A stretch of 64,000 nt of DNA from Pelomyxa schiedti (GCA_020536535.1 JAHLWZ010000794.1:1-64000); one strand, 5' to 3'. Counted from the first letter of the stretch, positions 1-64,000 are shown. The notes: a model not told the origin generated them from the letters alone. Numbers and translations: made by a program.

Positions 1-328
1 GCAACGTCTTCCGACGTTGAGACCCCTGCTGCAGCGAAAAAGATTGCATTCCTTGGTTGATGTTTTGTGCGAGACACTCCTTCACTTGTGTGTGAAAACG
101 TTCCATGTCCGCGCTGAGTTGCTGTTACGTCCGTAATCGATTCGATCACCTCTTATTCTTTGAATTTGATGTGCACCGATCTAATCGAATCTGTTGTGAT
201 TAGCAACAAAACCTAAACTTTAGAAACCCGATGGTCTGGTGTTTTTTTTATTTACCCAAATGTCCTGGTTCTTTCGTTGTTTTGTGCTGTGTGCTGTGTG
301 CACTTGTATGGTTTGGGTTGTTGGGCCG

Positions 329-1724
329 TCATATTCCAAGTGGTAGTTTGAGGTTCTGGGCTATCTGGATGATGATATCTGTTGGTGCAGTGACTCTTGA
401 GTGTATTCCGGTCCTTCTGTGCTGGTCACTGCATAGAAATACAATAGCCGCTGGCTTCCAGTCAAAGTGCATTTCTGCCTTGTGCTTGGCTTTCTCCAGC
501 CACTCAGTCATTACAGTGTTGTGTGGAACAGTCAGTGTCACAAGGCCTTCAAGTTGCAATCCCTTTCGGGTGCACACATGAATTTGGTCAAATGTGCCCT
601 TGGACTCCACAATGAATCTGGTGTAGACATTGGTGAACCCCACAGACAAGAGCACCTTCCATTTATTGCCAAGAGTCGACTTCTCTGATTTGGTAATTAC
701 TAGCATATCCGTGAGCAACCACAATAGGCAGGGCTGAGTCCTTGGTTTAGCCTTGCTTAGGATACACTCGGCAGGCAAGGACCGGTCAGTGTTAAATCTT
801 TTTGTACGTAAATAGGGGTTTAAGTTGGAGAATAGCTACTTTATGAGCCTTCTCTTTCCATCAATAAGAGTGACTTTAAAGTTGCTCCAGCTTAATTGAC
901 ACTCAGATAGTATAGCGTCTTCCTCTCTTTGATGGGCGCGCTTGTTAAGCTCTAGAAGAAACTGAGTAGGGAATAACAGATTGCCACATTACACAACTGT
1001 TTCCCAAACCCCTAATCTTTGTTAACACAGTGTGCCACTCACTTCCTGGAGGGACCCGGCTAACCACCTCCTGGAACAAGTTGAGAAAGGCATATAAGTG
1101 GTAAGGGAGTGCTCACTTGGCAGAGTAGAGTATACCTTGGGATTCTACTCATTGGGCAAACCAAACAACTATCCATGTCCAGTCCATCGACCTTCTACAA
1201 GGTAGTAGTTGAGAACTTTTGCTTTAAGAAATTGCTCACTTCTTACTTTGCCCTTGACCACATCGTTAGAGCGCAACTTAGCTGTAATGTCACTGTATTC
1301 ATAGATGAAAGCTCCATAAACTTGAAGTACGGAGGGTCTTACTACATCCTTGAGGTTGTGGTTAGTTGCTCTTTCGATTATATTTCTGTTTGCAACACAC
1401 CAGCCATTCTCTTATGCAAATAGCCACCTGATTGAGCCTATCATTCGGGTCTGTGGCCTGTAACTTCGACAGAAGCCTGTTCAAAAAATCAAGGATAAAT
1501 AATAAAAAAAAAAAAAAAAAAAAAGGAAAAAAATATAAGAACCAGTTGTTGGTAGCGGTTACTTCGCCTATACACTGGGATTGGTATGGCGTAAGAACGC
1601 CCTCCCTCAGGGCCAAGGGAGCAAATTCAGTACTGAGTTGATTGAGTATTTTGCAATACGTAGTCTCCGAAGTAATTATCTCGTTGGCCACCATGACCGC
1701 AAACTTCTCTGCCGCAGATGACAT
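329..1724 (-). CDS. DH-PH Rho guanine nucleotide exchange factor (spliced)
   Basis: First exon has NEIITSETTYCKIL (DH CR1). A later exon has CLVCPMSRIPRYTLL (DH CR3). The last exon is PH-like (LLWLLTDMLVITK...MTEWLEKA). GT-AG introns join these exons. Confidence 0.8.
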
Positions 1725-2010
1725 GGCCACCGAATTGAAAATTTTTGTTGTTTTAACGGGCACAGAAGCGTGCCATTTACTTGATCTTTATCTTGCGTAG
1801 AAAAAGAAACCAGTGATGAAGGAATTCGAAGTTTAGATAGATTCCATTCTTGATACTGACCATTGGGGACCACTCATCCTTGCTACTACGATGCGACATC
1901 ACCTCCCGAAAGGAAAACCCATGAACCAGTCTTGAGGATCAAAGTAATCAATGTTTTGAGAACGGTTCAAATGTTTTTGTTTGGTGAAGGGGTATCGTGG
2001 TAGTCCGAGT

Positions 2011-2676
2011 TTATTGGAGTTTCTTCAAAACAACGTAGTGCTTTTCCTCCTCGATGACTGTAATTTGTAAATTATGGCTGGGTTTGATTGACGAGGGAAT
2101 GCATACTTATGTGACGAAGTTTGTCATCCATGCACTCATAGGACGTAGGCAATTCATCTTTGTACTCACACACCTTGTTGCGAATGTTGCGGTACATGTC
2201 AATTTCCTCTGTGAATTGCTTAATTCAAGTTGACAACCGGTGGCGTGTCAGTACCTTTCTCCTTGCTCATGAGATATGGAAGGATTTGGTCTGGGGAAGA
2301 AGGAGTCCTTGGAGCACGAGTACCCATTGTGGGAACGCTTTCCAATCCACAACAGATCATCTTGGTGAGAATCTTTGCATGGTGAGCCTCCTCTTCGGCA
2401 CAGCACTGTGAAGCACATGATTAGACGGAATAGTGCAAGATCCAATGGTACCTTGAGAACACACGCAATTGGAGCAGACGCGGCACCCTGGAGCATGGCA
2501 AAGCAACCAGTGTATTCAATTACAGCGGCACGCTGTGTTATGGCGTCAGTGAAAGAAAGAATTGTATGTAACATATGCACGATCTCGTAATAAAAGTACT
2601 GCAGATGGGAACTTACTTCTTCCTCAAGAGCACGGTTGATCATATCCACAAGCTCTTGTTTCTTGTTCCTCGACAT
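2011..2676 (-). CDS. Ferritin-like di-iron protein (bacterioferritin/Dps/rubrerythrin fold), spliced
   Basis: Spliced reading is MINRALEEE|RAAVIEYT...LK|CCAEEEAHHAKILTKMI...EEIDMYRNI...IEEEKHY..*. It has two E...ExxH helix pairs typical of the ferritin superfamily. Confidence 0.75.
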
Positions 2677-3108
2677 TTTTCAGGGTCTTGCTTAGTTTTG
2701 TCTTGTTGTTTGGCTCGGTTTTGTTTATTTATTTGTGTTTTTGTCCCAACGGACCCCCGTTGCTTAAAAATCCAAGACGCAGGCAAATGTTGTCAGAGTA
2801 AAAGGGAATCGAAGGAACCTGTCAAACAAGACGTTTGCTGCTTCATTAGATCTTTCTATTCTAAAATTCGCAACTGCTCAGTTGCAGATTCGAGTGACGT
2901 TCCAAATAAGCCGCAAGAAGGAAGGAAAAAAACAAATCAAATTAAAAGGTCTTTATTTTTTCTCGGGACACCGCCGACGGTGAAGGGGTTGTCGTTCTTT
3001 GTTTCCGAAGGTGAATTTTTGTCGCCCAACCATGTTGTTTTCTTCGTGCCACAATCGCGTCACTTCGCCCCGTCTTTTTTTTTTTTTAAACACCAACACA
3101 CCAAACAG

Positions 3109-3923
3109 ATGGTCAAATTGTATGTAAAAATACCCAATTGAGATGCCCTTTGACATGCACGTATGCTCATTTATGTTTTAGCTTGAAGCCGGGCAAAGTT
3201 GTGTTGGTCCTCTCTGGCAGATGGGCCGGACGAAAAGCAGTCATTCTGAAAAATACCTATTCTACCCCTCCTCTCCCCTGCACAAAAAAAAACCACTCAT
3301 TTTCACCACCGCCCCCTTTCCTTATGATGGCTTGACATGTTATCTCTTCTCCCCTTTTCTTTTTTTCCATCATGCACCATCTGGACCCACAAAATCCAGA
3401 CGCTTCGACCACTGCTTGGTGGCAGGAATTGCTCAGTATCCTCGCCCCGTAATTATCCAACACATACTCTTCAAGCCACTTATACCTCTTTAGATTAAGA
3501 GGAGAATGCCCCTCCATCAGATCAAGCGGAGGTCAATTGTCAGGGGGTTCGCCTCGTACTTCAACTTACGACACGTGATGCCAACAAGGTTTTTCCCTCA
3601 TTATGATCCTTTTTGTTTATTTAACCGGTCTTTCGCGTACAGATACAACCTCGACCTTAACCTTAAGGGCATTGTTGACCCCAAAAAAATGGAACCCGGG
3701 AGCAAGAACCATAAAGTCATGAAACACAAGCTTCGCGTTGCCTTCACTCAGAGGTACCAATTGCTTTTTAATATCCTTCCTGGCAATCCCACACCTCCAA
3801 ACCTTACTCACTGTTGTCACGCACATTACCCATGATTTCCCCTCACGTGTTCGTGTATCTAATTGTTATTGTAGATACATTACCGGCAAGAACAAGTGGT
3901 TCTTCACCAAACTGCGCTTCTAA
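3109..3923 (+). CDS. RPL27: 60S ribosomal protein L27 (eL27)
   Basis: [27 protein letters not shown]...DHCLVAGIAQYPR...HVMPTRY...GKNKWFFTKLRF*. Five introns; the second is non-canonical. Confidence 0.97.
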
Positions 3924-4121
3924 ACAATAGAACATGCTGTCCTTTTTTTGTTTTGGTTTTTCCAATTCGACAGTAATAGAACCCCTGTCACATAGACGCC
4001 GTTCGCTTTTCTTCATCAAATATTTCTCCTTTTTTTTTTTTTTTCCTTTTCCGTATCCACGGATTTTTCGTGGCTGACTGTGCACCCCTCCGTTCACAAA
4101 CATCAACAAACAAATAAATAA

Positions 4122-5870
4122 ATGACAACCACGCCACCACCGGCCACATCATCCTCATCCTCAGCAGCAGCGTCACCAGCCTCCCCTGCCGCCCAGCCGC
4201 AACCACAACAGGCCCAGGCACAAGAGAAAGACGATGACCCGTCAATAAGCAGCGAGTGCCCCTTGTACTGCGTGGCGTGCTGCCGGGGCTCCGGCAACGG
4301 CGACCAGGACCAGGACCATGACGACGAGGAGGGCGCTGCGGAGCCGGCGGCGGTGGTCGTGGCGGCGGGCGGCGGCGGCAGGGGAGGCACGGGGGTGCCC
4401 AACTTGGTGCACGTGCGGGGGTGGCCGATCGTACCCCCGCAGCCCGCCGCCACGGCGAAGGAGGGCGAGGGAGACGTGAAGGGGAAGGGGAAGGCGAAGA
4501 AGGGAGAGGCGGAGGCGGAGAGGATTATGGGTGTGCATGATTTTGGGGGCGTGGCTGTGAGGAATGTCGCCGCTAGGATGGCGGTAGGACTTGTTTTGGC
4601 TGAATGATGCTCCATTTTTTTTTTATCTTCTAAGCACTAATTAAGTGATGCTGTGTATGCAGGTTCGTAAGGAGAAAAGCCCGGTTCTGCCTTGCATAGA
4701 GAAGGGGCTATCTGAGTTTTCCGACCCAAGAGAAAAGCCAGTACTCTTGCTTCTAGGAGCAGAAAACACTTGCACACTTGCACTTGCATCACCTACGTAA
4801 TGGTCTTCAGTTCGTATCACCCAAACTTAATGATAGTAAACAGGAAGTTTGTTAAACTAGGCTCTGTTGTAACTGTAGCAAGACCAGATAACGACCCGGA
4901 CAGTGAAATAGAGCAGGTTTTGCCACATTCAAGTTGTCACGCTACTAAATAGCTGCACAGAAAGTTGTATGTTTTGATCGGTCTGGAGAAAGATTTTTTA
5001 CTGGCTCCACCACAGGAGAGTTGTGTTGTTGGTCCATTGATTCACTATCAAAGCTCTATGAATGCAAGGGACACCAAAAACAAATTGTGTCATTAAGTTG
5101 TTCCAAATCGGGGACAATGGTGAGCCTCTCCTTCAATCGAGGAATCTCACGTCTTCCAGTTGGCAAGTGCTAGCTTTGACAACACATGCCGTATTTGGGA
5201 TACTACTTCTGGTAAACTGTTATCAACTTTGCTCCCAGTCAAGAGACCAGGCGTCTGTACTAAAGATGCCTTCACTGGATGCAGGTCATTACATCTCACT
5301 TAGACTGAACAAGTGTCTTAATCCAATGCAGGTTTATTAACAATGATACTGCCCTTCTCACAACAGGTAAAAATATTCTTTCTTTTCTCAGTGTTATCCA
5401 ACTGCTCTATAAGAAATACGTCCAACAAAGGCCTGTTATCTCTCAAAATGGCTGGCAGCAAAAGATAATAACTTCGCCATGCATAAATCCGTACTAGTTG
5501 CAAAATGGAGCAACACTTGCTTTGATACCAGGCTATCTCACCTCCTTTTTCTCTCTTAGTTCCCTAACCCCAAAACAGTCCCAGTGGGAAGTACGCAGCC
5601 ATTGGTGTGCCAGAGAATCAGATTTTCTTATTTTCCACCCACAATCTCTCGCGGATTGCCTGCATTGAGAACCATGGGTTCATTGTCACCGGGGTGAGCT
5701 TTGCCCCCTATGACACTCATGTCCTGAGTGTGGGCCTGGATAATGCCCTCAGATGGGCAAAGGTGGAACCTCTAGTTAGAGCACACCGAAACCGCACCGG
5801 GTGCGCATATATATCCCTATCCCTCTTTATTCTCCTCCTTGCAATGCTCTTTTATTACCTGTTTCTCTAG
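4122..5870 (+). CDS. Sec12/PREB-like WD40 guanine nucleotide exchange factor for Sar1
   Basis: N-terminal PLYCV...VAAGGGGRGGTGVPN motif, WD-like repeat (HGFIVTGVSFAPYDTHVLSVGLDNALRW) and a C-terminal transmembrane helix. Confidence 0.75.
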
Positions 5871-5950
5871 AACACAACAACAGAACACTATCCCTACTTT
5901 CTGTGGTTTTAAGAAGAGCGCAGTTCGGTTTCCCTGTGGGTTTTTGCAAT

Positions 5951-5970
5951 CAAAACCCACCCACCCATAA
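5951..5970 (+). promoter_or_regulatory. Upstream ncRNA promoter element (DUSE-like CCCATAA)
   Basis: CAAAACCCACCCACCCATAA lies ~58 nt upstream of the SRP RNA closing stem. A near-identical element is on the - strand at 18263-18280. The core matches the Dictyostelium upstream sequence element WCCCAYAA. Confidence 0.6.
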
Positions 5971-6027
5971 GTATTCCGCAGGGCAATTTTTCAATCCTGT
6001 GATTCCGCTACATTCAAAGGAACTTCG

Positions 6028-6255
6028 GGTTGGGGGAGGTGGAGAATGGAGAGGGACATGCTGCGTTTACAGCCGCGCCCTAGGAAGCCTTCAGTGAACA
6101 ACGTTGCCAGGGGCAGCCTTAGCACCGTGGTTCGTTTAATGACGCTGCGCATCGGAAGAGGCCGGAAACGGAACATTCAAAAGCGGGCGCTGAGGGCGGT
6201 CACAGGAAAACGGGGCTGAGTGGGTGCTCCAATTCATTGGTCACCTCCTCCAATC
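6028..6255 (+). ncRNA. Signal recognition particle (7SL) RNA
   Basis: Helix 8 GAGG-CCG-GAAA-CGG-AACA (6158-6175) followed by TCAAAA. Helix 6 TGCCAGGG-GCAG-CCTTAGCA with a GNAR loop (6105-6124). Helix 5 CCTTCAGTG (6088-6096) pairs with CGCTGAGGG (6188-6196). Terminal stem GGTTGGGGGAGGTG pairs with CACCTCCTCCAATC, then a T-run follows. Confidence 0.85.
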
Positions 6256-6268
6256 TTTTTGTTTTTTT
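6256..6268 (+). terminator. Pol III T-run terminator
   Basis: TTTTTGTTTTTTT directly follows the 3' stem strand of the SRP RNA. Confidence 0.6.
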
Positions 6269-6376
6269 GTTGTTTTTTGTGTGGGTTCACTGGTAGAGCG
6301 GAGGTACGAATTACAGCGAAATTGTAAAGTGAGTAGGTGGCCAGTTTGAATAAATAGAAGTCTTTTATTCTGGTGC

Positions 6377-7829
6377 TCAACTTTTATCGTTGTAGTGCTG
6401 CTGGGTGCTTGTGTGTTTTTTCTTTTCAGGTTTTTTGGTGGTACTTCTCTTTTCTGAAGTCGCAGTACTTTTTGTTGTGGTTGTAGTGTCACTGCCATTT
6501 TCAGTGACTGTTGTGCCCAGGGACACATTGGAAATCTCCAAGGCCGCTTTATCTGAAAATGCCTGAGCACCTGGAGCAAGTCTCAGCACTGCAAACACAA
6601 CTTCACCGTTCGTCTGTGACTCATCCAACTGGTTTGATGCAACCCAGTTTGGCAGTCCACATTTCTTAGCAACGCAATTGCTTGACTTTGCTCTTGCTGC
6701 AGTTGCAGTTCCGGCTGTGTTTGCACTTGCACTTGTATTTGTGGTTATGTTTGAGTTTGCAGTTGCGGTTGCGGTTGTGGTTGCTGATGCTGATGCAGAG
6801 GGTGTTGTTGAATTTGTTGTGGTTATGGGAGAATTCACTTGTTGCATTTGCGTGAAGGCCCAGCAGCTATCTGGTGGAGGAACGGCCTGCGCAATGGCTC
6901 CAACATAGCTGGCGGGATTCCTGGTACCGGGAGGGTTGGTTGTGGAGGGACTGGAGGATTGTGGGCACAAAACGGTTCCTGCACGCCAGAATGCTGCGGA
7001 ACCCAGAACAACGATTAGTGCTTCGTCTCCACATTCAACCTCGGAGACCCTGTCACACAGGCAATCCAGAGGTGTTGGCTTGATTTGGAAGGGAGGGCGG
7101 GTTTTTGCTTCTGTTCTCAACGCAGTATTTAGTATATGTCCTGCTGTGCACGCAATGTACATCTTTCCAGTGGTCAATTCAGTACAAATAAATGATGCCT
7201 CAGCCTTGGGTGTTTTGCTTGGGCATAAGGTACCAGCACTACTTTCCTTTGGGTTCGGGGTTGAAAGTTGATCAGCTGGAACTGATGGAGTTGAATTCGA
7301 AGATGGTGAAGGGGATGGTTTCGTGGGCGGTTTGACTCCCATTCTACAACAGAATGAGTTCACCTCCAAAAAGAACTGCTGTGGAGAGGGTGCTGAAAGT
7401 GTAAATGGCATGCAGAAGTCATAAAACTCCTTGCAGAAGTCACCCTCCCACAAGGCACAGTAGGAAAAGGCACCCCTCTCTCCATACTGACACCGCCGCA
7501 TCATAAACATAGATTTCTGAGTAAAGCTGGAAATTATAATTGAGTTTCCAATCTCTCTTCCGTGGGATTGTTTTGTACGGGTATAATGATGAGATACATG
7601 AACTCCATGCAGATTAAGACTGTAGCGGGGAACTTTTACTGATGGCTTCAAGTCAACGTTCGCTGTGAGTCGGTGGAATTCTTCCTAAAGATACAAGGTT
7701 GAAGGAGGAATAAAGACTGAGCAAAGTACCCTGGCAGCTTCAATTTCCTCATTAACTTGTTGAAGTCTCTTTCGTTGATTTTCACGTAGAAGTTTGTGTA
7801 TTCCAGTCAAAGTGGAGATATCCTGTGAC

Positions 7830-7888
<59 letters not shown>

Positions 7889-10220
7889 AGATGGACCTCA
7901 GATAAATGGGCATTGAGGGTTTTGCGTTCTTCCATCAAGCCATTTAATAATGTAACAACACTGCTAAGTTCATCAGAAACTTTCCCCGTAGATTTCAAGG
8001 CCTGTTCTATGGTTGTGCAAATTTCAGGAAGGCGTGCATCAGCTCTGGGATCCTATTCCAGAATGAGAATGATGCACATAAGGGTGCACAACTTGTATCA
8101 TAGAAATGCGAGGAAATAGCCGAGAAAACATTTGTAAATTGACTCTTGTCCCATTGCTGGTTAAATTTTTGAATATCAGAGTATACATAGTATCAACGAA
8201 TTCGAGAACACCGTGTGCCTTGTTGGAGTGTCGAAGGGTAACAGGCAGAAGTAGGTATGTGAATGAAGTTGTTATACCCATGTCCAGACACAATTATCTT
8301 CCCCAGATGTGCATATTCCTAGATTCTGCAACCATTTGCAATACTTAGAGTACTGGTGCAAGATAGCTTTCCTATCGAGCATTCTAAGGATGCACAAGTG
8401 AGTGAAAGAGATAGTACTTGGTTTCAGGTAAAGTATGTATTGCATCTCCTTTATGCACTGCTCGGTCTATTGCCAACCGTGAAAATGCAGTCAGTACTTT
8501 ACTGATATCTCCAAAAATAATATTTAGCTTCACAGACTGCAACCAATTACTTACTCCATGATCCAGAAAAAAATGGAATCGTTGTATTTCTTTCCATTTC
8601 TTCAAATAGATCTGCTTCTATTTCATCAATAGTGGAGGTAATAGATGCATGGGAAAAAAAAAGGCTGTGGTTAATGTGAGACCAAAGCAGTAAGGTAGAC
8701 GGACCTCGCTCTTCCTGGAATATCATCCGACTTAGTTTCTCCTTCGTAGATCTCCACTTGCTAGAGCCTGTTAGAGGCACAGTGTAGATTACAGATGGCA
8801 CCTCTGATTCCATCAGGCTTGCCTCTGCAATCACTGGAGTCTGTGCAGGTGTTGATTCTTCCTCATTATCATCCGTTTCATCATCAGAGTTATCATTTTC
8901 GTCAGTTTCCTCTTCAGCATCGTGCCCCATCCCAAGGTCACCTGACTCAATGACATCTTCAGAGACATATCGGAGCTTTATATCAGGCTCTGGCACAGCT
9001 TGCACTGCTGGGGAATTTTCTCCATTTTCTCCACTGTGAGGAGGTGTGCTTGCTGACGTTTGTTGCTTGTACCTAAAAAAGGTATACCGGCCCCACACAA
9101 AGCGATAGAACAATTCAAGAATCAAGGCACCCATCCCAATCTAAATATGAATGTAACTTATCAGGGGCAAAAAGCGTTGCCTTTTTACATTGATGTAGTC
9201 CTTATGGAGGTCACAAGGGCCCAGGAACCAATCTTGGGTATTTTCAATCCACCAAACATGACGCTGAAGATCGAAAAACCTAAATAGAAGATAAACTTCC
9301 GCCTCAATGCAAGCAACAGAGACTTGAAATTGGATTCTTTCCAAGATTCCATTGGACTCAAGGTCAATATTTTGTCGATTACTGTAAACTTATTCCAACA
9401 AGTGGAAAGAAGATCGTCTGACGTGACATTAACGGCCTCTTCCAAGAGGCGCCATTGAGTGTCATCAATGTCTTGGTGATTGGATTAGAGAATTTCTGGT
9501 GTAAAAATTACCTCCATGAGGTCTCTCTGAAAACCGGAAAGAAGTTTTCCTATTCTCGTCCTTATTGACTGCCGCTTCCAGAAACTCCGCCAGTTGATAA
9601 TAGCACTCTACAACTCAGTCAGTACTGCACACTCAGAAAAGAACAAGTGTGGGCGTGTCAGTGAAACTCTTACTGGCATAAGAAGAAGGCGGGGACTGCA
9701 AGAAAACTGAGAAAGGTTGCAACAACCCAATCAACTCCGCCACAGTCGAACCAGAGCGTAACCGCTTGTGAATGGGGGGCTGTGCCTGTGCATCACTGCC
9801 CATCACAGCACCAGATGGTGAAGAATTCAAAGTGGTGGTAGTGGGAGTAGCTGTGGTTGCTTCATCACAAGTATCAACCACATAGCTGCTTTCCTTTGCT
9901 GTTCTCAGCTTTGGCCTCTTTCTGCTCACAATTGAACTGTTGGCACTGCTGTCCACTGCAGTTGCATTATGACTCGCATTTGCAGTTGCACTTGCGCTTG
10001 AATTTACAAGAGGGTGGTCGGCACTGTGCAAATTCAGGTTTGAAACAGGCGAGCCGACATCAACAGTGCGGAGCGGAACTGCAGTTGCAAATGCGTTGGT
10101 GCAGATGACGTCGTCGCGGGCAGCAATTGCAATGGGGGATGGGCCGCCATTCTCGAACGTCGGGGCGGTCTTGGTTGGCAAGTCAACAAGGCCGTTCGCA
10201 TCGGGGGGAAGAGACACCAT
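6377..10220 (-). CDS. Large hypothetical protein (Ser/Thr-rich termini, hydrophobic segments, acidic tract, coiled coil), spliced
   Basis: Chain of long - strand ORFs (9633-10220, 9185-9445, 8547-9134, 7807-7998, 6377-7651) separated by GT-AG introns. No family recognised, and it could be more than one gene. Confidence 0.55.
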
Positions 10221-10377
10221 TCGAACAGAGCAAAAGAAAACGGGTTATGGGTTGCGGGTGGGGCCGGGCAGGCTCGTACCCCTTCGATATTTTTGATTGT
10301 AGAGCTTATTGATTGTTCTCGGAATCTCGACGAGAACCGGTTCATTTAAATGATAGAATGCCACAATCGAAAAAAAA

Positions 10378-13300
10378 ATGAAGGTGGTGTTTGTGGTTGA
10401 CACGAGTGGGAGTATGAACCAGAGGACCCACAACAATGTTAGTCTGCTAGATCTGGCCAAGGCAGCTATCGAGCAGTTGGTCACGCGGCTCATGCCACTG
10501 CGTATTGAGAGGTTTCTGCTCGTAACTTGTGACGACAATCCTGTAGCCGCAGTGAAGGTTGTTTTGGTTTTTTTGGTTTTTATTCAGTTTGCTTCTTTTT
10601 GTGTTGAGTTTTCATATATGTGGGTGCTGTTATCTTTGTGGCGCATGTAACATTTGTCAGGCAGGGTGGAGTGAATCGTATTCCACATTTGTGCAGGAAA
10701 TGAAGAACTTGAAGGCAACTGACTTGGGAAACCTGGGGGCTTCATTAAGAAACGCATTTAAACTGGCCAATCTGTTTAGGCTCCAGACGGGAATTGACTC
10801 TTATTGTATGGTGTGGAGGAGGAGAAATGATTAAAATTACCACCCACTACGAATAACATGACATGTTTATCCAAAAGGGACGATGCCCTTGGCAGATAGA
10901 CCCAATTATAGTCATTTTGCTTACTGACGGATCTTGTGACATTACTGAACAAGAGGTCGCGTGCCTCGTTTCGTGTTCATGTGATAGTGGTGCAAATTAT
11001 AATGTCCCCTGCAGTTGTTGGATGCACCGCCACCTGGAGGAGCGGGCTTAACAGAAGAGCCGTTCAGGTTGCCCTACCACCCTCTTTGTCTTTCTTATAC
11101 TCTCCAAGATGGGACCAGCGTTTATTTTCAGTTCTATTGAGATTTCCTGGGGGTACTTCTCAGGATACCAGTGTTCCACATGATGACACTCTGTACCAAA
11201 AAGTTCATCAAAATTTGACCAAGATTTGTGAACTGGCTGGAGGTTTATCTACCCTCTCACTCTGTCCTTTTTTTTGTTTTGTTTTGTTTTGCTTTTCCTC
11301 AAGGAAGAAAACTCAAGACTTCTACCATGCAGGCAAGTGCTATACACCTCACAACATGAAGTCACTGATAGGGGCTTTGGATAATATTACGAATATAATA
11401 CAGTACACTGGCGTCCTCGTGAGCTTCGAGTCTTTGAGTAGCTCTCCTACCCCGCCCCCCCCTCCATCCGCGCTTCACAAGATGTTATTTGTCCAGCAGG
11501 GCACACCTGGCTTTTGGCCCATACCCGAGAGCTTTTTTGTTGACTCGAAGATGTCCATCATCGTATCATACTTCATATAAGAGTTGTTCTAATACTTGGT
11601 TCCAACGCACAGCCCCGCAGGCCTGCACATCCTGTCATTCATTTCGCCCCCAGTGAATCTGGGCAATCAAATTTCCCCAACATTCCATATGATAAGTATG
11701 AAATTGAGGCCTCTGAATTGACGCAGTACCTTCTGAACCACCGTTCCATGTGCTGGCAGGTTTGCATTCCAAATTTTTCAAGTTGAAGAAAATTATTAAG
11801 GAAACTAACTTTAAGAATTTTTCAATTTACTATTCATATATTTTCTTCTACCCAACAAGGTATTTGTGAAAAATTCGGGGAAATCCAGTACAACAAAAGA
11901 ACCTTTTGGGTTTATTCAAGCAAGCAATGACAACAAAGTATTTTTAGTTGTAACTGCATATTACTACACCAAATTTGGTTGGTTTCGTTCCTCCCTGTTT
12001 TTTTCACTGTCTCATTGTTCATCATTAGAGGAACTCATGACAGCATACAAGATGGGGATCCCGATGCAATGGAGGCACCAGTTCGAAACCTACTTGCAAT
12101 CTGTACCCTCGTACTATATCCCCTTTCTGAAAACTGGTTAGTGGTTCCTTTTTGGTGTGAAATTTGTAGTGTTCATTGGGGAAAAAAGCAATAAAACGGC
12201 TGGGACTTCCACCAGTTATCCCTGACCATGTAGATGGAGCCTTGAACCCCAATGTAACCAAGTGCCTCAAAATAATGAAAGTATGTCATAATCATAAGAT
12301 CAAAACTGTATTTTGCTCACCCTAACCTTTCTCGGGCAGACTACAGCAGAAGAGGAAATGGTAAATTTCCGAAAGCAAAAAGAAATCATCAATTCACAAA
12401 GGAGGTAGAATCCACCCAACACCCTTAATTTTCCCCTTACCGCGGAGATAGTTTTGAAATGGGATCATCTGACTCCACACAATCTTTCCACAATGCATTC
12501 TATATAAGCAGGCAATCTTTACTCTCCTCCATAGAACATCTTCAGGATAAACTATTTGGCAAACCTTCGGTTCGCGATGGTGTGTTTCATACAAAATTTC
12601 CAGCAGTCTTGACCCTTTATACAGTAAGTAAACACAGGGTATCAATCGAGCAAATGGGCAACTACCAAGAAGTACTTCAGCACAGGGAGGTTTTAAGACC
12701 AATTGATGACGAAGCAGAGAGAAGAAACAGGAAACCATTTTTTGGTAATCCTTATAGAGTTTCCAGCAAGGTTGTTGTAAGCTTTTGTAATCCTCTCATT
12801 TTTGAAAAGCAAATTGTGGATGAAGCTGATGTTGACCAATCGAATACAAATGCAAGTTTCCCTCGCAAAATGGCAGGGAAAAAGAGATATAAACCACCCA
12901 CCAGGACACTTTCACTCTCGTATGTAACCTGTTGAAACATTACGAATCATGTGACTAATTTATTTACACTTTATTAGGCCAGTAAGTAAGATACCAAAGG
13001 TGCCATCGTCACTCCAACCAAAACTCAATCCTAAACAACAAACAAACACACCTGAGCTTATCCCAATGCAAGAGCAAGTTCCACCACGAATAGCACAGCA
13101 GCTGCCACCCCTTCTGCAACCGCAACAGATAACCACCACTGAAAACACGGCGCCCAAGCCACCTGAACCCCTCTCTCCCAAGCCCAAAACATTGAACCCT
13201 CATTCCACTATCCTCAAAGAGCTCCGGAGACCTTCCAAAAGTGTGTAGGTTTTCTTCCTGTATCATTTAACTTCTCACAGAGTATGACTTGCTCTTTGAA

Positions 13301-13441
13301 GTGTTAAAGGAAATGCACGCAGCGGGCTCACTCACACAGGCATTCCTTGATGATGTGATCACACAGGCACAACTCCTCAACAAAACATCCCTTCTCCCCA
13401 GCCTCAAAAATTTTGCCTCCACATGCAATCACTTAACTTAG
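10378..13441 (+). CDS. INTS6: Integrator complex subunit 6
   Basis: VFVVDTSGSMNQRT...LLDLAKAAIE, AGW, GRCP, ILLTDG, EPFRWDQRLF, GFWPIPESF, YDKYEIE, SIEQMGNYQE and FGNPY are all INTS6 motifs. Confidence 0.93.
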
Positions 13442-13565
13442 ACACTTTATCTTTTCACGTGACAACTTGAATTTAGAGAAATTGTTCTGTAGTTTTTGAT
13501 GGTTAGAAAATCCAGCAACACCCACGAAAAACAGAGTAAAAAGGTGTAGTGGTAGAGGTTGATGT

Positions 13566-14537
13566 TTAGAAAAGTGTAGTGGTCGAGGTTGAAGAGGTTG
13601 TGTTGGTGGTTGCTGGAACGTTCACAAGGGAATGAGTGTTGGCAAAGTCGTTGTGGAAATCGTGGTAGTTGAGAACCTCCATGTGGATCTCTATGGGAGT
13701 TGTTGAAGTGTTGATGCTGAGTATCTTGTAAACGTTGTAGCACGAGAGCAGCACCTCGTTCTCGTTTGGATACTTGGTCCATTCTGGCTGAATTAAGATT
13801 GCGAAACCAACTCCCAAATGCATGTGGAAGTGAATGACGGTGTTCTTACCCCCAAAGGGGGCTGTCGTGGAGGCAGAGGTGAAACTGGGGATGTAGAACT
13901 CCTTGTTTCCCATGTCAATGTAGGCTTGAACCTCCATTTTTGTTAAAGAAACACCCCTCTGAACCACACCCTCGTAGCCCTTCCCGTACTTCCCAATGAC
14001 GTATTTGAGGTCCCTGATGTACTTGTGGTGCTCTGTGAGTGCCTCCAGACTGTCAGATGCAAGTGACAGGTTCACCTTAGTGCAGAACCAGCCTGGCCCT
14101 GACGTGTAAGCCCATATAGTATCTTGAATATCAGGTGCATACTTCAGCAGACCAGTACAGAGATTTACGTAATTGGTCCCTTTTGTGCGAAGTGGAAAGA
14201 AGGAAACCTTGCTCCCAACGGAGGAAAATACAATCTCACCACTGGATGTAGTGTCTGTGGAGACACTGGGGGCTACTGACTTCCATAGCGGGCTTTTTGT
14301 TTCCCAGCCTCCCCCTCTATTACATAGCACCATGTGCATAGTGGTATCATCGTCCACACCGATGTCAGTCATTGTGCGATCATCCCGCAGCGTGGCACCT
14401 GCAAAAATAATTCTCTGGAGATCTGGTGGAATGCCGGTTGTGTCTTGTATTTTCTGCTTTAGATTCTCAACTGTATCCAATGGCTCCACACGTAAGGCGA
14501 TTGTCATCCCGGTCAAGGTTTATATGAAAAGTTGCAT
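13566..14537 (-). CDS. Ubiquitin-like domain fused to R-S-E (ARTC-type) mono-ADP-ribosyltransferase; in-frame TAA at 14520-14522
   Basis: [14 protein letters not shown]...[13 protein letters not shown]...CNRGG is followed by the ART motifs VQRG, FTSAS and ENEVLL. This part has no introns. Confidence 0.8.
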
Positions 14538-14616
14538 TCCGCCACACCTACATATTAATTATTCTTTTTTTGACTCAAAAAAGGGGGAATTGTATGGAGT
14601 GGGCAACAATTGTTAC

Positions 14617-14833
14617 ATGTAGGCACTTCCAGAACGCTTTCATTCTTGATCTGGTAAAACGCTAGTGTTTTGATGGGTTGGAGGGGCCTGGCGTGATAAA
14701 AGAACCAGGGATGTCTCCAGCGGTCACTTGTGGGCCGGCACTTGAGCAACAAGCTGGCGACGGTGTCTGTCTCAAGCACCAACACCCGTAGTAGCGTGGT
14801 GTCTGGCAAACGGATGACAATATGGAAGCTCAT
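14617..14833 (-). CDS. Upstream divergent ubiquitin-like exon (probably same locus as the Ub-ART gene)
   Basis: MSFHIVIRLPDTTLLRVLVLETDTVASL...LQPIKTLAFYQIKNESVLEV, then a GT-AG intron at 14616-14548 and CGG immediately before MQLFI. Confidence 0.6.
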
Positions 14834-15087
14834 GCGCAGGGGGTCCTGGTAGAAACAAGTTAGCAAATTGTAATTGGTTACAGGGAACCAACCATAAGAA
14901 AGTTGCCATGGAATTTCGTGGGAAACAGCAGGAGATCATCTGTGTCTGAAGGAATGCAGGAGAGCGCATCGATCATAGTAGTTACCTTCTCATTCATACA
15001 ACAACATTGCTACGCGCTGTTTGGCGTTGGCCATTCCAGTGGTCGTTCTCCCCCTCGGCCCTTTATTATTCTCCTATCAGTTCCGCG

Positions 15088-17871
15088 ATGCAGTCGGCAC
15101 CAGGGCAGCCGCACCCAATGGGGGCCACGATCCTGCCAATGGACAGCAATGCCACCGATCTCGTCGTCAACTTCGCCTTGTTGACTGACGGCGCCCCGAC
15201 TGCCGTAGTTCTATGTGTACGTGCGTTGACGTCTCCCACACCCCCCACACGCCCGCCCCCCCTTTTGCATTTCGTTTCGAGTCTCACCGCCCCCTCCTCC
15301 CATGTTGCTGCTGGCTTCCATTGCCGCGGCGTTTTGAATGCATGCAGCTGTATCTTGACGCCTCGGTAAGCAGAGACCCAGATGCCACGATCCCAATGGA
15401 GCGGACCGGGGACGTATGGCACGTTCTGGTTAGAAACGTGCCCCCGTTCGCTTGTTACGCTTACGGTGTGTCGCGTGTCATTACCGCTGGCGGGCGGCCC
15501 ACTCCGAGGACTTTTTATGTGGCGGACCCTTATTCTAGACAATTGGGTACCAGGAGCAAATGGGGAGTCGTGAGCAAGGGTGACCCCACTGTGCAATGCT
15601 CTGTGATTCTATTCGATCCTCACTTTGAGTGGTTAGTACCAGTTATCATTCACTATCACTTTTTCCAGTGTCACTACTTGTGGGGATGGGAGGCATTATA
15701 GGAATTATGGGAATGAATTGGAGGGAAAAATGAATGAGTGGTGGCTTTGGTTCATCTCAAGTTATTGTAGGAATGGTGATCGGCCATGTGTGAAAAGAAG
15801 GGCCTCTCCTTATTCTTGCATATATGAACTTCATGTTCGTGGATTCACTGTGCATCCATCTTCAGGTGCTGCAAGTCCTGGGTCATTTCTTGGCGTTGTG
15901 GAAAAAATTCCTCACCTTCTACAACTTGGTGAGCGTTGAAGGCTATTCCTCTTTTGAACTCACTCTAAGGATAAGGTGTTACAATGGTTGAACTCCTACC
16001 CATTTTTGAGTTCAACGAGCTGGCACATCGCAATTCTCCTCGTCTTGTCAATTACTGGGGATATGCTCCCGAATTTTTCTTTGCCCCGATGGGGAGATAT
16101 GGAAATGCAACAGACTTTAAGATTATGGTCAGGGAACTCCACAAGCACGGAATTGATGTCATTCTGGATGTGCACCCTCCTTGCATCTTTCTTTTACTAA
16201 TAATTTATAATCCTAGGTTGTGTTCAATCACACTGGAGGAATTTGTCTAGAGGTTTTTATCCACCTAAATGGGATACATTAGCTCCCATTTAGATGGAGT
16301 TGTATCAACGCAATAACTGCAGGCAATTGGGAGAAATATATACTACATCATTGCCAATGGCAAGCATACCAACTACTCTGGTTGTGGGAATACACTCTGC
16401 TGCGCCTCTCCCGCTGCTTCCTTTTTAATTGCGGACTGTTTGCGTTACTGGGTAGAAGAAATGCATGTGGATGGGTTCCGGTTTGATGAAGTAACAACAA
16501 AACCCAACTCTTTCTCAGTTCTCAAATGAATTTCAGGCACCAATCTTGCTGCGGACTGAGACAGGTGCTTTAGCCGATGGGTCCCCCTTGTTACAAGCAA
16601 TGGCTGAGGATCCAGTACTGAATTCTTGTCGTTTCATTTCAGAATCATGGGTATTCTGCTTCCTTCCCCAGCAACATGCACGGCCCCAAAACATTTATGT
16701 CAATCTACTAGGATGCTGGCGGTGCTTATACTCTGGGCAATTTTGCTGCAAAATATGGGTGGAGTGAGTGGAATGGCAAGTTCAGAGATACTGTGAGGTC
16801 TTTTGTGAAAGGTAGGGAAAAAAAAAACTTCAGGGACAATATCATGACAGTTTATTGCAGGAACGGATGGCTTCGCAGGTATTTTTGCCAGCTGCATTTG
16901 TGGGTCATCTGAGGTCTATGGGAAGAATTCGTCACCAACGAAGTCAATAAACTTCATTACATGTCATGATGGCTTTTCTTTATACGATTTAGTTTCATAC
17001 AATTCCAAGCACAATGAAGTATGGATTTTACTTCAACCTCTTAACTCTGATTCAAATTTTAGGCAAATAATGAAGGCAACAGAGATGGAATTGATAACAA
17101 CCTTAGTTGGAACTGCGGTTCTGAAGGAGGCACTGAGGATCCTCATATACTCACCCTTCGCCAAAAGCAGATGAGAAATATGATACTAGCCTTAGTTGTT
17201 TCACGTGGAACCCCGATGATTTTAATGGTTTTTTGTTGTACAAGGTTTGCTTCATATTTTGACACAACAACCAGGGTGATGAATACGGTCACACTAAACA
17301 AGGCAACAACAACGCATGGTGCCAGGATTCTGCACTCAACTGGTTTCATTGGAATAGTCTCGCAGTTGACACCTATGGATTGGCACGATTTACATCTCTT
17401 TGTCTTCGATTTCGCTCAAATCATCATCTACTATGTGCAGAAAAGTTTGTGGGCTCTGCAGGTTATAATAATAATAATTGCCTTACTTACTATACCCTAA
17501 AGATATTGAGTGGCATGGTACAACTCCAAACAATCCCGATTGGTCTCCAACTTCACGGCTGGTTGCCTTTACTTTGAAGGATGTTGCTAATTCCGTTTAC
17601 ATCTTTGTTGCATTCAATGCTTATTGGACTCCAAAAGGTTTGATAACGAACAACAAAGTATAAAAGCCAATCACCACAAAAAGATGTTGAGCTCCCTCAC
17701 CCTGACAAAGTCTGGCTGTCAGTAATAAATACTGCACAAGCACCTCCCAATGACTTTTGTGAGGAAAATCCACCACCAGCACCAATCCGGTGTGTGGCAC
17801 ATGGGCCAAATACTAGCAGTGTTTTGACAATGGAACCATATTCCTCAATGCTTCTTATTGCCGCCATGTGA
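15088..17871 (+). CDS. Isoamylase / GlgX-type glycogen debranching enzyme (CBM48 + GH13)
   Basis: [88 protein letters not shown]. Confidence 0.95.
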
Positions 17872-17930
17872 AAGGTTTCTTTGTACACAATCACTGGGAG
17901 CCATACTGAACAACAAACCAAGCAAAAAAA

Positions 17931-18206
17931 CCCAACAACCTTTCCCCTACTGTAAAGAAGCAACTGAAACACATTTGAGAATTTTGCTGTGAACTGTGAG
18001 GACAAACTTTTGCTCCCATTACTTTCAACAGCATACCCACACAGAGTAACTGTGAGAACGGGGGAGCCAACTGAATTGATCCTTCCCGTGTTTTCTTATG
18101 GTGCCCTTTTTGGATGGTAATTATTATGGGACGGGCCACTACTAACTTGGTTCGGAAATTCTCGATGAATGCCAGGCACCGCTGAAGTTCTGCACACAGT
18201 GAAAAC
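17931..18206 (-). ncRNA. Candidate structured ncRNA of unknown family
   Basis: Same upstream element as the SRP gene at the same distance. 5'/3' complementarity (ACTGT/ACAGT, AGAA/TTCT, GAGAATTT/AAATTCTC, GAAC/GTTC), an inner GCTCCC/GGGAGC stem, and a T7 run at the 3' end. Lies between two convergent genes. Confidence 0.5.
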
Positions 18207-18262
18207 TCATTACACGTTAAAACAAATGCCGGTTCAACGCCGGAGCGACAGCCCATGAGTAA

Positions 18263-18280
18263 TTATGGGGGTGGGTTTTG
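18263..18280 (-). promoter_or_regulatory. Upstream ncRNA promoter element (DUSE-like)
   Basis: The - strand reads CAAAACCCACCCCCATAA, matching 5951-5970. Confidence 0.55.
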
Positions 18281-18308
18281 TGTTTTTCTGGTACTTGTGG
18301 TACAGGAT

Positions 18309-21300
18309 TTAGGAGGATGCTAGAGCCAGGAATTTGGATTCTTGGGCTGAATTGCCAATGGCGGAGTAAAAGGCAGCAACATTCCGGCATGCACGAGAAG
18401 CATCGGGATGGCCATTGGGGAATAACTTCTGATAAACTGTAACCATCTCCTGGTACATGAATTCCGCCTCACTGATCTGGTTATTGCGGTAGCACAATAC
18501 TGCCATATCATTTAAGGTGAGAGCAATGTCTGGGTGCACCTTTGTTTTTTGTTCAAAATGAATTCAATGTGAGGATAGGAAAACCTCGCCGTAGTATTGA
18601 TGCAAAATTGCAAGACTTCGCTTATACAATGGGAGTGTTTCTTCCACAGACCTTGAAGCAAGATGAACATTTTTCTAAGATTAAATTTACACCACACCTT
18701 CCTTGCCTCTGGAACAGGTTGGCGAGTTTGAGCAACGTTTGACATATGTTAGGGTGTGTGGGCCCAAACTTCTTTTCGGTAGTTTCAAGTGCTTCCCGGA
18801 ACATTTTTTCAGCAGCAACGTACTCCCCTTGATCAGTGAGTATTGCCGCAACGTTGTTCCTGGTTTTTTGAATCACAAGAGATGAGATGAAATTTAATGT
18901 ACATAGACTGCGCAGTATCAGGGTGTTCGGCGCCAAGAACCTTGTTTATTTCTTGTCAAGAGTTTTCATTTATGAGAGTGACAAACCTCTCTGCGTATAT
19001 CGAGGCACTGCTTATAGAGTGTAAGGGCAGTTTTAAAATCTCTCATCCTTGCGTGCAAAACCCCATAGTCACTCAGGGATTGGGCAACCTGGGTTTGTTC
19101 AAAAAAGCTACGGAGGTACCATGGCATACTTCAGGATGCTTTATTCCAAACGCTTGTTTCTTTATTTCTAGTGCTCTTTCGAAAAGTGGCTTTGCCTATG
19201 GAAGTCCAAGTCCTTGAGCTTTAGAAAATGAGCAAAAGAGTCACCTGTGAATACTTCCCCTTTTCTACCTGTTGAAAAAAATTGAGAAGGAATACCACGT
19301 AAATATCAGGTTGCACACATAAACCCCAGCCAAGTAAGCGAGTGCATGCGCAACATCGGGATGGGAGTCCCCAAAAATATCTTCATATATATGTACAGCT
19401 CTTTCAAACATCCTTTCTTTGGGTATGGTTTGCATTCAAGATTGGAGCAAAATGTTTTGAGATTGTAAAAATGCCTGCTTCATCATAGCGAGCTTGGGAA
19501 AGGTACAAAGAAGCGAAATTTGAGAGTGTCATGGCCTACGTGTAGATATGAAAGAACTTCGACAAATTGTTTGAACATACAACATCTGGATGATTGGGAC
19601 CATGACACCTCTCTCGAATCTTCAAAGCGGTATCGAAGTGTTCCTCAGCAAGCTGTGGTAGAATTGAGATTTTAGAGGAGATCATGGCTCCAACTTTATC
19701 TTTGCCTTGATCTTGGTAAAGACACCCTAAACCATTGTAGGACATCCCAGTTTCTGGATGGTTTAGTCCAAGTAACTACCAGGAGTTATTCTATCGGCTG
19801 ACACGTGGTGAAGGGTACAACCTTTTTCCTAATAACACATGACCCTGCGTAAAGTGGCTCCGCCTTGTCGTACTGTCCCATCTTTCTGTGGTAAGAAGGT
19901 TAATCACTTCAAAAGAAAAGATCAGAACCGGAATAGAATTGCTAAACTGCACATTGAAGCTGCCACTTCCCGAGATTCTTCTCCATGAAGCTTCTTTCGA
20001 GTTTCTAGAGACTCATTGTACATTGGACATGCCTCTTCATACCTTGCTTGAACCCGATAAAGGTACCCAAGAGCATCTCTGCACTGCTATCAGTATTCCC
20101 ACAACTCAGAGTTGCATTTTTACTGTATATCAGCAATGGCACCCAAGTCACTGCCATGCTTGACAATAGACAGTGCTTTCTTTAGCAGGGTCTCAGCTTC
20201 AGAATAATATGCAAGATCCTGAAGAAATTTTCCGGTTTGACGCAGATTTGCGTGACTGACAGTGGTGGACATCATATTTTGTACAAGAAGGGTGGCGGGC
20301 CTTTCAGCTTGGCACGCACGGAAATATTTATACCTATAAATAACAAGGTTAATGTTGTTATGATATTTACCTTTATAGGACACACAAATCAAATAAATAC
20401 TGGTCGGATGAGAGTATGAAGAATGTTTCAGGTGCAGTAATGAAAAGCGCAAGTTCTCGGAGGTTACTATCTTGGAGGAATTGGTATGGTACCTCTTCAC
20501 ATTTCCTTTCCACAGACTCTTGATTCCTGCCAAATTAAGATCAAATTCGCACACTTACTTTTGAGGAGTGAGTTGGGCACACTGGAAAAATCGGATAAAT
20601 TTAGTTCGCAATTCTCGGCGGGAAGATGGATTGTATCTTGTAGAAACTGCTTGTCGCACAAAGTCGTGTGAAAAATTCAAAAAGCCTAATTGGGGGGGTA
20701 CTCGGTGGAGACGTAGCTCTTGTTCTAACTAACCTGATTGACTAGCGAGGAGATCCGAGAGAGCCAACTGTAGTTCACTCCATAAAACTGGTGGAATATC
20801 CAAAATCGACAAGGCTTCGCTTTCTAAGAGACCCTTCCTGCTAAGCCATATCTTGTTTTTTTTTCAGTCAATTTTTTTGCCTTCATCCTCGTAAACTTAC
20901 AAGAGACATTAATTCTGCGACATATTTGCTATTAACATCAAAATCTAATTCTATTCTAGCAAGCACCTGCACAAAAGTGTAATGATGATTGTGGTTATGT
21001 AGTTTTTACTTGACTGAGAAGATCAGGGATGTTCTCACACTTTAAGCATTGTTCGATTCGTGCACTAAGTGTTTCGTAGGTGCCATGCACTCTTATTTCA
21101 TCCAAGATAGTCCGAAGGAATAGTGGGTTGGAGGATTGAGGTGTTTGAATGAGTCTAAGAGCATGTGAGTGAATACAAGCCGGAGTAGTAACCTCTCAAT
21201 CTGCGATGACGAGAGAGACTTTGAACACTCAGACATATATGCAGTAACCAGTTCGAATCTTGCCTGTTCTTCCAAGGGCTGAACATTAAGTGCGTTCCAT

Positions 21301-23731
21301 TTACGTTGTGAAAGTACCTACACATGTTAATTTTTTTTTGCCTTCTGTGCCATTAATGGACACGTACATCTGCCACGCGACAAGAAGGAAGTACAGATGT
21401 AACAAGCTGAACGTTGGGGGGTAGCTGCAAAGGCAACCAATGAAGCTCATGAGAGTTATCTCTGTATATAAAAGGTTAAGTTCTGCAAGAAAGGAGCAGG
21501 CACACTTTTCATCAAGTTGGTTTAGAGCATCAATTACAAGAAGCATTCCACCTTTCGTCGATGCGCCCAGCAAAATCGAGGGAAGAAGAGCCGACAACCC
21601 TTGGTAGTTATTTAGCTTTGGTTTTGATTGGAAGTCTACCTTCAGTGTCATTTGGTAATTCAACACTGGGAAGATTGAAATTGTCAATGATTTCCGTTAT
21701 AAGACGACACAGCATTCTTCCTGTGAAGGTGTCAAAGGAACCCTATTGAATGTACTTGCCTAAATCAGTACTCAAGCTGCTGCACCCAATGTAGTGTGAT
21801 AGGACAAATGTTTCTGGGTTCTCTTTTTCGAATCGAGAAACATAGTTACATAGAAGGGCACTTTTTCCACTTCCAGAGCTCCCAATGACAACAATTGGAG
21901 TGGGGTGTGAATTCTATTCCTGGTGAAAATAACGTTCACCCACATAGAGGAGATACCTGAGCCTGAGTGGCAATGAAGCAGTTAAGTTGGAAAAGGTAAT
22001 GTGCACCACCAACGTAAACTCTGGCTCTTGACAAAGCAAATGCATTATGTACTTGCCGTTCTCTTTCCAGAGGAGAAGGTGAAGAGTCTTCGGGAAAGTC
22101 CCTGTGATCAGGTAAGACATTGGGTAAATACAGGGAGTAAACATGTCAAGAAGATTCATGACTTGCTCACATAAAATACATTCCAAATTGTAAGGTTCAT
22201 TGTAGTTATGAATATTTGTAGGTAATTGTTGTTGAATTGTATCCTTGTGGCAGTGATTACAGCGTGAAGGGGACAAGGGGGTTACCTTCAATTTTCTCAC
22301 TTTTGATAATACAGCAGGGCTGGTTTCCTCATAATCTGGACCTCTTCCTTTTGCATAGGCTGGATTTCGGAAGAAAAAGTGGGTGTGGTCAATATTGACA
22401 GCTCTGCCTCCTGATTTATTCAAAACTACAAGTCTTAGTCCCAGATAAAAAAGGGCAACCCCTCACTAGCATGGCGTATCTCGAGTTCAGTGATACTCCT
22501 GTCAGTGAAATTCATCACCCAAGGGAATTGAGCACTGGCATGTGCAAATGTTTTTGTCAATAAAGGGTCTGTAATGAATGGAAGGTTTAACTTGGCACGT
22601 TAGGCGAGGTGAACTGCCTTGGGAATTTTCAGGGTGACACCAACCATACCTCTCCCCCAAAATGCAGAAAAACCAGGGCCTGCAACGATCAACTGTAGGT
22701 TTAACATCGGAAAGTAATTTGTGAGACCAATTTCTACCCAAGGAAAAAGACCTTCATTAAGGCAAATGGAAAGGGTGTTTCCTGAAAGTGATTGCTCTGT
22801 CGTGATTCCCCAACGAAGATCAACCTGTTGGAAGTGAGCGACCTTACAGTCCTAAAATCATACTTCGCAAATAGTAACGCCTCTCTTGGCACAAGCCTTC
22901 CTAATTGTTGGCATTACTCTTTTGATGATGATTTCCCTCTCAGTAGCCATATCCTTGAAAGTGCTGCTGATAAACACTCTTACACAGCGGTCTCCAACAG
23001 AGGATTGCCTGGATGAGCATTTCTTCCTTTCCACTGTGTGCGAGTCATTCAGTCCATTGAGTGGAACTGGAGGAGTGGCGTATTCGAGAATTGCTGCCCT
23101 TTCAAAGGCTGACAGAAGAGCTTCATCACTGTCATGCTCGTGTTCATTTTCAACACTGTGCTTTTTGAGGCATGAGACTCTTATGTGAGAATATTCATTC
23201 TGTTTACCACGACACGAACGCGGGATGAAGAAAGTGAAGTCAACAAAGATTGTTGTTGCTGAAAATAAGCCTCTCTCTCCGTGTCGGCACCAGAACCACT
23301 AATCTCTTTTTGAATGGAAAAATCAGACACAGAGGAAAGGGATAAGTGGGAAAACCAGTGGTAACTTCGTGAAGAAGAGCTCCGGTTCTTTCCTCTTCAT
23401 CCACAGAATTTTCTTTTCTTTTTCCTTGGTTGTTTGCTACAGCCACATAATGCCCAAACAGAGATACACCTTTTCCTTCACTTTTTAAGCCCTGCACATT
23501 TTGTGCTTGTAATGGTTCTGCCACTTCAGCAAATATATCAGGCTCTGAAATTGATGGCACTGGATCAGGCACAGGAACTTCCACACAAGAATTCTGCAGT
23601 TCCTCTGAAGGCGGAATGACAGGTGTATCCTCTGGTGACTGCACAAAGTCAACAGCTGCTGAAAACATCTTCCTTGCAGCACCACTGAGAACACCACCCA
23701 ATCCCTTTTTCCTTGGCACGAAATCCAACAT
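18309..23731 (-). CDS. DUF4062-NACHT-TPR protein (nephrocystin-3/TEP1-like architecture)
   Basis: DLRWGIT, DRCRPWFFCILGERYGW, SITELEI, Walker A GSSGSGKSALL, Walker B LLVIDALNQL, and many kinesin-light-chain-type TPRs (GPNHPDVA, HPDIALTLNDMAVL). Start codon tentative. Confidence 0.88.
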
Positions 23732-24627
23732 GTCCCTGTGACTCAAAGAACAAGCTTCCACATTTTGTGCACAAATGAAATCCAGCGGTTCCCTGTGTGG
23801 CAATGACGCAAGCCTCTCTTGCCCCCTCGATCGCTATTAATAGTGGTGAGAATAATGAGTGGCAATTTTATGCGGTGTTTAAGCAAAACAACTCACCGTG
23901 CTGTCAATTGTCAGGGGGTCGTTGAATGTAAGTTCGAAGGCTTCCTGCTGAATCCGTCAGTCAAAAAAAGGAAGGAAACAAAAAAAGGTAGAGGGGTGCC
24001 GTTGCCATTCAACCGCCACCAGAATGTTTCTTTTAGCAGATCTGATGAGATGTTTGGAAGGGTCTCAATCTACCTGGCGGGATTAAAAAACACCAGACCG
24101 CCGATCCTGAGCGACGATAACGAAAATGACATCGTTCCGGTCTGTTGATTATTTTATTCAGCCACATGGCTGATACAATAATCAAGTTTGGGGGTCAAAC
24201 CAACTCTACCCAAAAAACACAAGAAAATTCTGGATCTAGTCCAGATGGTGTCAAAATCGTGTCGAACCAGGGGGAGAAGGTAGTGCAGAGCTGTGAGCAG
24301 TGTTTCCCTTGGTTCCCAGTGAAAAAGGAGGCACTGGGACTGAGGAAACCCAAAAAGTGGCGGTAACCGGATGGGTGCCGGAAAAAAAAAGTACAATTTT
24401 CTGGCACCCAGACCAGATTGTATCATTCTCCTAAATTGATTACAAAAAACCTGTTTGATTGAGGGCAAACTGTTGTGGATGTGGTAGTGCATAAGAAGTT
24501 GTGGTATGATGGTTTCGAGGTCTAACACACATCCACAGTCACCATTGTCCCAAAAAAAGACATTGGTTTCACATTTCGACACCTTTGACACCCCAAATCC
24601 TCCTCCACCAACGTTTTCTTCTGAAAA

Positions 24628-24882
24628 TTGGAATTTCACAAGGGGTAATCTCTTCTCTGGTGAAGCAAGACCATACATTTTATGCATCAACTCAGAAAGA
24701 GAAGATTGTGCACAAATTAACTGAAGGTGTACTCAGGGCAGCTGCTGTTTATGACCAGCTGAAAGCAGTTGAAAAAAAGTTGTTGTTTTGTCATTGAAGA
24801 ACAGAGTTTATTTTCTGAGTTGTTGCATAAAATGTATGGTCTTGCTTTACCAGAGAAGAGATTACCCCTTGTGGAATTCCAA
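24628..24882. repeat. Inverted repeat, 71-bp arms, ~113-bp spacer
   Basis: 24628-24698 is the reverse complement of 24812-24882 with 3 mismatches. The ORF track shows the same peptide on both strands. Confidence 0.95.
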
Positions 24883-26610
24883 AACACAGTTCCTCTTGCT
24901 GTGTTGGTACCAATAGCTCCAGCACCTCTAAGAGATGACATACAACTCCTACAAACATGTGGTGTTCAAGAAGGACCTCAAACTCCACCTTCCATGACAA
25001 CCACAACAACCTCAGTGCTAAAACCACCAAAAAAGGGTAGGTACCACAGTTTTTTTTTTTTGTTTTAACTGCTTATAGCATATCTGGGGATTTCTCATTT
25101 CCTTTTTGAATTGCTGCAATGCATCTCACTGACACAGACTTACAGATTGCAGGAAAGTCATCTGCAAATGCATGAAGAAAAGCCATTTCTGACTGGGCTG
25201 CAAAAACTGGAAACATGGAAACAACAAAAACAGCTGTGGCTTCTCTCAAAGAAAAGCAAGCACAAGCTGTTCCTCAGCAACAGCCACGCAAACACAGACC
25301 TTCAGCTTCACAAGTGGCACCCATTCCCAAGGAGACTGCCACAGCACCTCAGCCAAAACGACCCCGAAAGCGTTAAAACCTTGGCTCCGACCACATGTTA
25401 GTAACAGATTTCGCAGAATGGTACAATCTACAGCGTTGTGTCAAAAAATCGAAATTGTCGCATCGTTGTGTCAAAAACCAAGAAATTGGAGTTATTTGAC
25501 CCCCAAAGTTTGCTTACAGCATTGCCCTGCGTGCCACGTCTTTAAACACATCGGATGGATCTTGCATCGATATTGGTTTTTTTTGATGGGTGAGATGGCG
25601 CAAACAGCAGCAACGACAACTACAGGGCCACTGACGAAGATTACTGGGTGCTACATAGCCAGTCTTTTGATCCTCTGAATGGGCTCAGTTCGTGGAGGAG
25701 CACATTGAAGGAGGCTGCTTCAGAGGGGGCCGTTTCTGCATTGATGAACATCCCCGTGAGACAGATAGAAGGGCTCATGCAGAACATGATGAACCACGGT
25801 CGGCCTAGCAGGCAACAAAGATCAACACTCAACAGGGTGCCGCCCCGCGGGGCTCACACCAAACACAACCCCGTTACAAGGACAGCAGGGCGGCCCATTG
25901 TCATCACCACACCCCCACCACCACCTTGCACTTACACGCAAGTGGTACAGTGGCAGGGAGCTTCTGCTGCTGCGCCCCAGGCCCAATCACAGTTGCTGCA
26001 ACAACTCAATCATCTGGTACAACTACACATCTAAAGTTACATCTGGAGAACTGTGAACCTTTCTTAGCATCACCTACAGGTACCAAAAGTGTTTTACTTA
26101 TCTCATACAAAAAAAAGGTGCCAAAATGATAACTTTAGGACTTTCCCCCAAGAATTTTAAAGTTGTTTGTACCTTTTTCTTCTGTTGTGACTTATTCCTC
26201 ACAGTGCCACTGCAGAGACGAGCCGCCAAAATATATTACATGAAATTCAGCAACAGTTTTCTTTGAGTGCTAATACTGATCTGAATAGAATAACAAAAGC
26301 TGCCTTATGTTTAGATCCTCATACGAAAGACCTAGTTTTCTGCTATGAGGAATTGAAACAGGTTGAAATTTGTTCTCCATTGCTTATTGAACCTTTTTAG
26401 AATTGTTACAAGGCCTTAGAGCAGACTTTGAATCTTAAGTCCGCCGATGTTGCGACCATGATCCCGGAAGCAGAAAAAGCACCACACCTTCCTGATGCCT
26501 CCCTCAACTTTGTGGATCAAATGAAACGGGTACTGTCTCCTTTTTCTTTAAATCTGATAATTTTTGCAGGTGCTCAAAAACCTGGACAAAGGGTGGCAGT
26601 GGAACAAATA

Positions 26611-26687
26611 ACTTTGTGTCTTCAGCGGAGGTTTTCAACTGTGGCAAAAGTTGCCTGAGTTGAAAACCTCCACTGAAGACACACAGT
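26611..26687. repeat. Hairpin, 30-bp arms
   Basis: 26611-26640 matches 26658-26687 with 2 mismatches. The loop itself contains GGCAA-AAG-TTGCC. Confidence 0.9.
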
Positions 26688-26706
26688 CATTGTATAAAGC
26701 TAGAAC

Positions 26707-26730
26707 CTTGTGTCAAGGCTTTGACACAAG
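26707..26730. repeat. Short perfect hairpin
   Basis: CTTGTGTCAA-GGCT-TTGACACAAG. Confidence 0.8.
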
Positions 26731-27693
26731 AAATCTTAGTTATGTCAGCAACTAACTACTTGTACTGTGAACGACAGGGTAAAAGGAGAAAAAAATGGTT
26801 TCCAAGTTGAAACGAATATCGAACTTTAAATAAGGTTTTTTTTTTCGAATAGGATTTTTGGCTATTCGATATTCCGCTTTGGTGGGTAGTTCTACGCAGA
26901 ACAATTGGTTCGAGGGCCAAGAGTGTGTACCAACAGGTGCGACAAGAAGTCACTTGTGTTCTGTACAAAACTGCTTAAGTAAAAGAAAGAAAAAGTGAAC
27001 AAGCAAACCTGATCTATTCTAATGAACACCTCTCAAGTGAGCATAGAAAACCAAGTCGCGCATATGTATTCATTCGTAACACTAAAAACCAGTTAGGATG
27101 AAAGATTAAACACACAACTACCTTGGGCGAAAAGGTCAAGATGCAACTGTACTAAGAAGATTATAAATGCCATGATGCCACGCGCCGCGCCGGCTGAATG
27201 AGAAAAAAAAAAAAAAAAAAACATAAAAAACAAAAAGGCAAACAGTGGGGCACGGGATCGGCTACAGCAGCCAGGCCTATAGGTCAAGCGCGGAAGTCAG
27301 TGACCGAGCCAAGGGGATACATCAAGTGTTCCCCTTGTTATATAGCTCGCGTTGAGCAGCTCAGCCCCAGCAGCCAGGCACATTGACCAGGCGGAAGTCA
27401 GTAGCCGGGGCCCCACACTCAGTAAAAAACGAATAAAATGAAAAGCGAAAAAAAAAAAATGTGCCTGAATATTCCCATCCGCGTAGTTGTTTCGAGGGAC
27501 CTTGGTGTTGTGGAAGTAAACATAGAAAACCACCCCAAACCTTCAAAAAGAGAGAGAAATGAAGGGGAAAAAAAAAAGCATGAAACACTGTCTGAGTGCG
27601 GTGTGATGAAAAGGCAACTGCAGCTCCATGGTCCAGGTTTTCGCATAAGTACAAGGCACCGGGGCTAAGAAAAAAAACCTACAGGAGACAGCG

Positions 27694-29120
27694 ATGCTGC
27701 GAGCGAGTAGGAGGGAACTGCGACCTCTGACTTGGCAATTCTTTTCCATCCTCAACGAGCCCTGCTACTACAGGGCTGTAGGGACCAGGACCAGGAACAA
27801 AATACTCAAGAGCACCCACATCACCACACTAATTATTAAAAAGGAGTTCCCAAGGCAGGCAACAGAAGCACAGGTTCGCTTTTGGCAGCAGCAGAGCCTC
27901 AGCTCCGATTACCACAAGGTGGGTGAGGGTATGTTCGCAGCCATGCAGAGGAACACGGAGGTGCCAGAGGGCATCCCTCGTGACAGGGTGTGGGTGGCAT
28001 GGTGCAGGTCTGACGAGCTGCACAAGAGGTGTTCCTTCAAAGCCATTCTCAAGCAACTTGGCCGCTCCACAGGCTCAGGAAAAATGGTGTGTCTGTGTAT
28101 GGTGGTCATGATTTCAAAAATTATCCATAGTCTCTCTTCTCCCCTGTAAGGAAATAACTGCATTGACAGAAGAAAACTTCAGTGACAAAAGAAGAGCAAG
28201 AGAAAGAACGCAACTTTGAAAGAGTACACCCAGACCCGTCCTTAATGTGGGAACTGAGCAGCACCCCCATCATTCTCGAGGGTGACCTCATTCCCCCACC
28301 AAAGGTACTAGATCACCAAACTACTACTATTATTACGTTGACATCACCACTCCATCTCTCATCAGCTCCCAATCTTGTCTGATTTTGAGAACATGGGCCT
28401 GTCCCGTGATTTGTCAAAGATCAAGGACACGGTTTGTTTTGTTTATCCCTTCAGTTCCTGTCACTCAGTTCCATTCCACCCACAGGAGGATTCTGAGGAA
28501 GAAGATACCGTTGCAACGAAGCAAAAGCCTGATGCAAAACCACCACATGATGTAGTCCACTTCCACTCAGCCTGGAAACTGGTGTGTACTCCCTGCTGCT
28601 GTCTCTTTGTAATACTTTCAACAGATTTTGAGGCTATTGTCTCCGGTTTCTTTGAGAGAATGAGGGGTGTGTGCAAGGGACTCCTGGAGCTTGTTAAGTC
28701 TCTGGAAAGAGCGTTCTGGGGTAAGCTGCAACACGATTTCTGCAACCCCAGGGACCGCCAATACTACATGAAGGTGAAGAACCAACTCCGTGCCGTTCGG
28801 GCTGCAAAAATGACAATAAACTGCTCACCTGCCTCAAGATAGTGCGCGAACTCGAGGTATATGGAGGATTCATTGCCAAGTGACTTGATATACACTGCAC
28901 CACTGGTCAAAAACCCACGCGCGCGACACTTTGGCCAGCCATCATCAGCACCGTGAAAGGGGTCGTGAGGGCCAACACCCGCCCAGACACACAGCTCATC
29001 GTGCACCACTGCCCCCAGGAAATGGTCGGCAACGTCATCGACGCCGTGATGTCGGGCCGGGGAGCCCAGCAACATCAGCCTGCTCATCATCATCAGTGAC
29101 AACCAAATCACATTCCCCCC
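27694..29120 (+). pseudogene. Spliced unknown gene, apparently disrupted at the 3' end
   Basis: Exon-like ORFs 27694-28087, ~28170-28304, ~28364-28431 and ~28486-28842 with GT-AG introns. Downstream frames break and run into the inverted duplication. Confidence 0.4.
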
Positions 29121-29247
29121 TGGACTCGGGCGGGAGAGGGTGGAAGCCAGGGGGGAATGTGATTTGGTTGTCGCCGATGATGATGAGCAGGCTGATGTTG
29201 CTGGGCTCCCCGGCCCGACATCACGGTGTCGATGATGTTGCCGACCA
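29023..29247. repeat. Inverted repeat, 101-bp arms, 23-nt loop
   Basis: 29023-29123 is the reverse complement of 29147-29247 with 4 mismatches. Confidence 0.97.
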
Positions 29248-30578
29248 CGACAGATCGTGCTGCTTCATGACCGACTCCCTCACAGTCAACAAAAACACAC
29301 CACCACAGGCTCCCACCCACGCCCGCGCCCTGGCCCCTGCCCCCACTATCAACAACGGCCTGAGGGTCACGGGGAAGAGGTTGGCGCCGGGGACACCCCC
29401 TCGTGTGCTCTTGCCCCCACCAACCACATCCACAAACGGTGCCCCTGTTGAAAACAATCGCCGCCGTAGACTGTCGTGATGTCCCGTTCACTCTGCACAA
29501 CATGGGAAAAAAAAAAAGAAAATTTGTTGTTGTTCTGGTTTCTTGGTTCGTTTCCTCTGAGAACTGAGCCCCTGCGTATTACGTCGGGGTATCGGTTGCT
29601 GTTGGAGTGGCGTGGCAAGTCATGACATTCTGTTTTTGATAATTGCATTTCGCATTGAATTGCAGAGTGGGCCGTTATGAGTATAGCACCGACGAGTGTT
29701 TGGGCTGTGGGTCATTTGCATGTGGTTTACTCCAGGTACAAGGGATATGGAAACGGCCTGTAGCCATCAAAGGTACTATAAATGTTCTACCTATGTATGT
29801 ATTATGTCGCTTTTGTTTTTGAAGGTCATAATTCAGTTGGTGCTTCCCTGTCCCACCATTAATGGGTCTCTCATGCGATCTTGTTACGCAGTGCACAACC
29901 ATTTTATAAGGAAAGGTAAAAAACCCCTACTAGTGATAAGAAACACTTACTCACGTGTAACCAACTCCGTTGCAGTGTAGATCCTTCTGCTTCCTCACGC
30001 TGTCTCTCCACCTGACGGAATATATCCCCGACCATGGTTGGGCTGTCTTCTCAGCTGGACAGTGGAAGAGAGCAGAAATCAAATCCAACAAGTGCTGCAA
30101 AGACAGCAATTGGGAGCAATGGAGAGGTTACTGATGTGGTTAGTGGGAAAAACATCGCTTGCACCCGCACAGCAATGTTTGCTTGAGAAACCTGGTGATG
30201 TGGCCACTCTGGTCTCGCAGAGCAAAGTCTCCCGCTCTGTGAACCCGGGGCAGATTCGCTCCGATGTCACTGGCCATTACACATGGGCACAGATGCATTG
30301 CCGATTTGCTGCTGTGCCATGGTGTTTCCCCTCCCGAATCCGCACCAGAATGGAAACACAAGCTGTCCCCGTGGTGGTTCAAGGTTCGCATCCTCATCAA
30401 ACACACACCACTCAGGATCAACAAACAACATCATGATCACAACCAGGCCTGGTTGCTCAAAACCAATTGAATTACCCTACAATCACAACAATATCTTTTA
30501 CGTTTAATTGTTCAAACACCACGCGTGGCTGCTGCGACACGAGATCTCAACAATAAGACCCATCTGCGTACAATCCAC

Positions 30579-31985
30579 ATGTCATTATCAGCAGCGATTG
30601 CGGTGGTGTTGGGCACGTGGGTTACGCCAGCGATTATCGCTTCAGTTGTCGCTCTCATTTGCGGGTGGTGGTGTGCCGTTGATCTCTATCTCGGGCGCCG
30701 CGCGCTCGGTGTGCGTTGGGGCTACTGCCGGCAAAAACCGATAATGGGAGGAGGCGCCTCTCGAGGTGTGGGAGGAGGGGATAAAAACCAGCCGCGTTTC
30801 GCGTCGATGTATGCGGCGATGAGGGGGACCCCGCCATGCGCGACGAGAAAACCAATTGTGGGAATTTTGACCGCTCCACTGTGTGAAGAAAACCCGAGCA
30901 AAGGGTCGTTCTTCAGGGGTATGATATGAGAAAAAAGCCAAGCAAGGGCGATTCAGTAACATTACTCTATGCATTTTACTCAGAGACGTACGTTCAGTGG
31001 CTGGAGCAAGGAGGCTGCAGGGTTGCTGTCATTCCTTATGATGCCCCCTTTAAGGAACTGGAGCGCCTCTGGTCTGGGATTAACGGTTTGCTCTAAATTG
31101 CATCACGGCCTTCTTCTGAATCAATTGGTGTGGGTTTCAGGTGTTCTATTTACTGGAGGAGACCTGTCCTTGCTAGCGGACACTATCTACTTCAAAGCTG
31201 CCAAGTTCTTGTATGATTTGACTATGAAGGCTGCAGATCAAAGTAACCATTTCTTCATTCATTATCCCACTATCACTTGACCACAGGTGTTCAATGTCCA
31301 ATTTGGGGAACATGTATGGGCATGCAGCTGTTGAGCATTTTGGCTGCTGGAGATGACTCTGTTTTGGAGAGATATGGGTTCGATTCGCACGATGTTTGCA
31401 TGCCACTACACTTCACGGAAAACGCTGACAACAGTTTCTTATTTGGACAATCACCCCCTCACATCAAAGAAGCTTTTCGAACACAAAATGTAACTGCTAA
31501 CTTTCATCATGACGGAGTCACACCACAGGCGTACAACAGTGTGCTTGGCTACTTCACTGCACATTCACTTCTTACTTAATTCCAGCAAGCCAGAAACTCA
31601 GAGCAGTGTTCAACGTACTCTCCACGAATGTGGATATGAAGGGAAAAGAATTTGTCTCCACACTTGAAGGGAAGACAGCACCTTTGATTGCAGTCCAATG
31701 GCACCCGGAAAGGATCCAGGTTTTACTGTGCCCTCTCTGTGGTAAATTTAACAATAAACATTACTACAGTTTTCATGGGACCCCAAAGAACCTTGCCTTG
31801 TTCACACCTTTGAGGCAGTTGAATGCATGACCTACATTTCTCATCGTTTCGTGGAGCTAACCCGGCGTTGCCCTCACACATTCCCCACAGCCGAAGAGGA
31901 ACTCAAAGCCCTACGGTACAGACACACACCAATTCCAGGTCTCCATGGAACCTCCAAATACATTTTTCCACCATGGGAGAACTGA
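30579..31985 (+). CDS. GGH: Gamma-glutamyl hydrolase (peptidase C26)
   Basis: KPIVGILT, TYVQWLEQGGCRV, NGVLFTGG, PIWGTCMGMQLL, TANFHH, AVQWHPE. Hydrophobic N-terminus. Confidence 0.92.
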
Positions 31986-32207
31986 GAAAAACAATCCGAA
32001 TTCAATAAAAATCTTTGGTGCTTATTGTACATAAAACAAACGTAGTTAACTCTGGGGATTCAACAGGATTAAGGTCACCTGTTTGCTCCTACAACAACAA
32101 CAATCTTCTGCAAGTGTAATTAATTGATTGGGCATTCTTTTTTTATCTTTTGCGTTGGGCTTGGGTTTGTTTCTTTATTTTGTGTCATTTAAGGGTTTGA
32201 TTGAGTC

Positions 32208-33015
32208 TCAGAGGGAGTGGGTCTTGATGGTGAATTTACCTGTTGGGTGTATGTCAGTGTATGGAAAGATGCAGATATATGCCATACAAGTTGGGAGGGA
32301 TGTTGCATCAGCAGCAACGCTGCACATCACACCAAGGTTGGAGAGTGCACCCTTGATTACACCACAAAAGAAGGCAGTGTGCAGTGTAAGCATAGAAGTT
32401 CTAGTATTGGCAGAAGATGGGGAGCCTGGAGTAATGGCACTAGAAGTGGTTGGGGTGCTGGAAGGAAGGGTGCTGGTGGAGAGTGCTACAGGAGGTGTAG
32501 CCACAGGAGCGTCTGGCATAAAAGACATGTGCTTAAGTAGGGAAGAGTCCGTAATAACCCAGTGAGCCCCAGAGGGAGAGAACTCAGCTTCTTTCCTGTT
32601 GTGTTTGAGAAGGTGATATGTGAGCTACAACAGGAACCTGAAAGTAGCTGTCCAAAACTCTTTGGTTATAAATTTGAGTAATTCTGCATTATTGTGGAAG
32701 CGGGACTTTTCGCGCGTGATTCTTTGGCGTTTCAGCATTCAATTGCAAATGGATATAGATACCTCTCCACGATTTTTTCACCAACAGAGAATCCCATAGC
32801 GTCCAGTCTCTGAACAGGTGACCCAACTTCAGGGTGCGCTCCTGCTGTCCTTATAGCAAATTCTTGGTTACCCACACTTATTTACGGCCTCCCCAAACCC
32901 AGAACTCCACATATGACAGCACATCAATAAACCCTACGTACCTTACAGCATACGCCACCATTTCGGTGCACAAGTACTCAAACACGCTGCCGTTTCCCCA
33001 TTTCGCCGTAGCCAT
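32208..33015 (-). CDS. TRAPPC6: TRAPP complex subunit 6 (Trs33)
   Basis: VFEYLCTEMV, RLDAMGFSVGEKIVER, LKFITKEFWTATF, AFFCGVIKGALSNLGV...SLPTCKF. Confidence 0.88.
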
Positions 33016-33201
33016 CACCCCCAAGATTTTTATTCTTTAATGAATGAGATCTCCCAGCTAGCTTACACTTGACACTCTAAAGTGTCTAGCCCTGACACCT
33101 CAGCAGGGGAATTACTTATGTAAACTCCCGAAAGCCTGTGTACGGGTTGTCCAGGCGAGATTCAGCAAATCGATTATCAACTTTAATTCAAGCTCGTAGA
33201 C

Positions 33202-35047
33202 ATGATGGCTTCACAAAGCGGTGCTCTTAAGACCATATACTTCTCTGGCGTACGTAGCTCCCGTGTTGTCGTTTTCATTGTGGCCCACTTTTCTCCTTAG
33301 GCGTGCGAAGTGGACCACATTGCTTTGGGTTATACCACGCAACAGGCATCCGGGAGTGACGTCGTTGTTGTTGGTGTTGTAGCGGGCTTGTTTGTTGGCG
33401 GGAGCGTGACTATCACCACACTGCGCAAGGCACAGGTTCCTCCTGCCAGTCGAAAAGCCAGCGGAAGTGCTTCGTCGCCAGCGGAAGAGAAACCGCTTCA
33501 AGTCACTGGAAAAGTAGTGTCTGTCACCAAGACCCCTCTACCTGCTCCAGAGGGTACAGCCTCTGAAACCACAACGGCCTCTGGCACTGCTGCGCCCGCA
33601 ACGACGGTGGATGTCGAGGACAACCGAGTTGCTGTTAATATGGGACAAGAAAGAGAGGATTTCTGTGTCATGGTCCTGTTGGATATTCCAGAAGGTACCA
33701 CCGTTGAGTGGACCGTGCTGGTTGTAGGAGCAATATTTAGCATGGGAAAACCTATGCCACGGCAAGAAGAGAATAGTATTGGTGGTACGTTCCACGAGTG
33801 TTAACTTCTGTCTATCTGACAAGAAAAGGTGGATGGGTTTACTCCTGGGTTTCTACCATTTGGTCGGTAAACAAACATTTCGCGATACAGGCAAGTCAAT
33901 TTTCAAATAGTTCACCGTTAATCTAAACTATGGTTACTGTAGGAATGGGGTCACTTTTTTAATCATCCAGTCCGCATTGTAACAACAAATCCTATTTTGC
34001 CAGATATCGTACTCCCCCTACTTGAGTTCCCCAACAGGTTTCCAGCGTTGTGTTACATTTGAAGTTCACTTGTTTTGAACCAAAAGAGTTGTAGCACTTG
34101 AAGCGCTTGGTTGGCTCTCTGAACTTGATGCCTTCCCGATGTATAATCAAGCTAATGCGTACCACTTCCTGCTTACCGGGTACGTTTTGCCAATCCCTTT
34201 TTTCCCCACACTTAGGGTGTGTTGTTAGGCGATCGCACATTTTTGGTCAACCAATCTCTTTAGTTCCCAGCACACCCACAGGTGTACCTCTTGTTATACA
34301 TGATTGCATCACATACTTGTTGAAAAAGTAAAAACCAATATATCCCAACCTCTGTACTAACTTTGAATATTAGTGCGTTGTGTGCTGAAGGAGTATTCCG
34401 GGTATCTGGTTCCACAATGGAAATCAATTCACTTCGGGACTCGTACAACGAAGGCATGGGATTTCTGCAAGAGGGCTATTCTAATCGCTTCCAGGGAGAA
34501 AAGTAGACTTCGAAGATACTGACCCTTTTTCTGTGGCATCTTTACTCAAGTACCGTTCACTGAATCTGTTCATCATGAAATAATTACGGAAACAGGCTTT
34601 TAACACCCCAATCCAACCAGGAAATTTTTTTATGAACTGCCAGACCCTCTCCTACCCACAACACTTTGTGAGGACATGGCAAGAGCTTCCAGTAAGTGAA
34701 TGCCTGCTCCATTTTTCGCTAATGCGGCCAAGATATTGAAACCTGTGTTGAATTACTGAACTCGCTTCCAAACCCGCACAAGTTGTTATCTAACTTGCCC
34801 ATGTTACTCTAACATCCTACCCAGGGCTTGTTTCGTTGAGCTATTAGAACTAGTCGAACAGATTTTGCAGAACGCCAAACAAAACAAGATGGATTCCAGT
34901 GCCCTTGCTGTTTGCCTTGCGCCGGCCATTGCACCAGAACGGCCTGCACCCACCACCGATTTCACCCACATGCCCAACATCATACTGGGACTGCGTTATG
35001 TCTTTGAGAACGTCCGCACCATCAGTTCTAGTATCACCTTCAACTAA
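33202..35047 (+). CDS. RhoGAP domain protein with unknown N-terminal region
   Basis: IFGQPI...VPLVIHDCI, EGVFRVSGS (arginine finger), VASLLK|KFFYELPDPLL, NKMDSSALAVCLAP. The link to upstream exons (33202-33784) is inferred from compatible splice phases. Confidence 0.85.
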
Positions 35048-35123
35048 ACAACATACCGAAAGAGGAAGGAAGAGATCAAAAAAAAACAAACTTCGTGTTG
35101 TTTACAGCCTTTCTTTTGGCCCT

Positions 35124-37151
35124 TCAAGACTTCTTCTTCGCAGGCACCCACGTGCAACCGCTTGGGGGACTGGTCATGGTTGTTTCAAAGGTGGTAAGTT
35201 GCTCCATGAACCCATAATTGGGGCTGACACATGGCCTTGCAGTTTGCACCATAGCGAGTGCTTCAGCCATTGGAAGGTTCAGCTTTTTCATGAGAAAGGA
35301 TATTACAACTGTGGCAGAGCGAGAAGCACCAACGGCACTGAAATGCACATTTCATTAGTGTTATGGGTATTCGGTTTTGGATTAGTTTCAAACTAAAAGC
35401 AGTAATCTGCAGATATTCGGGAGAACACACCAGTGAACCAGGACCGAAGAACCTTGAGAGAGTCCTTCATCAATAAACTGATGGCAACTGGAGAACTTGG
35501 AAAGTAGGTCAGTTTCCGGTTCATCATCAGCTTCGATTACGAGGTATTTGCACAACTTATGCCAAGTTAGAGCTAATAGAATAGGGATGGACAACATGTG
35601 GATACCAGGAATGATTGTAGTTTCTCGCAACAACTGACACGATATGAGTGACATTGTTTTCCTTGATAAAGGGAGATGAAAAGTGAAATTGCAGAAAACA
35701 CACCACAAGGAAATTCCTGTTTTTTGCTGCAGCAATACTACCTAACCACAAATGAGGAATGATTTGGTCTGCAGGGCACTTGGTTTTCAGGATGCAGTTT
35801 GGTGGTAATGCAGATGCTACCTTAATTTGAGTCACAACAAACAATTACCCAACCCAGCCAACCTTATTTCCTGTGAGTTTAATTTCACAACTCATTTTTG
35901 AGAGCTCCAAGGGAGTAGCAGTAAGGTCGTTATAACTAGAGGGATCGTAAGTGCAAATCCAGATAATGAAAAGTACCTGAGGTCAAGGTGTTGCAGTCTC
36001 GTAAGATTTGAAATGGATGGCGGTATCTCGGAAATGTAATTTCCCACCATAGACAGGTAAGACAAGGATGTGAGATGCAACACAGTCAATGGAATTGTGG
36101 TGAACCCATTTCCACTAGGGGAAAAAATCAAAAGGATGGCAGAACGTGTTGTGAACGATACTCCAAATGCAGGTATTCAAGAGTTGAGAAGACTTGCAGG
36201 GGACAAAGTGTAGTTAACCGGTTGTGGGAGAGATTTAGTCTGAATTTTATAAGCCAAAGTTTGATAAAGTGTACTCACGTGCAAAGAGACAGGTCCGCGG
36301 CACTTTCCGGGACTTGAACTGAAGTTATTTCGTTCTCCTCTAAATTGATTACAGTGAGCATAGGCAGAGCTGTGACGAAGCTAGGAAGTTGGTTCACTTT
36401 GTTGTGGTGCATTACCACAATTGCAAGCCTCGCCAAGTTCCCTATATTATGTGAGCTCACAAAGCCTGGTCCATAATATATTAACCAAATGATGAAGGAA
36501 ACGCAGTGATGGAATTTTCACTGAAATCGAGATACTCCAAAGTAATAAGGTCACCTTGACAGGTCTCAGCATTTAATATTAGGACAATCTACCAATGGAT
36601 TCTGGAAGGCCTTTGAGCAAGTTGCTGCTTATCATCAACTTCTTTAGTTGCATCATACGACCTGAATGTAATCGTGACTATCCAGTCCAAAGACTACTTC
36701 TTGAAAAAACCTATCTCCTCCGGCAGGTGCAACAGGTTATTATAACTCATATCCAAATTCTCCAAGCAAGGGAGAGCCAACAAAGCTTCAGGGAACGCAG
36801 TGAAATTGTTATGATCAAGAGTCAGCTCCCTCAAGTGACATAAATCCTAAGCACGGAATTGAACACAGTTCAGCAGCGCGAGAGTGCAATTATGTGTAAA
36901 TAACATCATTGGACGAGGGGAGCTCAAGAGAGTACGCGAAATTCCCCCGGCAATGCAGCCAAGAGGTTGTGACCGAGGTTGACCGAGGCAGCCCGGGACA
37001 TCGCGGCCACCTCGGCGCCGCCAAGTTGGGTTGTGTTGCCGTTGCGTCGGTCGAGCGACAACGACGGGTCGGTGGGAGGCACGGCAGTGTTGCGCGTCTC
37101 CCCTTCATCTGGAGCCGCTGAACGAAGCATCAGGCCCCAATAGAAGTCCAT
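35124..37151 (-). CDS. Leucine-rich-repeat dual-specificity phosphatase
   Basis: Multiple LxxLxLxxNxL repeats, then QIIPHLWLGS, IEADD and spliced VLVHCAVGASRSATVV...VSPNYGF. Confidence 0.9.
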
Positions 37152-37709
37152 TATCGATCTTGAGATCTAGAGGTTTTCGAGGAAGAGGAAACTGCGAAAG
37201 TAGTCCCACAATGAAGAGTGATGGGGTTTTGTGCCCTCTCCTGGCGACAGCAGTGCCTGGACCCTTTTGAGGGTTCTGAGACCAACATCACAAGATGTGT
37301 GGGGTTGGCCTGGGAACCCACAACAAAAATGGCGTATTCTTTCAACTGTTGTCAATCTTGGCACTCAGAGATTAGGATGGTCAGAGAGCTGCTCCCTTTT
37401 TGTAGGTCATTATGAGGGTGTAGCTTCACTCAGCACTAACAAGTGACTTCTTTTTCGCCAGACCCCTACTACCACCCTAGGATATCCGGTATCTACTGGA
37501 AAGTACTATTCCGGGGTGCCGCTAGTCACAGACTGCAGTTTTTACCTCATCTTCTGGTGTATCTCGTATCTACGAAGGAATACCTTCCTAGCATGGTGAT
37601 ATTCAAAAATGTCAAAAACCGACACTCCGGTCTTTTCATCGTCCTCCTTTTGAAAAACATAAAAACAAACGAGCAGCAGGACCACGCGGTAGACACACAT
37701 AGGTGATTG

Positions 37710-38664
37710 ATGGGAGTTGTGATTGCGTTGTTGGCCACGGTGGCGCTTGGGATTGTGGGAGGGGTGGAGTACAGCGGGTACGCCACGTACTACGACGCGA
37801 CCGGTGGGGGTGCTTGTTCATTTGATGAGTCCGACGCCTCCCCCCTTCTCGTTTGTGCCATCAATTCGGCCCAGTACGGCGTCGCAACGGTTCGTATTTT
37901 GGTTGTTTATTCTTTTTTTTTTGGGTGGGGTTTCGGGTTTTCTCTTTTGAAGTAGATATTGTTGTTGGATTTTGAGCTGGGGTTTATCTGCCCGCTTACT
38001 TTGCTGAATTTTTATGACTGGGTTTGATTTTTATTGTTTTGCAGTACTGTGGGAGCTGCTTGGATATTGTTGGACCAAGTGGCGAAGTCAATGTTACAAT
38101 GGTGGATGAGTGCCCTGGGTGCTCAACAAACAGTTTGGATTTAAGTCCTGATGCATTCAAGATAATAGCTGGTTCCTTAACTGTCGGGAAAGTCAAGATT
38201 ACTTGGAATGAGGTTGGTACTCACTGATTCCTACTATCACTGAATTCCTTAAAGGTACCCTGCCAAGTGAGTGGTATGATGAAATATAGTGTAATGGATG
38301 GGGCCAATACCTGGTGGTTGGCAATACAGCCAAGGAACTATCCAATCAACGTAGAAAAAGTATGGAATCCCAGCAACTTTTTTCTCAAGTGGAAAAAAAG
38401 GTTTGGTTCCAGTCTTCTGGCTCTACAACATGGACCAGTCTAACTCGTCAGGATTATAATTACTGGGTAGCAACAGTTTCTGCTGGTGTAAAAATTCCTG
38501 TATCCTTAAAATTAGAATCTGTCAATGGAGAAACAGTGATTGATAAGGATGTTTTATCAAGTAAGCAGCTTGTAAGGGAAAAAAACCTCACCATTCCACC
38601 AGAAACCATTGAGAAACTTGCTGGTACTGTTGTCCAAGGCACAGTGCAGTTCACTGACTATTGA
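37710..38664 (+). CDS. Secreted expansin-like protein (DPBB + CBM63)
   Basis: Signal peptide, ATYY..TGGGACS, CGSC, VDECPGC...LDLSPDAF, WWLAIQPRN, LTRQDYNYW. Confidence 0.92.
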
Positions 38665-38746
38665 GCAAATAAGCCTTGTTTAGGCATCCTTTGTCTTCAT
38701 TTTTGTCTCATCAATCTTTGATGGTTTCTTATAAAACTGGCTTAAA

Positions 38747-39783
38747 ATGTCCGGCAGCAGGGTCCTTGTGATAAAGGCAGGCGGCACATTGCCACAGTTG
38801 CTACAGAAATTGCCTGGTGACTTCGAGGTAATTGTGGGATTGCCCAGTTCGTCCCACCTCAAGTACAACCCATAATCATGAGGGCAGGGATGGGCGGCGT
38901 CGTTTGCGGGGTTGCGCGAGTCACAGTACTTTGTTTTGGACGCCACTGAGCCTGACGTGGTTATGCCCGATCCTGATTCTTACACATTTTGTGGCATTAT
39001 TATGACTGGTAAGTCATTATGGGTTGATATGGGGTCTTTTTTCTTTTATGATTTTGTTTGCACACAATATATATTTCTGCTATGCACAGTGTCACATTAT
39101 TCAAGGTTCTCATGATATCCTAAAGGGAAAATCATTTTCACAATGTGTTGTATTTCTTTAACTGATATGATATATGGTCACTGACCACCTCCCATGGAGT
39201 GAGAAATTAGCAAAATGGATCGCAAAGGCTGTGGATTGCAGAAAATTCTTTCTAGGACTTTGCTATGGGCACCAGCTACTTGCGTATGCATTTCCATTAC
39301 ATTTTTCAACTTGTTCCCTGGAAATTCCAACAAAACTAAAGGTATGCTACTGGAGGTGAAGTGGGATACAATCCACGTGGTCTGGAGTTCGGAACGGTTC
39401 CAGTATCACTCACGGCCCAGGCAATTGATGACCCTCTGTTTTCCTGCCTCTCTCCCCATTTCACCTCTCCCAGCTCTGCCAGTATACTTGCACACATGTC
39501 ACATTCACAAACTGTTCTCCGCATTCCGGCGAGTGCCCAACTACTTGCCACAAGCCCTAGGGACTCCAATGCAGCATTTTGCGTGGGTGGATGTGCCTGG
39601 GGAGTGCAGTTCCACCCTGAATTTTCCGAAGAGGCTGTGAGGGGATACACTGAGCATTTTTCAGCTAGGCTGCAAGCTCAGGGTGATGACCCTTCTTTGC
39701 TACTGCAAGGCTGCTGCGAGACACCAGCAGGCCCCGCCTTATTACATCGTTTTGTCCAGTTGTGCTTCCACAAGTGCACATAA
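38747..39783 (+). CDS. Class I glutamine amidotransferase-like protein (stand-alone GMP-synthase-type GATase)
   Basis: VIKAG, GDFE, IIMTGSHDMVTD, LGLCYGHQLLA, WGVQFHPE (Cys-His-Glu triad). Confidence 0.9.
39115..39171 (+). other. U12-type intron with AT-AT termini
   Basis: 5' ATATCCT, branch site TTTCTTTAAC (39153-39162). Removing the intron restores GSHDMVTD. Confidence 0.75.
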
Positions 39784-39849
39784 ACATAAAACATGGTGCC
39801 TTTGTTTTGAAGGAAGCTTCCTTAATTCTTTATTACTTGTTGGCATTCC

Positions 39850-41407
39850 CTAAAAGCATTTCCGAGAAACAATTCTGGGGCCAGCATCGTCATACTCCTA
39901 TTTTCCATTTAATTCATCATGGTTCCGGGAGTAGGGAGTGGCATACAGCTGGGAAAATCATCATGGGAAAGAAAGTACCAAGTGAACCTAGTATGGAGCC
40001 ACCAATCCAAGTGTCCAACTGTTTGTGGTCAAAAGCAAGTACGGTTGAAGAAGCGGAACCGTTGGTGTTCTAGACAGTCTAACGGTTACTCGTGCTGGCA
40101 GTTTGGTCTTCAATGAATGCATTTGTTCCGCAAAACCTGGGAGTAGAGAATTCCCCCCGGAGACAGCTTTTTACAAGTCAGTCAATTCCATGGGAAGAGG
40201 GAGCAAACAAATTCGAATTTGACTCCTGCTGGAATAGTTCTCCTCCTTATTGGAGATCAGTCAGAAAGTGGATGGCGGGAGCAAACAACATTTTTGATGC
40301 ATTTTTTAATGGCAGTAAGATATCCCTCTTGTTCATCGAAGAGCAAGCTGGTGCACTTCTGGAATTCATCTCCAATTTTTATAACCCTCCCATCAGGAAG
40401 GGTGTGAGTGAGAGTGAGTGGCTCTAACAAGTAAGTTATTCGATGTATATTTGCTTTGATTGCCACCTTTCGCAGCTCCCACTGAAGCATACATTTCTTT
40501 CAGCTCCTTTACCTTTTCTTTTTCTGATACAGTTTGCAAAGAAAGTCCCTGACTCTCTGCAATAAGATTTGCCAGTTTGTCAGTGACAAAGTTCCCCCCA
40601 TATGGATGATTCTGTAGTGTTGTGGGGTTGGCAGAGCCTTCATATTTCAGATGTTCGAGGAGCTGGAGGGATTAAACCTTCATAGACTGAAGTCATAATG
40701 GTTGAGTCTGCAGATGAGTCCACCATGATAGCACTAGTGAGACCCGAGGAATAGACTTGCAATATCTGCTGCCGAGCCACGTAAAAAGCATCAACACTGA
40801 ATTAATACGTTAACAATAGAGTAATAACAAGAAAAAAAAACATACCCAAATACTTCAAAGGCTTGTTGTGTCAGTGTTTCCATCACCTTAGTAGGGGCAA
40901 TCACTGGCACAGAGGCCAACAGTCCTTGTTTCTCCATTGAGCATTGTAATTTTGCACAGCACAAGTGCGCCAAGAGCTGTGGGTGATAAGCAGGCTGATG
41001 TATAGTACATGGTACACCTTTTCCATTGTTTCCGGGCTTTCAGGAAGTCTTCCAGCAAGGGGACACCTGGACTGGTTAATAAGAGCCTCATTTCCGTCCA
41101 AATTGGAGCCCCAATAGCCTCTGCATGGAGCCGGAGGAGAGTCCATGACCCTTGTACGCATGATTACTCTGGCTGTATCTTCCCCAGCCGCTCCAAATTT
41201 CGTTGTTTCTGTGCCAGTATCCAAAACGAAGCACTCCCATTCCATCGGATGATAGCAGTCATTTTCCAGCAGATCAGCAACTTGGCGAATAACCTCTGGA
41301 GGCAATGCCGATACACCAGAAGATGCTCCAAGCCTTGCATGTAGTCCTTCCACCAAAGACAATGCTGCCCTCCTTCCTGGGATTACAGCCACCCATGCAA
41401 CAGGCAA
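39850..41407 (-). CDS. Divergent actin-related protein with N-terminal extension (5' end uncertain)
   Basis: FVLDTGTETTKFGAAGED, HTLPDGRVIKIG, LSGG, TWIGGSIL, EYDDAGPRIVSRKCF*. Confidence 0.85.
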
Positions 41408-42053
41408 AAAAAAAAAAAAAAAAAAAATTCAGACTCGTATCACCATTTCGAGATACTAATATACCTCGAGGTTGGAAGCTTACCAAATGGAACAGCAAAG
41501 GGGGAAACCATTCCCGTTTTATTTCGTTGGTAACTCTTGCCACCACCAGACCACTCCCCGCAAACACTCTTCCATGTCTTGCTGTTGCCACTTTTCTTTG
41601 ACATTGCGTAAGTGGTTGCACAGCACCCTATCAACGGCCAAACTGTTGTTTTGATTTCGCGGATCGGGCCGAGTTAGGCGAAGGGGTTTTGATATCTGTC
41701 GAGATCCTTATCAGTGCTTTTTCCCATACCACAAATGTGATCTTCCAGATGTCAATATTGGACGTTTCAGTCAAAAAACGGCATAATGAATGAAAAATAA
41801 AAACAACCAACAAAAAACAAGTTTATCCACTGGGCGCACCCAGTGCATTTCGTTTGATTTTGATGATAGTTTTCGTTTTTTGTTTGTGTGGCTGGTTTTT
41901 GACTGAAACGTCCAATAGAACCTGCATTAAAAAAAAAATATAAAACAAAACAACAGCACAACCGCAGCTGTTTGTTGTTTGGTTCAAACCAAACACTAGA
42001 GAATATTTAACAACTACACAAACCAACCCCCACACTCCCAAAACCAACAAAAC

Positions 42054-42495
42054 ATGACAGAGCCCGCATCAGCACCCGCCCCAGAAGGCACTACTTTCCT
42101 AGCCACAGCCCCAGCTCCATACCCAGGGGGGCCCTACCCTCCCGCGACCGGCGACCCCAACATGGCAGCGTACCCTCCCGGGGGCGGCTACCCCCCAGGC
42201 GCATACCCCCCAGGGGCCTACCCGCCCGGCCCAGGAGGCGCCGCGTACCCGCCGGGTGCCTACCCGCCTGGCGGCCCCGCCGCGTACCCGCCGGGGGGCG
42301 CATACCCTCCTGGGGCGTACCCCCCGGTCGACCCGGCGGCCGCCGCCGCGTACCCCCCTGGGGGCTACCCCGCGGCCGCGGCGTACCCAGCGCCGGTTCC
42401 CGCCGTCGTAGTCGTGGACCCGCCCCCCGCCATCGTCGTTGAGATGGTGGAGACGCACAAGGACGACCATCACGACCACAAGGACGACCATGTGT

Positions 42496-42538
<43 letters not shown>

Positions 42539-43202
42539 CTTGTTTTTGTTCCCCTGTTCCGTTCCGTTCCGTTTAGTTTCTTCTTCTTCTTTTTTTTTTT
42601 TTTTTTTTTTTCTTTATTAGTTTTCCATTCAATAATTGAAGTCATTTTCTAATGGACTGGGCTAGGATGAGCCTAAGGGGGGATGCCAAATGTGGGGTAA
42701 ACCCAAGCATGATGGGCACTACTGGACATGGCTGTTTGGTCCTGTCTGGACACATGACTGCCCTTCTGCTGTGTATCATCATTGCCTACCACATCAGTAA
42801 TGCTTCTTTCATTGTTTCCTGGTAAATTTCTCTTATGTTATCCCAAGTTGTGACGACAAGCACTGCTTCCGAATTGGGTGCCTTCCGTTTAGCGTTCCCT
42901 TATTTATTTGTGGTGTGTACCATCAATATTGTTTTGCTTTACCCTTACCTTCCTCTATCTAGCCATTTTCTATGGAATTTTGGGTGACATGCTGGCAGTA
43001 CGAAATCCATGCTTTTTTTTTTTTTGCTTCATTGACCCATAACAGATTCCTTTCTGGCTAATTACCTGCGCCTACTGTGGATGTGTCCGCAAGGTACCCA
43101 TTCGCGTTTAGATTAACACTCACAACCCCACAGAATGCCACAAAGTGCTTCTACCGACGGGAAAACCTCCACATAGAACTTGTAATCTCCTCCTTTTTGT
43201 AA
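42054..43202 (+). CDS. Proline-rich (AYPPG repeat) protein with cysteine-rich hydrophobic C-terminus
   Basis: Tandem YPPG(G)A repeats in exon 1, a poly-T intron, then short Cys/Trp-rich exons. 3' end tentative. Confidence 0.6.
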
Positions 43203-43566
43203 CCCAAGCCCGACCTCTAACTCTACAAAAAAAGCACCCGATATGTCTGATACTTATTATTCTAGAGCTGTTTGGCAATTGACGCTGGACCCAGTCACCA
43301 CCACACAACATCCACTTGTTGAACATTTTGGAACAAGAACCATTACCTTTTTTGTAATTCCCCGAACTGTAAAAAAGGAAAGGGTGGTTTTTTGGTTCAG
43401 GCATTTTCGGTGGTGCCTGTAGTGCCGCCTAGAAGCATTCCATGCACCACCACATTTTTTTCATTTAGTTTTTCTCCTTCTTGGTGTTGCATAAAAAATT
43501 CCAACCAATAAGGCAGCACGACGACTGCGTACTAGTACCGACCTACCACGACATTGTCGACCCATA

Positions 43567-45009
43567 ATGGCAACAGCCACAACCCCAACCCCAGCAAACA
43601 ACACCTCCAGCGTGTCCTCGGCCAGCACGCCCACAGCCACGCCCTCCGCCCCCCTGGGGTCTCCCAATACACCCGCGCCCCCAGGCCCCCCGTCGACGGC
43701 CGCCGCAGCCGCAGCCGCGGCAGCAGCCTCGGCGTCGGCGGCGGCTGCCCCGAGGAGGCCGAGGGCGAGGAACCGCCACACGTGCTGGTTTGCCAACTGC
43801 ACCACGGGGGAGCGGAACCTGCACCTGCCGCGGCCCTTCCTGGTCCACTGCTGCCGCGAGCACCACGCCCGCGTGGAGTCGCTGCTCCCCGAGTGCGTCG
43901 AGGCCGGCGACATCCTCGTGGACAGCTGCACGCCGCTGTGCGGGGGCCCCATGCCCCCGCCGCCTCCCGCCTCCTCTCTGCTGCCCCCGGCCTGCTGCGG
44001 CGGAGGGGGAGGGGGAGGGGGATTAGGGGAGGAGGAGCAGCCCACTGGTGAGGGAGTGGGGGGAGGGGGGCGGGAGGACGAGGACGGGGGAAGTTACGGG
44101 GGCGAGGACCAGGGGGGTCCGGTTATGGCGAGGTCGATGCCGCAGGCTTTGAGAACCAGGAGGTTTATATCCACAAACCCGAATGAACCTATGCCGGTCA
44201 AGGACTCTGTGTGTGGGCTGTGCTTGGGTCTGTCTACAACTCTATCTGTTGGTGGCGGCTCTGGTTCTGGTTCTGCAACTGGCGGCGGCTCTGGGGCGGC
44301 TGCTGATTTGGTCCCTTGCACTTCGCCTTCTTGCCCGTTTGTATTCTGCAGGCACTGTGTGGATAACTTGGCGTCGCTGCCGAATGTGGCCGAGCCAATG
44401 CCCGAGGTGGCGTATACATTTGATCAGCTCCGCGCAGCTACAAAGACTCCCTCTGGGTGGCGCTGTTGGGTGTGCCTGGCCTGTGAGAGGTTCAGCAGAC
44501 CGCGGGAAAGAGAAGCTGTTGTGGATTTGGCAGCTCAAAAGCTCGGTGCTTTGATGCAACCACTTCCTTCGACTCCCCAAACCACAAAGAAGCAAACGCG
44601 GCAGAAAGTTACGCCTCCAACAACCACCACTGTAACAGGTCCTTCACCAGGTTCTCCACCCAGTGAAAGGAAGAGAAGGCCATCAGCTGTGACTTCAACA
44701 GTTACTTCAACACCACCACCACCAATAGCCCCACCCAAAACCAAGATTCCCCGCGGCAACTCTCACATCAACCAGCAGCAGCTTCCCACACCATTACCTT
44801 CACCACCGGGGACAGCATCCCTATCTGTATATCCACCAAAGATAGCCACAGCACAACTACCTAATAATAGCCCATCACCATCGCATGCCCGCCATTCACC
44901 AGTACATTCACTCCCACCCTCATATTCAGTTTCAGTCAACACAATGCAGCCGTCACCACACAACAACACCCTTCCTCCATTTGCACCCAACCAGGAATCC
45001 CAGTTTTGA
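43567..45009 (+). CDS. ADD/PHD-like zinc-finger protein, single long ORF
   Basis: CGLC...LVPCTSPSCPFVFCRHCVDNL...WRCWVC spacing resembles the ATRX/DNMT3 ADD finger. Pro/Ser-rich tail. Confidence 0.65.
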   Translation: MATATTPTPANNTSSVSSASTPTATPSAPLGSPNTPAPPGPPSTAAAAAAAAAASASAAAAPRRPRARNRHTCWFANCTTGERNLHLPRPFLVHCCREHHARVESLLPECVEAGDILVDSCTPLCGGPMPPPPPASSLLPPACCGGGGGGGGLGEEEQPTGEGVGGGGREDEDGGSYGGEDQGGPVMARSMPQALRTRRFISTNPNEPMPVKDSVCGLCLGLSTTLSVGGGSGSGSATGGGSGAAADLVPCTSPSCPFVFCRHCVDNLASLPNVAEPMPEVAYTFDQLRAATKTPSGWRCWVCLACERFSRPREREAVVDLAAQKLGALMQPLPSTPQTTKKQTRQKVTPPTTTTVTGPSPGSPPSERKRRPSAVTSTVTSTPPPPIAPPKTKIPRGNSHINQQQLPTPLPSPPGTASLSVYPPKIATAQLPNNSPSPSHARHSPVHSLPPSYSVSVNTMQPSPHNNTLPPFAPNQESQF

Positions 45010-45451
45010 GCCCCTCTGTATTCTTCCCCCACTTTTTGTTTGTAAAATGGTAACTTTTCTACTCGAAAGTATGTCCAAAAAAACCCAAAAAAAAGTGGTT
45101 GTTTGGTGTTAGCGGTATGGATAGAAATAGAACTTTAGATGATCAACATGATGGCCGCGAAGCTAATGCGCGGGAATGGAATCCACAGATTGATCACGTC
45201 GGCACCGACATCAAGGATCGCGCCGAGACAGCAACGAAATCCACGACGGCGTCACCGAACGACGTTAGCCGCAGAACACCGCACCACCGCACGAGAAAGT
45301 CGCGCGCTCTTAAGCCGAACCAAAATTGTTTAATTGTGGCCAAAGTCGAATAGAAAAACATTATTCATCTTGCTTGTTTCTAACCGTTAGAGCGGGATGG
45401 ATAAAATTGGATACTGCTTAAATTGTCATTCTGCCACTCTTCCCTTTGAGC

Positions 45452-45944
45452 TAGTCTGCTTCACGAATTTTTACACTTTTTTTCGCGATGAAAATCGAAA
45501 GTGTCAAACAAAAGAAACTCGAATCGCGATTAATCGCGAATTAGACATTAGATTTAGAAGGATCTTTTGTGGTTTCTAATTAGACACCATCATAACCATT
45601 CATTTCCACTGGGAAATGGTATGCAAACATCAACAACAACTCCAGTTCCATTGGGGAAGGATGTTTGTGTGGTTCATCCCACACAACAACCCATCTCTGT
45701 TTGTGACACATGCAACTTCTTGGCCATGGTTAGTGGGACAAAATCGCCGTCAGGCCATTGACAGCAACCTCCCGTACCCTCCGTCAGGGTTAGCTTAACT
45801 TGGCGCTTCATTTCTCTATTTCTATTTCTAATTCGCGATGAATCGTCCGGGGTGAACAAACATCGAAGTCGCAAAAGCAAAACGCGACTGGAGTGTGCGA
45901 TCTTCATCGATCGCGAAAAAAAGTGTAATTCGTGAAACAGGCAA
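45452..45944. mobile_element. MITE-like non-autonomous element
   Basis: Terminal inverted repeats CTGCTTCACGAATTTTTACACTTTTTTTCGCGAT / ATCGCGAAAAAAAGTGTAATTCGTGAAACAG, plus an inner inverted pair ATCGCGAATTAGA / TCTAATTCGCGAT. No clear TSD. Confidence 0.65.
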
Positions 45945-45996
45945 TAACAAAACAATTGGTTGGTGTTCAAGTCTTATCGTCAGCGGTGTCGCAGTG

Positions 45997-47662
45997 ATGA
46001 TGACAACAACAGCAACAGGCACTACTACTACCGCCACTGGTGGCAGTGACAACAGCTGTGCAGCTACACCACCACGTGTGCGGCCAAAGTGGGGACCACT
46101 TGACACGTTTTTGGAACAGATGTGGATGGTGGCATCGTTCACTGTGAGGGCGCACCTGCTACCTGACTGGTTTATGTTGTGCTGTAAGCACCTGCGGTGT
46201 GCATTTCATTATTTTATTATTCCTCCATACTGTTTTCACTTGTTTAATACCGAACAGGAGGAGACACATTCTGTTGCAGTACTGCTGGGACCAAACAAAG
46301 TCACAGTATGTGCATGTGACTGATGGTTCAGGATTTGTGGCTTCTGTGAAGCAGATTCCCGGTGCAATTAACGTGAAAAAAGAACAAGAGGAACTGCGGA
46401 TGCTCCACGGCAGAGATGTGTGTTTAATTAATGAAACTGTAGTACCTAATTTTTTCCCTTATTGAAACGTTAAAGGCTCTGAATGGAGCTGTTATGGAAA
46501 TTCTACTTCTCCTTGACAGTTGTAATGTCCAAGGTCCGCATGCTTTGATTATTGCTGGATCGCATGTAACAATGGATGGAACATCTCTTTCCATCATCCT
46601 GAAGGACATGAGTGACATGCTCGCCATGTACTCTGGTGATGTGAGTAGAAACTCTTTATCTATGTTGATCTTTTTTGATTAACACTTGACCAGCCTCCCA
46701 CATTACCACTGAACATTGACGCAGTCTTACCTTGCATAAGACTCCCTGATTTGACAGTACTCAACACTGTAAGTTTGACAAACTTGCAGAAAACTCACTC
46801 CATTTCAGATACCATTCACGAAACCAACTCTTTCCCCAGCAATATTCATGGTGCCGGAGATGGAAGCCAGACTTGAAGCCTCTGTTAAAGTAAATTGCAA
46901 CATTCCACCAGAGCTTGGCCAACAGATTCTTTCACGCTACAAACGAGAGAAGGTACCTGCCCCTTTTGAACTGATTCTGGTGATTATTTACAACCCACAG
47001 ACCTCACTGGCTTCCACAATTTGTGCTGCGTTCTGTCAGGCTCTAATTGCATTGTACCCACCTTCTTCTGCTCTTCCATTGAGAATACGTTGTCCTGTTG
47101 GACTAAGAGGCCAATGGAACATTCCACAGGAATCGGTGAGTCTAATACTTTGTTACCATCAATATTTCTTTTTATGGATTTTGTCATTTTGCTCAATACT
47201 CTTTATTTACTTTGCAACAGCTCGGATCATTGGTATCTGATATGATTTTTGAAATCCCTGTGGCACCACTAAGCACCTCTTCTTTCTGGGACCAGGCAAG
47301 GTCACTGAGGTCTGGTTTTCTCCCTTTGATTCATATTCACCACTTTTTTCAGCCAAACCATCCGCAACAGAATCACCACAAATTCGCACCTCTTTTCAAT
47401 GATGAACCCAATTCCAGTACCATGTACGTTCATTATCAATAGAATGCCGGACCTTGTTACTCCCAGAATTCAAGTGGAATCCCACGACATGAGGGCACTG
47501 ATGCCAGGCTCCGTCAGCCCTCAGATGTTTGTACCGATGGTCATGGTACTGTGCCTTGGGACCAACAGACTTCACATTGACGTGTGTTACAACCAACCCA
47601 AGTGCACCCAATCCCTTGCCGTTGCCCTTGTCTCCACTTTGCAAAAGTGTTGTGCAGAGTAG
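45997..47662 (+). CDS. CoA-dependent acyltransferase / condensation-domain-like protein
   Basis: ALIIAGSHVTMDGTS (HxxxDG), then TSLASTICAAF...CPVGLR and FWDQARSL in the second lobe. Confidence 0.7.
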
Positions 47663-48572
47663 TGTTGTGTTTTTCATCATTACTGTACTAACAACAATCG
47701 AATTATCTTGTTATCTTTGTAACAATGGGATGTGCTGCACTGTCTTTTTTGTTGTTGTGGTTGTGCATTCGTGGTGGGTGCATGTGGTGTTTTGTTGTTT
47801 GTTGGGTGCTGCAACCCAACTTACTTTTTCCTACCTTCATTCTCATTGGCCTTCCTTTTGGAGACTATGAGAGATCTTTTGCCGGTTTTCTAAAAAAAGA
47901 CTGAATCGAGGAAGCAGTACTGTCCGTTTAGGCACTCCAAGGGTAGTTCCCTTCCTTCTCTACGTCGTATCTTTCACACAAAAATCATTGTGGGACCTGT
48001 GGGTTTCTTACGTGGCAGCAGCATTTTCCTAAATATGTAACTTTTCATTTTTTACATTGCCAATAACTTGTGGCTGTGTACTATTGCGGCACCGGATTCA
48101 TATCCGAAGACGACGCATATTCGTACTTCGAATAAATTCGATTTTTTTTGACTATTCGTCGAATGTCGAATGCCTGGTACTATTTGGTATTCGGTTCTTT
48201 TGTTGTTGTACGTGGGAAAGTGTCTGCCCACACTATTGGTGGGGGTAGATACAATTAATAGTTGCCTACATAAAGTGTTTGTACCTTGCGTGCCCCGTTA
48301 ACGTAAGATGTACGTGTCCCTTTTTGCCGGATTTGCGACAGTCTAAGAGGCCACAAAAAAAAAAACCCTTCGCATAACAATCAATAATGAGGACCGGCCA
48401 GTCTAGTCTGAGGTATGCACAAGTTGGAGAACACCTCGAATATCGAACGTCGAATACCGTTTTTTTGGCCGAATATTCGTTTTTCGAATACCATCCTGGC
48501 CTATTCGGTATTCGCGCAGCTTTGCTGGGAAGGGGCTCTGTAGATCCGACTGTTTTTTTCTTTTCAACGCCG

Positions 48573-50048
48573 ATGCAACAAAGTGCAGTGGCACAACAAC
48601 CAGCGCCACCGAGTCCAGAGAGCCAACTCCCGGTGCACCACCAGAGATTACACACGCAGCCGCAACCACAAACGCCAGAGGAGGCTGTGTCCATTTTGTG
48701 GAGGCAAGTGCAAGCGCAGCCGCAGTCACTGCTCGAATGCATCACGCGCTGCGACCAACAGACAGCGAGGCGCGTGTCCGCAGCCGCCAGGAGCCTCCTC
48801 GCCGCTGTGAAAGAATACAAAGACACGCCATTGGGTGACCTCTCATCGAAACTCTACACTGCACGCGATGCAAAGCAAAGCGCGGATACCGGTAGGGACT
48901 ATCGCCAGTGCTACACTACGTTCGAGAAAGCTCGCACGGAGTACGAGGAAGAAGTCAAGAAGTTCAGGCGGAAATTAGAATCAGGGGCTAGAGTGATGGC
49001 ACTGTTCAGAGCTCTGATAGAACAGCACAGGTTCGCTGCAAGCCTGCTGTCACTGCAGCACTGGTGTGCCGCTACTTCAGTGAAAATAAGGATACCGGGT
49101 GATGAGGCACTTATACCAATCGGAGGACCGCCCTGCCGCAGCACCACTGAGACCCACCCAAACAACAAGTGGTTGCAATTGAGACAAAGCGGGTCCTTTT
49201 CTGACATGACAATAACCTCTTCTGATGGTGTTGCGTTTAAATGCCACAGGGGAATCTTTTCCAACAGTAGTGTCCCTCTCCAAAACATGTTGAAAAGCAG
49301 ATTGTCAGAAGGCAGTGGATCTCATTCTGTAAGGCTTCCCCAAGTACTCTCCATCTCTATACCTTCCTACTTTTACAGTTCTTTATTATTCCAAAAGCTC
49401 AAATCAACTGCCGTGGAAAGTTTATTGGATTTTCTTTACACAAGGGCAGCCACTATTAATTATAGCGAAACCCTTGAGCTGTTTAATTTCTGTGTAATGT
49501 ATGAAGTGAATCCTTTGAAGGAAAAGCTTCAGGTGGTTCTTCGAAATTCTGTTTCAACTTCAACATGTTGCACTCTCCTTGAGGTCTATTCACTTTTATA
49601 AAGTTGTAATGATTAACAGTGCAACCTTTGAAGATTGGCTATATTTTCAATGATACTCCACTTCTCCAGCGCAGCTGTGAATTCATAAAAACCCATATAA
49701 CTGCACTGAACTCGGAAGTTGTTTTTGATTCCATCAGACCGGAAGATCTTGCACAAGTATTGTTAACAATCTTCGATTTCAAATTCACCACACAAAAAGC
49801 TTCTACCCACTGCTGCATACCTTACAACAAAAGAAAAGTTTGAGGTATTGGAGAAGTATGTCATAAGAAACTTTCCTGACAGGAAAAATCAACACATAAT
49901 GATGGACAGCCATTTCCGTGCAGCCATAGAGTCTTTTTCTGAAAGCATGACCGCGCCCGAGATTGCCAAAATGAGTGACTCACCAATCTTCTCCTCTACT
50001 TGGAACCCATTCTTCTTAGCAATACTGAAAAAAAAAATGAAAACCTGA
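48573..50048 (+). CDS. BTB/POZ(-BACK-like) protein
   Basis: SFSDMTITSSDGVAFKCHRGIF, LLDFLYT, LKEKLQ...STSTCCTLL. Confidence 0.85.
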
Positions 50049-50067
50049 ACAAATATTCATCTTGTAA

Positions 50068-51594
50068 TCAATGTCTTTTTTGAGGACTTTCACCACAAGC
50101 ACGACGTTTCAGTACAGAAAGAAGGAATTCTACCCATGAGGAGTCAAAAACTGGATCGTCACATACTTCGGCAACATCTTTAGCTTCCATGGCTTCAACC
50201 AAAAACCGTGTGCACTGGGATAATGCGCTGCTGACAAGCATTTGTTGTGACTTGAGATTTGGTTCCTTCAGTTGCAGCCAATATTTAAAGAAAGCCCAGT
50301 TTCGTTTCTCCGATCGATCCCAGTCGCAACTATTGAGGCCTGGAGATTGGAATATCTGTTTTTTCATCATTACTAGTTAATTCAGAAGGGTCTTTGTCCC
50401 GTAGAACCTGTGACACGACTGGGGCATCTAATTCACCAAACCAAGGCTGTGTAACACATCTCGAGATGTTATCTGCCCAAAATGTCAGAATTCTCTCAAA
50501 CAGTTCGCTGTCATTGTATGAGAGTGCTCTCTGCCTATGGTTTAGTCCGCACATAGGGTTTATTTACGGAAATACCTGATAGGTTCGATAACAGTTTTCT
50601 CTGATGGAACGAACAGGAAAAGTCAATGAATAACTTGCAAGGCCATCGAGACCATTGACCTTCGAGAAGTAATGGAGGTCAGCACAGTCCTCCATGTTAA
50701 GGCAAGACACACTTCCCACATAAATGAACTCCAGCAGTGATTGAGTAGCAGTTGCAGAAAGCTAAGTGTAATAATATTCCATGAAAATTAATTCTTAAGC
50801 TTGGATACTTGTACCTGAGGTAAAGTGATAGTGTTCCCACCAGCAGCTTCTAGCAATTTCAGCAACTGGTTACTTTCTGTGGCCCATATGCATTTATGAC
50901 AAGGGAATTGTCTGCCATCGTTTGATACCAGCACCATGTCATTAAACATGTCTATTGGGTGTTCAAAGGGACTCTGAGAGTAGTTTCCCTAGAGGAAATT
51001 CCCAAGCCCCGAGGAAAGACAAATTCAGAGGAAGTTATGCAATAAAAAGCATACATTTCCTGCTACAAATTCGAGGCGCGCATTGCAAAGTAAGGTTCCT
51101 GTAGCAGCGGTATCTGCACAAGTGACAACATCAGCAGCAAATTTCTCTATAGATCTCATCCCTATCTTGCTTGATGAAAGCACCTGGTCGACGACAGTCA
51201 TGTGCTGAAGCAATTGCTGCTTTATCTCCATCCACTTGCTGCAGTATTTCGCGTGACACTCTACCTGATTCCATCCATATTCCGGGAAGATTGGTGTACT
51301 AAAATCGTGCTGGTGCTCCCACTTGTAGACGTCCACCCAACTGCACAAGCAGTCCTGGTAACACGAGTCAACTTTCGTCAGTGAGTTTTTTGGCAGCATC
51401 TCTGGACGGAGTGCCGAGAATTGTTCCTTTGCTGAAACCGCCAACTCGGCGAGTTGCGCCTCCAGCTTGTTTATTTCGGCCTGGTGCTCTTCTGGGGTCA
51501 TTGACAGAGCAATGTTGACATCACCACTACTCGAAAAGGCACAGGAATTGAGTGCCTCCACCAACTCTTTACTTGGTTGCTCCTGTTGTTGCAT
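50068..51594 (-). CDS. BTB/POZ protein, paralog of the neighbour
   Basis: MFNDMVLVSNDGRQFPCHKCI, LLEFIYVG. The C-terminus resembles that of the 48573 gene. Confidence 0.8.
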
Positions 51595-51698
51595 TTCGCA
51601 ACCCAAGGAAGCTGCCACACTTTTTTCCGGTAATGTGAGCTTTTGATGAATACACAAGTTGGTTTTTTTGCTCGCACAACTCGTGGACCCTTTTGTCT

Positions 51699-54600
51699 AT
51701 GGCATCCGGCGCGAGTGCCAACACACTCCCAAATGGATGCCCGCCACCACCAACACCAACGTCAACAGCAACACACCAGGTCAGTTCACCCACAACAACC
51801 GCCACAACCAGCACCAGCACCTTCGCCACCACGAGCACGAGCACGAGCACGAACACAAGCCATACAAACCTCGGCAGCAACGGCGGCGTCGGTACTAGTG
51901 CCACCAGTACCAGCGGCATTGTGGGTGGCGGCTGCAGCGCGCAAGGAGACGGTGGGTTGAGTGGCACACAGTTGCTTGGGCACTACAAGGAGCTTGGGTA
52001 CAAGCTAAAGGACAGCATCAGGGCCAATGGTGATGAGTCACTGGTCAGGACCCTCGTTGACTTGGACAATGCCCTCAAGAGGGCAGCTGCCTCCGCTTTC
52101 CTGGTTTGGCTCCTAGTTATTGGGTTTTTTTTTTTTTTTGTTGTTCTTGTTCTTGTTGTTGTTGTTTGTTTTCTATTTGGGGTGATTGGTGAAGTATTAG
52201 GTTCCAATCTCCAATGGGTTTTTTCTTTTTTTCAGGTGGCAATCATGGGAATGATCAAGGCTGGAAAGTCAACTCTAATTAATTCGATTATTGGAAAGTC
52301 ATTGTTGCCAATGGGAAATGCACCTGTAACAAAACGAGTATTTCAAGTGAGGCACCTACCAATAAACTCTTCCCTGTTAATATCTTCGAATGGCTATGCC
52401 ACTTCAGGTGTCTATTTGTTGTATTGCTGAGAGTTTCTGTTTAATCATAATATAGATCAGGACATTAGCACCCAGCTTCATCACTTAAATGAGGCATCTT
52501 GTGTGGATGTTCCTACTCTTCATACACCATTTTCCTGCCTAAAGCCCCTCTCGGATACTTTGCCATCATCTTTTGTTCTACTCGATATGCCTGGGTGCGA
52601 AGAGTCCCATGCCTCTCCCGAAATGCAGGCTCTGATAAAGAAGTCTATCCAAGATGCTAGTGCAATTATATACTTATTGAATTATACGTTTCTGAACTCC
52701 ACTGGTGAGGGTGATGTTATCAAATCACTGAAATCGGAGCGAGAACTTCTCACTCAATCGCGGGACCGCTTATTTTTTGGTTTGTCTTTCTCAAAATGTG
52801 TGACAGGAAAGAGTTAATTCTTGCAGTTGTAAATAAGATGAAATCTGCTAAGCAGAGAGCTCCTGGTGATATGGATGAGAGGGAAACCCAACGTTATGTT
52901 TCAAGGTTATTGAAAAGAGATGCCTCGTTAGTACATTCCTTATGTTATAGAAAATGTCCTTTCACCTCCATTTCAGGACGTTCCTGAAGAAGCTATTATT
53001 TGCATCAATTCCTTGGAAGCATTGCGAGCACGGATGTTTTTGTCAAACTTTGGAACACTTCAAGATTTCCACAACTTTTTGTATCCTCACTGGGATCCAG
53101 ATGAGGAGCTTTTGCCAGAATCCCGTCTAAGAAGAGATGCAACTAGAATGGTTTGTATATCCTGATGTATAGTGTAACCATTCAACTCTACAAGGAGAAA
53201 AGCAGTAATATACCCCTCCTAGAAGAAAAGATTCTCCTTAGACTGCATTATAATGGTCTCTCAATCACCCTGTCCGCGTTATCTGAGAGGATGTTGAATA
53301 CAGCATTAAGCTTCTCAAACTATTTGACAACATCTCTGGCTAGTCTTAAGGTAGAAGCGGAAACACCAATATCGAAGAGCTAAAGATTTTAAGGCCAGTG
53401 AAGTCGACCTTGCAACAAAGATGAAAACTGTGACAGAAAGTATCACCACAGCCAGAAATCAGTTTAGCACGGTTCTAAACGAACTGTGTGCGCTCCCCGA
53501 GATTGACATCTTTTTGTCATTTGACGACATCATATACAAATTTCATGATGGGATCGATTCTTTAGCAAAAGCAAAGGACTGTATGTGGAAATCAATCGTT
53601 ATGCTTTGTCTAAAGTAGTGTTTATTAATAGATGAGGTTATGGTGGCCAGAGGAGACGAAGCCACCGAAATCGCACGCTCCTTTAACAAGGCAGTGAGAC
53701 AATCAATTTCAGATATGGTGGATGAGTACGAAGACGGTTGCTTGAAGGCTCTAAAAGGATCCATGGAAGAAAAAGAAAGAAGTCTTGTGCCCGCACTTTT
53801 CTCATATTTCTCATTCATTTCGTAGGTATTACGGCCAAACTTTCCCAATTTCTTCAACAACTGAAAGAAATCGTACAAAATAGTGTTGCACCTAACGAAA
53901 TCCTTTTCCCGATTGTTGTGGACAGATTACAACTGCCAGAACTCTACAAGTTCGATGTGGCTCCCGGGGATTGCCTTCAACCAACTACCCCACTTGCACA
54001 ATCAGTGGTGGGAAGAGTAATAAACTATGTCCCAGGCGAAAAACTCAAAACCTGGCTACGAAAATGGACCTTTGAACACTGTGACTCAAAAATAAATCTG
54101 GATGACTCCAAGGTTGAAGGAAACGAGGGCCTTGATTGGGTGCTGAGTACTTAACAAGAACTAAAGTCCTATTTCTTTTGCAGGTATTATGGACTTCAGT
54201 GCTAACAGCTGTGCTGGAACAAGTCAAACGTCGCATGAAGACCAGTGCTGCCGAACAACAGCGAGTAAGGCAAATTGCTGCACAGGATATACTCTCCAAG
54301 TACTGTGATATGTATATCAATGCACAAGAAAAGGCACTCCAATCGCATAAAAGAGGCTCTGAAGATGTTTCAGCTCAAATAATACGAGTTAGTTATTCTT
54401 CACTGAACGCCCCTCTGACTTCAGCTGCAGCTGGAAGCACAACTAGAACAGACCAAATCTATCATCCATCAGCTGAGAATTGGAGCCACTGGAAACCTGT
54501 CTGATATATGTAGAATAGTCCAACAATTTCCCCATTCTAGTTGTCAAATACAAAGAGACTACCAGCTTGAGGTGCACACTAACCTCCTAACATATTCATA

Positions 54601-54921
54601 AACACTAACTGAGCCTCGAACACAGGATTCCTGTGCTGTCTGCCTGGACCGGCAAAGCAACTGCCAATTCATTCCATGTGGACACCAATGCTGCTGCATC
54701 CAAGTAATTTTTCCCCTGACCTCCCTCACAAAACAGAACAACAAAACAATCCAATCCACTCCCAAACAATCAGTCTCCAAGATAACACTAACCTCATTTA
54801 TACACACAAGTGTGCAGCAGGAATCATGGCGATTTCACCCTCATGCCCTCTTTGTCGTGGTTCCATTGCCCACATTCGAGAAATCAACCACGCTTCCTTC
54901 ACTGACACTGAAGATTCATGA
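51699..54921 (+). CDS. Bacterial-dynamin-like (CrfC/YjdA-type) GTPase fused to a C-terminal C3HC4 RING
   Basis: G1 GMIKAGKST, G2 LLPMGNAPVT, G3 DMPG, G4 NKMK, a helical stalk, then CAVC...FIPCGHQCCCIQ|CA...CPLCR. Confidence 0.8.
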
Positions 54922-55257
54922 GAACCAAATCTTTGTTGTTGAAAAAATTTTGTTCGTTTTCGGTGCGCGGTTTTTGAAAAATGAGACGAAGAGGGACTCG
55001 AGGTGCGCCTACAAAGCAAAAAACTGTTGTTTTTCCTTTTGGTGTGTTTGATCAATACTATAGATAACACTGGTAAAGGGTACTGCTTTAACCCTATTGT
55101 GCATGAGAAGTTGTCTGATAGGTTGATTCACAAACAACTCTCGGTATCTGGACTCGAATTTTCAGATGACACTCAAAGTCACCTAAGTAATTCTTTTTCT
55201 AATTTTTTGTCTCCACTTTATATTGTCACCGTTGGGAGTGATAAGAGAATAGGAACT

Positions 55258-56785
55258 ATGTTGGCTGAAGTCCCAAAGGGGAAGCCTATAATATTGGCTA
55301 GAAATATATTGGAATCTCATTTGGAATATTTTGCACCAATTCAGTGCTCTGCGGCTTCTTCTGGATGTGACCCCATTTGTACAACTTCTAGTGCAGCTTC
55401 TCTCTCTTCCTCCACGGGAGTGAACAATCCCTCACACAGGTAACTAAATATTAGCACCATTCCGATCTAAAAATAACTCAATGCAGCTGGGATCCTGACA
55501 TGGACCCTCGCTGCTTTGATGACATCAATACATTGATTGAATATTGTCTCTTAAATTTACAAATGGATCCCCCTTTAGTTAGAGTGGACCAACCTGCTAT
55601 ACTGTACGGAGATGTGCATGGCAATTACCAAGTCACTGGACTGAATGTTCAACCAACAAAGTTCTAAACTCCACCAAGGATTTACTGAACTTCCTGTATA
55701 CCTTTGGGTTACTTCACTTGGAGATTTCCACCTCAAAAGTTGTCTTTCTGGGGGATTATAGTTTGTTCTGTCTCATTTCTATTCCTTTAAATAACTGTTA
55801 ATTCGGTAGTTGATAAAGGGCCACACTCTTTGGAGACAATCACAATGATCATAGCACTTAAAGTGTTGCACCCTTCTCACGTATACCTTTGCAACTAGAG
55901 TCTTTTTACCCATTGGGAAAGGTATTTCTACTGAGAGGGAATCATGAGACAAGGCACTTCGAAAAAAATGGAGGATCAAACTTTCTGAACCAGTGTATAG
56001 CCGCCTACGGCGAAGCTGGTGTGGGACTCCGCTTCTTTTATGCCTCCAACAAACTAATAGTATGAAGATGGAACCACTCTCTACAACAAATTTCACAATC
56101 TATTCAATTTCTTCCCCGTTGCCGCAATTGTGGATGACCAAATATTTTGCGTACATGGGGGACTTCCTCGGACCATGGCGCAACCAGATTTTTATATCAT
56201 TCCCTTCCTAACCAATGTACAAACCATTTATTACTTAAGACAAACACTGCTACAACTATTAAGTAATCAAAGGATCGATAAGTCATATCCCAATTCAGCT
56301 CTCCCACCCCGTTGACCTGTCCAACCCTTCACTCTCTGACCTCCTATGGGCCGATCCAATCCTCACACCTCCTGCAGATGAAACTCTTGTTGGTTTGACC
56401 TCCAACTTATACTCCCACGAAACTGAATCGACATTCACATAACAAGATGGAATCGGTCCCGGCAGAACCAAGGACACCATATCTTTTGGGAAAAGCATTG
56501 TGGATAAATTCATGTCTCAAACCGGTTGCACACACATCGTACGAGCACACGGAACCCCTAATGTATGCCGATTATCCCACAACTTGTTCTACTTCCTTAC
56601 ATTTAATTCAGGCTGTGCCCGCCTTTGTGCCCGACGAGACTGTACACACACTATTTACCTCACAGGGTCCAAAGAACATTCACGCATCTGCAATGATCAT
56701 TCACAACCAGAAACTATCCATTGTGCTTCTTGATGCCAGGAAGACCATCATTTCTTCTCCTTCACTCCACATTTCATCTTCCTAG
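55258..56785 (+). CDS. PPP-family Ser/Thr protein phosphatase (divergent)
   Basis: GDVHG, GDYIDKG, LRGNHE, FCVHGG, DLLWADP, IVRAH. Confidence 0.9.
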
Positions 56786-56885
56786 TTCCCAAAAAAGCAC
56801 ACCCTCGGGTTGTGGAATTTTTGCTGAAATCCTACCAGATAAACAAAAAGGCCTTTTTTTTTTCATTATTGTGAGTTGAAACATC

Positions 56886-59773
56886 TTAGTGCACATCAGA
56901 AGGGCTTGTTTGGGGCCACTTCCTTTTGTGCTGTGTTGTGTCTGTGGATTCTGGTTGCATCATTTCTTGTTGCTGTTGTGCTGGCTCAGTTGATTGTGTT
57001 GGTGGTTGTGGTTGCAGTTGGCATAAACCACCAACTTTGGAACCTGGAGGAACCATGAAGTACATCAGCACTTTGCAGCAGTCTAATAGAACCCCACTGG
57101 TCAGCTGAATGGCACTGTCTCCGGCCTTCACCATGGTGCCATTCACTTTTGTGGAATTCCGGCCTTTGTGCTCCAGCCAGTAGGTTTCTTCTGCTGCTTC
57201 GTTCTCTTTGACCACAGTGATCACGGCGTGCAGGTGCGAAATGGACTTGACTCCGCTCCACTCGAGGTTCAGGTCGGGAACCACTCCTTTCCCTATGCGG
57301 CCGATCTCTATCTTCTGCTTGGTGAAGCCTGCAAGGATTTTACCCTCTGCGTGCTCTTGTTAGGATTATCATTTGGGTGATGGACCCTTACCTGGGGTAA
57401 CAAAATAGGGATAAGGCAGCCGCTCGAGAGGCGGTGGTGCTGGTGGTGGTATTCCTTGTGCCTGGGGCGCTGATACAGGCTCGGTTTCTGAGAAGAAATC
57501 GTTTAGCCCGAAATTGTTTTCGTAGTAAGTACCTATTGGTGTAACCATATTTTTCTTTGTGTCCTTTTTTAATGAATGAGTTGTTTCGTATGATGGATGA
57601 GAAGGTACTGCAGTGCGATTCTTGTTCCTCTTTTTCTTGGGCTCTTCAGTACCTGACATTGGTAAATTTCTTGAGGTAGTTGTGATGTATCTGTACCTTC
57701 GTCTTGGTGGATTACATGTGGTGGTGACCTCTTCCTTTTGGCTTGAAAAAGTGAGTAAGGAAGTTCATTAACATAAGACGAAGGGAATTACAATTGGCCT
57801 CATGGTCGGAGTGCTGCTCGTCCACTTCAGTCGCCGTTAGAGAAAGGAGAGAACATGGAAAATGGCATACCAGTTATGGTATGTGCACTCTCAGTTTTGC
57901 TGGTAGTTGTGGATGTGTGTTTAATGTATGTTGAATGTTTCGTAGATTGCACTTGCAGATGCTGGACTGCCTTCGACGGATGCGCCATTTGAAGTTTTTG
58001 ATTTATCTAGTGGCTTGTTTAGTTGTGGTGTGTGGAGGTAATTGTTTCCACTGGGCAAAAGAGCTTACTTGCATTAGTCTCTGCCATGCCAGAAACCGGA
58101 TAAACTCAGGAGACAACTGATCCAGTGTTAATGGAGTAAAATCTTGTATGCCCGAAGCACATGCAAGAATCGCGGGATTGAGACTCACACAGGAAGGCTG
58201 AATACAGTGAGGAAAAGCAGCAGGGGGCAATAAGAGAGTTACCAATGCCGAAGCAGCTAATCGAAATTGCTGTCGCTGCCTTTCAGCAAATGTATCAGCA
58301 GGGAATGGCAGCATGGGGACATCTTTCTGGAGGATAAAACAATTAGTATTTTATTTGTTTATATGTTTGTCCTTACATCTCTTGAGTGCGAGGGAGACGC
58401 CTCCAGGTTAAGGGCAGGTAACTAATAGTAGGATCTTTGTTAATAAAAAAAAAAGGGGTGGCGGTGCAAGAAATTTTAGCTCGTACCGTTGTCTCAAAGA
58501 AAGAAAGCCACCCTTTTGATTTTGCTTCCATGTCCTAACAAAGTTATTTGTCATATTTGCATAATTTGATGTGGCTTACTTGAAGCTTTTCCTTGTTCTC
58601 CTTCCAGTGTTGAAGACATATCCAAGTAGAATCGGGATGGATTCTTTCTTTGCCAAGAACAATTGGTGCTTCACCACACGCTTTTCCGTTAATAACGGGG
58701 ATGAAGTGAGTCAAGCCCGTGGCAGCACCTGTTTATTTGTTACCAGAGATAGGATTCCAACGAGATAGACCAGCTTCAGCTTTCGGGCAAAATATGCAGC
58801 TGCATTCAGTACTTTCTGAAGTAGGGCTCTGACATTTACTTGGTAACGTGTCACTGAAACTTGAGTTGCACAGACCGTCATTTAATATTGGTTGAGGAGA
58901 TTGTGTTGGTGGTTGCGACTGGCGCGTTGGATGAGGTGGAGATTGAGGAACCTGAGGTGGTGGCATTTGGGTTAGCTGTGCAAGCATTTGTGCTGGTGGT
59001 TGAAGTTGTCCTTGGATAAATGGAAATGCTTGACTCAATATGCTAGGATTTTCCTTGGCTGCTGCGGTTTGTGCCCGATACTCCATTTGGAGTATTCGAG
59101 CCCGCAAAATGTTTTCTGCCTGTGGGTTCGATTGGGGGAATACTTGCTGGCCCAGGATAGAATTATCCACGATTTGTCCTGGTACTTGAGTGGGAGATTG
59201 AGCCGAAGATTTTGTGCCTTGTGCAGTCTTGCACAAAACCGGAGACATGAGAGAAGCTGTAGGTTTCGTCGCGCTATACATAGGTGTAACCAAAATAGGT
59301 GAAGATGACGGCGAAAGAGCAGCAACGGGGGCAGTAGATGGTGGGGTTTGATTAGGCAAAAAGTGAGGAGATACAACAACAACATTATGGTGTGAAGTCT
59401 GAGGCTGAGCGTTGTGCTTGACATTGACCTTGACAGCAGACTTTGAACTTGTGGGAGGGCAATCATTTCCGGAACTAGGAGGGCTCGACGGCGGCCTGGA
59501 ATTGCTGTAGTTGGTCCAATTCAGGCCGGAATTCGAGTTGTTGGCAATATTACTACCACCGCTGACGGCGGAATTCACGGTAGAATTGAGAGTAGAACCA
59601 TTTAGTCCAGCACCAACACACATTGACGAGGGCGAGAAGGAAGCGAGGGATGATGAAGAGGGCTGCTGGAGCACACTCGGGGACGAGGGGTTGATGAGAA
59701 CTGCATTGTGGGAAGACGCCGTGGTGGCCGATGACGTTGGTCGGGGGGTAGGCGAGGACGACGGGGAGGTCAT
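56886..59773 (-). CDS. Ser/Pro/Gln-rich protein with C-terminal FHA domain
   Basis: Last exon has IEIGR...ISHLHAVI...GRNSTKVNG. A long low-complexity first exon is linked by GT-AG introns. Confidence 0.7.
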
Positions 59774-60407
59774 CTCTGGTGCTGGGATTATGGGATTCGT
59801 AGGGTGCGATGAGGTAAACGGTGGTCGTTGGTTGACTGAGGGATAAAGAGAACGGCGAGTGACGAAGAAGAGGTAGGTCGATGAGGCCTCAGGAGTCGAA
59901 TTTCGATTTGTGGGGGGAGTCACAGTCCCAGAGGTGAATTGTGGGGCTGCGATGAGACCTACACGAATGGAAGGGGTTGGTTTATTTTGTGCTTGCCCTC
60001 CCTGGGTCTGTTGGGGAAAACAACAAACAAATAAAAAAAATGGAGAGAAAAAACGAGGAAAAAAAACCCTGAAATGGAGTGCTGCTGGGTGGCTTTCAAT
60101 ACCTTTGGGTTGGTAATTCAATTTGGGGGTGTGCACACTGATACAGAACGTCGGTGTCTGCACAAACCTTCTCCTGCTTAATATATCGTTTTCGCAGTTG
60201 CATTTTTAGATTTGGAGTTTTCGGCCAGAAGCTGTGTTCAGTGGCACCAATCACAGAGTACTCTTCCAAGGAGCGAACTCTAACCAAAAAAGAATATCCA
60301 GGCACCACCCACTGCTGGCAGCTCCACAAGGCAATCTGATCTACACCCTTAAGAAGGCTTCGTGTAACTTTGGAACCATGTTTCGCCAAACGCGAAACAA
60401 AAAAACC

Positions 60408-63400
60408 ATGGCATCATCAGCCGCCAAACCGTTGGGCGACGATTCAAAAGGTACCCCCGCCTCGTCCTCCCCCTCGTCCGCATCCACGGCCTCCTCTGCG
60501 TCGGGCGACGACGACTCGTGCACGCTGCGGCTGCACCGGCCGCCGCTGGAGCGCAGCACGACGCTGCAGTTCCTCGAGCTGGTGCGGAGGCGCGAGGCCG
60601 CGCTGGTCTCGGGCCCCGCGGTGCCCGCCGCCGCCGCCGCCGCCGCCGCGGCCCTCGTCGGGCGCGGGCACAACACCAGCCTGGCCATTGTCAGGCGCGA
60701 GCTGGCGGACGCCGCCGACGCCGCGGAGAGCACGCCGGACGCGATAGCGGCGGCGGCCGCGGGCGCCGCGGTGGGGGGCGAGCTGTCTTCGAAGAGCCCG
60801 TTCGCGGGCGCCCTGCGATCCGCTGCGAAAAAAAGACTCAGGGTGAATCTGGAGGTTGGGTGTTTGCTTTGTTTTTATTCTTTTGTTTTTTTGTTTCGTT
60901 TTGTTTTATGGTTTTATTTTTTTTTTTTTTTATTTTTGCTTGTAAGTGGATTGATTTTTATTATAGGAGCGACTTGGGGTGGAGTCTATGAGGGTACGAA
61001 TGACTGTAAGGAAAACAAGAGACGACAAGGGCCCAACTTCTCCTGAAGATGTTTGTTTTTCCCTCACTTTGAACTTGTATTACAATTATTACCCTCATTG
61101 TAGATACAAGGAGCATACTTCCATGCACTGTTGTGTATAATGAGCAAGAGCTGGACAATGAAGGTGACACCACTATTTCCTTTCATTCAGAGATTGATTT
61201 ATCTAGATGAACGAGGATCCAATGACGTTTATTGATTCTACATTTCAGGCATGGCTGTCCCGGCTTGCCTCACCCCTTGCACTCTCTGAAGAGGCTATAT
61301 TGGCATTTTGTGACACTCTTACTCTCTACACTGATGCCATGAAAAAAGACCCAGATGGTTAATTTAGAGATTGACTATTTTTCCCTCATTAATAATGCTC
61401 TTTGCACCAGTTCTCCCTGAATACTGTGATACGTTGAACGCATTTCAACCCCAATACTACCCAAGAGCCTTGGATCTCAACACAGTTCAACAAGTTCAAA
61501 CATTCTTTTCTACAACTATTGCCTTGCAGCACAAGGTATCTCCCTCCTGCAACGAAATCTTTTAACTGCATCAAGCCAAAATCTCCCGTTATGGAACGAC
61601 TCTTTGCCAAATTTCTTTTTCTATGTACAAGGGATCCTCAGACAACCAAGAAAGCCCTACTGGTGCCTACAGGCGCTTCTCTTTCCATTCTAATGCAACA
61701 TACAGCTTCAAAAATCTTTCAAAGTGGATTCTCTTGTTCATATGCAGGCCATACAAGTGGCCAATATTTTGTCAACTCCCTTAGTATTTTTCCTCCTTGA
61801 ATCCCTTTCTGCTTACTTGAAACAAGCTTACACGTGCCCATGCTCTTCAAAGGAAAAATAATCTCATGAATAACCCATTCTACTCTAATAGTGCTTTTAA
61901 AGTATGTTGAACTTCAATGGGCAACTTTTAACCATGGCAGGGAGGACCAGATTATGATTCCTGGATTTCTGCTGAGACCCGCAGTATAGAAGAAATTCTG
62001 AGTAGGCTTCCACCACCAGTTGTGACAAAACTTCCAATTCAAGGTATTGTCTTTTTTTTTTCCCCCTCTTTCTTCTTAAAAATTTACAGGGGGAGACCCA
62101 CTTGGCATTCTAGTTGTTTCAGGTTTGTTTTTTTTTGTTTTTTTTCCCATTCTCACCTTGGTTTCATTGTTAGTTGTACAAGCCAAAGGTCTTCCCGAAA
62201 AAAGAGGTTTTGCTAGTTACATCCTTTCACGTTGTCTTATATTTCTAGCCAATCTCCCTGTACAATGTACTTTGGAGCTGCAACATCACACACGCCATTT
62301 TACAAGTATTTTGCGAGCGAGTGATCACGCGTTTTGGGAAGAATCTTTTTCTTTGTATGCAACTTCTTTTGTTCCAACACTCACACTGAGGATCAGCTTC
62401 ATGTACCCTATTCAAGACAGTAAGACATCAGGACTGACAATATCAATAAAAGATAAAGAGAAAGACTATGGGAGCCTATTCTTCCTTGTACCTTTTTCCT
62501 ACTTTTGACCCTCAATAAAATTCTCCCACAGCCAGCTGACTTGATAGAATTGTCTAAACCTCGTACCGGATGGTTTCCTCTTTTACAAAAGAAAAAATTA
62601 AAGAAAGAGTGTCCTTTCCAACTGCAAGTGGTACTCCAGTTTCATCCCTTCCCATGGAATTCACCGCTTCCTCGACACTTCCATTATTACACGTACGTAA
62701 TTTCTCTATCCTGTCGTTGTAAACAGAAACCAAAAACAAAAACAGCTTGTGTGTCAGTGAAATACTGGAGTGTGATAAACAATCCACTAAAGGAAATTCT
62801 GTTGGCATCAGTGCCCATGCTCGCTGGGTACCACTTTAGATTATTTAGAATGTATAAAGCACAACCGCAAACAGCTTACCGTCGAGAATGAAAAAGATTC
62901 TCGATGAATATGCACTCCGATATGGGATACATCTAAACCTTAAAAGTCTCATGTACCTGCCCATGTTAAAAAAATTAATCTTATTCTTTAAAGTGAAGTG
63001 AATTATTATATCAAAGAGATGGAACAGTGCATTGCAATACACTTTTTGTCGCCAGCAGTTGCCCTATTGGAGAGTATATGTAACCCCCGTAATTCACTGA
63101 CATTATCAGAGGTAAGAGTTTTTCCCCTCACAATTGTTTAAATACACAATCAGCACAAATTATTGGAAGACGTTCTTGCTTCTGGAGAAAGGCTAGGCAA
63201 GTCCTGGATTATGAATTACTTTGTTGCCTTTGAGGAAAATAAGCCCCCCGGTCAACTGGATGCCTTGCTCAAGGTTTCAACATTACCCTTTACTATAATA
63301 ATTCCCTCTTATTCCAATTCCTTCTTCGTGCAGCTTACTGAAATGATACTGGCAAAATCCCATCCAGGCACTGAACCATCCGATGCTGTGGTTTCTTATC

Positions 63401-64000
63401 TCAAAGTACACCAGATGCTGTGCTTTCTTGACTAGAAACCAATAAATTTCAGGAAACCTGGATGTTGCAACTCGAAAACTTGGTTGCAGATGAAAAATCC
63501 ACTTCTGAGGAAGCCGTGAAGGAACTATTACAGTATCAATCAGCTATTTTTCCTCATAGCTCACATCACAAGGATAATTGAAATTATTACCAAATCTCTG
63601 GAAAGAGACAGCCAATTTTTTTACAGTACATTCAAGAAGTATCGGTATCACTTTCTCTCCCCCGATTTGGCTTCTCAAAGTCTAAAGTGTCGATTTGGCC
63701 AAAATCCAAACGGATTTGAGTGGCAGTTTCATTGAATCGAGATATCATTTAATCTCACAAGGAAAAGAGCCGTCTGTGATGTCGGAAAAACAACTTAACC
63801 TCTTTATTGAGCTGTACTTTAAGCTCACTGAGTTCGCGACATTTTTGCTGAAGCTTAACCCAGCGTATGCTTTCCCTATTATTTAACATCTCTTACTCAG
63901 GAAAGGTGGGTTCCCATTCAATTTATCAACAAATTTGAACCTTATGTTGTGAGCTGGTTATGGATGAGTGCTCACAAACTCCACGCTTGGATTGACTCCG
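60408..64000 (+). CDS. C2 + Munc13-homology (MUN/MHD)-like protein, runs off the window
   Basis: C2-like strands (VQAKGL...FWEESF...LTISIKD...GWFPL), ILDEYALRYGI and FEPYVVSWL. Confidence 0.55.

Follow-up and report, generated by a model that had tools for sequence, protein, structure and literature searches.

A candidate single-copy small RNA gene with a DUSE-type promoter in the archamoeba Pelomyxa schiedti

We found that a discrete, unannotated small RNA is made from the minus strand between two protein-coding genes of Pelomyxa schiedti, and that its 5' end lies at G18068. We favor the interpretation that the locus is an independent single-copy gene for a non-coding RNA of approximately 143 nt, extending on the minus strand from G18068 to a run of seven T residues (17930-17924); we assign this reading a probability of about 0.62. 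All positions are those of the window, the 64,000-nt stretch of genomic DNA that was analyzed (JAHLWZ010000794.1:1-64000), unless a contig is named. The locus had been singled out in an earlier sequence-only reading, as a gene for a rod-like structured RNA of about 275 nt beginning near 18206. The analysis bore out the discrete minus-strand RNA with an snRNA-type promoter box and a putative T-run end, independent of the 3' UTR of the adjacent TPR gene. The size did not hold, and only part of the structure did.

Materials and Methods

Genome searches were done on the P. schiedti assembly of 52,367,397 bases in 5337 contigs; the published single-cell assembly has 52.4 Mb in 5337 scaffolds (PMC8887013). 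The RNA runs that contained the locus were three single-cell libraries only (here X1, X2 and X3), from one sample in one study. These were available as contigs assembled with k=31, which give only coarse depth and carry no strand information. The strand of the small RNA at 18068 is known solely from the orientation of the template-switch oligo (TSO). The date (2023) and labels of X1-X3 suggest that they are identical to the P. schiedti single-cell transcriptomes of 2023, which were prepared by a modified Smart-seq2 protocol with in-vitro polyadenylation (PMC10579272). If so, a non-polyadenylated small RNA could be captured because of the in-vitro polyadenylation. The Smart-seq2 TSO is AAGCAGTGGTATCAACGCAGAGTACATrGrG+G, and the oligo-dT primer differs from it in that it continues ...GAGTAC-T30 (PMC8579666). 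Exons of the neighboring genes were translated singly by reference, and domain matches are given per exon, with no spliced model.

Results

A small RNA with a mapped 5' end

The locus lies between the 3' ends of two convergent genes. The features of this region are:

18259-18537, minus strand: last exon of the TPR gene, stop codon TAA at 18309-18311 (CT..AC joints; matches to TPR_10 and TPR_12)
17679-17925, plus strand: last exon and 3' UTR of an isoamylase-like gene, stop codon at about 17869-17871 (GT..AG joints and reading frame)
18068, minus strand: 5' end of the small RNA, a G and the likely transcription start (TSO junction in X1 and X2)
17926-18068, minus strand: body of the small RNA, approximately 143 nt if the 3' end is in the T run (RNA contigs)

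We found that the high-depth contigs of X1 and X2 had the same right end, position 18068, followed by the non-genomic sequence CCCATGTACTCTGCGTTGATAC. This is the reverse complement of the end of the Smart-seq2 TSO (...GTATCAACGCAGAGTACATGGG). A TSO junction marks the 5' end of the RNA that was copied, and the minus-strand RNA therefore begins at G18068. The genomic bases upstream of 18068 are GTT and not GGG, which excludes an artefact of strand invasion by the oligo.

The small RNA is apparently abundant. Its contigs reached 18068 from 17964 in X1, 17952 in X2 and 18034 in X3, at depths of approximately 110, 160 and 70, respectively (estimates from bin depths). The depth of the neighboring mRNAs was 9-24, so the small RNA was several-fold deeper in all three libraries. 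The left ends of its contigs were junctions with the Tn5 adapter, at a different site in each library. Because the contigs were cut at Tn5 sites, the true 3' end is not seen in them.

The small RNA is separate from the transcripts of the genes on either side. RNA contigs of the TPR gene stopped at 18259-18275, and bin depths between 18108 and 18241 were zero in all three libraries, although a hole in contig coverage is not proof that a transcript is absent. On the other side, an exon of the isoamylase-like gene (17502-17631) matched ISOA1-3_C (E 3.7e-12), and contigs of this gene ran unbroken from 17679 into 17981-18063. Its transcript thus enters the RNA gene and is antisense to it over at least about 30 nt. 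This overlap is a fact of layout and not evidence of regulation. In the region 16537-20400, introns of both neighboring genes were numerous and short (41-61 nt), and all joints seen were GT..AG on the gene strand.

DUSE-type promoters of small RNA genes in P. schiedti

The promoter of the small RNA was compared with those of the standard small RNA genes of this genome. Rfam searches of the genome gave the following:

U1: 25 matches listed
U2: 33 matches listed
U4: 10 matches listed
U5: 18 matches listed
U6: 21 matches listed
U11: 1 match listed
U12: 2 matches listed
U6atac: 1 match above the family cut-off
RNase MRP: 1 match above the family cut-off (C811:110023-110515, 81 bits)
RNase P: 1 match (C676:50003-50354, 91 bits)

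The major snRNA genes are thus highly multi-copy (10-33 matches listed per family). We found the sequence CCCATAA 58-64 nt upstream of the U6, U2, U6atac, U12, U1, U4, U5 and MRP genes examined. In every U6 gene examined (10 of about 20), (A)CCCATAA was present with its first C at -62 to -64. The core of the U2 genes was at -58 to -63, with CCCACAA in some copies, and that of the MRP gene was at -63. The U11 variant is CCCATAG; in RNase P the core is CCCACAA and lies a little farther upstream. In Dictyostelium, an element named DUSE is located approximately 60 nt before the start of small RNA genes and serves both Pol II and Pol III genes; Kjellin et al. (2021) did not expect its sequence and spacing to be conserved outside Dictyostelia (PMC7919456). 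Judged by its sequence, the CCCATAA core of P. schiedti is the DUSE of Dictyostelium.

The two classes of gene differed in other elements. The Pol III-type genes (U6, U6atac, MRP, RNase P and SRP) all ended in T5-T13, and a G/T-rich flank after the T run was common to the SRP and RNase P genes. The Pol II snRNA genes U1, U2, U4, U5 and U12 had a 3' flank of the form CAAT...A-run, and the Pol II snRNA genes carried a box AAAT(T)CGAG / TTTTCGAGG near -30.

The SRP RNA gene in the window had a DUSE whose position relative to the annotated RNA was ambiguous:

5952-5970, plus strand: DUSE located ahead of the SRP RNA gene or inside it (element AAAACCCACCCACCCATAA, which the sequence-only reading had used for comparison)

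The Rfam match to SRP RNA extended over 5981-6258 (plus strand). A start at 6026-6027 is predicted from the DUSE, whose first C is 5964, and from the TTTTTC box that stands at +22. At this very point helix 5 is closed, by pairing of GGUUGGGGGAGGUG with CACCUCCUCCAAUC, which precedes the T run. The Rfam start is at 5981; the Alu-like CCUGUGAUUCCGCUAC is aligned inside what would be the promoter, where no helix 3 can form. The alternatives are an SRP RNA that is without the Alu 5' domain in P. schiedti and an SRP promoter that is unusual.

A DUSE and a -30 box upstream of G18068

We found that G18068 has its own promoter elements at the spacing of the reference genes:

18124-18130, minus strand: DUSE-type core CCCATAA, the second, internal box of the locus, first C at -62 (spacing and core as in the reference genes)
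18090-18100, about -32 to -22, minus strand: A/T-rich, putatively TATA-like box CATAAGAAAAC, within which ATAAGAAAA lies at about -32 to -24 (from the alignment)

The -62 spacing agrees with the range of -58 to -64 in the alignment of 20 reference genes. The probability that a CCCAYAA site falls by chance within the 7-nt reference window is approximately 0.002, calculated from motif counts in the 64-kb window. The ATAAGAAAA box resembles GATAAAAGGAG and TTAAAAAGCC of U6 genes and GATAAGAGCCC of U6atac, all at the same position. A TTTTC-type box, found at +22 to +36 from the DUSE in most of the genes checked, is replaced by an A5 run at this locus; the RNase P gene is likewise without a clear box.

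One alternative is that the RNA is a transcriptional by-product, in which a chance DUSE-like site between two genes gives rise to a short transcript that is stable and without function. The core is frequent, with 42 CCCAYAA sites observed in the 64-kb window and 23 expected (about 1.8-fold), and so is not diagnostic alone. In addition, one half of the promoter is atypical, the greater part of the RNA is unstructured (see below), and the RNA is single copy, with no relatives found in the genome or in JGI metagenomes. However, the depth of the RNA was several-fold over that of the neighboring mRNAs in three libraries cut at different Tn5 sites, and its start was exact and identical in two of them. 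Moreover, the site at 18130-18124 was the sole one of the 42 that had both an A-rich box (at +31) and six or more consecutive T residues no more than 150 nt from the predicted start; the only other core site in the window with a box and a T run was that of the SRP gene. Of the 42 core sites in the window, no other showed the combination of DUSE, -30 box, significant hairpin from +2 and T run. Based on these results we consider a by-product unlikely.

Structure of the RNA, its 3' end and the polymerase

We found that significant structure was limited to the 5' part of the RNA, and that the first T run downstream of the start was a putative Pol III terminator:

18012-18068, minus strand: 5' hairpin domain with a GCUCCC/GGGAGC closing stem and an inner CACAG..CUGUG hairpin (predicted by folding)
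17931-18011, minus strand: A/U-rich 3' region of approximately 80-84 nt without significant structure (z +1.06; essentially unpaired in the centroid)
17924-17930, +139 to +145, minus strand: T7 run, putative Pol III terminator, followed by the G/T-rich flank GCTTGGTTTGTTGTT

The first 57-59 nt folded at -22.1 kcal/mol (z -3.28; 1 of 200 shuffles was as good). This hairpin begins at +2, and the same helices were present in the centroid of the whole RNA of about 143 nt, the overall stability of which was average compared to shuffles (z -0.03). The inner GCUCCC/GGGAGC stem enclosing CACAG/CUGUG, which the sequence-only reading had described, was retained by the minimum-energy fold as well as by the centroid. 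The description of a structured RNA overall was too broad, as significant structure did not extend beyond the first 57 nt.

The T7 run that had been proposed as the end of the RNA is present at 17930-17924 and is the first run of four or more T residues after the start at 18068. Runs of at least six T residues occur 1.15 times per kb per strand, so that a T run alone is weak evidence. A T run followed by a G/T-rich flank like those of the SRP and RNase P genes, and unlike that of the Pol II snRNA genes, favors Pol III and a length of approximately 143 nt. By analogy to these genes, the small RNA is probably transcribed by Pol III. An ATG-initiated frame of 47 codons passes through the T run.

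The RNA might instead be a Pol II product of the Sm class, similar to an snRNA, that starts at 18068, uses GGGUUUUUUUGC as an Sm-like site, and ends near 17872 after a 3' hairpin (GGUUUGUUGU...ACAAAGAAACC), giving a length of approximately 197 nt. Pol II genes also use the DUSE, at -58 to -63, and the Sm site of P. schiedti U2 is AUUUUUUG. A closing helix of 9 bp can be drawn downstream of the T run, and CAATAAGAAG, which follows, is faintly like the CAATAAA..A-run flank of U1. However, the fold downstream of the T run was not significant (z -0.26), and in the Sm-like site the U run is not preceded by the usual A. The -30 region does not have the AAATTCGAG / TTTTCGAGG box of U1, U2, U4 and U5 and looks like the box of U6 and U6atac. 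Furthermore, the locus has no A-run 3' flank, and its G/T-rich flank is similar to the flanks of the SRP and RNase P genes. Together, these observations make an Sm-class RNA quite improbable.

The upstream DUSE-like box

The sequence-only reading had placed the promoter further upstream, at a motif described as the same element as that of the SRP gene:

18263-18280, minus strand: first DUSE-like box, motif CAAAACCCACCCCCATAA (from a motif search), apparently not productive

We found that CAAAACCCACCCCCATAA does resemble AAAACCCACCCACCCATAA (5952-5970), and the likeness stops a few bases past CCCATAA. What the two share is a DUSE, which is generic and common to the snRNA-type genes of this genome. 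Since the core is a general promoter box of small RNA genes, the statement that the locus has the SRP promoter element is true solely in that sense. The longer motif, of the 18-nt type, was not enriched in a scan of the genome (5 matches compared to 6 for a reversed control); the enrichment noted above for the window was one of the core.

This box was part of a model in which a rod-like Pol III RNA of approximately 275-280 nt extends from near 18206 to the T7 run, and in which 18068 would be a processing site. The box (18269-18263) is at -63 from G18206, and short complementary segments do exist between the ends of the stretch, as had been listed. However, the region 18108-18241 was without RNA depth in the three libraries, and a separate DUSE is located at -62 from the mapped 5' end, 18068; a processing site would have no need of one. 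At the position of the A/T box, the upstream site has GC-rich sequence, with neither a T nor an A box, and transcription from 18206 would run into T4 at +2 to +5. The predicted folds were worse than shuffles (z +1.18 for 281 nt and z +1.68 for 333 nt), and the proposed end-to-end pairings were absent from the minimum-energy fold. We conclude that an RNA of this size is very unlikely, and that the box at 18280-18263 is a second DUSE-like site that is apparently unproductive.

Two other DUSE-like sites were noted. A third locus with the extended motif, AAAACCCACCCACGCCCATAATTAC at C877:7936-7956 (minus strand), shares CCCATAATTAC; an A/T box was absent at the usual spacing, and nothing downstream of the motif matched Rfam. 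In the window, CCCACAAT at 37205-37240 (plus strand) is followed at +22 by GGTTTTGTGCC, a box that the U6atac and MRP promoters also have. There was no Rfam match within 400 nt of this site and no T run, and it is possibly a chance match.

The small RNA matches no known family

The earlier finding of no match to a known RNA was upheld: searches with Rfam 15 at E<=10 gave nothing relevant on 17500-18700 or on 17915-18075. The rows listed at this threshold were chance-level matches to lncRNA, snoRNA and miRNA models, far below gathering scores. At gathering thresholds, SRP RNA was the only match in the whole 64-kb window, and a tRNA scan found none. BLAST-level searches for paralogues in the P. 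schiedti genome, up to E<=10, found only the locus itself, indicating that it is single copy. A scan of JGI metagenomes for relatives by exact 23-mers gave 0 matches.

We considered individual classes of RNA. U1, U2, U4, U5, U6, U11, U12 and U6atac were all found elsewhere in the genome, with no match at the locus, and pairing of the small RNA with U6, U6atac or U2 was not better than that of shuffles. The suggestion of a diverged RNase P RNA was not sustained, as the RNase P and MRP RNAs are located elsewhere and the locus has no match to either. 7SK, approximately 330 nt long, has GAUC motifs paired in its 5' hairpin and a second hairpin near the 3' end, ahead of the U tail. The small RNA has no GAUC in its 143 nt, no significant 3' hairpin and no Rfam match, and its proposed assignment to the 7SK class is not supported. 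It is not a spliced leader (SL) RNA, with no GU donor after a leader, a single copy, and no shared leader among loose contig ends. It has neither the C and D boxes of one class of snoRNA nor the ACA three nt from the end of the other (H/ACA). An Alu-domain-like RNA acting in trans with SRP RNA was rejected because the two-hairpin layout and an SRP match are absent, even though GUAAU is present. Dictyostelid Class I RNA was rejected on length (about 143 nt compared to about 60 nt) and on pairing, as the 5' end pairs with nt 52-57 and not with the 3' end.

U4atac was tested directly because it was the sole standard RNA without an Rfam match in the genome. It was undetected genome-wide (Rfam, E<=0.1) although U11, U12 and U6atac are present, and the small RNA is single-copy, like the other minor snRNAs. 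At 18118-18104, ACCAUCCAAAAAGGG could pair with the stem II region of U6atac. However, this complementary stretch (ACCAUCC..GGG) is at -50 to -36, upstream of the 5' end and therefore outside the RNA. The small RNA itself has no UGCUAAC (stem I) and no AAUGA-type k-turn; its Sm-like GU7G is doubtful. Its duplex with P. schiedti U6atac was worse than those of shuffles (z +1.99), and a different sequence, C1038:13369-13412, fits the U4atac pairing better than this locus does.

C1038:13369-13412 (plus strand) was the one plausible locus given by a search of the genome with a pattern of the U6atac-pairing regions. It has AAUCCAUCC..GGG..UGCUAAC, with an Sm-like AUUCUUUUUGG further on, and upstream of it are a DUSE with one mismatch and a TTTTAGAAGG box. 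Neither Rfam nor folding confirmed it as U4atac.

For telomerase RNA, reading of the sequence found no CCCUAA-type or AAUCCC-type word in the small RNA in any permutation; the telomere repeat of the host may differ from these. No terminal telomere array was seen in the assembly among TTAGGG and GGGATT arrays. Arrays of (GGGATT)n were short and internal, at about 13 loci (C1969:907-972 and about 12 others), and (TTAGGG)3-4 occurred only at three interstitial sites (C1298:7124-7147, C1866:2659-2682 and C1393:1666-1689). That the locus encodes a missing essential RNA, either U4atac or telomerase RNA, is highly improbable.

Discussion

The small RNA is best filed as a new single-copy orphan among the DUSE-driven small RNA genes, matching no known family. 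A limited literature search found no studies of non-coding RNA in Archamoebae. The closest comparison is to the DUSE genes of Dictyostelia (snRNAs and Class I RNAs; Hinas & Soderbom; Kjellin et al. 2021, PMC7919456), which have the same CCCA[T/C]AA with three consecutive Cs approximately 60 nt upstream. Many Dictyostelid Class I genes also have a downstream T run, as at this locus, and in both cases the product is small, abundant and non-coding. Class I RNAs are approximately 60 nt long, with a short stem that joins the ends and a conserved 11-nt motif beside the 5' arm of the stem (PMC7919456). In contrast, the small RNA is approximately 143 nt with ends that do not pair with each other and is encoded by a single-copy gene, whereas Class I RNAs form a family of 18-39 genes; the host here is an archamoeba and not a dictyostelid.

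Within P. schiedti, the gene is like the type-3 Pol III genes U6, U6atac, MRP and RNase P, with a DUSE at -62 to -64, a putative T-run end and a G/T-rich flank. The A-rich box near -30 is like that of U6 and U6atac, and the single copy is like U6atac, MRP and RNase P. However, the small RNA has no match to these RNAs in sequence or structure, and its gene is without the TTTTC box (+22 to +27) of most U6 genes.

In layout, the RNA may be compared with BC1/BC200 and B2. These are Pol III RNAs with a structured 5' domain and an unstructured, A-rich 3' part; they are mammalian, derived from tRNAs or SINEs, and have internal promoters. The analogy would lie in a stable hairpin at the 5' end, an extended A/U-rich region that stays single-stranded, and an oligo-U tail at the 3' end. 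There is no homology to the small RNA, and the resemblance is one of layout alone.

If the locus is an independent Pol III gene, then the snRNA-activating complex would bind the DUSE and TBP would bind the ATAAGAAAA box at about -30. RNA polymerase III would initiate at G18068 and terminate within the T7 run, and the transcript would end in an oligo-U tail such as La or Lsm-type proteins bind. The product might be the RNA of a small ribonucleoprotein, with the 5' hairpin providing stability or a handle for protein and the single-stranded tail acting as the working surface. It is conceivable, if doubtful, that the RNA has a regulatory role, as an abundant Pol III transcript specific to the archamoeban lineage, and that its single-stranded tail of about 80 nt binds a target much as 7SK, B2 or BC1 do. 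The closest candidate for such a target would be the convergent isoamylase mRNA, to whose 3' UTR the small RNA is antisense; a telomerase RNA is less likely.

At this locus the arrangement of DUSE (-62), A-rich box, start and putative T-run end can be read at nucleotide resolution. The way in which its start was found indicates that template-switch junctions in published single-cell libraries can be used to map the 5' ends of small RNAs. Our results suggest that a small-RNA promoter of the Dictyostelium type works at equal spacing in a distant amoebozoan, and that it drives RNAs outside the known families.
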